Source: Lysobacteraceae bacterium
GTDB taxonomy: Bacteria > Pseudomonadota > Gammaproteobacteria > Xanthomonadales > BPKI01
Direction of reading: 5' to 3'
DNA length: 48,562 bases
Assembly: GCA_035444205.1 (NCBI GenBank)
Contig: DAOMOD010000004.1
Span: 1 to 48,562 of the forward strand
In this document: in pieces, positions 1-48,562 of the stretch
Numbering within the stretch: the first letter of the stretch is position 1
Layout: the number at the start of each line of letters is the position of its first letter
Program-made: the position numbers and the translations under genes
The notes under the pieces: model-generated
Told to the model about the DNA's origin: nothing
Database searches by the model: none
Seen by the model: the letters and a program-made list of their open reading frames with translations, nothing else

Positions 1-1130
1 GGATGATCGGCATGCACGCGTGCCATGGCGCCGGCGATGGCGGCACGCGCCAGGGTGGCGCGTTCTCCGCTGGACCAGAGCAGGCGTCCGCTGGCGGCGA
101 TGTGATCGAGCAGACGTCTGCGTACCGGCTGCGGATCCGGCAGCACGGGACCAAAGCGCGGCGCCGCCGCCCACAGCAGCGCCAGAATCAGCAATCCGAA
201 GGCCAGCAGTACGCGCCACGCATGCTCCAGCAACCAGGTGCCCAGACTGGTGCGCCGGCCGCGCACCATGGCCAGCGTGTCGGTGTTCCCGCCGGCAAGC
301 ACAAGACGGTGCAGCAGTTCGGCGTGATCGTGGGTGCCGATGTCCCAGTTCATGAACGGCACGAAGTTGGTGAGCGCCGTGACCCGGCCGTCGCCGAGGG
401 CCAGATGCACGATGTGCGCCGGATCATCGGCACGCGTGCCGCGATCCTGCGAGCGTGCCGGAAGACCGGCGCGCTTCTTCGCATCGTGCAGCGGCAGGTT
501 GCGCTGCTTCTCCATCTTCACGCGCTTGCTGTCATCGCCATTGTCGGTGGCATTCGCGTCGCCGGCAGCAAGCCACCAAAGTGGTGATTCCATGGCGCGC
601 AGCCCGTGGCGACTGCTCAGGCTCAACGTAAGCGGGGGCTCGCCCAGTTGGTCTGCCGTGTTCAGCAATCCGTACGACTCGACACGGCGACTGCCGGGAC
701 GACGCGGTCCGCGCCAGCCGAAATAGCCGGGCCCGGAAGGGTCCAGTGCCACGCGCCGGATGCCGAGACGCTTGAGCAGCGGGTCGGCGACCTGCAGGCT
801 TTCGGATTCGACGATCAGGTGGCCGCCACCACGCACGAAGGCCTCGACGCGATCGAGCGCCGCAGGCGAAATCGCACCGCGCCGCGCCGGCACCAGCAGT
901 GCCGAACGCGGTGGCAGGTGCAATTCGCCTTCCAGTCCGTTCAGTTCCAGCACGTGCAGGCCCAGATGCTCCAGCAACCGGCGCGCGGCGAGAAGCCGGT
1001 TCAGCCGCGCTTCCTCGGCCGGTGGGTGGAACTCGGAGACCATGCGCCGCTCGTAGGTGTTCACGAACCAGACGCTGCCCAGCAATACCAGCAGCAGCAC
1101 CACGACCACGGTCAGCCAGGGCCGTTTCAT
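1..1130 (-). CDS. DUF4350-like membrane-anchored protein; N-terminal 376 codons only, 3' end beyond the left edge
   Basis: Not in the ORF track because there is no stop inside the window. Hand translation of the minus strand from ATG at 1130 gives MKRPWLTVVVVLLLVLLGSVWFVNTYERRMVSEF...VRGGGHLIVESESLQV..., open down to position 3. It has an N-terminal TM helix and an ATGA start/stop overlap with the upstream gene at 1127-1130. Its position after a DUF4129 gene fits the known RDD/SpoIIM/DUF4129/DUF4350/MoxR/DUF58 neighbourhood. Confidence 0.55.
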   Translation of the reverse strand, partial: MKRPWLTVVVVLLLVLLGSVWFVNTYERRMVSEFHPPAEEARLNRLLAARRLLEHLGLHVLELNGLEGELHLPPRSALLVPARRGAISPAALDRVEAFVRGGGHLIVESESLQVADPLLKRLGIRRVALDPSGPGYFGWRGPRRPGSRRVESYGLLNTADQLGEPPLTLSLSSRHGLRAMESPLWWLAAGDANATDNGDDSKRVKMEKQRNLPLHDAKKRAGLPARSQDRGTRADDPAHIVHLALGDGRVTALTNFVPFMNWDIGTHDHAELLHRLVLAGGNTDTLAMVRGRRTSLGTWLLEHAWRVLLAFGLLILALLWAAAPRFGPVLPDPQPVRRRLLDHIAASGRLLWSSGERATLARAAIAGAMARVHADH

Positions 1131-2689
1131 GGCGGCGCCTGCACTGCGTCGTTGGCCTGAAACTGTTGTGCGTAATCGCGGCACAGCGCGGCGATCTCGG
1201 CCGATTCGGGCGCGCGGTGCCCATAGGCGACGGCGATCCAGGCCGGCAGCAGGCGTTCCAGGTAGTCCGCGGTCCCGGCGCCCAGAGCGCGCCGGGTGGC
1301 GCGTTGCACGTCGCCTTCGGTGGCGCCTTCGCCGATTCGCAGACCGTGCCGGTGCACAATCACCGACAGTACGCCGCGGTACAGCAGCGACAGTGCCTCG
1401 CGCAGGCGACCCTCGGCCAATGCCGCCAGTGCGGTGGCGGCCACATCCTGCGGCAGCGAGTCGGGGCTGATGGCAAGGCCGAACAGCACGGCCGGTGCGG
1501 CCTGCCCCGGTTCGCTCACGGGCCGCCGCTGATAGTGGCGTGCCAGCGTCCACACCAGGGCCACCGCCAGTGCCGCCAGCACCAGCCACGACAGGCCCTT
1601 GAGAAAGCTGGACATCAGCTTGCCGATCTCGCCCAGCCAGCTCAGGTCGCGGCTGGAACGGTCCCGGCGCTGGCGCAAGGACCAGCGCTCGACCTCGTCC
1701 CAGCGACCGAAGACGGGATCGGACATGACCTCCAGCACGGCGCGTCGCGCGGGCGTGTCCAGCGACGGCACCGACTGTCCCGTCGCTGCGCCGGGCTCAT
1801 CGCAATCTTCCTCGTCCTCCCAGAGTACGAAGTTGCAATCGCGTTCGTCGTGGGACTGGGTGGAATCGCTGTCTTTGGTTGGGGATGCCATGACATGCGT
1901 GGCGCTTCCGGCCAACACCAACGCGAGGGCGAACACCATGAGGACGGCGCTCGCCGCGCCGCGCGCAAGGCGGCGCAGGCCAAGCTCGATGTCCCAGCCC
2001 TCCAGCATGACGCGCCGATTGAGGTAGAGGGCGAAGCCTGCGCCCACGTAGAACGGTTCGATCACGCTTACCGCCAGCACGTACAGCAGCGAGAGTTTCA
2101 TCGACCACCAGGTCGGCTCGAAGAACGGCATGTCGTCGGGATCGGCGCGATCCACGCCCGGCCACAGCATCTCCGCCATCATGGCGCCGCCGCCGATCAC
2201 CACCAGTTCGAAGCAGAAGCACACCAGGGCCAGAGCCATGAGATGGCCGCCGACCTTGCGTGCGAGCAGGGTGTTGCGCTGGCGCGCGGCCTTGCCGCCC
2301 TGGCGTTCGAGCTGGTACACCGGTGCGAAAAAACTTCGCTGCCAGGCGAACGGCCGCAACAGCAACGACACCATCAGGCCACGCCCCAGGATCTCGCGCC
2401 AGGCGCCAAGTGTCGCCGCAAGTCCGGGAGGCTCGCCGAACACCGCGTGACCCAGCACGTGCAACAGGAAGCGGTCGAACACCGGCTTGCTCCACCACAG
2501 CACCAGCGCGGCCAGGAAGGGGTATTCGCGCAGGGTCACCAGCACCGCGGCGGCAAAGGGCAGGAACAGCGTGAACCACACCGACCACAGTGGCATGGCC
2601 CAGCGCGTCGTCATGCGAAAGCCGAGATCGATGGCTTCGAATCCCTGACGCGGGCGCAGCGCGATGGCGATGCGGTCAAGCTGCATTGC
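1127..2689 (-). CDS. DUF4129 domain-containing polytopic membrane protein (520 aa)
   Basis: ORF 1127..2833(-). I place the start at MQLDRIAIALRP (2689), which overlaps the upstream stop by 14 nt. It has several TM segments, an acidic linker and a C-terminal ...LAEGRLREALSLLYRGVLSVIVHRHGLRIGEGATEGD... block typical of DUF4129. Confidence 0.6.
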   Translation of the reverse strand, partial: AMQLDRIAIALRPRQGFEAIDLGFRMTTRWAMPLWSVWFTLFLPFAAAVLVTLREYPFLAALVLWWSKPVFDRFLLHVLGHAVFGEPPGLAATLGAWREILGRGLMVSLLLRPFAWQRSFFAPVYQLERQGGKAARQRNTLLARKVGGHLMALALVCFCFELVVIGGGAMMAEMLWPGVDRADPDDMPFFEPTWWSMKLSLLYVLAVSVIEPFYVGAGFALYLNRRVMLEGWDIELGLRRLARGAASAVLMVFALALVLAGSATHVMASPTKDSDSTQSHDERDCNFVLWEDEEDCDEPGAATGQSVPSLDTPARRAVLEVMSDPVFGRWDEVERWSLRQRRDRSSRDLSWLGEIGKLMSSFLKGLSWLVLAALAVALVWTLARHYQRRPVSEPGQAAPAVLFGLAISPDSLPQDVAATALAALAEGRLREALSLLYRGVLSVIVHRHGLRIGEGATEGDVQRATRRALGAGTADYLERLLPAWIAVAYGHRAPESAEIAALCRDYAQQFQANDAVQAPP

Positions 2690-3683
2690 GTCGTCCCGCC
2701 AGACCGAGATAGGCGAGCACCAGGAACCAGGCAACCAGGCCGACCGCGTACTTCGGCCGCGCGTCGGCCAGTACCAGCGGCGACCAGAACGCCTCCACCG
2801 CGGCGGCCGCCACGAACATGAGCGCGGCGCCACCCATCAGCGCCAGGGCGGTACGCCCCTCCTCGACCAGGGCGTGGCGGCGTGAGCGTCGCCCGGGCAT
2901 CAGCAGGGCGGCGCCGAGCTTGAGGCCGGCAGCGCCGGAGATCGCGATGGCGACCAGTTCGAGCGCGCTGTGCCCGGCGACGAAGGACCATATCTGCGGC
3001 CCCAGCCCGACCTGGGTCAGGTGGCCCAGCACGGCACCGATATGTACGCCGTTGTAGATCAGGAAGAACAGGCTGCCGAGGCCGAACAGCACGCCGCCGG
3101 CGAAGGTCTGGAAGCCGATGCGCACGTTGTTCCAGATGTAGAAGCCGAACATCATGGTGTCGGTGTCGGCGGCGCGTCGGCCCAGCCGGTGGTTGGCGGG
3201 GTCATACATCTGCTGCATCTCGGAAAGCTGCTCCGGCGCCAGCACGGTGGCGGCGAAGTCGGGAAACCAGTGCAGGGCGATCAGCAGACCCAGCAGCGGA
3301 CCGAAGAACAGCAGGGTGGACAGTGCGACCACGCGCCATTCGGCACGCACCAGACGCGGAAAGCCGAAACGCAGGTATTCCAGAAGACGAAGGCTGCGCG
3401 CGGCCTTGGCACCGTACAGCGTATGGTGACCGCCCAGCACCAGGCGCTGCAGGCGCGCCACCAGGGCCGGTGCGTAACGCCGCTGCCTGGCCAGGGCGAG
3501 CTGCGCGCAGAGCGCGCGATAGGCCTGCGGCACGTCAGCATCGGCGAGGCCATGTTGCGGATGCTCGGACAGACGTTTCGCCAGCGCGCGGCGCGCGCGC
3601 CGGCTCAGCTGGCGCCGCTTGAGCCAGACTTCGAAGCGATCCCATTCCGAGTCGTAGCGGCGTTCGAATTCAAGCTGACGCAT
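2676..3683 (-). CDS. SpoIIM-like (stage II sporulation protein M family) integral membrane protein
   Basis: 335-aa ORF with a soluble N-terminus (MRQLEFERRYDSEWDRFEVWLKRRQL...) followed by about 5 TM helices. It overlaps the RDD gene stop by 14 nt. Confidence 0.65.
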   Translation of the reverse strand: MRQLEFERRYDSEWDRFEVWLKRRQLSRRARRALAKRLSEHPQHGLADADVPQAYRALCAQLALARQRRYAPALVARLQRLVLGGHHTLYGAKAARSLRLLEYLRFGFPRLVRAEWRVVALSTLLFFGPLLGLLIALHWFPDFAATVLAPEQLSEMQQMYDPANHRLGRRAADTDTMMFGFYIWNNVRIGFQTFAGGVLFGLGSLFFLIYNGVHIGAVLGHLTQVGLGPQIWSFVAGHSALELVAIAISGAAGLKLGAALLMPGRRSRRHALVEEGRTALALMGGAALMFVAAAAVEAFWSPLVLADARPKYAVGLVAWFLVLAYLGLAGRRNAA

Positions 3684-4368
3684 GGCGCGGCGTCTGTGTG
3701 CCGATCAGGTGATTGGCTACGGCGTTGAGTTGTTCGACGGCCGCGTCGGTCCCGTCGAGCAGCGGCTCGGCCAGATACGCCAGCTCCTCGGCACGGGCGC
3801 TGCCCAGTTCCGGGGCGCGCTCGGCAAAGTCGAGTACGACGCGCGCTTCGTCCAGCGACAGCGGACGAAGCGGCGGCTTCGGATCGGCCGCGGGAATCCG
3901 CCGCGAAGGTGCTTCATGTTCGGCGTACACGACCAGGGTTCCGGCCACGTAGTCGCCGAGGCGCTTGAACTGCCTGTTCCACAGCATGGCCACCAGGCCG
4001 CCCAGATACAGCAGCGGCAGGAAGTCGGCGAAGCGCAACAGGTTCCGCGTCAGCGCCGGTCCCCAGCCAATGGGAGCACCGTCGTCGCGCACCACCACCA
4101 GGCCCAGCGCCTTCTTTCCCGGCGTGGCGCCGCCCCATTCGGCCTCACACCAGGCCGGCACCAGCCACTCCAGCATGAACCAGCCGATCAGAAACAGGCC
4201 GATACCGAAGCGCTGGAACGGCAGCAGCACCAGCACCAGCGCGAACAGCGCCGCGCCCCGCCACAGCAGGTCGATCAGCCAGGCCAGTGCGCGCGGTACG
4301 GGGCCGGCCAGGCGCAGGCGCAGCTCCACGCCCTCCGGCGTGGCGATGCAGTGTTCGGTGTCCAGCAT
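3670..4368 (-). CDS. RDD family membrane protein (232 aa)
   Basis: ORF 3670..4635(-). The likely start is MLDTEHCIATPEGVELRLRLAGP at 4368. The motif ...RNLLRFADFLPLLYLGGLVAMLWNRQFKRLGDYVAGTLVVY matches the RDD family. There is a TGATG stop/start overlap with the upstream gene. Confidence 0.7.
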   Translation of the reverse strand: MLDTEHCIATPEGVELRLRLAGPVPRALAWLIDLLWRGAALFALVLVLLPFQRFGIGLFLIGWFMLEWLVPAWCEAEWGGATPGKKALGLVVVRDDGAPIGWGPALTRNLLRFADFLPLLYLGGLVAMLWNRQFKRLGDYVAGTLVVYAEHEAPSRRIPAADPKPPLRPLSLDEARVVLDFAERAPELGSARAEELAYLAEPLLDGTDAAVEQLNAVANHLIGTQTPRHASA

Positions 4369-5153
4369 CAGTCGGAGAAAAAGATGTCGCGATAGGCCAT
4401 GTAGGTGGAGGTGTAGAACCAGGGGCCGACAACCAGCCAGCCCAGCAACAGGGGGATGGTGGCGGCGATGGCAAGAAAAGCGGCGATCAGGCCGTAAAGC
4501 AGGAACGGCAGGATGTTCTTGAGGCAGGCGAAGAAGCTCAGTCGCATCGCCTGCAGCGGTTGCTTGTCGTGCATGATCACCATGTGCGGTGCGAACCAGA
4601 TGCACATCACCAGCGGCATCAGCAATGCCATCCACACCAGCATGCCGAGCAGAAAGCCGAGCCCCATCACTTCCGCCAGCCCGGCCTCGTCGCCGCCGAT
4701 GAAGGCGATGCCGCCGGCCAGTCCGATGGTAGGCACGAACGCCAGCAGCAGCACCACCACCACAGCCACCGTGTAAAGCAGTCCGAGCAGCACCAGCGCC
4801 CCGCTGTTCCTCGAGAATCCGGTGAACAGATGCTGGAACTCCAGCGGCTCACCCCGGCGCATGGCGTCGCAGCCGACCACCACGCCGGCGGTGAGGATGG
4901 GGAACAGGATGTTCTGCGCCAGCATGCCGAAGAAGGGCACCAGGCTACTGACCAGCATGAGGCCCATGAAGACGAGAAAGATGAGTATCCAGATTCCCGG
5001 ACTCTGCGAGAACAGATTCCAGCCGTCGCCGAACCAGGAGACGGCGCGTCCGGCGCGGCACGATCTTGGTTCCCCCAGAAAATCGCCGGAATCGCCGGGC
5101 GCAACGTAGTCCGCCACAACGGCCCTGGGGGCCTCATAAGGGTTGCTGGTCAT
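4368..5153 (-). CDS. BPSS1780-like multi-pass membrane protein (261 aa)
   Basis: ORF 4368..5201(-). The likely start is MTSNPYEAPRAVV (5153). It has about 6 TM helices and ends ...YMAYRDIFFSD. It is the first gene of the coupled operon. Confidence 0.5.
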   Translation of the reverse strand: MTSNPYEAPRAVVADYVAPGDSGDFLGEPRSCRAGRAVSWFGDGWNLFSQSPGIWILIFLVFMGLMLVSSLVPFFGMLAQNILFPILTAGVVVGCDAMRRGEPLEFQHLFTGFSRNSGALVLLGLLYTVAVVVVLLLAFVPTIGLAGGIAFIGGDEAGLAEVMGLGFLLGMLVWMALLMPLVMCIWFAPHMVIMHDKQPLQAMRLSFFACLKNILPFLLYGLIAAFLAIAATIPLLLGWLVVGPWFYTSTYMAYRDIFFSD

Positions 5154-5564
5154 GTTCCTGCATGCCTCGCTTGCGACGTGGAGGGTGATGGCGCCAGGCA
5201 TGGGCCACGTGGATCCTGGCCTGGGAGCACGGCATTGTCTCCGCGATCCGTAGGCGAGGGAAGGCTTTCGCGCATTTCAGTGGTGTCGGGGGCGTGTCCA
5301 TATGGGGGCGGGTTCGAGACGGCCCCCTTGGCGACGGCTGCCTGGCGGCCTCCTCGGGGCAGGCTCGCGATCCGCCTGCGCCTGCCTTCGGGCCTCATCA
5401 CCTTGCGGAGCGGTTTGCACCGCTGCTTCGCGCGTACAAGTCATGAGCAGGGCCCGCTTGGGGGATGGCGAGCCCCTGGCACGTCCTGTCCTGCGGGTGC
5501 GCCCTGGTGCGCGGATGTTTCACGCTGGCGCCGCAGGCGCAGCACAAAATGCGAGGAGATCAAC

Positions 5565-6953
5565 ATGACACGGGTTTTCGTATGTTTCGGCCTGCTGATG
5601 CTGGCCCTGGGCAGTGCGCCACTCAGTGCGGTCGAGCGCAGTCGCGACGGATTCGGCGACGTACTTCTCTTTCCCTACTTCAGCGTTGGCGGTTCGGTCG
5701 ACACGATGCTCTCGGTGGGTGCGCGCGACGTGGTGCCGGGCCCCGCCGCCAGCGGTGCGGTGGCGCTGCGGGTGGTGCTGCGCTTCGCTTCGCCGGCGCC
5801 GGGCGTCGACATCGATCCGCTGTTCTTTCACGTGTATCTGGGCGCCAGCGACAGCTGGACCATGGTGCTGGCGCGCGAGCAGGGTCAGCTCAGTGTGCTG
5901 AGCGCCGACCAAAGCTGCGTCCAGGCGGGACGGCCTGGCGCGTTGCTCGGTGGATTGCCGGTTCGGCTTCAGGAGACCGTGCTGCCCCAGTTCGACATCG
6001 ACCGCGCCGAAGGCTGGATCGAAGTCTATGAGCTTGGCGGCATCGCGCACGGCGACGTGGGCACCGCCGCGCGCACCAGAAGCTGCGAGACGCTGTGGCA
6101 GCTTCTGGATACCCAGGATCCCGAATCCTGGCTGACGGCGCCTGCCGATCGCCTGCGCGGCGTGGTTCACCTTGTCGACGCGGCCGGCGGCACCGGCTAC
6201 AGCTTCGCTCCGGTCGCGCTGGCGCGCTTCCGCGACGCACCCGTGTTTACCACGGTGGATCTGCCGTACCCCGGCCTCGCCGATGCCTCGCCGGCGCAGG
6301 CGAGGCTGACCTTCAGCGACGGCGTGCAACGCACATCGAGCTTCGCCGCCGCGCCGGTGCAGGCGGTGTCGGCGGTGCTGATGGATATCCAGTGGGACAT
6401 GGATTTCACCGCCGAGTCCGTGATTGCCGCAGAAACCGACCTGGTGCTGACGCTGCCGACGCGTCCCTATCGCGACGACGACGGCGCGCTGTTGGCACCG
6501 TTCCGGCTGCGTTCCGAGCTTGTCCGCGACATTCCCACCCAGGCACGTGTATTCGACCGCGAGGGCAGAATCCAGGATCCGGCCGCTTCGCCCAAGTGCA
6601 CGCCGCCGCCGCAGATCCAGCCCGGGCCGCGCCTGGATGGCGACCTCAACGTGATTGCGTTTGGATCCGACGGGCTGCTGGAGAGCATTCGCGCCCGACC
6701 GCTGCTCTGGTACGACCCCGGATTCTGCAACATGGGTCCCGGCGTGCCGGTGCACGAGAGGATCCAGGCCGGCCGCTTCAGCCTGCGATTCCCTGCCGAC
6801 GAGCTGGTCTCGGACGAGGGCCACGTATTCTTCGGGATTCCAGCGATTCCGCTGGCCCTGAGTCGCGCCGTCAACGGCGACCTTGGCGGCGTGCGCGCGA
6901 ACTATGGACTGACCCAGCCGGTGGCGCGTGCGGCGCTGCAGGAGACGCCATGA
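5565..6953 (+). CDS. secreted hypothetical protein (462 aa), no domain recognised
   Basis: Inner start of ORF 4287..6953. ATG at 5565 is preceded by GAGGAG (5553-5558). The signal peptide is MTRVFVCFGLLMLALGSAPLSAVE. The upstream part of the long ORF overlaps opposite-strand genes and is compositionally junk. Confidence 0.6.
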   Translation: MTRVFVCFGLLMLALGSAPLSAVERSRDGFGDVLLFPYFSVGGSVDTMLSVGARDVVPGPAASGAVALRVVLRFASPAPGVDIDPLFFHVYLGASDSWTMVLAREQGQLSVLSADQSCVQAGRPGALLGGLPVRLQETVLPQFDIDRAEGWIEVYELGGIAHGDVGTAARTRSCETLWQLLDTQDPESWLTAPADRLRGVVHLVDAAGGTGYSFAPVALARFRDAPVFTTVDLPYPGLADASPAQARLTFSDGVQRTSSFAAAPVQAVSAVLMDIQWDMDFTAESVIAAETDLVLTLPTRPYRDDDGALLAPFRLRSELVRDIPTQARVFDREGRIQDPAASPKCTPPPQIQPGPRLDGDLNVIAFGSDGLLESIRARPLLWYDPGFCNMGPGVPVHERIQAGRFSLRFPADELVSDEGHVFFGIPAIPLALSRAVNGDLGGVRANYGLTQPVARAALQETP

Positions 6954-7031
6954 GCGAACCTCGATCGTCTGTGGATCAGATCCGGGACAGGCGCTGAGAA
7001 GGGCGCGCGCAGGTCGTCCGCGAGGGGGCGC

Positions 7032-9122
7032 CTACAGCGCGCTGGGGACGAGGGGGAAGCGGACGCGGAACTCGGCGCCCGGCTCGCGGTTGACCACGTC
7101 GACGCTGCCATCCATGGCGACGGCGAGTTGGCGGACCAGGGCGAGGCCAATGCCGGTGCCCACGGTTTCGCGGGTCAGCGTGTCGCTGGCGCGGTAGAAC
7201 AGTTCGAAGATGCGGCGCATCTGTGCGCGCGCCACACCGGGGCCGTGGTCGCGCACGCTGAGCTCGATGGCGCCGCGCTCGGCCGCGCGCACGGCGATGT
7301 CGACGCGCCTTTCCACGGCGCGGGCGGAGAACTTGAGCGCGTTGTCGACCAGGTTGATGAGGATCTGCAGAAGGGCGTCGCTGTCGACCGACACCTGCCG
7401 TGTGGCTACCGCCGGATCCAGTTCGAAACTGGCCTCGAAGCCGGCGCGCGCGATCTGCGCGGCCAGGCGCGAGCGTGCCAGGTCGAACAATTCGCCCACC
7501 GCCATCGGCTTGATCTCAAGCGCAAGTTCCTGACGCTCCATGCGCGCAAGCTGCAGCACGTTGCCGATCAGGCGCGACAGGCGTTCGCTTTCGTCGTGGA
7601 TGTAGGCGTAGTACTCGCGGCGCTTGTCTTCCGGCACCCAACCTTCTCGCAGCAGTTCTCCGTACATGCGGATGGAGGTGAGCGGGGTTTTCAGTTCGTG
7701 GCTGACGGCGGCGACGAAGTCCTGTTGCTGGCGTGCCAGGCGCAGCTGGCTGAGACCCAGGCGATAAAGCAGGATGAAGCCGAGCAGCAGCACGGCGAGC
7801 AGCACCATGCCGGTCCAGCGCGTGAGCAGGGCGCCGGGGCCCGGGTCGAGCCGGTTCAGGGTGAGGCTGAGCTCCAGGTCGCCGAACGGCGCCGACAGGC
7901 GATGCCGGTGCAGTGGGTCTTCGAGCGGGCCGCTGCCAGGGATGCTGTCGATCGACACGCCGCGCCAGCCGACCGCCAACGTGGCTGCGCCGGCCAGCGG
8001 CGAGGCGCGGAAGGGTGCCAGCAGTTCGCTGTCCAGAAAGCGATCGGCGTCCAGCAGAACGCCCTGGATGCTGCGCCCGCCATCGTTCCAGACGCGCCGG
8101 AACAGTACGAAGTGGCCGCTGTCGAGGCGGCTGAACTCGAAGGGGTCGAGCACGCTCTCGAAAATGTCGATGCGCGGCGCTGGCGGCAGCGCCACCTCGG
8201 CCACCGCAGGTGCCGCGTCTTCCGCCTCGCGCGTGGCCTCCTCGATGTCGCCGCGACGGATGCGCGCGCCGGTCACAGTGATGGTGTCCAATCCGGCCTC
8301 GTCCCGCCCGGCCAGGCCGCGGACGCTGGGCGCCTGGCGTCCGACCGCCGGTGGTTCGCTTTCAGCGGGCATGTATTGCGGTGCCGAGGCGGGCGCTGGC
8401 GCGGACTGCAGGACTGCGGAACGCTCGCGTCGTGCGCTGCGCTCCGTCGACTGTTTGTATGCGTCTTCGGTGGATTCCTCGAACGTCGGTCCCTTGCCCT
8501 CGCCCTGCTGGGGCGACGGCGGCACGATGTTGAGGCGGTCGAACGCGGCCTGCGATGCAAAGCGCGCATCCTCGGGCACGATGCGGTCGAATTCTTCTTC
8601 CAGGCCGTCCGCATCGGAGCTGGCGACCGCCACATCGCGCGACAGCAGGCGGTTCTGCGCCAGCACTTCGATCAGACCTGCCCGCAATGCAAGTCGCGTC
8701 TCCCACTCGGCGCCATCCATGCCGAGATCGCGGGCATGGCCGCCGTCTTCCGGGAGCAGGGGCGTGGAGAAGCGGCCCTCGGGGTCGATCTGGAAATGTC
8801 CCAGCAGGCCGGGTGCCGCGGCATCGTCGGGAAGTTGCGCCAGCGGCGAGCGCTGCGACAGCACGCCGCGCGCGGGGTCGCCAGCCACGGTCAGGAAGCG
8901 GTAGTCGCCATAGCCCTTGGTCTCCTCGCCCTGCAGCAGGCGCTGCAGGCGGGCGTCGATGGCGCGGGTCAGGGCTTCGGCGGCCTCGCGCTGCTGGTGC
9001 CAGCCTTCCAGACGGATCTGCCGCTCGGTGCGCCAGATCAGCAGCGCCGAGGGCAACGCCAGTGCCAGGAACAGGGTGCCCAGCAAGAGGCGCAGGCGGC
9101 GTGGCGTCGACAGGCGTTTCAT
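7032..9122 (-). CDS. sensor histidine kinase with a roughly 420-aa periplasmic domain (696 aa)
   Basis: Inner start MKRLSTPRRLRLLLGTLFLALALP at 9122, with an ATGA overlap on the response regulator stop. Two TM segments, an H-box FVAAVSHELKTPLTSI and a C-terminal HATPase_c-like region. Confidence 0.85.
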   Translation of the reverse strand: MKRLSTPRRLRLLLGTLFLALALPSALLIWRTERQIRLEGWHQQREAAEALTRAIDARLQRLLQGEETKGYGDYRFLTVAGDPARGVLSQRSPLAQLPDDAAAPGLLGHFQIDPEGRFSTPLLPEDGGHARDLGMDGAEWETRLALRAGLIEVLAQNRLLSRDVAVASSDADGLEEEFDRIVPEDARFASQAAFDRLNIVPPSPQQGEGKGPTFEESTEDAYKQSTERSARRERSAVLQSAPAPASAPQYMPAESEPPAVGRQAPSVRGLAGRDEAGLDTITVTGARIRRGDIEEATREAEDAAPAVAEVALPPAPRIDIFESVLDPFEFSRLDSGHFVLFRRVWNDGGRSIQGVLLDADRFLDSELLAPFRASPLAGAATLAVGWRGVSIDSIPGSGPLEDPLHRHRLSAPFGDLELSLTLNRLDPGPGALLTRWTGMVLLAVLLLGFILLYRLGLSQLRLARQQQDFVAAVSHELKTPLTSIRMYGELLREGWVPEDKRREYYAYIHDESERLSRLIGNVLQLARMERQELALEIKPMAVGELFDLARSRLAAQIARAGFEASFELDPAVATRQVSVDSDALLQILINLVDNALKFSARAVERRVDIAVRAAERGAIELSVRDHGPGVARAQMRRIFELFYRASDTLTRETVGTGIGLALVRQLAVAMDGSVDVVNREPGAEFRVRFPLVPSAL

Positions 9123-9826
9123 GCGTCGGCCCGCAGCAGGCGATAGCCACCGCCGCGCACGGTGATGAGATGCACCGGGTTCTTCGGGTCGTCCTCGATC
9201 TTGCGGCGCAGCTTGGCGATGTGGATGTCCACGGTTCGCGTTTCGATGCCGAGGTCGCGTCCGTAGCCCCAGACACGGGCCAGCAATTCCTCGCGTGGCA
9301 CCGGGCGGTCGCCGTGACCGGCAAGGTATTGCAGCAGTTCGGTTTCGCGGCGGGTGAGGCGAGTCTCCACCCCGCCGCGGCGAAGGCACAGATTGCGGGT
9401 GTCGATTTCTGCGCCGTCGGTAAGCACGATGCTGCGTTGACCGTCCAGTTCGGGACGCGTGCGCCTGAGTACCGCCTGCACGCGCAGCACCAGTTGCGCC
9501 ACCGAGAACGGCTTGGCCACGTAATCGTCGGCGCCCAGGCGCAGTCCTTCGACAATGTCCTCGTCGGCCGAGCGCGCAGTGAGCATGATCACGGCCTGGT
9601 CGGGGTCGGCCTCGCGGATCGCCTCGCATACGGCGAAGCCGTCCATGCCAGGGAGCATCACATCGAGCAGGATCAGATCGAAGCGCTCGCGCAGGGCACG
9701 CTTGAGGCCTTCGCAGCCGTCGCCGACCGCCTCGATGTCGAAGCCATGATAGACGAACACGTCGACCAGGCCGGTGCGGATGGCCGGTTCGTCTTCGACG
9801 ATGAGCAGGCGAGGCTTGCGTTGCAT
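9119..9826 (-). CDS. OmpR-family response regulator (235 aa)
   Basis: Receiver domain (LLIVEDEPAI...DLILLDVMLPGMDG) plus a winged-helix domain (...VDIHIAKLRRKIEDDPKNPVHLITVRGGGYRL). Confidence 0.9.
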   Translation of the reverse strand: MQRKPRLLIVEDEPAIRTGLVDVFVYHGFDIEAVGDGCEGLKRALRERFDLILLDVMLPGMDGFAVCEAIREADPDQAVIMLTARSADEDIVEGLRLGADDYVAKPFSVAQLVLRVQAVLRRTRPELDGQRSIVLTDGAEIDTRNLCLRRGGVETRLTRRETELLQYLAGHGDRPVPREELLARVWGYGRDLGIETRTVDIHIAKLRRKIEDDPKNPVHLITVRGGGYRLLRADA

Positions 9827-9853
9827 GGTTCGTGCGTCTTCGGTTCCTGGAAT

Positions 9854-9923
9854 GTAGGAGCGGCGAAAGCCGCGATGATCAGCATCGAGCGGAGCGTCTG
9901 ATCGCGGCTTTCGCCGCTCCTAC
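9854..9923. repeat. REP/BIME-like element: perfect 23-bp inverted repeat GTAGGAGCGGCGAAAGCCGCGAT / ATCGCGGCTTTCGCCGCTCCTAC
   Basis: Arms at 9854-9876 and 9901-9923 with a 24-nt spacer. Each arm contains its own GCGGC-GAAA-GCCGC hairpin. It lies in the divergent gap between the response regulator and the pspA-like gene. Confidence 0.7.
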
Positions 9924-10069
9924 CGACAGCAGGCAGAGTAACAATGCGCGGTCTGGCGCGCATGCAAACTCTTTGTAAACCACCCGCCGCAGGTTTTACC
10001 GAAGTCGGTCTGTGACGCCCCCAAGTCCGGGCCTAGCCTTGATCCACACCCACCAACGAGGTTCGGATC

Positions 10070-10597
10070 ATGGCACTCATCACCCGGCTTGGCCGCCTGT
10101 TCAAGGCCGACATGCATGCGGTCATCGACCGCCTGGAAGCGCCCGACGTGCTCTTGAAGCAGGCCGTGCGCGAGATGGAAGAGGCAGTGGCCGCCGGTCA
10201 GCGCGCGCTGGCAGGTGCCGAAGCCGACCGCAAACGCATCGGCGCGCGTCTGGCCGAGCTGACGCAGCAGCGTGAGCGCATCGGTGACGAACTCGATCTC
10301 TGCTTCGAGGCCGGCAACGAACCGCTGGCGCGCGTGCTGCTGCGTCGGCGCCTGCACATTGATCGCGGCGAACGCGTGCTGACGCAACAGGCCGAGGCGC
10401 TCGACGCCGACATCGCCTCACGTCGCGAAACCCTGGAATCGCAGCGCCGCCGGCTGGGCGAGCTGCGCGACAAGGCCGAGGTCTTCGAAGTGGCACCCGA
10501 GCCCGGCGAGGATGCCTTCACCACGTCCGGCCAGGACATCAGCGACGCCGATGTGGAGCTGGCCTTGCTCGCCGAGAAGCGGCGGAGGGCGTCATGA
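10070..10597 (+). CDS. PspA/IM30 family protein (175 aa)
   Basis: MALITRLGRLFKADMHAVIDRLEAPDVLLKQAVREMEEAV... is coiled-coil throughout, the typical PspA/IM30 N-terminus. Confidence 0.8.
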   Translation: MALITRLGRLFKADMHAVIDRLEAPDVLLKQAVREMEEAVAAGQRALAGAEADRKRIGARLAELTQQRERIGDELDLCFEAGNEPLARVLLRRRLHIDRGERVLTQQAEALDADIASRRETLESQRRRLGELRDKAEVFEVAPEPGEDAFTTSGQDISDADVELALLAEKRRRAS

Positions 10598-11148
10598 ACG
10601 CCGCCGGCTTCTGGCGCGGCGCGCTGGTGGCGCTTCTGCTCAGTGCCATCGGCGCGGTCGCGTTCAAGGTGTTTCCGCCGCTGGTCGGCGCCGGCAGCGG
10701 TCTCAAGCTGCTGACGCTGGCGCTGTCGGCCGCCTATCTGCTGTGGCTGCTCGCCCGCCACCACGCCCGCGTCGGGCGCATGGCCAGCGCTGCGGCATGG
10801 CTGGTTGCGGCGACATCGCTGCTGCTGTTCGATCCCGCGCTGTGGGCCTGGCTGCTGGTGCAGGTGGCGCTGCTCTGGCTGCTGCGCTGCCTGTATGCGC
10901 ACGACAGCCTGCACGCGGCACTGCTCGATGCCGGTCTCAACGGCTTCGCGCTGGCTGCCGCCGTCGCTACCGCCGCGCACACGCGCAGCCTGTTTCTCAC
11001 GCTTTGGTGCTTCTTTCTGGTGCAGGCGCTGTACGTGCTGATTCCCGGCCCGGCAGGGCGCAGCGCCCAGGCGCCCGACAGCGATCCCTTCGACACCGCC
11101 GAACGCGCCGCGCAGGTCGCGCTGCGCCGGTTGGCCACCCGTTCCTGA
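10594..11148 (+). CDS. hypothetical integral membrane protein (184 aa)
   Basis: ATGA overlap with the pspA-like stop. About 5 hydrophobic helices. No family recognised. Confidence 0.6.
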   Translation: MNAAGFWRGALVALLLSAIGAVAFKVFPPLVGAGSGLKLLTLALSAAYLLWLLARHHARVGRMASAAAWLVAATSLLLFDPALWAWLLVQVALLWLLRCLYAHDSLHAALLDAGLNGFALAAAVATAAHTRSLFLTLWCFFLVQALYVLIPGPAGRSAQAPDSDPFDTAERAAQVALRRLATRS

Positions 11149-11161
11149 GAGGAGACATCCG

Positions 11162-12343
11162 ATGAAAACCCGACTGTTGATCGTCTTGCTGTTCGTACTC
11201 ACCGCCGGCATCGTGCTCGGCCTGCCCGAGCGCGGCCAGGAACGGCCGCCGCAACCGCAACCGCAGCCTCTTTCGCAGAAGCCGCGCATCGACGCCGTAT
11301 TCGTACTCGACACCACCGGCAGCATGGGCGGGCTGATCCAGGCGGCCAAGGAGAACATCTGGTCGATCGCATCGAGCATGGCCTCGGCGCAGCCGACGCC
11401 GGAGCTGCGCATCGGCCTGGTGGCCTTCCGCGATCGCGGCGACGAGTACGTGACGCGCATGTTCGACCTGTCCACCGATCTCGACGCCATGTACCTCGAG
11501 CTGATGGGTTTCCAGGCCGGCGGTGGCGGCGACTTCCCGGAAGCCGTCAACGAGGCGCTGTACGACGCCGTACACCGCATGTCCTGGACCCAGGACAACA
11601 GCGCCTACAAGGTGATCTTCCTGGTCGGCGACGCGCCGCCGCAGATGAACTATCCGGACGACGTGAAGTATCCGGAAACACTGAAAGTCGCGGGCCAGCG
11701 CGGCATCGTGGTGAACACCATCCAGGCTGGCGACAACGGCGCCACCCGCGCTGCCTGGCAGCAGATCGCCAGTCTGGGCAACGGCGCCAGCTTCAAGGTC
11801 GGCATGCAGGGCGACGCCATCGCCGTGGCTACCCCGTTCGATGAAGAGATCGCACGCATCTCACGGGAGATGGACGATACCCGCCTGTTCTACGGCAGCG
11901 CCGAAACCCAGGCCGCCATGGCACGCAAGGCCGAGGCAGGTGCCGAGCTGGATCGCATCACGACCACCGGAGCACGGGTCAAGCGAGCCCTGTTCAACGC
12001 CTCACCCGCAGGCAGGGACAATTTCCTCGCCGGCGCCGACCTGGTGGACGACATCAGCAGCGGTCGCGTCGACATCGACGCCATTGACGAAGCGCTTCTG
12101 CCGGCCCCGGTGGCCGCGATGGAACCGGAAGCCCGACGCGAGGCCGTCGAGCAGGCCGCCAACCGCCGCGCCGAACTCCAGGCCCGTCTCGGCGAACTGG
12201 CCGCCAAGCGCAGCTTGCACGTCGAGGCCGAACTGCGTTCGCGTGACGATGTCGAGGAAAGCCTCGATCGTCAACTGTTCGAAGTGGTCAAGGCCCAGGC
12301 GGCGAGCAAGGGTTTGAGTTACGAGGGCAAGGAAGTGCATTGA
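11162..12343 (+). CDS. vWA domain-containing protein with N-terminal signal/anchor (393 aa)
   Basis: GAGGAG sits 6 nt upstream of the ATG. MIDAS-type VLDTTGSMGG, ...LVAFRDRGDEY..., ...IFLVGDAPP...; the C-terminal half is coiled-coil. Confidence 0.8.
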   Translation: MKTRLLIVLLFVLTAGIVLGLPERGQERPPQPQPQPLSQKPRIDAVFVLDTTGSMGGLIQAAKENIWSIASSMASAQPTPELRIGLVAFRDRGDEYVTRMFDLSTDLDAMYLELMGFQAGGGGDFPEAVNEALYDAVHRMSWTQDNSAYKVIFLVGDAPPQMNYPDDVKYPETLKVAGQRGIVVNTIQAGDNGATRAAWQQIASLGNGASFKVGMQGDAIAVATPFDEEIARISREMDDTRLFYGSAETQAAMARKAEAGAELDRITTTGARVKRALFNASPAGRDNFLAGADLVDDISSGRVDIDAIDEALLPAPVAAMEPEARREAVEQAANRRAELQARLGELAAKRSLHVEAELRSRDDVEESLDRQLFEVVKAQAASKGLSYEGKEVH

Positions 12344-12369
12344 TGGGCAGGTGACCGGTCGCATTTCGA

Positions 12370-12403
12370 GCCCCTCTTCCCGCCAAGCGGGGAGGGGGGC
12401 TTT
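12370..12403 (+). terminator. intrinsic terminator-like hairpin after the vWA gene
   Basis: GCCCCTCTTCCCGC-CAA-GCGGGGAGGGGGGC forms a 14-bp stem (two G.U pairs) followed by TTT, 27 nt after the stop. Confidence 0.5.
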
Positions 12404-12569
12404 GCAGCGTCCTGCGCAACGGCCAACGGAAAGGGGACAGAGCGGAGCCAGCTCCTCATTGCGACGAGATCGAAGCCATCCACCTGTAGTACCGAATCCT
12501 TCGACGGGGCCAAGGGCATGCTTGCTCGGCACCCCGAACCGGCGCGACGGACCTGCACAGGGGAATCGT

Positions 12570-12734
12570 ATGCGTGGCGCCCAAGCGCGCTACGATCTGC
12601 GGGTGAAGGACAAGAACCGCGAAAGTTTCGATCGCCTGATCCATCGGCTGCTGGCTGAGAACGAGCGTGGCAAGGATCCGGTCATGGATCCTGACGGACG
12701 CTCCGCGCGTCCCGATACGGGTCGCAGGCGGTGA
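12570..12734 (+). CDS. possible 54-aa leader ORF translationally coupled to the PEP-utilising enzyme gene
   Basis: MRGAQARYDLRVKDKNRESFDRLIHRLLAENERGKDPVMDPDGRSARPDTGRRR. Its TGA overlaps the downstream GTG start (GTGA at 12731-12734). GC3 is only about 70%, so coding status is doubtful. Confidence 0.25.
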   Translation: MRGAQARYDLRVKDKNRESFDRLIHRLLAENERGKDPVMDPDGRSARPDTGRRR

Positions 12735-15367
12735 CCCTGCTTGTCACTTTCCCTGGTGCCTCCGAATCGCCGCCCAGCCGTGTCGGCGGCAAGGCCAGCT
12801 CGCTGATGCGGATGGCCGCGGCCGGCTTCCGCGTACCGTCCGGCGCCGTGCTCACCACCGACTTCTTCGCCCCGTGGTTCGCGGAGGTTGGTGGATCGAT
12901 CGCCTGGAAAGCGTTTCTCCAATCCGACCCCGAGCAATGGCCCGAACACTGCGCCGCGCTCAAGGCCCTGGTGGCCGTACTCGCGTGGACCTCCGCGCAG
13001 CGGCAGGCGTTGGCGGACCTCGGGGAATGCCTGTCGCGCCGCGACGGCGAACGCTTCGCAGTGCGCTCGTCGGCGCCCGATGAAGATCGCCCGTCGGCAT
13101 CGTTCGCCGGCGGCCATACCACCCTGCTCGGCGTACCCAGGCACGCTTTGGAAGATGCGGTCCGCAGGTGCTGCGCCTCGGCGCTTGATGCGAGAGTCTT
13201 CGCCTACAAGCGCGAATGCGGTCTCGATGTCGCCCTGCCGCGCATGGCTGTCATCGTCCAGCGGCAGCTCGCCAGCGCAGTCGCCGGCATCGGATTCTCG
13301 CTCAACCCGATCAACAACGACTACGACGAGGCCGTCATCGACGCCAGCTGGGGCCTCGGCGAGGCGGTCGTATCCGGACGCATCACGCCCGATCACTGGG
13401 TGGTGGACAAAGTCACGCGCGCGATTGTCGAGCGAAAGGCGGGTGCCAAGCAGATCGAGATCGTGCTGGCCGAAGACGGCGGCGTGCGCGAGACCGAATC
13501 GCGGGCGTCGAGCGAGCTGTCGCTGAGCGACGCTCAGGTGGCGGAACTGACCGATCTCATCGTGGGCATCGAGGCGCTGTTCGCACGACCGATGGACATC
13601 GAGTGGGCATACGCCAACGATGCACTTCACGTGTTGCAGGCCAGACCCATCACCCGCTACGTGCCGCTGCCACGTGAACTGACCACGGCGCCAGGCGAGC
13701 GCAGGCGGCTGTACACCGATGCGGCGTTGTCGAAAGGCCTGACCACCAACGCGCCGGTCTCCGTGCTCGGTCTCGACATTCTGGAGCGCGGCTTCACCAC
13801 GATCATCGAAGCCTGGACTGGCCGAAGTCGACGCCAGCCGGCGCCTGGCGAGGCCATGTTCCTGTTCGCCGGCGCGCGCATGTACATGAACCTCTCGCCG
13901 CTGTTGTGGATTGCATCGCCGCGGATGCTGGCAAGAAGCAGCGCGCCGACCGACATGCTGATGTCGAAGATTCTCGGCAGCGTCGACCGCAAGCGCTATC
14001 GATCGGCCAGGCGTCCGCAATGGCTTGGGCTCAGGCTGCTCTGGATCGTGCCGCGGTTCATGTGGGGTGTTCGCGGACTCCTGTGGCAACTGCTGACGAC
14101 ACTGATTGCGCCCGAACGCGCGTATCGCGCCTATCAGCGGAAGGTGGCCAGCGTCGAGCGTGCGCTGCGCGACCTGGAGCGGGAAGACCTGTCGCTGGAC
14201 GAACTCCAGCGCCGTTCCGGAGCGATCTTCAGCGCGGCGGTCGGCACGCTGATGGCTGCGCTGGTGGTCGGTCAACTGTCGCCGCGAAGTCTCGTCCGGC
14301 GGACGTCGGCGGAGGAATGCGCATTGGCGGACAGGATCGAGCGCGGCGTGCCGGGCAACGTGGTCGTCGAGATGGGTATCGCCCTGTACCGACTTGCCGG
14401 CCTCGTCGAGCGCTCCGAGTTCGATGATCTGCAGGACCTGGCTGAGCGCATCGAACGGCGGCGGATGCCGGAGGCGTTTCTCCAGGCCTGGGATGATTTC
14501 GTCAGCCGCTATGGCTGCCGCGGTCCGCAGGAGATGGACCTTGCAAGCCCGAGATATGGCGACGATCCGCGACTCATGCTCCAGCAGATGGCGCAGCTTG
14601 TGGTGGCGGGTGCGCTCGATCCCGAAGCACTGCACCGGCAACACGTCGTCGAACGCCAACAGGCATACCTGGCGCTGCTTGGCCGGTTTGGACCGCTGCG
14701 GCGCGCGCTGCTGCGCCGGATCTACCGGCGCAACGAACTGTTCGCGGGAAGTCGCGATACACCGAAGTACCTCAACCTTCTTGGCTACCACCTGGCGCGG
14801 CGTCGCGCCCTGGCGGAGGGACGACGGCTGGTGGAGCGCGGCAGGCTGGACGCGCCCGGGCACATCTTCGATCTGAAGATTGAGGACATTGATCGCGCGC
14901 TGGATGACCCGTCGCTCGATCTTGGAAGCCTGTGCGAGGCGCGCGCTCGCTTCACCCGCACGTTGCTGTCCCACGTGCGCACGTTCCCCCCTGTGATCGA
15001 TTCCCGCGGGCGCATCCTGCGTCCACCAGCGCTGGACGACATCCCGGGACTGTTGCGCGGCATGCCGGTATCGTCGGGCGTGGCGCGCGGCCCGGTGAAG
15101 GTGCTGCGCCGCGCCGACGAGAAGCGCGTCGAAAAGGGCGACGTGCTGGTCGCCTACACCACCGACCCCGGATGGACCCCGCTGTTCGTCAACGCTGCCG
15201 CCGTCGTGCTCGAAGTTGGCGGCGTGTTGCAGCACGGGGCGGTTGTCGCCCGCGAGTACGGCAAGCCTTGCGTGATCGGCATCGACCGCGTCATGGAGCG
15301 GCTGCGCGATGGCGCTATCGTCGAGGTCGACGGCACCACGGGCACCGTTCGAATCGAAGAGCGATGA
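12731..15367 (+). CDS. PEP/pyruvate-binding plus PEP-utilising swivel-domain enzyme with rifampin phosphotransferase-like architecture (878 aa)
   Basis: N-terminal ATP-grasp-type SRVGGKASSLMRMAAAGFRVPSGAVL. C-terminal phosphohistidine domain GDVLVAYTTDPGWTPLF...VGGVLQHGAVVAREYGKPCVIG. Length and domain order match RPH-type enzymes. GTG start. Confidence 0.8.
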   Translation: MTLLVTFPGASESPPSRVGGKASSLMRMAAAGFRVPSGAVLTTDFFAPWFAEVGGSIAWKAFLQSDPEQWPEHCAALKALVAVLAWTSAQRQALADLGECLSRRDGERFAVRSSAPDEDRPSASFAGGHTTLLGVPRHALEDAVRRCCASALDARVFAYKRECGLDVALPRMAVIVQRQLASAVAGIGFSLNPINNDYDEAVIDASWGLGEAVVSGRITPDHWVVDKVTRAIVERKAGAKQIEIVLAEDGGVRETESRASSELSLSDAQVAELTDLIVGIEALFARPMDIEWAYANDALHVLQARPITRYVPLPRELTTAPGERRRLYTDAALSKGLTTNAPVSVLGLDILERGFTTIIEAWTGRSRRQPAPGEAMFLFAGARMYMNLSPLLWIASPRMLARSSAPTDMLMSKILGSVDRKRYRSARRPQWLGLRLLWIVPRFMWGVRGLLWQLLTTLIAPERAYRAYQRKVASVERALRDLEREDLSLDELQRRSGAIFSAAVGTLMAALVVGQLSPRSLVRRTSAEECALADRIERGVPGNVVVEMGIALYRLAGLVERSEFDDLQDLAERIERRRMPEAFLQAWDDFVSRYGCRGPQEMDLASPRYGDDPRLMLQQMAQLVVAGALDPEALHRQHVVERQQAYLALLGRFGPLRRALLRRIYRRNELFAGSRDTPKYLNLLGYHLARRRALAEGRRLVERGRLDAPGHIFDLKIEDIDRALDDPSLDLGSLCEARARFTRTLLSHVRTFPPVIDSRGRILRPPALDDIPGLLRGMPVSSGVARGPVKVLRRADEKRVEKGDVLVAYTTDPGWTPLFVNAAAVVLEVGGVLQHGAVVAREYGKPCVIGIDRVMERLRDGAIVEVDGTTGTVRIEER

Positions 15368-15430
15368 GAGGGTCGTCGTCTTCGTTCATTCAGGGCCTGG
15401 TCGGCCAACTGATCTGAAACCTGGCGTGCT

Positions 15431-15904
15431 TCACCCGCTACCCGGTTGCGCCATCTGGAACAGTGCGTCATAGCGCCGCTGCATTTCCTCGGGTGTGACC
15501 TCCTCGATGCTGTGGCCGATCAGCCAGCGGTGGCCGAAGGGGTCGTAGATGCTGCCGCTGCGTTCGCCGTAGAACGCGTCCTGCGGCGGGCGGTCGAGAC
15601 GGGCGCCGGCGGCGATCGCGCGTTCGATCGCCGCGTCGGCATCATCCACGTGCAGGTGGATGGTGACGCTGGTGCCGGCGTCGGCCTGCGGCCCGACGAT
15701 CCCGCACTCGGGATACGGGTCGGAAAGCATGATGGTGGTGCCGCCGAAATCGAGTTCGGCGTGGCCGATGCGGCCACCCGGCTCGGTCAACCGGAACAGC
15801 TCGCGGGCGCCGAAGGCGCGCTGGTAGAAATCGATGGCTGCCCTGGCATCGCGGACATGCAGATAGGCGAACACTTCGTGGATGGTCATGAGCGCGGCTC
15901 TCAT
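15431..15904 (-). CDS. VOC (glyoxalase/bleomycin-resistance, PhnB-like) family protein
   Basis: ...VFAYLHVRDARAAIDFYQRAFGARELFRL...GHAELDFGGTTIMLSD...DPFGHRWLIG. An alternative start MTIHEV lies at 15889. Confidence 0.8.
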   Translation of the reverse strand: MRAALMTIHEVFAYLHVRDARAAIDFYQRAFGARELFRLTEPGGRIGHAELDFGGTTIMLSDPYPECGIVGPQADAGTSVTIHLHVDDADAAIERAIAAGARLDRPPQDAFYGERSGSIYDPFGHRWLIGHSIEEVTPEEMQRRYDALFQMAQPGSG

Positions 15905-15980
15905 CGGGGAACGTGAAACCTAGCAAGACACCTGGCGGCCGGATTGAACAAAATTGACCACGGGCGGGGCCGGGCGTGGG

Positions 15981-16829
15981 TCAGTGCTGGATCGGCAGGT
16001 GATGCGGGTCAGCGGGTGTCAGCCTGGAATAGGTCCCGGGCGGCACGCCAGCGAAACGACGAAACTCGCGGATCAGGTGCGATTGGTCGGCGTAGCCGCA
16101 ATCCTGGGCGAGCTCGGCCCATGAGCGCGCCGGATGGCTGCGCAGCGCCCGCAGCAACGCACGAAAGCGCAGCAGGCGTTCATGGGCCTTGGGGTTGAGG
16201 CCGACGGCGGCGCGGAAAACTGCGTCGAAGTGGCGGTGGCTGTATCCGCTTGCGGCGACCAGTGTCCCGATGCGATGTCCCGCGCGGAGTCCGGACAGCG
16301 CCACGGCCGCGAGCGGATGCATGGCGTCGGCGTCTTGCAGCCGTGCAGCGAGGACGGCCTCGAAGAAGTCCAGGCGCCGCTCAGGCCGCGGCTCGTCGAG
16401 AAGGCGCTGGCGCAAGTCGCGGGCAGCCGCGCCCCACAGAGCGCCCAACTCCACGTGCTCCCCGGCAAGAACGTCAGCGGGCATGCCGAACAGTGCGCGC
16501 GCCGCAGCGGGGCGAAGCACGGCGCCTACCGAATCCGCGACAGGACCGACCTCGCGAACGTAGTAGGTTTCTCGTGCGCCGCCGACCACAGCGTGACCGA
16601 CGGTCCGGTTGGTGCCCGTGTCTCTCGGGAAAAGCCGCAGCGGCGGCGCATCGAGCCGCACGACCAGGTGCATGTTGCCGGTAGGCAGGACGTGCTCGAT
16701 GCGCGGCAGGTGCGGCACTGCGCTGCGCTGCACCCAAAGCTCGGCGATCCAGGGTCGCAGCGAAGGCGACGGCAGGCGCCGGATCTGGCCCTGCACTGAT
16801 AGCCTTGGGTTGGACGCGACGTCGAGCAC
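15981..16829 (-). CDS. AraC family transcriptional regulator (282 aa)
   Basis: C-terminal HTH ...SWAELAQDCGYADQSHLIREFRRFAGVPPGTY. GTG start. Divergent from the DJ-1/PfpI gene. Confidence 0.85.
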   Translation of the reverse strand: MLDVASNPRLSVQGQIRRLPSPSLRPWIAELWVQRSAVPHLPRIEHVLPTGNMHLVVRLDAPPLRLFPRDTGTNRTVGHAVVGGARETYYVREVGPVADSVGAVLRPAAARALFGMPADVLAGEHVELGALWGAAARDLRQRLLDEPRPERRLDFFEAVLAARLQDADAMHPLAAVALSGLRAGHRIGTLVAASGYSHRHFDAVFRAAVGLNPKAHERLLRFRALLRALRSHPARSWAELAQDCGYADQSHLIREFRRFAGVPPGTYSRLTPADPHHLPIQH

Positions 16830-16934
16830 GTTCGAATGGTATACCGGATGCCCGTGTGGTCCTCTTGATCCGGGTCTTTGTCGGTAGGGAGGCTGCCTGG
16901 CGCATCAAGTTCATCACGTACCAAGGAGATACCC

Positions 16935-17603
16935 ATGTCGATCGAGATTGGTTTTCTGTTGTACCCGGGTGTGACGCAACTGGATTTTTCCGGGCCGTTC
17001 GAGGTGTTCGCCCGCGTGCCCGACGCGCGTGTGCATCTGGTGGCCGGCAGCCTTGATCCGATCACGTCCGATACCGGTCTACGGGTGCTTCCCACCACGA
17101 CGTTCGCCGACTGTCCCGCGCTCGATGTGCTCTGCGTGCCCGGCGGACCGCACGTGGAGAGCGTCTATGACGACGCCGACGCCATGGCCTTCCTGCAGGC
17201 TCAGGGTGCGAATGCACGCTTCGTGACTTCGGTCTGCACGGGATCGCTGATCCTTGGCGCCGCCGGACTGCTGAAGGGATTCAAGGCCACGTCCCACTGG
17301 ACCTCGGTCGACATGCTGAAGCATTTCGGTGCGATCCCGACCGCGGGCCGCGTGGTCACCGACCGCAACCGCATCACCGGCGGCGGCGTCACCGCGGGTA
17401 TCGACCTTGCGCTGACCGTGGTGGCGGCCCTGGCCGGCGAGCGCGTGGCCAAGATGATCCAGCTCGGCCTCGAATACAACCCGGCGCCGCCGTTCGCCTG
17501 CGGGCACCCGGACTCGGCCGATCCCGACATCGTCGCGCCGGTGCTGGCGGCGATGAAGGACCGGATCGAGCGGCGCCGCGATCGTGCGGAGTCCTTTGCT
17601 TGA
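16935..17603 (+). CDS. DJ-1/PfpI family protein (222 aa)
   Basis: Inner start MSIEIGFLLYPGVTQLDFSGPFEVF with AAGGAG at 16923-16928. Nucleophile-elbow-like VTSVCTGSLILGAAGLL. Confidence 0.85.
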   Translation: MSIEIGFLLYPGVTQLDFSGPFEVFARVPDARVHLVAGSLDPITSDTGLRVLPTTTFADCPALDVLCVPGGPHVESVYDDADAMAFLQAQGANARFVTSVCTGSLILGAAGLLKGFKATSHWTSVDMLKHFGAIPTAGRVVTDRNRITGGGVTAGIDLALTVVAALAGERVAKMIQLGLEYNPAPPFACGHPDSADPDIVAPVLAAMKDRIERRRDRAESFA

Positions 17604-17635
17604 CCCGCCCGATGCATTGCGGAGCGACGTGACGG

Positions 17636-17760
17636 TCGCGGCAGAAGCCGCTCCTACAGGAGTGCGGCGGGTTATCGGCCTTTCGTAGCGCGGAGCTTGC
17701 TCCGCTTAGGCGTGAAGGTGTGCGTCGCGGGGGCGGTGCCGAGCAAGCTCGGCACTACAG
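17636..17760. repeat. cluster of three REP-type hairpins
   Basis: 17636-17657 TCGCGGCAGAAGCCGCTCCTAC is the same family as 9854, in reverse orientation. 17685-17705 GTAGCGCGGAGCTTGCTCCGC. 17736-17758 GTGCCGAGCAAGCTCGGCACTAC is inverted relative to the second unit. Confidence 0.6.
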
Positions 17761-17924
17761 AAGCGGCGGGGATTTGAGGTCTCTTGGGCTTCGGACCGGG
17801 ATACCCATTTTCTGGGCGGGGCCACTCAATTGCCGGGTGTCCTCGTTTTCCTATGGCCTTCGATAGGGGAAATTGGCGACCAGAACTCACTGATCGCTCC
17901 GCTCACTTTCATTCTTGCGCCGTC

Positions 17925-18755
17925 ATGCCATTCCGAAGCTACTCCCGCGAAGTGGACATCCTGGGCTACGCCCTGAACTGGAGCCTTCAGGCCTGGATCA
18001 TCATGGTCCTGGTGGTGCTGGCGCTGGCGCTGGTGTGGACCGGACGGCGGGCACGAAGCGGCTGGGAGTGGCGCGACGCGCTGCGCCGCAGCCTGGCCAT
18101 TGCCGGGATCGCGGCAGTCTCCGTTCCCGCCCTGGTGGTGGTGGCGTTACTGGTCCTGTTCGTGGTGGTGCAGTCCGGGCCAAGCGTCGATCGCAGCCAG
18201 GCCGAGCGCTGGTTGGGCCCGGTCTGCAGCGGACCGGCGGGCGAGCGCGAGCGGGACCTTGCACGCGTACTTCCTGCGCTGGAGGAACCGCGACCGCAAG
18301 GTCTGCGGGCGCCGGATCGAAGGGCCCTGCTCAGCGCCCTGGCGCGCTGCCTGCGGGGGCAGGATCCCGCCGCGCTGGCGCCCGATCGTGGCACCCTCGA
18401 ACGCCTGCATGAGGTGGTGTCGCAGGGTAGGCCCGACCCAGGGCGGAATCTGGATGTAAACGCTCAACAGGAGATGGTCGGCATCCTGAACTGGCTGCTG
18501 CACGGACCGGACCTGCGTGCGGCGGGTCTGGCCTGCGCGGATTCAGGGTGCGCGGAGTCGGCTTTCCGATCGGCCGAAGTGTGGTGCCGGCGCCATGCCG
18601 AGTCCTGTCGCCGCAACCTGTCATTGAATGATCTCGACTGGATCGAATCGAGGGAGGCGGGAGGCCGCTGGGGTGGATGGACACTCGGACCGCTGCGGGA
18701 TCTGAAACGATTCCGCATGGGCCTTGAGCCGGAGACGCCAGTAGGGAACCTTTGA
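17925..18755 (+). CDS. hypothetical membrane protein with Cys-containing extracytoplasmic C-terminal region (276 aa)
   Basis: Inner ATG at 17925 (MPFRSYSREVDILGYALNWSLQAWIIMVLVVLALALVW). Two TM helices. No family recognised. Confidence 0.5.
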   Translation: MPFRSYSREVDILGYALNWSLQAWIIMVLVVLALALVWTGRRARSGWEWRDALRRSLAIAGIAAVSVPALVVVALLVLFVVVQSGPSVDRSQAERWLGPVCSGPAGERERDLARVLPALEEPRPQGLRAPDRRALLSALARCLRGQDPAALAPDRGTLERLHEVVSQGRPDPGRNLDVNAQQEMVGILNWLLHGPDLRAAGLACADSGCAESAFRSAEVWCRRHAESCRRNLSLNDLDWIESREAGGRWGGWTLGPLRDLKRFRMGLEPETPVGNL

Positions 18756-19089
18756 TCAAGTCGGCGCACGTCTCGAAGGGCGCGGGCAACCGAACGGCGA
18801 ATGGCTCGAGTGGTGCGAGATGCTGTCTCGATCCGGCTGCGCCGGCCTCGACAGCTCCTCACCATCAACCGAGCTTCTGATGCTTACCCGCCGGGCCAAG
18901 GACCAGATGTTGCGCGCGGCGCACCAGGTTGCCCCGGCAACCCACGGCTGGCTGGACAACACGGCAACGATTCGCCGATTTGTGCGCCGTCCTGGGGCGC
19001 CCGGCGGCATCGAACCGGCGACGCGGGGAACACAGGGCGCTGCGTCGCGCCCAGCCGCAACACCTCGGAAGGGAATTCCCGCAGATCCC

Positions 19090-19605
19090 TCACGCCCCTT
19101 CAGATTCCCTGTCGCGCACCATCAGCACTTGCAGTCCATCCGGCCCGTCGCCAAACGTGCGCTCCCTGCGGAAACCGGCCTTGCCGAAGGCCCGCTGCGA
19201 GGCCAGGTTGTCCATTTCCGCGCAACCCATCACGAATGGGACCGCCGGATTGGACAGAGCAACACTGGCAACGCGGTCGATGGCCTGCGGCCCGAACCCC
19301 TGCCCGATGGCATCCGCCTCGCCGATCATGATGTCGATGTCGATCGCGCCGGTGGGGATGTCGAGCAGACCGGCCTCATCCAGCTCCTCCCGTGTGGGAT
19401 GCTGCCAGAGCACCAGGCCCACCGCTCGCCCGTCGACCTCGAAGACCGCCCGTCCGCTACCTTCCGGCGGCGGTTCCTCGAGCATGCGCAGATTTTCCTC
19501 CGGATCGCCCCAGGCGCTGCGCACGTGCGCGGCGCGAAGCCAGCGCTCCAGCAGGGACAGGTCATCGCAGGTCAGGTCGCGCAGTCGAAAACTCATGAAT
19601 TGCAT
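19090..19605 (-). CDS. GNAT N-acetyltransferase, AAC(6')-Ib-like subfamily by motif layout
   Basis: FRLRDLTCDDLSLLERWLRAAHVRSAWGDPEE ... IDIDIMIGEADAIGQGFG ... DNLASQRAFGKAGFRRERTF parallels the AAC(6')-Ib/Acetyltransf_8 layout. An alternative start lies at 19596. Confidence 0.8.
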   Translation of the reverse strand: MQFMSFRLRDLTCDDLSLLERWLRAAHVRSAWGDPEENLRMLEEPPPEGSGRAVFEVDGRAVGLVLWQHPTREELDEAGLLDIPTGAIDIDIMIGEADAIGQGFGPQAIDRVASVALSNPAVPFVMGCAEMDNLASQRAFGKAGFRRERTFGDGPDGLQVLMVRDRESEGA

Positions 19606-19775
19606 TCACCCTTGACATGAATCTCACGAGGCGCTCGTCGACTGACAAGGCTCTCCCCTGGTTCCCGTCGACATTTCGTCCGTGGGCTCCATTTTTCTGT
19701 GATTCCTGATTCACATGCTGCGTTGATCAAGGGGTCCCCCGCGCAGGCGAGGAGTGTGAGGGGACTGCATCGCGA

Positions 19776-21977
19776 TTATCGGACACCCCGAATCACGTTG
19801 CCGAAGGCGATGTAGAAGGCGTGGCGGCCGCTGCTGGCGCGGCCGTAGCCGATCAGCATGGGGCCGAGCGGGGTTTCGATGCCGGTGAAGATGCTGCCGG
19901 CGTAGATCAGGGAATCGATGCTCACCGCGCGCTGGTCTTGCCAGACGTTGCCGGCCTCCAGGCTGATGCCGTAGTAGGCGGGCAGGCTGAACAGGCGCTC
20001 GGCGTCGCTGAATGGCCGATAGAACAGGCCGCGCGCCAGGAACAGTTGCGAGCCGAGCAGTTCGTTCTCGCCATAGCCTGAGAGGTTGCCGAGCCCGCCG
20101 AGCTGGTCGAATCCCTGCAGCACGGCATTGTCGCGGCTGGCGTGCGAAACGCGCACGCCGCCGAGGACGCGGGTGGCGCCGAAGCGGCCGGCGGCGTTCC
20201 AGGCCAGGCGAAAGACCTCTTCGCTGTCTTCCGAGCCAAGCGCGGGGCGATAGATCTCGCTGCGCAGGTCCAGGCGCTGCCCGGAACCTGGAAACACGCT
20301 GTTGTCCAGGGTGTCGTGAGTGAGGCCGATCACTATCGCGCCGTAAGGGCTGGACAAGGGGTCGAAGCCACCGGGCGCGCCGATGCGCTGGCGCACGCGG
20401 TCGCGGCCGCGTTCGATGCCTGCGCCAAGACGCGTGGCATGCGTTGCGTCCCAACCGACCCGGACGCCGATGAAAGCGCGATCCTGGTGCAGCCTTGCGA
20501 TTTCGCGATCTCCCAGGCTCAGCGGGATATTGGTGGCGCGTACGCCCGCATAAGGCTGCAGGAAGTACTGGCCGGTGAAGCCGAAGGGCGAGTAGTACTC
20601 GCCTTCCAGGCTGGTAAGACGGCCGATGCTGGCGCGGCCCTGCAGCAATCCCTCGCCCCAGCCCGGCGTGGAACCTTCCGCCGAGAGCTGGTAGCTGCTG
20701 TTGCCGCGGAAATCGTCGGAAAGCTGCAATCCGAAGCGGATCAGGGTAGGTCCCCAGCCCTTGTCCACCGGCAGGATCTCGATGCCGGTGCGGCCGGCAT
20801 CGTCCTCTACGATGCGCCAGGAGATGCGCTCGTAACGCCCATCGCCGTAGGCGGCCGCAATGCCGGCTTCCAGTGCGTCGAGGTCGAGTGGCTTGCCGCT
20901 CAGCGCAGACATGCGCGCGGCCACCAGGCGCGCGGTGCGGCTGTGGTTGGCATTGACGCGCACGAACTCCACCACCGGCAATTCGTCCCTGGGCCGGCCG
21001 CGGGCGGCGCGGTGGCGCGCGTAGTCCGAGGGCGAAAGAGCCAGGCTGCGCAGGTGGTCGATGACAGCCTCTGCCGCCGCTTCGCCCGGAGCCAGGGTGT
21101 CCGCGGCGCGGTCGAACTGGGTGGAGCCGATGTCGCCGAGTTCCGGCCGGATCAGCACATCGCGCTCGCCCAGGCTTTCCAGCCGACGTTGCGTCTGCGC
21201 ATGCATCAGCACCGACACCATCTGCAGCGTGATGGAGAGCGGCGAGTTCAGGTGCTCCTCGGGCAGCAGCGGCTCGCCCACGTCGACGACAATCAGGTGG
21301 GTGACACCCATGGCGCGCGCCACGTCCACCGGCACGTTGTCGACCACGCCGCCATCGACCAGCAGACGACCGTCGATACGAATGGGCTGGAAGGCGGCCG
21401 GCACCGACATGCTGGCTCGTACCACTTCGGGCAGGGCGCCGCGTTCGAACACCACCGCCTCGCCGGTGACGATGTCGGCTGCGACCGCACGAAACGGAAT
21501 GGGCAGTTCGTCGAAATGGCCAACGTCGCCTGCGCGCAGGAACAGGCGCTGCAGCAGAACCTGCAGGTTCTGTCCCTGCAACACGCCGCGCGGCAGTTTC
21601 AGGCGACCCTCGCCGTAACCCATTTCAATGTCGGCCAGCACACGGAGGCTTTCCTCCTTGCGTGCCATCGGCAGGTCGCCGCGCGGCGGGCCGTCGCGCA
21701 AGGCGTCGCGCCAGTCGATGGCGCCGATGATGGTTTCCAGTTCCTCGGCGCTGTAGCCGGATGCGTACAGCGCGCCAACGGCGGCGCCCATGCTGGTACC
21801 GGCGATGGCGTGGATGGGAACGCGTTCGCGCTCCAGTACCTTGAGTACGCCGATATGGGCGATGCCGCGCGCGCCGCCGCCTCCCAGCACCAGGCCGACG
21901 CGGATTTCGTCGGCACCCGCCGGGTGCCAGGGCAGGCAGACCAGCAGAAGGACAGACAGCCAGGTTCGAAGCGGCAT
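19776..21977 (-). CDS. patatin-like phospholipase fused to POTRA/Omp85-type beta-barrel (PlpD-like type Vd autotransporter, 733 aa)
   Basis: Inner start MPLRTWLSVLLLVCLPWHPAGA (21977). GGGGARG oxyanion motif, GTSMG lipase serine and LVDGGVVDNVP catalytic Asp. The C-terminal half is beta-strand-rich and ends ...HAFYIAFGNVIRGVR. Confidence 0.8.
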   Translation of the reverse strand: MPLRTWLSVLLLVCLPWHPAGADEIRVGLVLGGGGARGIAHIGVLKVLERERVPIHAIAGTSMGAAVGALYASGYSAEELETIIGAIDWRDALRDGPPRGDLPMARKEESLRVLADIEMGYGEGRLKLPRGVLQGQNLQVLLQRLFLRAGDVGHFDELPIPFRAVAADIVTGEAVVFERGALPEVVRASMSVPAAFQPIRIDGRLLVDGGVVDNVPVDVARAMGVTHLIVVDVGEPLLPEEHLNSPLSITLQMVSVLMHAQTQRRLESLGERDVLIRPELGDIGSTQFDRAADTLAPGEAAAEAVIDHLRSLALSPSDYARHRAARGRPRDELPVVEFVRVNANHSRTARLVAARMSALSGKPLDLDALEAGIAAAYGDGRYERISWRIVEDDAGRTGIEILPVDKGWGPTLIRFGLQLSDDFRGNSSYQLSAEGSTPGWGEGLLQGRASIGRLTSLEGEYYSPFGFTGQYFLQPYAGVRATNIPLSLGDREIARLHQDRAFIGVRVGWDATHATRLGAGIERGRDRVRQRIGAPGGFDPLSSPYGAIVIGLTHDTLDNSVFPGSGQRLDLRSEIYRPALGSEDSEEVFRLAWNAAGRFGATRVLGGVRVSHASRDNAVLQGFDQLGGLGNLSGYGENELLGSQLFLARGLFYRPFSDAERLFSLPAYYGISLEAGNVWQDQRAVSIDSLIYAGSIFTGIETPLGPMLIGYGRASSGRHAFYIAFGNVIRGVR

Positions 21978-22035
21978 GCCGGGATTCCCGGGGGACGTGG
22001 CGCGGCCCGAGTGGGCCGCGCCACACGAACGGTGG

Positions 22036-23709
22036 TCAGCGCATGCGGGTGACGACTTCCATTTCCACACCCTTGGCGGTGGTACGGATGTTGATGTCGC
22101 CGGACTCGAACATGTCGGCATTGCGTCGGAAATCGGCGGCCATGCGCTGCATCTGGGGGTCGTCGGGCGACGCCGACGCCATGGCATCGGCGATGAGGCG
22201 ATAGATCTCGCCACGGAAGTGCATGTGCAGGAGCAGGTCGGCGGGCCCGGCCGGTGCTGCCAACGCCTGCCGCGCCGCCGTGCCGTCCTTGCTGTTGACC
22301 GCCAGCGCCAGCGCCTTGTCGTCCAGGGCAAGGAAGGCTGTGCGCACGGGCTCTTGCAGCAGGTCGGCAGGAACCGCCACGGCGTCGCCACCGGGGGTCA
22401 CGTTCATTCCCGCGAGGGGCGGCAGAAAGCCGCTGCCCATCGCCAGCAATGCCTGTGGTGAAGGCGAGGCGAGCGTCAGCACGCCCTCGACATCCGGCTC
22501 GCTGATGTCGTCCAGCGAGAGGCGCTCTAGGCGAACGAGGATGCCGCTCGCCGCCGGACCGGCCATCAGCAGGACCGGGTTGGCGGCTGCCTGGCGCAGG
22601 CCGTCGGCCATCTGATTGAGTTCCGCCAGCTTCTCGCAGGCATAGGGCCTGGAGGACAGGGCACCGGCCCACTTGCTGAACAGCGACGCCAGCTTGGGAA
22701 GCTGCATGCCGAAGCCGATGCTGGCCAGTCCGCCGCCGGCGCCGAGTCCGGGAACCGGGGACGGCAGGGTGGCGAAGTCGGCCGCAAGTTCGGCGTCGGT
22801 GAGGAACACCATGCTCATTTCCCTGACGTCGGCGTCGAAGCGACGCGAACCGAACGCCATGCCGGGGAAGCGCGCGGCCATGGCGTGGAGTTCGTCTCGA
22901 CAGTGTTCGCCGGAGAACAACTCGCTGGCATCGAACGCTTCGACCAGGCGCACGCTTGGCTTCTCGATTTCGGCCAGCAGGTTGGCGCTGTCGATGCGCC
23001 CGAGCATGAACGGGGTGAAGCCGTGCTCGCGTTCCAGCGCCTGCAGGGTGCCCGCATCGGCGAGGCTTCGTGCCGGAGGCGCGTCGCCAAGCAGCAGGGC
23101 GATCATGCTGGCCTCGGCATCGGTCTTCGCCGCGGTCAGCACCACATCGCTGTTGCCGATGCTGATCAGGATGGCCACCGTTTCCACTTCGAAGCGGAGC
23201 AGGGAGCGGTCACCGTGGGGCAGGCGCACCGGTTCCAGTTCGACGATCTTTAGAACGCGGTCGAGGAAGGCCGAGAAGCGTGCGCGGTCGGCGATTTCCA
23301 TGCGCGCCACCGGCATCAGACCGATGCCGTACACGGCCATGTGCGGATTGACCTTGGTGCCAAGCCGCTCGTAGGTCGCGGCATCGGCGAATTCGCCGAT
23401 CTCGTCGATGATGGCATCGGCCATGTCGAGGAACTTGCCGACGTCCTCGCCGGCCGTGGCGCGAAGGTCGGCGATCTGCGCCTTGACGCTGGCCCGGTCG
23501 TAGCCGCTGCGCTTCATCACTTCCAGGGCAAGGTCCTTGTCGAGGGCCTGGCGGGTGGCGAAGAAGTAGGGCGTGGCGGCCGGCACGTGGACCAGGAACG
23601 GATTGTCGCCGGTGTCGGGCGACACCTTCTCGACGACGGCGGGTGCTTCCTCTCGGCTGCAGGCCGCGATGGCCAGCACCAGGGACAGCGTATACAGGTG
23701 GCGCAACAT
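22036..23709 (-). CDS. hypothetical lipoprotein (557 aa)
   Basis: Inner start MLRHLYTLSLVLAIAAC (lipobox IAAC) with AAGGAG upstream. It ends 58 nt before the PlpD-like gene on the same strand. Confidence 0.65.
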   Translation of the reverse strand: MLRHLYTLSLVLAIAACSREEAPAVVEKVSPDTGDNPFLVHVPAATPYFFATRQALDKDLALEVMKRSGYDRASVKAQIADLRATAGEDVGKFLDMADAIIDEIGEFADAATYERLGTKVNPHMAVYGIGLMPVARMEIADRARFSAFLDRVLKIVELEPVRLPHGDRSLLRFEVETVAILISIGNSDVVLTAAKTDAEASMIALLLGDAPPARSLADAGTLQALEREHGFTPFMLGRIDSANLLAEIEKPSVRLVEAFDASELFSGEHCRDELHAMAARFPGMAFGSRRFDADVREMSMVFLTDAELAADFATLPSPVPGLGAGGGLASIGFGMQLPKLASLFSKWAGALSSRPYACEKLAELNQMADGLRQAAANPVLLMAGPAASGILVRLERLSLDDISEPDVEGVLTLASPSPQALLAMGSGFLPPLAGMNVTPGGDAVAVPADLLQEPVRTAFLALDDKALALAVNSKDGTAARQALAAPAGPADLLLHMHFRGEIYRLIADAMASASPDDPQMQRMAADFRRNADMFESGDINIRTTAKGVEMEVVTRMR

Positions 23710-23831
23710 GTCAGGGCTCCTTGTCGAACGGACGGTAAGCAATGGGTGTGGAAAAGTAGCAGAAGCGACAGTCCAGGTCGCCGGCTATTGGTCATGGCCG
23801 GCGGGGGCGCCGCGCATTGTAGACTCCGGTC

Positions 23832-25136
23832 ATGCACGGCGGGGCCGCGACGCCTGACATCCCGTTCCGCGAGGCCCTGGCCCTGTGGTGGAGGCTCGGC
23901 TGGCTGAGCTTCGGCGGGCCGGCCGGGCAGATCGCCCTCATGCATCGCATGCTGGTGGACGAGAAGCGCTGGATCGACGAGCCGCGTTTCCTGCATGCGC
24001 TGAACTACTGCATGCTGCTGCCGGGCCCCGAGGCGATGCAGCTCGCCACCTACGTCGGCTGGCTGCTGCACGGGGTGCGCGGCGGCGTGGTGGCGGGGAT
24101 GCTGTTCATCCTGCCCGGCGCGCTGTGCATCATGGTCCTGTCCTGGTTGTACGTGCTGCTGGGCGATCTGTCCCTGGTACAGGGGCTGTTCTTCGGGCTC
24201 AAGGCCGCAGTGCTGGCGATCGTGCTGCAGGCGCTTTTGCGCATCGCCGCGCGCACTTTGCGTGGGGTGCTGAAGCCGCTGCTCGCGCTTGCCGCCTTCA
24301 TCGCCCTGTTCGCCTTCAATCTGCCGTTTCCGCTGGTGGTGCTGGGCGCCGGTCTGCTCGGCTGGCTGGCGGCGCGTTGGTTGCGCGGCGATGCCGGGCA
24401 CGGCGACCCGGGCCCGGTGGAACCGGTCGTGCGACCGGGCACGCGCCGAGCTGCCGCAACCTGTCTGCTGCTGTGGGGCGTGACCCTGGGACTGCTGGCC
24501 GGCACGCTCGGCGGCGACCATGTGTTCACCCAGATCGGCGTGTTCTTCTCGAAGATGGCGGTGGTCACTTTCGGTGGCGCCTACGCGGTACTGGCCTATG
24601 TGGCGCAGCAGGGAGTGGAGCATTACCGGTGGTTGCAGCCGGGCGAGATGCTCGACGGACTGGGCCTGGCCGAGACCACGCCGGGCCCGCTCATCCTGGT
24701 CACCCAGTTCGTCGGGTTCCTCGGCGCCATGCGCCAGTCCGGCATGGAGCAGGCACTGCTGGCGGGCACGCTGGGCGCGCTGCTCACCACCTGGGTGACG
24801 TTCCTGCCCTGCTTCGTGTGGATCTTCGCCGGGGCGCCCTACGTGGAGAAGCTGCGTCATCATCGCGCGCTCGCCGCCGCGCTGGCGGCGATCACCGCGG
24901 CGGTGGTCGGTGTCATCGCCAACCTGGCGCTGTGGTTCGCCCTGAACGTCATGTTCGCTGAGCGCTTCCAGGTGGTGGGTGCGGGGCTCGACATGCACCT
25001 GCCAGTGCCGGGAAGCGTCGACTTCGCTGCCGTGGCGTTGTCGGCGCTGGCGCTGCTGTTGCTGTTCGCAACGCGACTGGGCGTGCTTGCGACACTTGCA
25101 ATCTGTGCGTTGCTGGGCGTGGCCTTGCAGTACTGA
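23832..25136 (+). CDS. chrA: chromate transporter ChrA (434 aa)
   Basis: ...LGWLSFGGPAGQIALMHRMLVDEKRWIDEPRFLHALNYCMLLPGPEAMQLATYVG... and a duplicated CHR domain (second ...FGGAYAVLAYVAQQGVEHYRWL...). Confidence 0.9.
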   Translation: MHGGAATPDIPFREALALWWRLGWLSFGGPAGQIALMHRMLVDEKRWIDEPRFLHALNYCMLLPGPEAMQLATYVGWLLHGVRGGVVAGMLFILPGALCIMVLSWLYVLLGDLSLVQGLFFGLKAAVLAIVLQALLRIAARTLRGVLKPLLALAAFIALFAFNLPFPLVVLGAGLLGWLAARWLRGDAGHGDPGPVEPVVRPGTRRAAATCLLLWGVTLGLLAGTLGGDHVFTQIGVFFSKMAVVTFGGAYAVLAYVAQQGVEHYRWLQPGEMLDGLGLAETTPGPLILVTQFVGFLGAMRQSGMEQALLAGTLGALLTTWVTFLPCFVWIFAGAPYVEKLRHHRALAAALAAITAAVVGVIANLALWFALNVMFAERFQVVGAGLDMHLPVPGSVDFAAVALSALALLLLFATRLGVLATLAICALLGVALQY

Positions 25137-25188
25137 TCGGGGCGCGCGGCACCGATGGAAACCGGCGGTTCGCTCTTCGGCGCAGCCA

Positions 25189-25287
25189 GTAGCCCGGGTA
25201 AGCGAAGCGCACCCGGGACATCGGCGACCGCCAATGCTGGCGATGAAGCGCCATCCCGGGTGCGGCCTACGGCCTTACCCGGGCTAC
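25189..25287. repeat. second REP family: two inverted GTAGCCCGGGT...ACCCGGG hairpin units
   Basis: 25189-25219 GTAGCCCGGGTAAGCGAAGCGCACCCGGGAC, and 25253-25287 ...CCCGGGTGCGGCCTACGGCCTTACCCGGGCTAC in the opposite orientation. Confidence 0.6.
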
Positions 25288-25352
25288 CGCGTTGTTGCGG
25301 GGACGCAAGGTGGATGCACGAGGGCGGTCGCGGCTTGGGCGTTTTCAAAGAA

Positions 25353-25377
25353 CGGGCAGGCGTCCCTCGCCTGCCCG
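25353..25377 (-). terminator. rho-independent terminator of the OmpA-family operon
   Basis: CGGGCAGGCG-TCCCT-CGCCTGCCCG forms a 10-bp GC stem. On the minus strand it is followed by TTCTTTGAAAAC and lies 45 nt after the stop. Confidence 0.6.
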
Positions 25378-25421
25378 GTTGCGGGTGACCCCACGGACTG
25401 CCTTCAGCAGTTCACGCCGGG

Positions 25422-26483
25422 TCAGTGCTGGGAAATGCGGGGATCGTGCTGCTCGATGACGATCTCCACCCTGCGGTTCTGCTGGCGTCCTTCGGCCGTG
25501 GCATTGGTGGCGACCGGAAAGTCGAGTCCGAGACCACGCGCCGAAAGACGCGCCGGATCGATGCCGCCGCCGATCAGGTACGCGCGCACCGCGTTGGCGC
25601 GACGTTCCGACAAGCCCAGGTTGTACTCGGGGCTTCCGGTCGAATCGGTGTGGCCTTCGATTTCGACACGCGTCTGTGGATGGTCGGTGAGTGCCGCCAC
25701 AAGCTTGTCGAGATTGCGCGCGGCCCCCGGCTTGAGCTCGGAACGGTCGACCTCGAACAGGACATCGCCCAGGGTCACCACCAGGCCGCGATCGGTTTGC
25801 CGCGCCTCGAGATCGGCCAACTGGGCCTGCAGCGACTGAAGCTGGCGCTGAGCGTGCTCGGCTTCCTCGCGGGCACGCTGCGCTTCCAGTTGCTTCTGCT
25901 CGGCATCCGCACGCGCACGTTGCGCCAGCAGTCGCTCCTCTTCGGCGCGCAGGCGCTCGGCCTCCGCCATGGCCTGGGCATCGCGTGCTTCGTCGCGTGC
26001 GCGTACCGCTTCGCTGCGACCCAGTTCTGCCCGATGGCGTTCCTGTTCGGCGCGCAGGCGTTCGGCCTCCGCCATGGCCTGGGCGGAGCGTGCGTCACGG
26101 CGCGCCCGGTCAGCCTCTGCCTCACGGGCGCGGATCAGCATGTGTTCGCGCTCACGTGACAGTGCTTCGGTGCGTTCTCCGGCGTGGCGGGCCAGGCCTT
26201 CGGCCTCTGCGATCTGGACAAGTCGATCGGCCATGTACAGGCGATAGTCGTAATCGTCCTTGCGCAGCCGCCGGGCATCGGTGGCCAGCGCATCGACGAC
26301 CCGCTGCGCTTCGCGCAGCTCGATATCGGCGTACGGGCCGATGCGACTGTCCGCGCGCATGCTGTCGAGCTGCATCTGCAGCCGGACGACTTCCGAAGGT
26401 GGGCCCTTGGGCGTGGAGGCACATGCCGAGATCAGCAGTGCGCATGCAAGCAGTGCGGCGACTTTAAAAAGGTTGCGGTTCAT
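25422..26483 (-). CDS. OmpA-family lipoprotein with DUF4398-like N-terminus and long coiled coil (353 aa)
   Basis: Lipobox LLISAC. Charged coiled-coil repeats. C-terminal OmpA_C: VTLGDVLFEVDRSELKPGA...IEGHTDSTGSPEYNLGLSERRANAVRAYL. Confidence 0.85.
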   Translation of the reverse strand: MNRNLFKVAALLACALLISACASTPKGPPSEVVRLQMQLDSMRADSRIGPYADIELREAQRVVDALATDARRLRKDDYDYRLYMADRLVQIAEAEGLARHAGERTEALSREREHMLIRAREAEADRARRDARSAQAMAEAERLRAEQERHRAELGRSEAVRARDEARDAQAMAEAERLRAEEERLLAQRARADAEQKQLEAQRAREEAEHAQRQLQSLQAQLADLEARQTDRGLVVTLGDVLFEVDRSELKPGAARNLDKLVAALTDHPQTRVEIEGHTDSTGSPEYNLGLSERRANAVRAYLIGGGIDPARLSARGLGLDFPVATNATAEGRQQNRRVEIVIEQHDPRISQH

Positions 26484-26848
26484 GATCCACCTCCCTGCCG
26501 CTGAAGCTCCCTGCGAAGGGTTTCGACAGCAGCTTCAAGTTCGGCCGCGCTTCGTTCGGCGCGGTACTGGCGTGTGCGCGCCTCTGCAAGGCGACCGTCG
26601 GCACGGGCCATGGAAGCTTCGCGCTCGACATCGTCCCAGCGACGCCGTTCCATCGAGGCCTCAGCGCGGGCCAGCATGTCGCGCGCCGTCTTCAGTTCGA
26701 TGCCGGCCAGTTCGACGGCACCAGCACGTTGCGCGGCACCGACCGAGGCGCGGGCTTCGGTAAGGGCGATTTCCGCGTCCTGTCGACCGGCCAGTGCAGC
26801 GCCGGGGAGTGCGAGCAGGACAGCCATGACAGTGGCAGTGATTCGCAT
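26480..26848 (-). CDS. DUF4398 domain-containing periplasmic protein (122 aa)
   Basis: Signal peptide MRITATVMAVLLALPGAALA and helical ...IALTEARASVGAAQRAGAVELAGIELKTARDMLARAE.... ATGA overlap with the OmpA gene. Confidence 0.7.
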   Translation of the reverse strand: MRITATVMAVLLALPGAALAGRQDAEIALTEARASVGAAQRAGAVELAGIELKTARDMLARAEASMERRRWDDVEREASMARADGRLAEARTRQYRAERSAAELEAAVETLRRELQRQGGGS

Positions 26849-27146
26849 GGCGATCTCCTTTCAGGTTGGGGGCGAGGACCTCCAAGCATGGGACGGAACG
26901 GGTCCGTTGTTCTGTGCGACAGCCGACATTGGCGGCCTTGCGTCGCATCGATCCGGCCAGCCGCGCTGGAGGTCCGGACGCGAATCGTGAGGCGCAGGAG
27001 CGCTTTGATCCGCGCAAGGGGACGCTATGCCGGTGCCGGTGAACCGGTCTTGAATCGCGCTTCTGTCACGAACGGCGCGCTAAAGGCATTTATCGCGCTG
27101 CTTTCACTACCGCAACTTTGATGCACCGCAACGGACCCGACACGCT

Positions 27147-28628
27147 TCACCAGGTATAGCGCACGGTATAGGTCACCTTGACCTCACCATCGGCGGGGAT
27201 GTCGACCGGAAAGTCGATGGTCTGCGCGTCGCGTTTGACGTACTTCATGCTCTCGGACCTGATGGTCCAGTTGCTCCAGCGGTACAGGTACTCACGCACC
27301 ACCACGCGCGCCGCTTCCTTCTTGCGGTTGCGCACCTCGACCTCGAAGCTTTCCTCGATCCAGCGCGCCTTGCTGTCGACGCGGAAGTCGGTCTGGCGGC
27401 GTTCGCCGACGATGTCGAAAGCGGTGCCCAGCTTGAGACTGAGCTTCTCGTTGCGCGGTGTGTGGCGGATCACATCTTCGCCGATGAACTCCAGGCTGCC
27501 GTCCTTGCTCATCTGGTTGACGCGCACGCGGCCGGCCGGCAGCGGCATGCCGAGCCGATTGTCCTCGCGGTTCTCGAACTCGAGGAAGGCGCCGACCTCG
27601 CCGCGGCGGGTGGCGGCGAACCCCTGCTGGGTATTGGGTCCGCCCCAGAAGGTGCGCACTTCGGGCGACGCGGTGAACACCAGTTGCTTGCTGCATGTCG
27701 CGCCTGTGGCGGTGGGGAACAGCTCGATCTGTTTGGTGGCGTTGTTGGGCAGGTCGGTACGGCGGCCCAGCGTGTACAGGTGGTACTCGAACAGCTCGGA
27801 CTGCTGGAAACCGTCATCCACCATCGGTGCCGCCGCCAACTCTGCGCGTACGCGCATGGGGTAGGCCTGCGGCGCGGCCGGCGCGCGGCGCACCTCGCCC
27901 GCTACCAGCTGGAGCTGGGCGTTGGGGAAGCTGCCGCCGGACTGATTGACCAGGGTGATCCAGGCGCCCATGTCCATGCGGCAGCCCTGGCTCTCGTCCA
28001 TCACCACGTTGTAGTCGCTCCACCAGGTGAGCCCCTGCGCCTGGTAGCTCACCCGCACCTTGTGGTTGCCGGCGCGCGCGGCATCGACCAGCCACACCAG
28101 CGTGGGCTTGGTGATCAGGCCGCCGGGCAGGGACGGATAGCGGATGGCGCTCCAGCTGGTCAGCGTGGCGATCTCGCCGGAGTCCAGCTTCAGGGTGATG
28201 CCGTTCTGCGCCGAAAGGAGCTCGCCGCTCAGGCGCTCCAAGCTGTCGCCGCGGACCTGCTCCACGCGGATGGTCTCGCCCAGATAGCGCTCCAGAAGCT
28301 TGCTGCCGGAGACCAGGTCGTACTGGTAGTTCTGCTCGATGACGCGGGTGCCGGCACCGTCGGTGAGCGACAGGAAACCGACCGTGGTCGGGTCCATGCG
28401 TGCGGCCACATCGGAGAAGCGCAGTTCCTGGCGGCCGCGGGCGAGAGACATCGTGCGTTCGTCGCGGACCAGGGCATAGCCGGGCAGGTTGTCGCCGTAC
28501 TGGGCAAGTCGCTGAATGTCGATCTGGCCCGGCTGGGCGCTTGAATAAACCGTCAGCGAGAAGTCGGGGTCCTCAGCCGTGGCACCGAGAGCGAAGGAGG
28601 AAAGGGCAAGGCCGAGGACCGTACGCAT
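27147..28628 (-). CDS. DUF4139 domain-containing secreted protein (493 aa)
   Basis: Signal peptide, all-beta composition, ...LVWLVDAARAGNHKVRVSYQAQGLTWWSDYNVV... and C-terminal ...VKVTYTVRYTW, typical of DUF4139/DUF4140 proteins. Confidence 0.7.
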   Translation of the reverse strand: MRTVLGLALSSFALGATAEDPDFSLTVYSSAQPGQIDIQRLAQYGDNLPGYALVRDERTMSLARGRQELRFSDVAARMDPTTVGFLSLTDGAGTRVIEQNYQYDLVSGSKLLERYLGETIRVEQVRGDSLERLSGELLSAQNGITLKLDSGEIATLTSWSAIRYPSLPGGLITKPTLVWLVDAARAGNHKVRVSYQAQGLTWWSDYNVVMDESQGCRMDMGAWITLVNQSGGSFPNAQLQLVAGEVRRAPAAPQAYPMRVRAELAAAPMVDDGFQQSELFEYHLYTLGRRTDLPNNATKQIELFPTATGATCSKQLVFTASPEVRTFWGGPNTQQGFAATRRGEVGAFLEFENREDNRLGMPLPAGRVRVNQMSKDGSLEFIGEDVIRHTPRNEKLSLKLGTAFDIVGERRQTDFRVDSKARWIEESFEVEVRNRKKEAARVVVREYLYRWSNWTIRSESMKYVKRDAQTIDFPVDIPADGEVKVTYTVRYTW

Positions 28629-28742
28629 GGTTGAGTTTCCGGAGAGTGGACAGCCAAGCGACCGGCCCCTGCGCGCCTTCGTTCCCGCGCGCCGGAAGGC
28701 CGTTCATGCGCGATTGTGCAGCGCGCCGCGCCGCATCGCCAG

Positions 28743-30209
28743 TCAACAGCGGGCGCGGCCCCGACGCGGACGGGCGGTCGCGCATCCGGCAACCAGGATG
28801 GGTGCCGTACGTTCCCGCAGAAGTCGCGGCGGTTCAGGGGCTTGCATGCCCGTCGCTATCGAATTCGTCCGCTCGGACAAGTGAGCCATCGCGCCAGGCG
28901 TGGCCGGCGCGATAGGCGGCCAGGCGCTGTTCAGGCGCCGGCCCACGCGCAGTGCGCGCTGCTGCCATTCGACGGCTTCCTTGAAGCGTCCATTCTCGGC
29001 CAGAGCCGCCGCATGGGCTTGCGCCATCGAGGGATCGCTACGGAGCACCTGCGAGGGCAGGTTCGACGTCAACGACAAGGCCAACACGCCGTCGCGTTCT
29101 TCATCGAGCGGATGGGTGGCCAGTCGGCGCACGCCCAGCAGCACGGCCGGGAGGAAGCCCTCCCGCGCGGCGCGAATCAACGCTTCCCGCCGCGCGTCGG
29201 CGTGCAGGTCGTTCCGGCGTGTCACGGCTACCAGCGCCGGCGCGAATCCCTGCCTTGCCGCAAGTACTTCCCAGCGGGCGGCGTGATCGGGCATGGACCG
29301 GGCAAGTTGCTCGCTCAGCGCGTAACGGGCTTCCGCCATCCCGGCGACCGCCGCGCTCTGCATCAGCAGGCCGCGTTCCGCGGGTTCGAGCTGAAACAGG
29401 CCGTCCAGGCGTGCATCGAGCTCGGCCACGACGTAGGCGTGCGCCGGATTGCCGTTGCGCGCCGAATCGAGGATGTCCTGTGCCCAGGCGAGGGCGGCAT
29501 CGGAGTAACCGCTGCGGCCGTGGAGATCGAACGTGATCACCTGGGTCAAGTGGCGGTAGCCCGTCGCCGGGCATGCATGCGCATGCCAGCGACGCACCGC
29601 GCGCCGCGCCGGTTCCGCGAAGCGATCGTCGCGGATCAGGGTCGGCATGGCATGTACCGCATCGGCGTTGCCTTCGGGGCTCACCAGGAAATGCAGGACG
29701 GCATAGCCGATCTGGCGCTCGCGTGCGGATTGATCCGGGTATTGGGGCGGCGAGCGTTGCATGTGCTCGACCAGGCAGCCTTCGCTGGCATGGCGTAAGG
29801 GCTTCGCATGCATCATCGCGACGGCGTCGTGCGTGGCGCGCAAGCGCTCGAGTGTTACGCCAGCCGAGAGCTGTTGTGCGGGCGACAGGGCAGCCTCGAC
29901 GGTTGGCATGGCTTGCGCTGCACTTGCATCGCCATCCTGCATGGCCCAGCGCATCCACGCGAGGGCTTCCGCTTCATCGGTTTCGCCACCCTCGCCCTTG
30001 AGCAGCATGACGCCGAGATTGAAGCGCGCCTCGGGATGGCCGAGTTCGGCCAGGTGACGAAAGGCGACGCGTGCCTCGACCAGGTCACCGCGCTGATACG
30101 CGGCGAGTGCGTCGCCAAACTCCATCAGGTGGGGATAGGCGGCCGGGCTGAGGGCGGTCGCCGAGTTGCCGGTCAGCAACAGGAAGCCGAGCATCAATGC
30201 ACGCGCCAT
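28743..30209 (-). CDS. Sel1-repeat protein with internal TonB-C-like domain (488 aa); C-terminus uncertain
   Basis: Inner start MARALMLGFLLLTGNSATA (30209). Sel1-like HLAELGHPEARFNLGVMLLKGEGGETDEAEALAWMRWA. TonB_C-like PPQYPDQSARERQIGYAVLHFLVSPEGNADAV...ARRAVRRW. Confidence 0.6.
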   Translation of the reverse strand: MARALMLGFLLLTGNSATALSPAAYPHLMEFGDALAAYQRGDLVEARVAFRHLAELGHPEARFNLGVMLLKGEGGETDEAEALAWMRWAMQDGDASAAQAMPTVEAALSPAQQLSAGVTLERLRATHDAVAMMHAKPLRHASEGCLVEHMQRSPPQYPDQSARERQIGYAVLHFLVSPEGNADAVHAMPTLIRDDRFAEPARRAVRRWHAHACPATGYRHLTQVITFDLHGRSGYSDAALAWAQDILDSARNGNPAHAYVVAELDARLDGLFQLEPAERGLLMQSAAVAGMAEARYALSEQLARSMPDHAARWEVLAARQGFAPALVAVTRRNDLHADARREALIRAAREGFLPAVLLGVRRLATHPLDEERDGVLALSLTSNLPSQVLRSDPSMAQAHAAALAENGRFKEAVEWQQRALRVGRRLNSAWPPIAPATPGAMAHLSERTNSIATGMQAPEPPRLLRERTAPILVAGCATARPRRGRARC

Positions 30210-30274
30210 GCGAGCGGTCTCCGTTTGGTCCTGAACGCGAAGCGTAGCGGCGAGATCGAGGTGGATCAATATTT

Positions 30275-30324
30275 GGGAACCTCTGAACAAGTCCGCGCGC
30301 GCGAGGACTTGTTCAGAGGTTCCC
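30275..30324. repeat. perfect 20-bp inverted repeat (stem-loop) abutting the GT41 stop codon; possible terminator
   Basis: GGGAACCTCTGAACAAGTCC-GCGCGCGCGA-GGACTTGTTCAGAGGTTCCC. There is no U-tract on either strand. The stem contains CTGAACA, the unit of the 34.8-kb heptamer array. Confidence 0.5.
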
Positions 30325-32429
30325 TAGCCCGCGAGCATGGTCTCGATGGTTTCCGGCAATGCCAGCAGCGCATCGTCGCGCTGGAACAGCGCATCCTTGT
30401 GGGCGTCGATGGTGCTGCGCAACTGACGGCGCCGGGCGGCATCGCCGGCCAGGGCAATCGCCGCTTCCGCGAGGCCTTCCGGAGAGGGGTGGATCAATTC
30501 GTCCATGCCGATCAGGCGCAGCATGGCCGCGCTCTGGCGGCCGCGCATGAACCGCCCGGGGCAGGTGAGGATGGGCAGTCCGCTGGCCAGTGCGTCGAGG
30601 CTGGTGTTGCCGCCCGACCAGTGCAACGTGTCGAGCATGAAGTCGCAGGCCCGATTGACCGCGAGATAGTGCGGTCGGTCTGTCAGAGGGAGTATTCGCA
30701 GCTGGAGTGCGGGATTGGCGCCGGCCGATTCCAGCGCACGTTCGACACGACTGCGAAGCGCGTGCGTCATGCCCGGCGACTCGCCTCCGAACAACACCCA
30801 GGTCAGGTCGGGAACGGCGGCAGCAATCTGGCCGAGCACGGCGTCGTTGTCCGGGTGGATCTTGAATGGGCTTTGCGGGAACAGGCCGAGCACGCGCTCG
30901 GCAGGAAGGCCGAGGTCCTCGCGCGACCGTGGCGGGGCGGCCGGTGGAGGCAGGTAGTGGCTGCCGATTCCGGGAAGCAGGTGCAAACGCTCGCTATAGT
31001 GAAACTGCGCGTCGGCAGGTTCCATCTCGGCGCAGGACAGCATGGCGTCGATGTTGGGCAGCCCACTGGTTACCGGATGGCCCCATGCGCATGCCTGGCG
31101 CCGCGCAAGGCGCAGCGAGGCCAATGGAATCACACGCATGTCCATGCCCAGCTCCGGATAGATGATCAGGTCGAACGCTGCCTCGTGCAGCGTATCGGCC
31201 AGCGCGTCCAGACCTTCGTCCCAGCGCGCCAAGCTGGAGCAGCCCGCTGCGAATCGGTCGGTGAACTCATCGTAGCGTGGCCCCAACTGGAACACGCTCA
31301 CGTCGTAGCCGGCCTCACTCAAGGCGCGTGGCCATGCGCCGAAGTAATGGCCCGCGGTACAGTTGCGGAAGCATGAGCCGACGAATCCGATGCGCCGCCC
31401 GTTCGTTCCGGGTCCAATGGCCTCCATGAGCGTGGGGCGAAAGGTGGTCAGGCAGCGCGCGACAAGGCGGCCGTAGTTCTCCTGCAGCTCGCGATCGTCC
31501 CGCCCGTGGTAGGCGAGCAGAAAATTGCTCCACACCAGCTGGTCGAAGCTCGGTGCCATCTTCGACAGGCGCGCTGGAGTGAGTTGCCTGTGCAGTTCGG
31601 AAAGGCCTTGCTGGAAGCCTTCGCGTGCGTGGTCCACCCAATGCTGATCCTCCGGCACCGGCGGCAGGGACAGATGAGCCTGCAACAGGCCACGCAGGCC
31701 GGGAGCGTGTCGTCCCTCGCCGCTGGCGGTGAAGACCGCCAGGGATATTTCGCGTGCCGGCTTGAGGTGGTGGTTGCATGCCAGCTCCCGGGCTGCTTCG
31801 AGTGCCGCCACCGCGCTCCCGGATTCCGGTGGCAGCGGATGCAGCAGGCGCAGGGTCAGGCGCGGCATGCTGGCGCGAGCAGCGACCTTGGCGGCACGCA
31901 GGCGCAGATCGTCCGGCAGGTTGTCGGGAATGGGCGTCAGCCAGCGCGCGGCAGCTTCCATGTCGCTCGGCAGGAGAAGCTCGGCGAGCAGCAGGCGCGC
32001 CTCGGTGTCGTCCGGGCTGATTTCGAGCAGTCGGGTCAGAGTCTGGACGGCACGGGGATCGTCGTTCTGGGCCTGGAAAAGCAGGGCCAGATTGAACATG
32101 GCGGGCGCGTATTCCGGAAGCAGGACCAGCGCGTCCATCAGGTCGTGGCGGGCATGCTCCAGATCCCCGGCGCGCAGACGGCGCGAGCCGCGTGCGTTGA
32201 GTGTGGTGGCCAGGGCGCGCTGAAAACGCGGATCTTCGGGAAGCTGTCGCTGCAGCACCTCCAGATCCTCGATCGCGGCATCCAGTTGGCCGCTCTTGAT
32301 GTGCGCGTTGGCGCGCAGGCTGCGTGCTTCGGTGTCGAGGTCGTTGCCAGCCAGTAGCGCATCGGTCAAGGTCAGCACCTGCGCAAGGTCGCCGGCAAGG
32401 AAGGCGCGACGTGCCTGATCGAGGCTCAT
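30324..32429 (-). CDS. TPR-repeat protein fused to GT41 (O-GlcNAc-transferase/SPY-like) glycosyltransferase (701 aa)
   Basis: N-terminal TPRs. The C-terminal half carries ...AWGHPVTSGLPNIDAMLS..., ...FKIHPDNDAVL... and ...DTLHWSGGNTSLDALASGLPILTCPG, characteristic of bacterial OGT homologues. I prefer the ATG at 32429 to the GTG at 32471. Confidence 0.8.
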   Translation of the reverse strand: MSLDQARRAFLAGDLAQVLTLTDALLAGNDLDTEARSLRANAHIKSGQLDAAIEDLEVLQRQLPEDPRFQRALATTLNARGSRRLRAGDLEHARHDLMDALVLLPEYAPAMFNLALLFQAQNDDPRAVQTLTRLLEISPDDTEARLLLAELLLPSDMEAAARWLTPIPDNLPDDLRLRAAKVAARASMPRLTLRLLHPLPPESGSAVAALEAARELACNHHLKPAREISLAVFTASGEGRHAPGLRGLLQAHLSLPPVPEDQHWVDHAREGFQQGLSELHRQLTPARLSKMAPSFDQLVWSNFLLAYHGRDDRELQENYGRLVARCLTTFRPTLMEAIGPGTNGRRIGFVGSCFRNCTAGHYFGAWPRALSEAGYDVSVFQLGPRYDEFTDRFAAGCSSLARWDEGLDALADTLHEAAFDLIIYPELGMDMRVIPLASLRLARRQACAWGHPVTSGLPNIDAMLSCAEMEPADAQFHYSERLHLLPGIGSHYLPPPAAPPRSREDLGLPAERVLGLFPQSPFKIHPDNDAVLGQIAAAVPDLTWVLFGGESPGMTHALRSRVERALESAGANPALQLRILPLTDRPHYLAVNRACDFMLDTLHWSGGNTSLDALASGLPILTCPGRFMRGRQSAAMLRLIGMDELIHPSPEGLAEAAIALAGDAARRRQLRSTIDAHKDALFQRDDALLALPETIETMLAG

Positions 32430-32453
32430 GGCACGATCAGGCTGGACGGCTGG

Positions 32454-32471
32454 GTGTCCGAAAACGGACAC
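32454..32471. promoter_or_regulatory. perfect palindrome GTGTCCG-AAAA-CGGACAC in a divergent promoter gap
   Basis: It lies between the GT41 start (32429, minus) and the ABC ATPase start (32520/32577, plus). It is a candidate operator; no factor is known. Confidence 0.3.
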
Positions 32472-32519
32472 TGGATGCGGGTCCGGTCGGATTCAAGCCG
32501 CACCAGACGGCTGCCCACC

Positions 32520-33260
32520 ATGCGGCACGCTGGTTGCATCCTGTTGAATGATCCCATCATCCTGGAAGTCGAATCCGTGATTGAACTCAGTAATGTCGAG
32601 AAATCTTACCCGTTGCAGGCGGGTCGGGTCTGGGTATTGCGTCACATCCAGCTCAGTGTCGCCGAGGGCGAGTTCCTGAGCGTGATCGGACCGTCCGGTT
32701 CCGGCAAATCCACCCTGCTCGGCATCCTCGGCCTGCTCGACGCCGACTGGCAGGGCCAGTACCGTTTCGGCGATGCCGAGATCCACCGCATGGGTGCGCG
32801 CGACCGCAATGCCTTCGCACGCGACAACGTGGGGTTCATCTTTCAGCAGTACCACCTGATCGATGACCTCACCGTCTACGAGAATCTTGACCTGCCGCTT
32901 TCCTATCGCGACATCAAATCCGACGAGCGGCGCTCCCGGGTCGCCGACATGCTCGATCGTTTCCAGATCGTCGGCAAGAAGGACCTGTTTCCGCGCCAGC
33001 TTTCCGGCGGCCAGCAGCAGATGGTGGCAGTGGCGCGCGCGGTCATCACCCGGCCGCGCCTGCTGCTGGCGGACGAACCCACCGGCGCCCTGCACACCAG
33101 TCAGGGCAGGATGATCATGGACCTGCTGGAGGAGTTGAATCGCGATGGCATGACCATCGTGCAGGTCACCCACAATCCGGAGTACGCGGCACGCGGCCAG
33201 CGCACCATCGAGCTTCAGGACGGCTGGATCAGCGGCCAGAAGCAGGATTCCGCGGCATGA
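32520..33260 (+). CDS. ABC transporter ATP-binding protein (MacB/LolD-like), no permease nearby
   Basis: ...[10 protein letters not shown]..., Walker [10 protein letters not shown], signature LSGGQQQ and Walker B LLLADEPT. The start is uncertain (ATG 32520, or GTG 32577 giving [11 protein letters not shown]). Confidence 0.85.
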
Positions 33261-34636
33261 GCCGGCGCCCCCACATCCTGGTCGCCGACGACCAGCCCGA
33301 CGTGCTGCAGGCCCTGCGCCTGCTGCTCAAGTCCGAGGGCTTCACCTGTCGTACCGTCAGCTCGCCCGCCGAGGCCACGGAAGCGATCGGCAAGGACGCC
33401 TTCGATGCCGCCCTGATCGACCTGAATTACAGCCGCGATACCACCTCGGGGCAGGAGGGCCTGGACCTCATCGAGAAGCTGCGCGACATCGAGGGTGAGC
33501 TTCCGGTGGTGGTGATGACTGCATGGGCCACCATCGATATCGCGGTGGAGGCCATGCGCCGCGGCGCCGGCGATTTCATCGAGAAGCCGTGGGAGAACCG
33601 CCGTCTGATCTCGGTACTGCGCAACCAGGTGGCGCTCGGTCAGGCGCGTCGCCGCGAAGCCCGGCTGAGTACCGAGAATGCACTGCTGCGCGAGGAGGGT
33701 GAGGGTGAGTTCATCGCCCGTTCGGCCGCCATGCGGCCGGTGCTGGCGATGATCGAGCGGGTGGCGCCGTCGGACGCCAACGTGCTGATCCTCGGCGAGA
33801 ACGGCACAGGCAAAGGGGTGATCGCAGATCTCATCCACCGCGCCTCGCGGCGCGCCGGGCAGTCGCTGATCAAGGTCAACATGGGCGGCATCGCCGAAAG
33901 CGTGTTCGAGTCGGAGATGTTCGGCCACGTCAAGGGTGCCTTCACCGACGCCCGTAGCGATCGCATCGGGCGCTTCGAACTGGCCGACGGCGGCACCCTG
34001 TTTCTCGACGAGATTGCCAACATTCCCATGTCGCAGCAGCCCAAGCTGCTGCGCGTGCTGGAAGATGGCGAGCTGGAGCGCGTCGGTTCCTCGCGCACGC
34101 TCAAGGTGGACGTGCGTCTGCTTGCCGCGACCAACGCCGACCTCGCCGCCGAAGTCGCGCGAGGCGCCTTCCGCAAGGACCTGCTGTACCGGTTGAATAC
34201 GGTCGAACTGCGGCTGCCCCCATTGCGCGAACGTCGTGAGGACATCGTGCCCATGGCCGAGGCCTTCCTGCGTCGATCAGGGCGCCGCTACCAACGCGAG
34301 GACCTGCGCTTCTCGCCTTCGGCGCTGCTCCTTCTGGAGCGGTACGCCTGGCCGGGCAATGTGCGCGAGCTGTCACACGTGATCGAGCGCGCCGTGCTGA
34401 TGACACAGGGCAGCGTGATCGAGCAGGTCGACGTCGGCGCGCCTGCGGTGGCCGCCGATTCCGCCGTCGAAAAGGTCGCCCTGGGCTCGATGACCCTGGA
34501 GGAGGCGGAGCAGGCGATGATCCGCAATGCCATGGACCGCTGCGAGGGGAACATCCAGCACGCCGCCGACATGCTCGGCCTGTCCCGGCCGGCGCTGTAT
34601 CGGCGGCTGGAGAAGTATGGGATCCAGGCCGCTTAG
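33257..34636 (+). CDS. sigma54-dependent (NtrC/Fis-family) response regulator (459 aa)
   Basis: Receiver domain (ILVADDQPDV...), AAA+ domain (GENGTGKG, ESEMFGHVKGAFTDA, LFLDEI) and C-terminal Fis-type HTH (GNIQHAADMLGLSRPALYRRL). ATGA overlap with the ABC ATPase stop. Confidence 0.9.
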   Translation: MSRRPHILVADDQPDVLQALRLLLKSEGFTCRTVSSPAEATEAIGKDAFDAALIDLNYSRDTTSGQEGLDLIEKLRDIEGELPVVVMTAWATIDIAVEAMRRGAGDFIEKPWENRRLISVLRNQVALGQARRREARLSTENALLREEGEGEFIARSAAMRPVLAMIERVAPSDANVLILGENGTGKGVIADLIHRASRRAGQSLIKVNMGGIAESVFESEMFGHVKGAFTDARSDRIGRFELADGGTLFLDEIANIPMSQQPKLLRVLEDGELERVGSSRTLKVDVRLLAATNADLAAEVARGAFRKDLLYRLNTVELRLPPLRERREDIVPMAEAFLRRSGRRYQREDLRFSPSALLLLERYAWPGNVRELSHVIERAVLMTQGSVIEQVDVGAPAVAADSAVEKVALGSMTLEEAEQAMIRNAMDRCEGNIQHAADMLGLSRPALYRRLEKYGIQAA

Positions 34637-34646
34637 CGGCCTGGGG

Positions 34647-34828
34647 TTTTCAGTTTTCAGTGTTCAGTTTTCAGATGCGCGCACCACCGATTGCGAATCG
34701 ATGCTGGCAATCCTGGCTCGATCCGGAGTATGAAGGTCTGCATCCAAAGGAGAGTTCAGCCCGTTTTCTGCGCTCGGTCTTCAAGTCTGAGAACTGAACA
34801 CTGAACACTGAACACCGAACACTGAAAA
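34647..34828. repeat. heptamer-array hairpin element A: (TTTTCAG/TGTTCAG)x4, 112-nt core, (CTGAACA-type)x6
   Basis: Left array 34647-34674 and right array 34787-34828 (CTGAGAA CTGAACA CTGAACA CTGAACA CCGAACA CTGAAAA). The arms are reverse complements: 28 bp in register with 3 mismatches. Confidence 0.85.
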
Positions 34829-34847
34829 CCGTCTCCAGAGACCCCCC

Positions 34848-36203
34848 TTGCCCCCCTCCCGACGATCTCCCTGGCAATCCACCCCCGGCCGCGGCACGAG
34901 TTACGAGGCGCGCGTGTTCGTGGGTGCGCTGGTGGTGGCGGTGCCCTCGTTGCTGGCAGCGGCTGCGCTGCTCTGGCACCGGGGTGTGCTGGACAGCGTC
35001 TTCTGGACCGTAGCCGCGGTGGTAGTGTTTGCCACGCTGATCCTGGCCTACCGGTTGCGCAACCGCGTGGTGTTTCCGCTGTACACGCTGTCGAACCTGC
35101 TGGAGGCGCTGCGTGAGGGCGATTACAGTCTGCGCGGTTCGCGCGCCAGGCGGCGCGACGCCATCGGCGAGGTGGTGTGGGAAATCAACATGCTGTCGCA
35201 GACCTTGCGCGAGCAGCGGGTCAAGGTCGAGGAGACCTCGGCACTGCTCGGCAAGGTGATCGCCGCCGGCGATATCGCCATCTTCACCTTCGACGACGCG
35301 CATCGCCTGCGCCTGGTCAATCCCGCCGGCGAACGCCTGCTGGCGTCGCGGGCCAACGAACTTCTCGGTCGCAGCGCGGCCGAGCTCGGCCTGCTCGATT
35401 GCCTCGATGTGCCGGTCGCCGCCACCGTCAAGCGTGCCTTTCCCGGCGGCAGCGGCCGCTTCGACGTGCGCCACGCCACTTTCCGCGAGGGTGGGCGCCC
35501 ACACGATCTTCTGGTCATCACCGACCTGTCGCGCGCGCTGCGTGAAGAGGAGCGTGCCGCCTGGCAGCGCCTGATCCGCGTGTTGGGGCATGAGCTCAAC
35601 AATTCGCTTGCGCCGATCAAGTCGATGGCCGGTACGCTGAACAGCCTGATGGCGCAGCAGCCGCTGCCCGAGGACTGGCGCGAGGATCTGGGAGAGGGCC
35701 TCGGCCTCATCGGCGACCGAGCCGAGGCGCTGTCGCGCTTCATGGCCGGCTACACCTCGCTGGCAAGGTTGCCTGCGCCGAGCAAGCGGCCAATGGCGCT
35801 GGAAGAGGTGTTGGCACGCGTGGTGCGACTGGAACAGCGCAAGGCGGTGCTGCTGGACGCCGGCCCGGCGGTCGAGATGGAGGCCGATCCCGACCAGCTC
35901 GAACAGGCGCTGATCAACCTGGTCAAGAACGCGGTGGAGGCGAGCCTGAGCGGTGGCGGCAAGGTGACGGTCCGCTGGCTGGCGGATGCCGAGGAAGTGC
36001 TGATCGAGGTTGTCGACGAGGGTCCCGGACTTGCCAGCACCGAGAACCTGTTCGTGCCCTTCTTCACCACCAAACCCGGCGGCTCCGGCATCGGACTGGT
36101 ACTGGCGCGGCAGATCGTCGAGGGTCACGGCGGCAGCCTGGCGCTGGAGAACCGCAGCCCGGGTCCGGGTTGTGTGGCGCGGGTGGTGCTGCCGCGGGGG
36201 TAG
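34848..36203 (+). CDS. HAMP/PAS sensor histidine kinase (NtrB-like), partner of the sigma54 regulator
   Basis: Two N-terminal TM helices, HAMP-like ...LSNLLEALREGDYSLRG... and H-box LIRVLGHELNNSLAPIKS, with a C-terminal ATPase (GSGIGLVLARQIVEGHGG). The start is TTG 34848 (no SD) or GTG 34914 (GAGG 6 nt upstream). Confidence 0.85.
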   Translation: MPPSRRSPWQSTPGRGTSYEARVFVGALVVAVPSLLAAAALLWHRGVLDSVFWTVAAVVVFATLILAYRLRNRVVFPLYTLSNLLEALREGDYSLRGSRARRRDAIGEVVWEINMLSQTLREQRVKVEETSALLGKVIAAGDIAIFTFDDAHRLRLVNPAGERLLASRANELLGRSAAELGLLDCLDVPVAATVKRAFPGGSGRFDVRHATFREGGRPHDLLVITDLSRALREEERAAWQRLIRVLGHELNNSLAPIKSMAGTLNSLMAQQPLPEDWREDLGEGLGLIGDRAEALSRFMAGYTSLARLPAPSKRPMALEEVLARVVRLEQRKAVLLDAGPAVEMEADPDQLEQALINLVKNAVEASLSGGGKVTVRWLADAEEVLIEVVDEGPGLASTENLFVPFFTTKPGGSGIGLVLARQIVEGHGGSLALENRSPGPGCVARVVLPRG

Positions 36204-36214
36204 GGGGCTTCTTC

Positions 36215-36383
36215 GGGGCCCAGGGCTTTAGGGCTTAGGGCCTAGGGCCTAGGGCCTAGGGAACAGCTCGCAAGTAAAGAGTGCTGTCGCGGTGCTCCGA
36301 TAAGCATGGAAAGCCTGCCTTCGCTCCGAGCTTGCCGCCCTCTAGGCCCTAGGCCCTAGGCCCTGATAGGCGGCCCTAGGCCC
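36215..36383. repeat. heptamer-array hairpin element B: (GGGCYTA)x5-6, 84-nt core, (TAGGCCC)x5
   Basis: Left array 36215-36258, with GGGCCTA x3 at 36238-36258. Right array 36343-36383, with TAGGCCC x3 at 36343-36363, one unit carrying a GCG insertion, and one more unit. The inner 21 bp are perfectly complementary. Confidence 0.85.
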
Positions 36384-36437
36384 TGGCAAGCCAATCCGAT
36401 ACCCTTGCCGCCCCTTCGAGTCCTGATCCGACTGCCC

Positions 36438-36845
36438 ATGTCCCAGAGCGAAATCCTTACCCCCGTCTCCGTCGGCGAGCTGCTCGACAAGATTGCCATT
36501 CTCGAAATCAAGTCCGAACGAATCGGCGACGAGGCCAAGCTGGTCAATGTGCGCCGCGAGCTCGAGGCCTTGAGTGGAGTCTGGTCCGGGGCTCCGGCGT
36601 CGGCGGTCGACCTCGGTGATCTGCGCCAGCGGCTCAAGGCGGTGAACGAGCGCCTGTGGGTGATCGAGGACGACATCCGACGGAAGGAGAAGGCCAAGGC
36701 CTTCGACGACGAGTTCATCCAGCTGGCCCGCGCCGTTTATTTCGAGAACGACGAGCGCGCGCGCATCAAGAAGGACATCAACCTGCGTACCGGCTCGGTT
36801 TTCGTCGAGGAGAAGTCGTACCAGGACTATGGGAACAGGGAGTAG
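36438..36845 (+). CDS. small conserved hypothetical protein, DUF6165-like (135 aa)
   Basis: MSQSEILTPVSVGELLDKIAILEIKSERI...LWVIEDDIRRKE...FIQLARAVYFENDERARIKKDIN...VEEKSYQDY. The family name is from memory of similar LPS-locus proteins. Confidence 0.6.
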   Translation: MSQSEILTPVSVGELLDKIAILEIKSERIGDEAKLVNVRRELEALSGVWSGAPASAVDLGDLRQRLKAVNERLWVIEDDIRRKEKAKAFDDEFIQLARAVYFENDERARIKKDINLRTGSVFVEEKSYQDYGNRE

Positions 36846-37015
36846 GGAGCAGCGTCGCAGGTCAAACCCGCCCATGCGGGCCAGGGTGCGACCCGGGTGC
36901 GGTACGGATGCGAAGTGACAATTGCGAGTCCGGATCGAGCAGAGCATGAGTGCGCGACGCTTTTCCGGGTCCCGGGTCCCGGGTCCCGGGTCCCGATTCC
37001 CGAGTCCCGAGTCCC
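36831..37015. repeat. heptamer-array element C: (GGGAACA GGGAGTA GGGAGCA), 115-nt core, (GGGTCCC)x4 GATTCCC (GAGTCCC)x2
   Basis: The left array 36831-36851 overlaps the last codons and stop of the DUF6165-like gene. The right array is 36967-37015. The arms are only partly complementary (GGGA/TCCC plus 1-2 positions per unit). Confidence 0.8.
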
Positions 37016-37038
37016 GGCTTTTCCCCTATCCTTCCCCC

Positions 37039-37809
37039 ATGCCCGGCACACCTGCGCCCCCGTATGTCAGTCAGCTCGAAACGCCGCACGGCGCGATCCT
37101 GTGCGACGAGGAGGTGGCGGACCGGATCGACATCGCCTGGTTCGACGTCGAGCACTGGCGCCGGCAGGGTGGTGCCGACGCGACGCCGGCCGGACGCGGC
37201 GCCGCGGCCTTCGTCGAAACGCCGGCCGGGCCCATGGTGCTGCGGCGCTATCTGCGCGGTGGCCTGGCGGCGCGACTGAGCCGCGACCGCTACCTGTTCA
37301 CAGGCGCCGACCGAACCCGCGGTTTTGCCGAGTTTCGCATGTTGGCGAAGCTGCGTCGGGCCGGCCTGCGCGTGCCGCAGCCGCTGGCGGCGATGTACCG
37401 GCGCCACGGGCTGTTCTACGCCGCTGCCATCCTGGTGGCACGTATCGAGGGCGTGACGCGTCTTTGCGAACTGCTGGACAGGGCCGACCACAGGCTGTTC
37501 GCTCATGTGGGACGTGCGATCGGAGACCTGCACCGGCAACGTGTCTGGCATGCCGATCTGAACGCCGACAACATCCTGCTCGATGAGGGCGGCGATGTGT
37601 GGCTGGTCGATTTCGACCGTGCGCGCGTACGCGACCAGCCCGGCGACGGCGCCTGGGCGCTCGGCAACCTGGCGCGCCTGCGCCGCTCCATGTTCAAGTT
37701 CGAGGCGCCGCGCCGCATGGCCGATTTCGAGGGCGCATGGGCCGAGCTGCTGCGTGGTCATGCGGTGGTCCTGCGCGGTACCGACCGACCGCTCGGGAAG
37801 CCGGCATGA
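37039..37809 (+). CDS. kdkA: 3-deoxy-D-manno-octulosonic acid (Kdo) kinase (256 aa)
   Basis: ...GRGAAAFVETPAGPMVLRRYLRGGL...FAEFRMLAKLRRAGLRVPQPLAA...VWHADLNADNILLDEGGDVWLVDFDRA matches KdkA signature blocks. Confidence 0.8.
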   Translation: MPGTPAPPYVSQLETPHGAILCDEEVADRIDIAWFDVEHWRRQGGADATPAGRGAAAFVETPAGPMVLRRYLRGGLAARLSRDRYLFTGADRTRGFAEFRMLAKLRRAGLRVPQPLAAMYRRHGLFYAAAILVARIEGVTRLCELLDRADHRLFAHVGRAIGDLHRQRVWHADLNADNILLDEGGDVWLVDFDRARVRDQPGDGAWALGNLARLRRSMFKFEAPRRMADFEGAWAELLRGHAVVLRGTDRPLGKPA

Positions 37810-38588
37810 CGGCGGCGCTGTCGCTCGAGTTTCTCGGCGTGGGCAGCGCCCACGCCGTCGGTCTCGGCTCGGCGTCGGCGGTGCTGCTGCGTGACGGTGT
37901 TCCCGACCTGATGATCGACTGCGGGCCGCAGGCGCTGGAGCGCTTCCTGGAAAGATTCGACGAAGTCCCGCGCGCGCTGTTCATCACCCATGCCCACCTC
38001 GACCACATCGGCGGCATGGAAAGGTTGTTCGGCCTGGTCCACTGGAATGCCGACCTGTGTGGGCGCGTGCGCCTGTACGTGCCGGCGCCGGTGGTGCCCT
38101 GGCTGCAGCGGCGACTGGCCGACTACCCCGAAGTGGCCGCCGAGGGTGGAGTCAATTTCTGGGACGCTTTCCGGCTGGTGCCGGTATCGTCCGGGTTCTG
38201 GCATGCCGGCCTGCGTTTCGACGTGTTTGCGGTGCGCCATCACGCCCCGGACACGGCCTTCGGCCTGGCATTGCGCGGCAGCTTCGTTTTCAGTGGCGAC
38301 ACCCGCCCCATTCCCGAGGTGCTGGCGCAAGTCGCTTCCAACGGCGAGCCGGTACTGCACGACTGCGCCCTGGCCGGCAACCCCTCGCACAGCGGCATCG
38401 ACGACATCGAGCGCGAGTATTCGCCCGACCTTCTACGGCGACTGGTGCTGTACCACTACGGTTCGGCTGCCGACGGCGAGTCGCTGGCGGCAAGGGGCTA
38501 TCGCGTCGCGCGTCCTGGCGATACCCTGAGCCTGTCGCCGCCGGCGGCCGAGGTGCGACTGGCGGCCCACCAGGAGCCGACCGCGTGA
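37806..38588 (+). CDS. MBL-fold metallo-hydrolase (260 aa)
   Basis: Inner start MTAALSLEFLGVGSA with an ATGA overlap on kdkA. HxHxDH motif ITHAHLDHIGG. Confidence 0.8.
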   Translation: MTAALSLEFLGVGSAHAVGLGSASAVLLRDGVPDLMIDCGPQALERFLERFDEVPRALFITHAHLDHIGGMERLFGLVHWNADLCGRVRLYVPAPVVPWLQRRLADYPEVAAEGGVNFWDAFRLVPVSSGFWHAGLRFDVFAVRHHAPDTAFGLALRGSFVFSGDTRPIPEVLAQVASNGEPVLHDCALAGNPSHSGIDDIEREYSPDLLRRLVLYHYGSAADGESLAARGYRVARPGDTLSLSPPAAEVRLAAHQEPTA

Positions 38589-39631
38589 AGCCGACACCAT
38601 CGCTACCGCTCGAAATCCAGTCGCGCCCGCGCGACCGTCTCGGGCGCGGGCTGAAGGACCTGCGCATTTCGGTGGTCGACACCTGCAACTTCCGCTGCCC
38701 CTACTGCATGCCGGAGGAGCGTTACCCGCGCGATCACGCCTTCCTGTCCTCGCGCGAGCGCCTGGATTTCGACGAGATCGAGCGCCTGGCGCGGCAGTTC
38801 GTCATGCTCGGCGTGCGCAAGCTGAGGCTCACCGGCGGCGAGCCGCTGCTCAGGCGCGATCTTCCCGATCTGGTCAGGTCCTTGGCGACGATTCCCGGTC
38901 TGCACGACCTGGCGCTGACCACCAATGCCAGCCTTCTGGCCGCACAGGCGCCGGCATTGCGAGCGGCCGGACTGCACCGCATCACGGTGAGCCTGGATTC
39001 GCTGGATCCCGACCGGTTCGCTGCGCTGTCCGGCGGACGCGGGCAGCTGGCCGAGGCACTGCGCGGCATCGCCGCTGCCGAGCGCGCCGGCTTCACGCCG
39101 ATGAAGATCAACGTCGTGGTGCAGCGCGGCATCAACGACCAGGACGTGATGGGGCTGGTGGAATACTTCCGTGGCAGCGGCCACATCCTGCGTTTCATCG
39201 AGTTCATGGACGTCGGCACCTGCAACGGCTGGCGTCTCGACCGCGTGGTGCCCTCGGCGCTGCTGCGCAGGCGAATCCACTCGCGCTGGCCGCTGATCGC
39301 ACTTGGTCGCCACGAGCGCAGCGAAGTGGCCAGCCGCTATGCCTTTGCCGACGGCGCCGGCGAGATCGGATTCGTGTCCTCGGTCAGCGAACCCTTCTGT
39401 GGCGACTGCGCACGCGCCCGGTTGTCGGCCGACGGGCAGTTGTTCACCTGTCTGTTCGCCAGCCGCGGCCACGACCTGCGCGGGCCGTTGCGTGCCGGCA
39501 TCAGCGACTACGAACTGCGCACCCTGATCGCGCGCCTGTGGAACGCGCGCGGCGACCGCTACAGCGAACTGCGCCAGGCCGCGACCGGGCAGGCGCCAGG
39601 ACGCGTAGAGATGTACCGGATCGGAGGCTGA
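38585..39631 (+). CDS. moaA: GTP 3',8-cyclase MoaA (348 aa)
   Basis: GTG start overlapping the MBL stop (GTGA). Radical-SAM CNFRCPYC and C-terminal cluster motif CGDCARARLSADGQLFTCLF. Confidence 0.9.
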   Translation: MKPTPSLPLEIQSRPRDRLGRGLKDLRISVVDTCNFRCPYCMPEERYPRDHAFLSSRERLDFDEIERLARQFVMLGVRKLRLTGGEPLLRRDLPDLVRSLATIPGLHDLALTTNASLLAAQAPALRAAGLHRITVSLDSLDPDRFAALSGGRGQLAEALRGIAAAERAGFTPMKINVVVQRGINDQDVMGLVEYFRGSGHILRFIEFMDVGTCNGWRLDRVVPSALLRRRIHSRWPLIALGRHERSEVASRYAFADGAGEIGFVSSVSEPFCGDCARARLSADGQLFTCLFASRGHDLRGPLRAGISDYELRTLIARLWNARGDRYSELRQAATGQAPGRVEMYRIGG

Positions 39632-39634
39632 GCC

Positions 39635-40132
39635 ATGAACGAACCGGTCAGCCTGACCCACCTCGACGAAGCAGGTCGCCCGCGCATGGTCGACATCGGC
39701 GACAAGCAGGTCACCCGGCGCAGCGCCGTGGCCGAGGCCGTCGTGCGCTTTCCCGCTACCGTCGCGGCCGAGTTGCGCCGGCAGGACATGCGCACGGCCA
39801 AGGGTGCCATCGCCGACACCGCCATTGTGGCCGGCGTGATGGCGGCCAAGCGCACCCACGAACTGATTCCCTTCTGCCATCCGCTACCGCTGGAGCGCTG
39901 CAAGGTGGCACTTCATTGGCACGATGATGTTGCGCTGGCGGTCACCTGCGAAGTCGCCGCCACCCACCGCACCGGGGTCGAGATGGAGGCGCTGACCGGT
40001 GCCGGCATCGCCGCGCTCACCGTCTACGACATGTGCAAGGCGCTCAGCCTGGACATCGCCATCGACGGCGTTCGTCTGCTGGCCAAGCACGGCGGGCGGC
40101 GCGACTTCGATCGCCGGAGGGGCACACCATGA
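39635..40132 (+). CDS. moaC: cyclic pyranopterin monophosphate synthase MoaC (165 aa)
   Basis: LTHLDEAGRPRMVDIGDK...KRTHELIPFCHPLPL...TGVEMEALTGAGIAALTVYDMCKA. Confidence 0.9.
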   Translation: MNEPVSLTHLDEAGRPRMVDIGDKQVTRRSAVAEAVVRFPATVAAELRRQDMRTAKGAIADTAIVAGVMAAKRTHELIPFCHPLPLERCKVALHWHDDVALAVTCEVAATHRTGVEMEALTGAGIAALTVYDMCKALSLDIAIDGVRLLAKHGGRRDFDRRRGTP

Positions 40133-40368
40133 AGATCGTGGTGCGCTATTTCGCCAGTCTGCGCGACGCCGCTGGCTGCGACGAGCAGAAGATCGAGACC
40201 AGCGCCGCCGATGCCGACGCGCTGTTCCACGAGCTGCGCGCGCAGCATGGATTCGCCTGGCCCACCGATCGCCTGCGTGTGGCGATCAACGGCGCCTTCG
40301 CCCAATGGTCGACCCGGCTGGCCGATGGCGACGAGGTCGTGTTCCTTCCCCCGGTGTCCGGCGGATGA
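40129..40368 (+). CDS. moaD: molybdopterin synthase sulfur-carrier subunit MoaD (79 aa)
   Basis: MKIVVRYFASLRDAAG...DGDEVVFLPPVSGG (C-terminal GG). ATGA overlap with moaC. Confidence 0.85.
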   Translation: MKIVVRYFASLRDAAGCDEQKIETSAADADALFHELRAQHGFAWPTDRLRVAINGAFAQWSTRLADGDEVVFLPPVSGG

Positions 40369-40784
40369 ATCACTTCACGCTCAGCGCCATACCGATCGAA
40401 CCCGACGTCATGCGTCCGGGCCTGCGCGCCGGGGGTGCTGGCGCATTCGTCGAGTTCCAGGGCTGGGTGCGCGACCACGCCGACGGCCGAGACGTGGTCG
40501 GCCTCGAGTATCAGGCCTACGACGTGCTCGCCAACCGAGAGGGCGAGCGCATCGTCCTGGAGACTCTGGAGCGTTTCGACATTACGGCTGCGGCCTGCGT
40601 GCATCGTACCGGCGCCCTGGCTGTCGGCGAATGTGCGGTGTGGGTCGGCGTCAGCGCGGCGCACCGCGATGCCGCCTTTGCCGCGTGCCGGCACATCATC
40701 GACGAGGTCAAGTCGCGCGTACCGATCTGGAAGCGCGAGACCTATGCCGACGGCGATTCCGGCTGGGTGCATCCGGAAGGATGA
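40365..40784 (+). CDS. moaE: molybdopterin synthase catalytic subunit MoaE (139 aa)
   Basis: ...GAFVEFQGWVRDH...LEYQAYDVLA...VWVGVSAAHRDAAFAACRHIIDEVKSRVPIWKRE. ATGA overlap with moaD. Confidence 0.9.
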   Translation: MNHFTLSAIPIEPDVMRPGLRAGGAGAFVEFQGWVRDHADGRDVVGLEYQAYDVLANREGERIVLETLERFDITAAACVHRTGALAVGECAVWVGVSAAHRDAAFAACRHIIDEVKSRVPIWKRETYADGDSGWVHPEG

Positions 40785-41028
40785 ACGTGGCGAGCTGATC
40801 GACATGAGCCGGTTTCCGAATGATCAACCCTGACGACGTTGGTTTCGTGGCCTGCGAACCGCTCGGCTGCGGTATGGTCCGGCGATCCCGCGGGCCAGGA
40901 TGGCGATTGCGCGCAACGGATGCAGGCGGGATCTCGGGGGCAAGTCGGGCTGTATGGAGCATCGAGTAATGAAAGATTTCGGCGCGGGTCCCCGTGGCCG
41001 CACGGGACGCTGCGATCCCGCCTGGCGC

Positions 41029-42405
41029 ATGCGCCGCTTGCGGATGTCCGTCGCGATGCCGCTGCTTGCAGCGCTCTCACTGGCTCACGCGGGTGACCCT
41101 GTGCCCACGGTGATCGTCGACATCCACGACATCGGCCATGCCGCCGTCGAGTCCCTGCGCCGACACCACGATGTGCGTTGGTCGGCGGAATTCGGCAACG
41201 AGCTGCTGCTGGGGGTGGGCGAAGAGGCGCTGCCAGCCTGGCTGAATCGCACCGATGTCCGCCTGGGGCCGCCGCGCCTGGCCTTCGACGAGGTAGTGGT
41301 GCGCGACCATGCATGCCCTCGTCATGACCAGGCGCCGGCGTTGACGGTGGTGGGCGGATTCGAGATTCTGCGCAGGCCGCCGCCACTGGCCAGAGCACTC
41401 AGCCCCGCGCTTGGAATCGGCCGCCCGCTGCCGGCAGACGGTGTCGTTTCCCGCGAGGTACGCAACAGCGTTGGCGGCAAGCAGGCGAGAGTGGTCGAGG
41501 GCGGGCTGCAGGCGAGCGTGAGTCGGGTCGACGGCATGCGCTGGTTCACCACCATGAGCGAACTGGCCGCCTTCGATCGCAACAGTTTCTCCAGCGGAAT
41601 CCATACTTCGCACGACTGGATCCTGGCGCACTTCGAAGGCCTCGGCCTCGATACCGGCAGTCATGCCTTCACGCTTGGCGGGAGTGGCTGCGCCAGCCCG
41701 CAACCGCAGCCGGTCGGTCTGCACAATCCCTATGCGTTGCGTCCCGGCGACGGGCGCGCCCACGAGTGGATCGTGATCGGCGCGCACTACGACTCGCGCA
41801 ATCAGGTGCGCTGCGATGGTGGGGCCAACCCACAGCCTGGCGCCAACGACAATGCCTCTGGCTGTGCCGGAGTCATCGAACTGGCGCGCGTGTTCGCCCG
41901 CGTCCCGACTGAGCGCAGCCTGCTGTTCATCTGCTTCGCCGGTGAGGAGCAGGGTCTTGCCGGAAGCTATCGCTTCGTCGAATTCCTGATCGACAGCGGA
42001 GACATCGACCGCGTCCAGCACATGATCAACCTCGACATGATCGGCCATGCCGTGGACAGCAGGCTCGACGCGAGGGTGGAGACCAATTCGGCCAACGCCG
42101 GCTTGCTTCTGGAATACGCCGCAATGGCCGCCACCTACGCCCCGGAACTCAACCTGATCACCAGCAGCACCACGCAGGCCTATTCCGATCACTGGCCATT
42201 CCTGGCCGCCGGAGTCCCGTCGGTATTCACCTGGGAAAACGGCGCCGGAATCTATCCCTATTGGCATCACGTCGACGACGTACCGGCGAACATGCAGTTC
42301 GCGCGCGAACTGGCGTCCGGAATCCTGAAGATGGATGCGGCCATGCTGGCGCAGCGCGCCGGATCACTGGCGGTGTTCTTCGGCGACTTCGAGGCGCGCG
42401 AATAA
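41029..42405 (+). CDS. secreted M28 family metallopeptidase (about 458 aa)
   Basis: Signal peptide MRRLRMSVAMPLLAALSLAHA. Zn ligand blocks IGAHYDS, GANDNASGCAGVIELA, FAGEEQGLAGS, NLDMIG and SDHWPF. The start is uncertain (40900-41044). Confidence 0.8.
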   Translation: MRRLRMSVAMPLLAALSLAHAGDPVPTVIVDIHDIGHAAVESLRRHHDVRWSAEFGNELLLGVGEEALPAWLNRTDVRLGPPRLAFDEVVVRDHACPRHDQAPALTVVGGFEILRRPPPLARALSPALGIGRPLPADGVVSREVRNSVGGKQARVVEGGLQASVSRVDGMRWFTTMSELAAFDRNSFSSGIHTSHDWILAHFEGLGLDTGSHAFTLGGSGCASPQPQPVGLHNPYALRPGDGRAHEWIVIGAHYDSRNQVRCDGGANPQPGANDNASGCAGVIELARVFARVPTERSLLFICFAGEEQGLAGSYRFVEFLIDSGDIDRVQHMINLDMIGHAVDSRLDARVETNSANAGLLLEYAAMAATYAPELNLITSSTTQAYSDHWPFLAAGVPSVFTWENGAGIYPYWHHVDDVPANMQFARELASGILKMDAAMLAQRAGSLAVFFGDFEARE

Positions 42406-42942
42406 CCCCATCGATCCGCGCGTAGTAGTCGAAATTGACTATCGACTTTCGCGCCTGCTCGGGCGGGGCTCGGGGTGTCGATTCAGGGGGACGCAGCCTC
42501 GATGAAACTCCCGTCATTCAGGGGGTGGTCCTGTCTGCCCGCCTTGACCCTGGCAGTTGCCGGGCCGGTCTGTCTTGCTTCGCCTGCCTCGTCTGTCGAC
42601 ACCGCCACCAATGCTGTGGCGCACGCAGCCTTGACGAAGAACCCGCTGCCGTCGGGCAGTGAATTCGCCATCCGTCGACAGTCGATGGGAGCAGGCGAAT
42701 CGCAGTGAGGGTTCTGGAAGCACGGTGGGCGGCGGTGAAGGCAATCGAGTCCTGGGTCGGCTGAGTGCCGTCGCCGGAGGACAGGAGAACAGCGTCGGCG
42801 ACCAGCAGCAGCACAGGCCGCCATGATCAGGCGATCGACAAGCTGCATGCGGCGTTTCCCCTGGACACGCTGCCCGGGATTGTCTGCGCCGACCACAGCC
42901 CTGTCATCCTCTGGGCGCTGCCACAAGACTGCGCAGCGTGAA

Positions 42943-43866
42943 TCAGCGCGTCATGCGCCGTGCGTCCGCTTCGGCGGCGATGTAGCCGAAGGCGGCCCAG
43001 GCCCCGGTGTCCAGTACCGCGGCCCGGAGTCGCTGCGCAGCCTCGACATCACCCTCCACCAGGTGCCAGGTGGCCACGCCATAGCCTTGCGTGGCCAGCG
43101 CCAGCGAGCGGTCTTCGGCCGCGGTGTCGAGCAGGCCTTCCGCTGCGAGCTCACCGCGGTACATGCGCAGGCGCCTGAGATAGGCGTCGTTCTCGATCAC
43201 CTGAAGGTCCGGGGTGATGTTTGCGAGCAGGGCCTCGGCCTCGGCATGCAGGCCCTGGCGGCGCAGGCTGAGGTACAGCCAGTCGCTGGTGGCCACCAGC
43301 AGGTCGGGATTGGTCGAGTAGTCGAGGCAGGCGCGCCAGGCCTCGGTGGCGGCCGCGAAGTCGCCCTTGAGGTAGTGCGCCAGCGCCAGGTGGTAGAGGA
43401 TGTTGAACTGGGTGCTGGAGAGCGGGATGCCGAGCCGGTTGGGTCGGCCGTCGGGCTCGATCTCCACCGGCTCGCGCGGCATCAGGCGACGCGCGCGTGC
43501 AAGGTCGGTGACGGCGGCGTCGAAGTCGCGCAGGGTGATGTGACGATGCCCGCGATGGCGCAGCAGGCGGTAGGAATCGGGAAAGCGCTCAAGCCCCTCG
43601 CTGAACACGTCGACCGCCTCCTTCACTCGCATCAGGTAGGCCAGCCTTCTGCCCAGCCAGATGGTGTTGGCCTCGCCGGGATCGACCTCGAAGTCCGCGC
43701 GCGCCGCAGCCAGCTCGGCCTCGTACTGGCTGCGCGTGGCCTCGGGTAGCTCGGGCGCGTACAGCGGCGTGCCTGTGATGGAGAATGCCGCGGGTGCCTC
43801 GCCCGCGCCGGACAGAGCCGGAGTGAGGAAAAGGCTCAGCGCAAGTGCGGGAATGCGTGCATGCAT
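42943..43866 (-). CDS. secreted TPR-like repeat protein (307 aa)
   Basis: Inner start MHARIPALALSLFLTPALSGA (43866), followed by helical repeat composition (…FNILYHLALAHYLKGDFAAATEAWRACLDY…). Confidence 0.65.
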   Translation of the reverse strand: MHARIPALALSLFLTPALSGAGEAPAAFSITGTPLYAPELPEATRSQYEAELAAARADFEVDPGEANTIWLGRRLAYLMRVKEAVDVFSEGLERFPDSYRLLRHRGHRHITLRDFDAAVTDLARARRLMPREPVEIEPDGRPNRLGIPLSSTQFNILYHLALAHYLKGDFAAATEAWRACLDYSTNPDLLVATSDWLYLSLRRQGLHAEAEALLANITPDLQVIENDAYLRRLRMYRGELAAEGLLDTAAEDRSLALATQGYGVATWHLVEGDVEAAQRLRAAVLDTGAWAAFGYIAAEADARRMTR

Positions 43867-44018
43867 CGGGATGATCGCAGAATGGTGCCGAAGGTGGGCG
43901 CCACAAAGGCAGCCTAAGTCATTGATCTGGCGAAGCGTGCAGGTAGGCGCATCGGTCACGTACCCCCATAGATACCCCCAAGCAAGGCGCGGTGGACTTC
44001 CAGACTCGGAGGAACACC

Positions 44019-44219
44019 ATGCGCAAGCCTACCATCGCCGCCGCGCTCAAGGCGGCCTGCCCGCAAGTCGCGCTCGTCCAGCACGGCAGCCGCTACCGCG
44101 TCGACCTCGCCGCGCGCTGGCGCTACTCGTGCAACGTCGTGGCGCTCGCCCTCGAAACCTTCGGCATGGACCGCAACGGTACTCTCGCGGTAGCCTCCAT
44201 TGGCCGTTGCATGTGTTGA
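44019..44219 (+). CDS. hypothetical small protein (66 aa)
   Basis: GGAGGA lies 6 nt upstream of ATG 44019. High GC3. MRKPTIAAALKAACPQVALVQHGSRYRVDLAARWRYS.... Confidence 0.45.
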   Translation: MRKPTIAAALKAACPQVALVQHGSRYRVDLAARWRYSCNVVALALETFGMDRNGTLAVASIGRCMC

Positions 44220-44295
44220 CGGCACTGCCGCGGTGACTGCCGATGGTCACGGCACAAGCATAAGATCGGGTCTGTTGCGAGGGGAGGGTTTCATC

Positions 44296-44790
44296 ATGTC
44301 AGTGTTTGCTTCACGGTTGGATATTGCGCGCGGCTGGGTGAAACAACAGGAATTCGGCGCAGCGATGCAGAGCTACCGTTTCGCGTTGGATGCCGCATCG
44401 TCAGACGGCGAGCGACTGACCGCAATGCGCGAATTGCTTGCGGCCAAGGAATCGGGTGCGTCGAGTGAGGGGCCGCTGCGGACGGTCGCGGTTGCTGTTT
44501 TCGTGTTCACACTGATCGGAGCTATCGCATTGTTTGCGACGGTCGGAACGGTAGAGGTGCCCGCGAGCATGTACAGCACGCGCGCGCATACGGAAGTTAA
44601 CCCGTGGATACTTGCATGGGCGGGTGCTTCGGTACTCTCAGGGCTGGTCGCGATGATGCTGTTACTGAGGGTCGCGGGGGCGATGGACCTGCTGCGGCAG
44701 ATGTCCATGCGGCAGGCGGTGATGCGACTGGAACAACGTGGCGTCGAGCCCTGGACAGAGGATTCAGCCAACCAGCCAGCGAGTGAATGA
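44296..44790 (+). CDS. hypothetical membrane protein, lower-GC cargo gene (164 aa)
   Basis: GGGGAGGG is upstream of ATG 44296. A soluble helical N-terminus is followed by two TM helices (VAVAVFVFTLIGAIALFATV, ILAWAGASVLSGLVAMMLLL). Confidence 0.55.
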   Translation: MSVFASRLDIARGWVKQQEFGAAMQSYRFALDAASSDGERLTAMRELLAAKESGASSEGPLRTVAVAVFVFTLIGAIALFATVGTVEVPASMYSTRAHTEVNPWILAWAGASVLSGLVAMMLLLRVAGAMDLLRQMSMRQAVMRLEQRGVEPWTEDSANQPASE

Positions 44791-45053
44791 CCGCCGCCGG
44801 ACTGCGTTGCGTCGATTCCGGCCCGCACCCCCTACCCCTCGCGAGTTTCCGGGGCTGCTTCGCGCAATACGCGCCCGGTAGCTCTTTTTTCGCGTCAACC
44901 GGATACGGGTAAACTGGGCGTCGCTCCCATCGCACCCTCCGGCATGGAGCCCGAAGCGCCCGGCATCGTCCGGGCGTTTCGCTTTCTGCCGATAGCCAGG
45001 GCGCACGATCAGCAGCGGGGCGCCGTCATGGTGGGGCCACTGAGGAAACGCGC

Positions 45054-45443
45054 TCAGGGGGGCGCAGAATCAGCCGACACGGCAGGCACGCCATGCTCGG
45101 TAGCAAGTCGGGCGCGTAGCGCGTCGAACTCGTCTGCAAGCTCAGCATAGGCGTCGGCGAACTCGGGCTCGCGCATCCAGCGGACAGCCGCGGCCGTGGG
45201 GTCGAACGGAACCGGGATGAAGGGATCAGCAGGCATGCCGGCACGGTATCGCATCGCCGGCAGAACTGGAATCAGCCGAACAGGTCGGCATGCGATCCGG
45301 TCCGCCTTGGGGATGCTGGCGACGCGCAGGGCGGTCTTGCGCTGGCGCTCGGATAGGCCGGCGTCGGTGGCGGCTGAACTTCGGGTCTGTACCGTCCCGA
45401 TGTCAGTTCGCGCCCCCTGCGCAGGCTCAATCAGCTTGATCAA
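45054..45443 (-). CDS. hypothetical protein, possible HTH (up to 129 aa; start uncertain)
   Basis: The longest form starts at a TTG. Internal ATGs lie at 45254 and 45236. ...DAGLSERQRKTALRVASIPKADRIA... is HTH-like, and the C-terminal ...REPEFADAYAELADEFDALRARL resembles the N-terminal lead-in of XRE-type antitoxins. Confidence 0.35.
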   Translation of the reverse strand: MIKLIEPAQGARTDIGTVQTRSSAATDAGLSERQRKTALRVASIPKADRIACRPVRLIPVLPAMRYRAGMPADPFIPVPFDPTAAAVRWMREPEFADAYAELADEFDALRARLATEHGVPAVSADSAPP

Positions 45444-45592
45444 CTCCCCGCACCGCTTGATCGCCCGCGACTGAATCCGGTCGCATGTCTTCCGTAGCGT
45501 GTCGTCGTCGGCGGATCGTCGGATTCGACGCCTGCCTCGAACTGGTCTTCAGGTACGACGAGGCGTTCCTCGACGCCGGCCTCGACTGGCCG

Positions 45593-46018
45593 TCACTTGA
45601 TCGGCCCCAGAAACGCCAGCCGGTCAACGGGCTTGTCTTCGGGTGCGGCAGGCAGCGACAGCTTCGCGCGATCCGTGGGACACATGCCCAGGAGCGATAG
45701 CAGGCGAGTCAGGTGCTGATGCATGGTGGCGGTCATGCCCCCCGCGTCGGCAAGCATTCGCGCGTGAAGAATCGCCGCCTGCGTCACCAGCGCAGTGTCG
45801 GCATGGCGCAACAGATCGGCAGGCGCAGAAGCCACCAGGAAGCGGTAGGACGCGCGCGCGGCCTCGTCTTGCAGGTGCGCCGGTGGCTCGTGCGACAGCG
45901 GCGGGCCAGCGTCAAGGGGTTTCGCTGCGGCGCGTGCGGCCAACTCAGCCTTCGAACGGTGCGGCACCGAAGTCAGGCGGGCGACAGGTTGCGGGGCTGG
46001 GCCGGGTTTGCGTGGCAT
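45593..46018 (-). CDS. phage terminase small subunit-like protein (P27-family-like, 141 aa)
   Basis: Inner start MPRKPGPAPQP (46018). The layout ...EPPAHLQDEAARASYRFLVASAPADLLRHADTALVTQAAILHARM...LLGMCPTDRAKLSL parallels P27-type TerS proteins, judged from memory without a search. Confidence 0.45.
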   Translation of the reverse strand: MPRKPGPAPQPVARLTSVPHRSKAELAARAAAKPLDAGPPLSHEPPAHLQDEAARASYRFLVASAPADLLRHADTALVTQAAILHARMLADAGGMTATMHQHLTRLLSLLGMCPTDRAKLSLPAAPEDKPVDRLAFLGPIK

Positions 46019-46120
46019 GTCGGAAGTCCTCGAACTAGGGGGCGTGAAAAAAGGGCTACCGGGCGCGTATCGCGCCGGATAGCGCTGGAAGCTCGCGAGG
46101 GGGTAGGGGGTCAATCGCTC

Positions 46121-47035
46121 TCATCCGTAAATCCTCCGGCGCTTGCACTGGGGCCCATGCCAGTACAGCTCGCTGCTCTGCGGCTCGCCGCGATCGGTGA
46201 CGGTCAGGCGCAGCGCCTCGGGCGGTCGCTCGAAGGCCGGTGGTGCGTCCCGCAGTGCTGCATCGGTGCCGGCCTGTTTCCTGCGCGACTGTCCGGTGAG
46301 TACCAGCGTCACGCCGGCCTCGTTCCATCGGTCGGCGGCGCGGTCGCCCAGGTGATCCGGCAAGTTCGCTGGGGTAATGTTGCCGGCGATGACCACGGGC
46401 GTTTCGTCACGGTAACGTCGATCAAGTAGCGCGGTCAGCGTTCGCGCCTCGTAATCGCTGCCGCTGCCTGTGCCGATCTCGTCTAGCAACAGCAACTCCA
46501 CGTCCTCAAGATCGCCGATGATGTCCTCGGGGCTGCGGCCGCTGCGGTCATTCATGGCGGCTCGAAGGCTGGCGAACAAATCGGGAAGTGACACGTACCG
46601 AACGGAAACTCCCTGAGGCGCAACATGCGCTGCGATGCCTGCCAGCAGGTGAGTTTTGCCGGTGCCGATCGCGCCGAGAATCGCCAGCATGGGACGGTCT
46701 ACATGCGCGTCCTCAAGCCATGCCCGCAAGTGCTGTAGCACCTTGCGCTCGTTCGGCGTGGTCGGCGTCCAGTTCGCTAGCGTTCGATTCTGAAAGCGGC
46801 GCGGAATCTGTGCAGCGCTCCAGAACCGCCAGTCAATCCATGCGTTCGTGAACTCGTGCTCAGCGGCGTTCGACTCGGCCTGACACTGCGGGCATGTGGC
46901 GTTGGTCCTCAACCCCTCAGCGTCGATAGTGGAATATCTGCCGTGCCGCTGGCAGGCGTAGCTGGCCGGACGGCTGGCGATTTGTGCGGCGATGAGTGCG
47001 GCGATCTGGGCCTCGAAGTCGCGATGCTCAGCCAT
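46121..47035 (-). CDS. DnaC/IstB-like AAA+ replication ATPase with N-terminal Cys-pair motif (304 aa)
   Basis: Inner start MAEHRDFEAQ (47035) overlaps the upstream stop by 8 nt. Walker A GAIGTGKTH, Walker B LLLLDEIG and CQRH...CPQC. Confidence 0.75.
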   Translation of the reverse strand: MAEHRDFEAQIAALIAAQIASRPASYACQRHGRYSTIDAEGLRTNATCPQCQAESNAAEHEFTNAWIDWRFWSAAQIPRRFQNRTLANWTPTTPNERKVLQHLRAWLEDAHVDRPMLAILGAIGTGKTHLLAGIAAHVAPQGVSVRYVSLPDLFASLRAAMNDRSGRSPEDIIGDLEDVELLLLDEIGTGSGSDYEARTLTALLDRRYRDETPVVIAGNITPANLPDHLGDRAADRWNEAGVTLVLTGQSRRKQAGTDAALRDAPPAFERPPEALRLTVTDRGEPQSSELYWHGPQCKRRRIYG

Positions 47036-47852
47036 GGTGGGATCCTCGTGCGCCCAGGATTTCGTCGGCGTCGGCGTTATCGGTTTCCTCGAAGTCCTCG
47101 GGGCGTAGCCCCGCACGCTGGCGCGTGCGCCTATTGGTCTTGCTGTCTTTAATCGTTGCTCGAAGCCATGCGGCAGGGTCAGCAGGTGAGGCAGCAGCGC
47201 ATGCTGATATGGCCTCCGCGACGGCCGTCTGGTCTGCCTCCTTGCACAGCTTCCCGATGAAGGCGCGGGCCGCGGATTCCTTGCGGCCGCTGGCGGTCAG
47301 CAGGTCAACACCCTGTCGCCAGAACTCCCTGCCTGCACTGGCGGCCGCGTCAGCGGACGGGCCGTTGCTATTAACTTGGGTGGCGTGTGTGCCCCCCGTC
47401 TTGGGGGGCGTGTGTGCCACCGGTCGTGGAGCCCGTAAGGGTGGCACTGGTGCCCCCTCATCCACTGCATGTGTGCCACCGGTGGCGCTGGTGCAACCGG
47501 TGGCGGGTTTGCCCCCTCTACGGAGTAGGGTATAGACGTTCGTCGCCCTGCCGGCGCTGGTGCTGACGGCGATATAGCCGGCCTGCTCCAGTAGTCGCGT
47601 GCATCGCCTGACGCTCTCGTAATGCACGCGCGCCTCGCTCGCGATACGCGCCCGGCTCGGCCTCGACCACCCCTTGCCGGCCAGGTCGGCGCGCTCTATG
47701 ACCGCGTAGACGCGCAGCGCCTCGCGGGTGATGCGTGCGTCTAGGACGGCATCGACGAGTGCAGTAGACTGCGCGGGTAGTCCTCTCACGTCTGCATCCT
47801 CCGACGCCTCAGCCCTGCCCGGCTGGGGCGTCTGTACATGTGGGTCAGCCAT
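47028..47852 (-). CDS. winged-helix/HTH replication-initiator-like protein (274 aa)
   Basis: Inner start MADPHVQTPQ (47852). wHTH ...LRVYAVIERADLAGKGWSRPSRARIASEARVHYESVRRCTRLLEQAGYIAV..., then a Pro/Thr-rich linker with DNA repeats, then a helical C-terminal domain. Confidence 0.65.
   Translation of the reverse strand: MADPHVQTPQPGRAEASEDADVRGLPAQSTALVDAVLDARITREALRVYAVIERADLAGKGWSRPSRARIASEARVHYESVRRCTRLLEQAGYIAVSTSAGRATNVYTLLRRGGKPATGCTSATGGTHAVDEGAPVPPLRAPRPVAHTPPKTGGTHATQVNSNGPSADAAASAGREFWRQGVDLLTASGRKESAARAFIGKLCKEADQTAVAEAISACAAASPADPAAWLRATIKDSKTNRRTRQRAGLRPEDFEETDNADADEILGARGSHHG
47381..47505. repeat. iteron-like repeat cluster inside the replication gene (candidate ori)
   Basis: Three direct copies of G(C/T)(G/A)TGTGTGCC(A/C)CC at about 47382, 47408 and 47467. 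Inverted GGTGGCAC at 47441 and GGTGCAACCGGTGGCG at 47490. A relatively AT-rich CTATTAACTT lies at 47369-47378. Confidence 0.5.
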
Positions 47853-48096
47853 CGGGCGCCCTCCCGATGATCGTGGCCAGCTCGCGCAGCACGCGCGCCA
47901 GCCCATCGCATAGCGTCATGGCGTCGGCCAGGTCGCGCGGTCGCGGCGACCAAGTGCGCACGATCTCGGCGAGCCGGCGGGCGCCTGCGTCGGCGTCAGC
48001 GAGTACGCGGTGCGCAGGTCGGGGCTCGTGGTCGGTGGCGCTGTACAGCATGCGCATGGCCTCGGCGCGCTGTAGCGCCTCGACAGTGCGGCTCAC
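47845..48096 (-). CDS. hypothetical protein (83 aa)
   Basis: The GTG start at 48096 overlaps the alpA stop (GTGA), and its stop overlaps the next start by 8 nt. VSRTVEALQRAEAMRMLYSATDHEP.... Confidence 0.45.
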   Translation of the reverse strand: MSRTVEALQRAEAMRMLYSATDHEPRPAHRVLADADAGARRLAEIVRTWSPRPRDLADAMTLCDGLARVLRELATIIGRAPDG

Positions 48097-48326
48097 GCTG
48101 CACCTCGTTCCGCCAGTCGGCGGTCGCGCTCTGCGATGCGCTCGGCGATCCACTGCGCGACCTCGCGCTCGGACCAGGCGACCGTCGCCTCGGATAGCGG
48201 TGCAGGGCGCGGGAACGTGCCGGCCGCGATCGCGCGATACAACGAGGAACGGCGGAGCCCGGTCATGCGCTCGACTTCGTGACGGCGCAGCAGGCGGTCG
48301 GCGGTGGGGATGGTATCGGCAGTCAT
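48093..48326 (-). CDS. alpA: AlpA-family phage/island transcriptional regulator (77 aa)
   Basis: ...RLLRRHEVERMTGLRRSSLYRAIAAGTFPRPAPLSEATVAWSEREVAQWI matches the AlpA (Phage_AlpA) pattern. Confidence 0.75.
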   Translation of the reverse strand: MTADTIPTADRLLRRHEVERMTGLRRSSLYRAIAAGTFPRPAPLSEATVAWSEREVAQWIAERIAERDRRLAERGAA

Positions 48327-48396
48327 GTGGGGCGCCCGTGTGGTTTGGGGTGGGACGCCCGTAGACTATGCACACGCCCTCGCGGGCGAAAGGAAC

Positions 48397-48562
48397 CTAT
48401 TCCGCGATTAGGTTGGCGGCGAGGATCGCCGCCTGCTCGCGCTGCATCGCAGTGCCGGGCCGATCCAGGTCGTCTACGGCGGCAAGGCGCATCCGCGCGA
48501 CGAGGGCGGCAAGGAGCTGATCCGGCAGATCTTCGCGCAGGTCGCGAAGCTCGAGGGCCGGC
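48397..48562 (-). CDS. C-terminal 54 codons of an unidentified gene entering from the right edge
   Basis: Hand translation gives ...PALELRDLREDLPDQLLAALVARMRLAAVDDLDRPGTAMQREQAAILAANLIAE* with the stop at 48397-48399. High GC3. No family recognised. Confidence 0.35.
   Translation of the reverse strand, partial: PALELRDLREDLPDQLLAALVARMRLAAVDDLDRPGTAMQREQAAILAANLIAE

Follow-up and report, generated by a model that had tools for sequence, protein, structure and literature searches.

Convergent pairs of heptamer arrays in three consecutive gaps of a gene cluster from an uncultured Lysobacteraceae lineage

Three consecutive gaps of a co-oriented gene cluster (sigma54 regulator, histidine kinase, DUF6165 and kdkA) each contain a pair of tandem heptamer arrays that face each other across a non-repetitive spacer; these elements, referred to here as A, B and C, are very probably convergent heptameric simple-sequence-repeat pairs, an arrangement that is known from the GGGAATC-type repeats of Xanthomonas. 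Element C is of the GGGAATC type, element B is built from another G3N4 unit, and the unit of element A differs from the TAACTGA repeat at a single base. As to their action, we tentatively infer that the arrays are made by slippage and may form hairpins that work in transcribed spacers as REP elements do; identity and hairpin mechanism taken together form our best overall explanation, to which we assign a probability of roughly one half. Two observations are new: the CTGAAAA unit, which is common in metagenomes and viral contigs, is one base away from TAACTGA, and adjacent arrays of this unit have a strict handedness.

Arrays at the gene boundaries

The window, i.e. the whole analysed stretch of 48,562 bases, has been scanned with Tandem Repeats Finder and with a separate period scan. 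Period-7 tandem arrays occur in only three of its gaps (regulator–kinase, kinase–DUF6165 and DUF6165–kdkA), while the period scan at equal stringency has returned no arrays of periods 5 and 8–12 in the window. Each of the six arrays holds 3–8 units and passes the tandem criterion of at least 2 units and at least 14 bp. The host lineage is uncultured, its KdkA being about 50% identical to that of named Xanthomonadales. The first-pass annotation, made from the letters alone, had given unit counts, coordinates and gene context for the three elements, and a layout of array, non-repetitive spacer and inverted array; all of these agree with our results, the left partner in C being rudimentary. The features are listed below.

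34623..34645, + strand: GC-rich hairpin, a terminator-like site that overlaps the response-regulator stop codon (TAG, 34634–34636), with the T-rich left array directly after it
34647..34674, + strand: left array of A, TTTTCAG TTTTCAG TGTTCAG TTTTCAG, i.e. four T(T/G)TTCAG units
34675..34786, no strand: spacer ("core") of A, 112 nt, non-repetitive, containing the 12-mer GCTCGATCCGGA at 34716–34727
34787..34830, + strand: right array of A, CTGAGAA, CTGAACA three times, CCGAACA and CTGAAAA (six units, 34787–34828), then CC
36215..36261 (about), + strand: left array of B, G3N4 units GGGGCCC, AGGGCTTT, AGGGCTT and AGGGCCT three times (ending GGGCCTA three times)
36262..36341, no strand: spacer of B, 80 nt, its similarity to the spacers of A or C not significant
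36342..36386, + strand: right array of B, CTAGGCC three times, CTGATAGGCGGCC (a 13-nt interruption), CTAGGCC, CTGG
36831..36852, + strand: rudimentary left array of C, GGGAACA GGGAGTA GGGAGCA G, with three G3 runs only
36853..36964, no strand: spacer of C, about 112 nt, containing the reverse complement of the 12-mer at 36929–36940 and closed by an inner stem, GCGTCGC ... GCGACGC
36965..37017, + strand: right array of C, CC, GGGTCCC four times, GATTCCC, GAGTCCC twice, GG (Tandem Repeats Finder, 7.6 copies, score 78)

In each gap, the G/T-rich array leads and abuts the upstream stop codon, and its C/A-rich inverse comes second, ahead of the next start codon. The left array begins 10 nt past the regulator stop in A and 11 nt past the kinase stop (TAG, 36201–36203) in B, while in C the distance is 0 nt: the array covers the final codons of DUF6165 together with the stop (TAG, 36843–36845), with two of its three units inside the coding end. 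The right array ends 17 nt short of the kinase TTG start (34848) in A, 51 nt ahead of the DUF6165 ATG (36438) in B and 21 nt ahead of the kdkA ATG (37039) in C; the motifs GGAG, GAGG and AGGA are absent from the 25 nt upstream of all three starts, and so from the whole interval between the right array of A and its TTG. A promoter scan has found no sigma-70-like promoter in the gaps; a conserved -10-like CTATCCTTCC stands immediately upstream of kdkA. Elsewhere in the window, a REP-like pair lies at 9854–9923, with a sequence unlike that of the heptamer arrays.

The units differ in their base composition. On the - strand, the right array of C reads GGGACTC twice, GGGAATC once and GGGACCC four times, i.e. 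the Xanthomonas GGGAATC/(GGGANTN) type; the left array of B, with at least four G3 runs, is by sequence rule predicted to be G-quadruplex-capable on the + strand; A has no G-runs at all, and its unit CTGAAAA is a rotation of AAACTGA (AAACTGA and ACACTGA are 1–2 bases from TAACTGA). The arrays can produce false N-terminal extensions in annotation, the 88%-identical KdkA relative P0002 being listed with 308 aa against 256 aa.

Conservation, pairing of the arms and spacers

At the orthologous loci of related uncultured Xanthomonadales, whose KdkA is 65–88% identical, arrays occur at the same gene boundaries and the spacers are replaced; this gene context, with arrays of variable length and sequence, is shared by L001, L002, L004 and L007. 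Unit sequence and copy number drift at one and the same site: the left array of B, GGGCCTA in the window, corresponds to GGGGAGC/AGGGAGC in L002 and to GGGCACA in L004, while elsewhere CGGGTCC stands against CGGGTTC, and the right array of C corresponds in L001 to CGGGTTC five times, CGGGTCC, and CGAGTCC twice. Within the near-identical independent assemblies (L002/L003 and L004/L005/L006), the arrays are identical, without indels or change of copy number. Since the independent assemblies of the relatives contain identical arrays, an assembly artefact appears unlikely; and the search for further copies, which the first-pass annotation had proposed, has found them elsewhere, so the arrays are not locus-specific slippage.

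For element A, a three-way alignment of the window with L004 and L007 is available, where the unit type is unchanged. Its right arm is invariant at 26 of 28 positions and more conserved than its left arm, the spacer cannot be aligned with either of the other two spacers, and the consensus fold retains the arm–arm stem; among the changes in the arms, three leave a wobble pair in place, three disrupt pairing, and compensatory ones are absent. The hairpin at 34623–34645, which looks like an intrinsic terminator, is kept in both relatives with one compensatory CG-to-GC change. In L002, element A is wholly absent.

Complementary arms had been described for all three elements, and this holds for A (31 nt, 90%) and for B (23 nt, 100%, the right array against 36237–36259), but not for C, whose arms are complementary through GGGA/TCCC only. 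Folding has given a parallel result: the predicted RNA folds of A and B are better than those of shuffled sequences (z -3.6 and -4.6), while that of C is no better (z -1.9, with 11 of 200 shuffles equally good). We have found no base-level selection for the stem. In 28 A-type pairs, the order of unit variants is not mirrored between the arms (0.46 mismatches per unit observed vs 0.38 under the null); sense-strand duplexes have no stability advantage over antisense ones (8 of 13), and the same is true of whole-gap folds; G3N4 pairs often have a different N4 in their two arms, several being complementary at GGG/CCC only. On these results, and with the recurrence of the A unit described below, the earlier claim of selection for a stem rather than for a sequence is not supported.

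What separates the arms is filler, unrelated from one element to the next and with no conserved core. The 12-mer GCTCGATCCGGA does occur exactly where it had been reported, on opposite strands of A and C, but it is the one exact 12-mer that the core of A and the reverse-complemented core of C share, and the proposed relatedness of the cores reduces to it: the ungapped local score of this pair has a p of about 0.007, as one of six comparisons, while three gapped scorings are not significant (p 0.07–0.14), and every comparison with B, including the weaker match claimed for it, is at background level. That the elements form a MITE-like mobile family, or hold a small RNA in a core flanked by the arrays as inverted repeats, is a reading that the shared 12-mer favours, but it is extremely unlikely and already largely refuted. 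The cores of orthologues are wholly different even at 88% protein identity, those of the relatives carrying ordinary REP-like palindromes (in L001, the closest relative, the spacer of C is of this kind), and in more than 50 other pairs the cores, 1 to 283 nt long, show no relationship. The "terminal repeats" differ from element to element, no target-site duplications have been seen around the elements, no further copy of a core occurs in the window, and Rfam has returned no family at the gathering threshold, its best match, sbcD RNA in the spacer of C (E 0.03, 25.4 bits against a threshold of 40), being absent from the orthologues. Rehm et al. 2015 (PMC4692102) also found no link with mobile elements. 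In annotation, the arrays should be labelled neither MITEs nor small RNAs.

Recurrence, handedness and possible mechanisms

The A-type pattern is found in at least 120 metagenome contigs with a GC content of 31–70%. Among viral contigs it is found in at least 120, compared with 9–31 for three scrambled controls, the unit being at least 4–13 times as frequent as the controls. The unit of A thus recurs in many genomes and is common in metagenomes and viral contigs; therefore, its sequence class does matter. In phage contigs, conserved A-type cassettes are multi-copy, and (CTGAAMA)3 within them precedes many start codons by 10–25 nt on the sense strand; in some cases a Shine-Dalgarno sequence is lacking.

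Where two A-type arrays are adjacent in other contigs, with spacers of 15–300 nt, 50 of the 64 cases are convergent with the T-rich arm first, 13 are direct and one is reversed. For G3N4 pairs, the count is 10 G-first vs 0 C-first in viral contigs and 4 vs 0 in the Xanthomonadales loci and the window, one of these four (L001) being a self-complementary array that fits both patterns. About 70% of the A-type arrays are single, and single arrays have no orientation preference relative to adjacent stops (53 vs 42) or to the strand of the flanking genes. As the handedness of the pairs is almost absolute and singles have none, the pair is the unit that needs explanation. The genes that flank pairs are co-oriented in 15 cases, convergent in 8 and divergent in 4; in the co-oriented cases, the median distance between stop codon and arm start is about 8 nt.

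In the mechanism that we tentatively favour, slipped-strand mispairing would make and resize the arrays, and the handedness of the pairs would be kept because the hairpins act in transcribed but untranslated spacers, in the manner of REP/BIME elements. On a polycistronic mRNA, the 5' arm may be reached by the ribosome that terminates on the upstream gene, and would pair with the 3' arm, behind which comes a start codon without a Shine-Dalgarno sequence; the stem of 23–31 bp could keep the downstream leader covered for as long as translation of the upstream gene does not open it (translational coupling), could stop 3' exonucleases, or could provide an RNase III site. Some pairs, however, stand between convergent or divergent genes, where translational coupling is impossible. 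The unmirrored unit order, a sense strand no more stable than the antisense, the lack of compensatory changes in the arms of A, arms complementary at little more than GGG/CCC in C and several G3N4 pairs, the lack of A in L002 and the large share of single arrays count against the hairpin mechanism. A bolder extension, which we consider quite unlikely, is that the pairs form a class of protein-tunable hairpin switches of fixed handedness, widespread among both bacteria and phages. The 7-nt period would then be the footprint of an abundant single-strand binder (cold-shock-domain proteins or S1). Bound to the G/U-rich 5' arm while this emerges from RNA polymerase, the binder would determine its pairing with the C/A-rich 3' arm and so, in untranslated spacers, set either Rho access or the translation of what lies downstream. 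If true, it would account for the period, for the strict "G/T-rich arm first" rule on both strands, for the few unit classes that recur across phyla and for the missing base-level covariation. Cold-shock domains bind about 7 nt, with a reported preference for T-rich heptamers and AGGGAGGGA.

Alternatively, the arrays may be neutral by-products without function, grown by slippage under weak selection and made alike on the two sides by quasi-palindrome template switching; the drift of unit and copy number between orthologues, an element A that L002 has lost or never had, and the lack of covariation and of strand asymmetry fit this account, as does the hypothesis of Mrazek, quoted by both Rehm (PMC4692102) and MacGregor (PMC4679880), that heptamers are the slippage unit preferred by the replicative polymerase. 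We nevertheless hold it somewhat unlikely, given a right arm of A that stays invariant beside an unalignable spacer, the excess of the A unit over scrambled controls, a handedness of 50 to 1, the under-representation of pairs between divergent genes, the near-identical assemblies without indels and the conserved multi-copy phage cassettes. In another account, each array alone might line up sites for a single-strand nucleic-acid binder with a footprint of about 7 nt (a cold-shock-domain protein or S1), the hairpin being secondary; translation initiation would use the A/C-rich array as its leader or standby site. Most arrays being single, the phage placement upstream of starts, the better conservation of the right arm of A and the predicted lack of structure in TAACTGA and AAACTGA arrays point that way, and the same placement and candidate proteins were proposed for TAACTGA repeats (MacGregor 2015, PMC4679880). 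We judge it improbable, however: the binding protein is only a candidate, G3N4 and CTGAAMA would need different binders, single A-type arrays lack an orientation preference, and independent arrays would not predict the handedness of pairs.

If G3N4 arrays folded into G-quadruplexes or i-motifs near gene ends, in DNA or RNA, they could modulate transcription or translation; B (on both strands) and the right arm of C (- strand) have at least four G3 runs at 4-nt spacing and qualify by the sequence rule, and Rehm et al. 2015 (PMC4692102) showed that GGGAATC repeats form quadruplexes in vitro and that four units are preferred. A and the left arm of C, with its three G3 runs, do not qualify, a duplex stem would compete with quadruplex folding in pairs, and the large CTGAAMA family shares architecture, placement and handedness without G-runs; since the convergent pair is not tied to G-runs, quadruplexes cannot be the general explanation, and we consider a switch of this kind very doubtful. 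Terminators or insulators that divide the four genes into independent units are suggested by the conserved hairpin at the regulator stop with the T-rich left arm of A behind it, by the -10-like sequence before kdkA and by the pairs between convergent genes; yet behind the arm–arm stems comes A- or C-rich sequence and no U-tract, only the small hairpin fits, the more terminator-like order (U-rich arm at the 3' side, in the T-rich family) is the reversed handedness that is almost never seen, and the scan of the gaps lacks sigma-70-like promoters. This role, too, is quite improbable for the pairs.

Comparison with known repeat systems

Among the long simple repeats of many bacterial genomes, heptamers show the strongest over-representation; examples from cyanobacteria and Xanthomonas go back decades, and to our knowledge no function has been found for such repeats. 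REP/BIME elements, which stabilise mRNA and modulate translation when near a stop codon, resemble the pairs in forming hairpins in the transcribed spacers of co-oriented or convergent genes and in being rare between divergent genes. Unlike the arrays, which are tandem with site-specific units, REPs are imperfect palindromes of 20–40 nt with one conserved sequence per genome and a link to RAYT transposases; we therefore do not class the elements as REPs, and the REP-like pair of the window itself differs from them in sequence.

The TAACTGA direct repeats of marine Beggiatoaceae, cyanobacteria and Bacteroidetes (MacGregor 2015, PMC4679880) share with A a position a few nt upstream of starts, often without a ribosome-binding site, a predicted lack of structure, and a UGA in each unit, which places stop codons in all three frames. 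They occur as direct sets, with one "indirect" set in 170, and AAACTGA is rare as a repeat in that genome (MacGregor 2015, PMC4679880), whereas the arrays here, like 50 of the 64 adjacent pairs in other contigs, are convergent; with a unit 1–2 bases off, A shares the placement before a Shine-Dalgarno-less start but does not belong to the TAACTGA type. The short tandemly repeated repetitive (STRR) heptanucleotides of heterocystous cyanobacteria and other Nostoc heptamers (bioRxiv 10.1101/2022.06.06.494920) also form dispersed arrays near promoters and start codons with a suspected regulatory role, but with other units (TTTTGAA, GACYAAT), in another phylum and without emphasis on inverted pairing. 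The 6–7-bp VNTR loci of Xanthomonas MLVA typing, likewise intergenic heptamer arrays of variable copy number, are probably the same physical objects, although typing ignores pairing, handedness and placement, and the near-identical assemblies here show no change of copy number.

The closest system is that of the Xanthomonas/Nostoc GGGAATC/(GGGANTN)n repeats. Rehm et al. 2015 (PMC4692102) listed 186 heptamer arrays in Xcc and 183 in Xac, with 70 and 75 convergent inverted pairs, respectively, adjoining stop and start codons; this architecture, for which the first-pass annotation cited no earlier description, was thus already on record. In that survey (Rehm et al. 2015, PMC4692102), the arrays lie 0–50 bp after a stop (coding strand) or before a start (non-coding strand), and the flanking genes are 65–70% co-oriented, 16% convergent and 7–8% divergent, percentages to which our distribution of 15, 8 and 4 is similar. 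The elements differ from it in the GGGCCTA unit of B, in the TTTTCAG unit of A without G-runs, in the uncultured host and in the filling of three consecutive gaps of one cluster; by the unit rule of the class (GGGANTN with at least one GGGAATC), C fits, while B and A do not. Three points open the question to tests in a phage or in cultivable Xanthomonas: the architecture is not bound to G-runs, its pairs have an almost absolute handedness, and one unit class (CTGAAAA/CTGAACA) is found again both in multi-copy phage cassettes and in genomes of very different kinds. With the Xanthomonas class, the elements share the period of seven, tandem heptamers in intergenic gaps of mostly co-oriented genes, pairs that are always convergent (in A with the T-rich arm first), a G-rich strand that is coding just after or overlapping the stop and non-coding just before the start, the 0–50 bp placement (51 nt for the right arm of B), and a site and gene context conserved between relatives while length and sequence vary; in C, the right arm even contains GGGAATC once and GGGACTC twice on the - strand, and the left arm contains GGGAGTA.

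Paired heptamer arrays in the three gaps of the cluster

Four co-oriented genes have been confirmed by Pfam in the window, and all of its period-7 arrays, as located by Tandem Repeats Finder and an independent period scan, lie inside the three gaps between these genes; no arrays of period 5 or 8-12 were returned by the scan of the window at the same stringency. Each gap holds one element (A, B or C), i.e. a left and a right array, or arm, separated by a non-repetitive core, or spacer. The units and coordinates that the first-pass annotation had assigned to the three elements were correct on re-reading of the sequence, and the arrangement as a whole is real, with caveats for element C and for the cores that are presented below. 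The DUF6165 protein of the window has no identical protein on record, according to an exact-protein look-up.

Genes (Pfam) and arrays of the cluster, in window coordinates
33257-34636, sigma54-type response regulator
34647-34674, A left array, T(T/G)TTCAG x4
34787-34828, A right array, six CTGAACA-type units
34848-36203, histidine kinase, TTG start
about 36215-36261, B left array, GGG + 4-nt (G3N4) units, the last three GGGCCTA
36342-36386, B right array, CTAGGCC x3, a 13-nt interruption and one further CTAGGCC
36438-36845, DUF6165 protein
36831-36852, C left array, three GGGANNN units, overlapping the DUF6165 stop codon
36965-37017, C right array, GGGTCCC x4, GATTCCC, GAGTCCC x2
37039-37809, Kdo kinase KdkA

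The arms are 31 nt long and 90% complementary in element A, and 23 nt long and 100% complementary in element B, and by RNA folding both gaps are better than their dinucleotide shuffles (z -3.6 for A, z -4.6 for B). The C gap is not (z -1.9); its arms are complementary at GGGA/TCCC only, and its right array is partly self-folding, so that the arm complementarity claimed for all three elements stands for A and B and is not confirmed for C.

The cores, which had been proposed to be related, were compared in all six pairwise combinations with four scoring schemes, and dinucleotide shuffles served as background for each. The 12-mer GCTCGATCCGGA, common to the A core and the reverse complement of the C core, constitutes the entire similarity signal (p about 0.007 by ungapped local score, in one comparison out of six). 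With three gapped scorings p was 0.07-0.14, all comparisons involving B were at background level, and nothing beyond this ungapped 12-mer stands out from the shuffled sequences. A scan of the window against Rfam at the gathering threshold was empty; a permissive scan of the region gave a sub-threshold match to sbcD RNA at element C, which is absent from four orthologous loci and is considered spurious.

Other repeats also occur in the window. A perfect 23-nt inverted pair with a 24-nt spacer (GTAGGAGCGGCGAAAGCCGCGAT, 9854-9923) resembles the REP/BIME elements typical of Xanthomonadales and is not related to the heptamer arrays, and a near-perfect palindrome of 25+25 nt without spacer (30275-30324), adjoining the 3' end of a 715-aa ORF (30324-32471, - strand), is probably a terminator. 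The stretch 25857-26117 contains 2.1 copies of a 42-nt tandem repeat, as well as a directly repeated 94-nt sequence (105 nt apart). Inverted repeats of 67 nt, 79% complementary (44828-44894 and 46043-46109), surround 1.15 kb of sequence that contains two small - strand ORFs, one of which has a sub-threshold match to a phage small terminase; the segment may be the remnant of a small mobile element or of a prophage.

Orthologous loci in related lineages

No more than six KdkA homologues are above 60% identity, and those of named Rhodanobacteraceae, Dokdonella and similar genera are near 50%; the source organism belongs to an uncultured lineage related to Xanthomonadales. On the contigs with the closest homologues the gene order is the same, and period-7 arrays are found at the same gene boundaries only. 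In gap A, two of these contigs (L004 and L007) carry the same unit type as the window, with 26 of 28 positions of the right arm invariant across the three lineages and a consensus fold that retains the arm-arm stem, while the spacer is unalignable; element A is absent from a third contig, L002. The left array of gap B begins at the kinase stop in every orthologue compared, its unit being GGGCCTA in the window, GGGGAGC/AGGGAGC in L002 and GGGCACA in L004. At gap C, contig L001 (88% identity) has CGGGTTC x5 and CGAGTCC x2, and its spacer is a different one that is REP-like. The pairs are retained at gene boundaries within a lineage, and the spacers between the arms are filler: the suggestion of a new core-bearing family is not supported, since the cores fail to align and the spacers differ in the orthologues, and the idea of a MITE or a small RNA is largely excluded by the same data.

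Where the same relative has been assembled independently, the assemblies agree to 99.8-99.97% identity, and their arrays differ neither by indels nor in copy number. The arrays are thus not products of assembly, and on that scale they are not hypermutable. For the KdkA relative with 88% identity (P0002, L001 2-928), the listed length is 308 aa instead of 256 aa; because the ORF begins where the contig does and reads across the heptamer array, the additional N-terminal residues are an artefact of annotation due to the repeat.

A GC-rich hairpin (34623-34645) surrounds the stop codon of the response regulator, with the T-rich array after it, an arrangement that resembles an intrinsic terminator; L004 and L007 retain the hairpin with a single compensatory change, and, judging from the sequence, it could attenuate kinase expression. 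Two further blocks are conserved across orthologues: CTATCCTTCC (37026-37035), which ends 3 nt upstream of the kdkA ATG, and CAATCCG.TATCTTTCCCGCCCCTT (36390-36419), upstream of the DUF6165 start. Both starts are without a Shine-Dalgarno sequence, and the blocks are candidate -10 elements of transcripts with a short leader or none.

Among 80 kdkA loci of named Xanthomonadales, period-7 arrays are rare and pairs, built of yet other units, occur in two MAG contigs only, which makes the three-gap pattern specific to the lineage of the window. The Steroidobacter MAG contig (L050) has (CGAGNCC)n arrays, resembling the CGAGTCC units of the window, on either side of the gap that precedes kdkA (2117-2285), and a GGGGGTA x4 ... 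TACCCCC x3 pair directly after the kdkA stop, between convergent genes (3003-3124). In the Lysobacterales MAG contig (L035), a pair fills the ybaB-recR gap (9196-9306), with a purine-rich GGAGTGA-type array, a short hairpin, and a TCACTCC/TCGCTCC array that reaches the recR ATG; Shine-Dalgarno-like motifs are located within the 5' arm, and none before the recR start.

Recurrence and handedness of the pairs

The pattern of the A right arm (A-type, CTGAAAA/CTGAACA or CTGAAMA) matched at least 120 metagenome contigs (GC 31-70%) and at least 120 viral contigs, compared with 16-19 contigs for a first scrambled control (two rotations of one unit), 31 for a second and 9 for a third. A partner array is present for about 30% of the metagenome matches listed, and the spacers of the pairs listed are unrelated, ranging from 1 to 283 nt. 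Further copies of the array-spacer-inverted array layout thus exist in metagenome and viral contigs, as well as in L035 and L050, and the unit classes recur elsewhere. Some viral contigs with GC 59-67% (L231, L284 and L277) carry many (TTTTCAG)n-(CTGAAAA)n hairpins or single (CTGAAMA)3 arrays, in conserved cassettes immediately upstream of gene starts, and these copies are regulatory-looking dispersed elements. In L231 (1860-4958), four pairs are each followed by TGGAGCGCAGCGACCATG; L224, L277 and L284 have a common cassette, CTCTTCC-(CTGAAMA)3-CTAGCAACTC-ATG. Two multi-copy viral contigs gave no informative BLAST match to cultured phages.

Among the matches listed, adjacent arrays 15-300 nt apart are convergent, with the T-rich arm first, in 50 cases, direct in 13 and reversed in one. 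Generic G3N4 pairs are G-first rather than C-first in viral contigs (10 vs 0) and in the Xanthomonadales loci with the window (4 vs 0, where one, from L001, is self-complementary and matches both patterns). An inverted pair reads alike from either strand, and handedness therefore truly belongs to the pair. In a test based on stop codons alone, single A-type arrays do not favour either orientation with respect to neighbouring stops (53 vs 42); distances to longest-ORF calls were too noisy for this purpose in DNA of high GC content. Pairs for which both flanks could be called lie between co-oriented (15), convergent (8) or divergent (4) genes, a placement similar to that of REP elements.

Interpretation and relation to known heptamer repeats

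In each element, heptameric simple-repeat arrays form a convergent pair. The first-pass annotation had read them as evidence of selection for a stem, for which the base-level tests give no support: the order of unit variants is not mirrored between the arms (0.46 mismatches per unit observed vs 0.38 in the null, 28 pairs), the alignment of A has three changes that keep a wobble pair, three that break a pair and no compensatory one, and N4 differs between the two arms in several G3N4 pairs. Strand-specific RNA selection is not supported either: the stability of sense-strand arm duplexes does not exceed that of the antisense duplexes (8 of 13), and whole-gap folds have no consistent sense-strand advantage. 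The handedness and the retention of the pairs, taken with these null results, place the constraint at the level of the pair. The arrays would arise by slippage, and the pairs would then act as hairpins in transcribed, untranslated spacers. At the window locus, the 5' arm is located 0-11 nt from the upstream stop, and no GGAG, GAGG or AGGA occurs within 25 nt upstream of the starts that follow the 3' arms, which makes translational coupling by unmasking, exonuclease protection and RNase III processing all plausible as far as sequence can indicate.

Rival readings take the arrays as neutral slippage products, take the arms as independent protein-binding arrays, for cold-shock-domain proteins or S1, or take the pairs as terminators. 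G-quadruplex switches would suit the G-rich units but cannot cover element A. KOPS-like motifs, primase trinucleotides, sigma-54 promoter or enhancer sites, CsrA GGA sponges, HutP-like NAG-N4 sites and three-frame stop insulators were also considered, and each fails to cover all three unit types.

The architecture was already reported as convergent heptamer pairs by Rehm et al. 2015 (PMC4692102): two Xanthomonas genomes hold 186 and 183 GGGAATC-type arrays, mostly intergenic and between co-oriented genes, of which 70 and 75 form stem-loop-capable pairs of convergent orientation, with the G-rich strand being the coding strand 0-50 bp after stops, or overlapping them, and the non-coding strand 0-50 bp before starts. 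The window locus matches this arrangement closely, and the C right arm reads GGGAATC and GGGACTC on the - strand. The TAACTGA arrays of MacGregor 2015 (PMC4679880) are located just upstream of starts without ribosome-binding sites, and the rotated A unit, AAACTGA, differs from them by one base. Relative to these systems, the locus is worth noting as a variant, for its A-type unit that is not G-rich, the several units within one gene cluster, and the handedness of its pairs.
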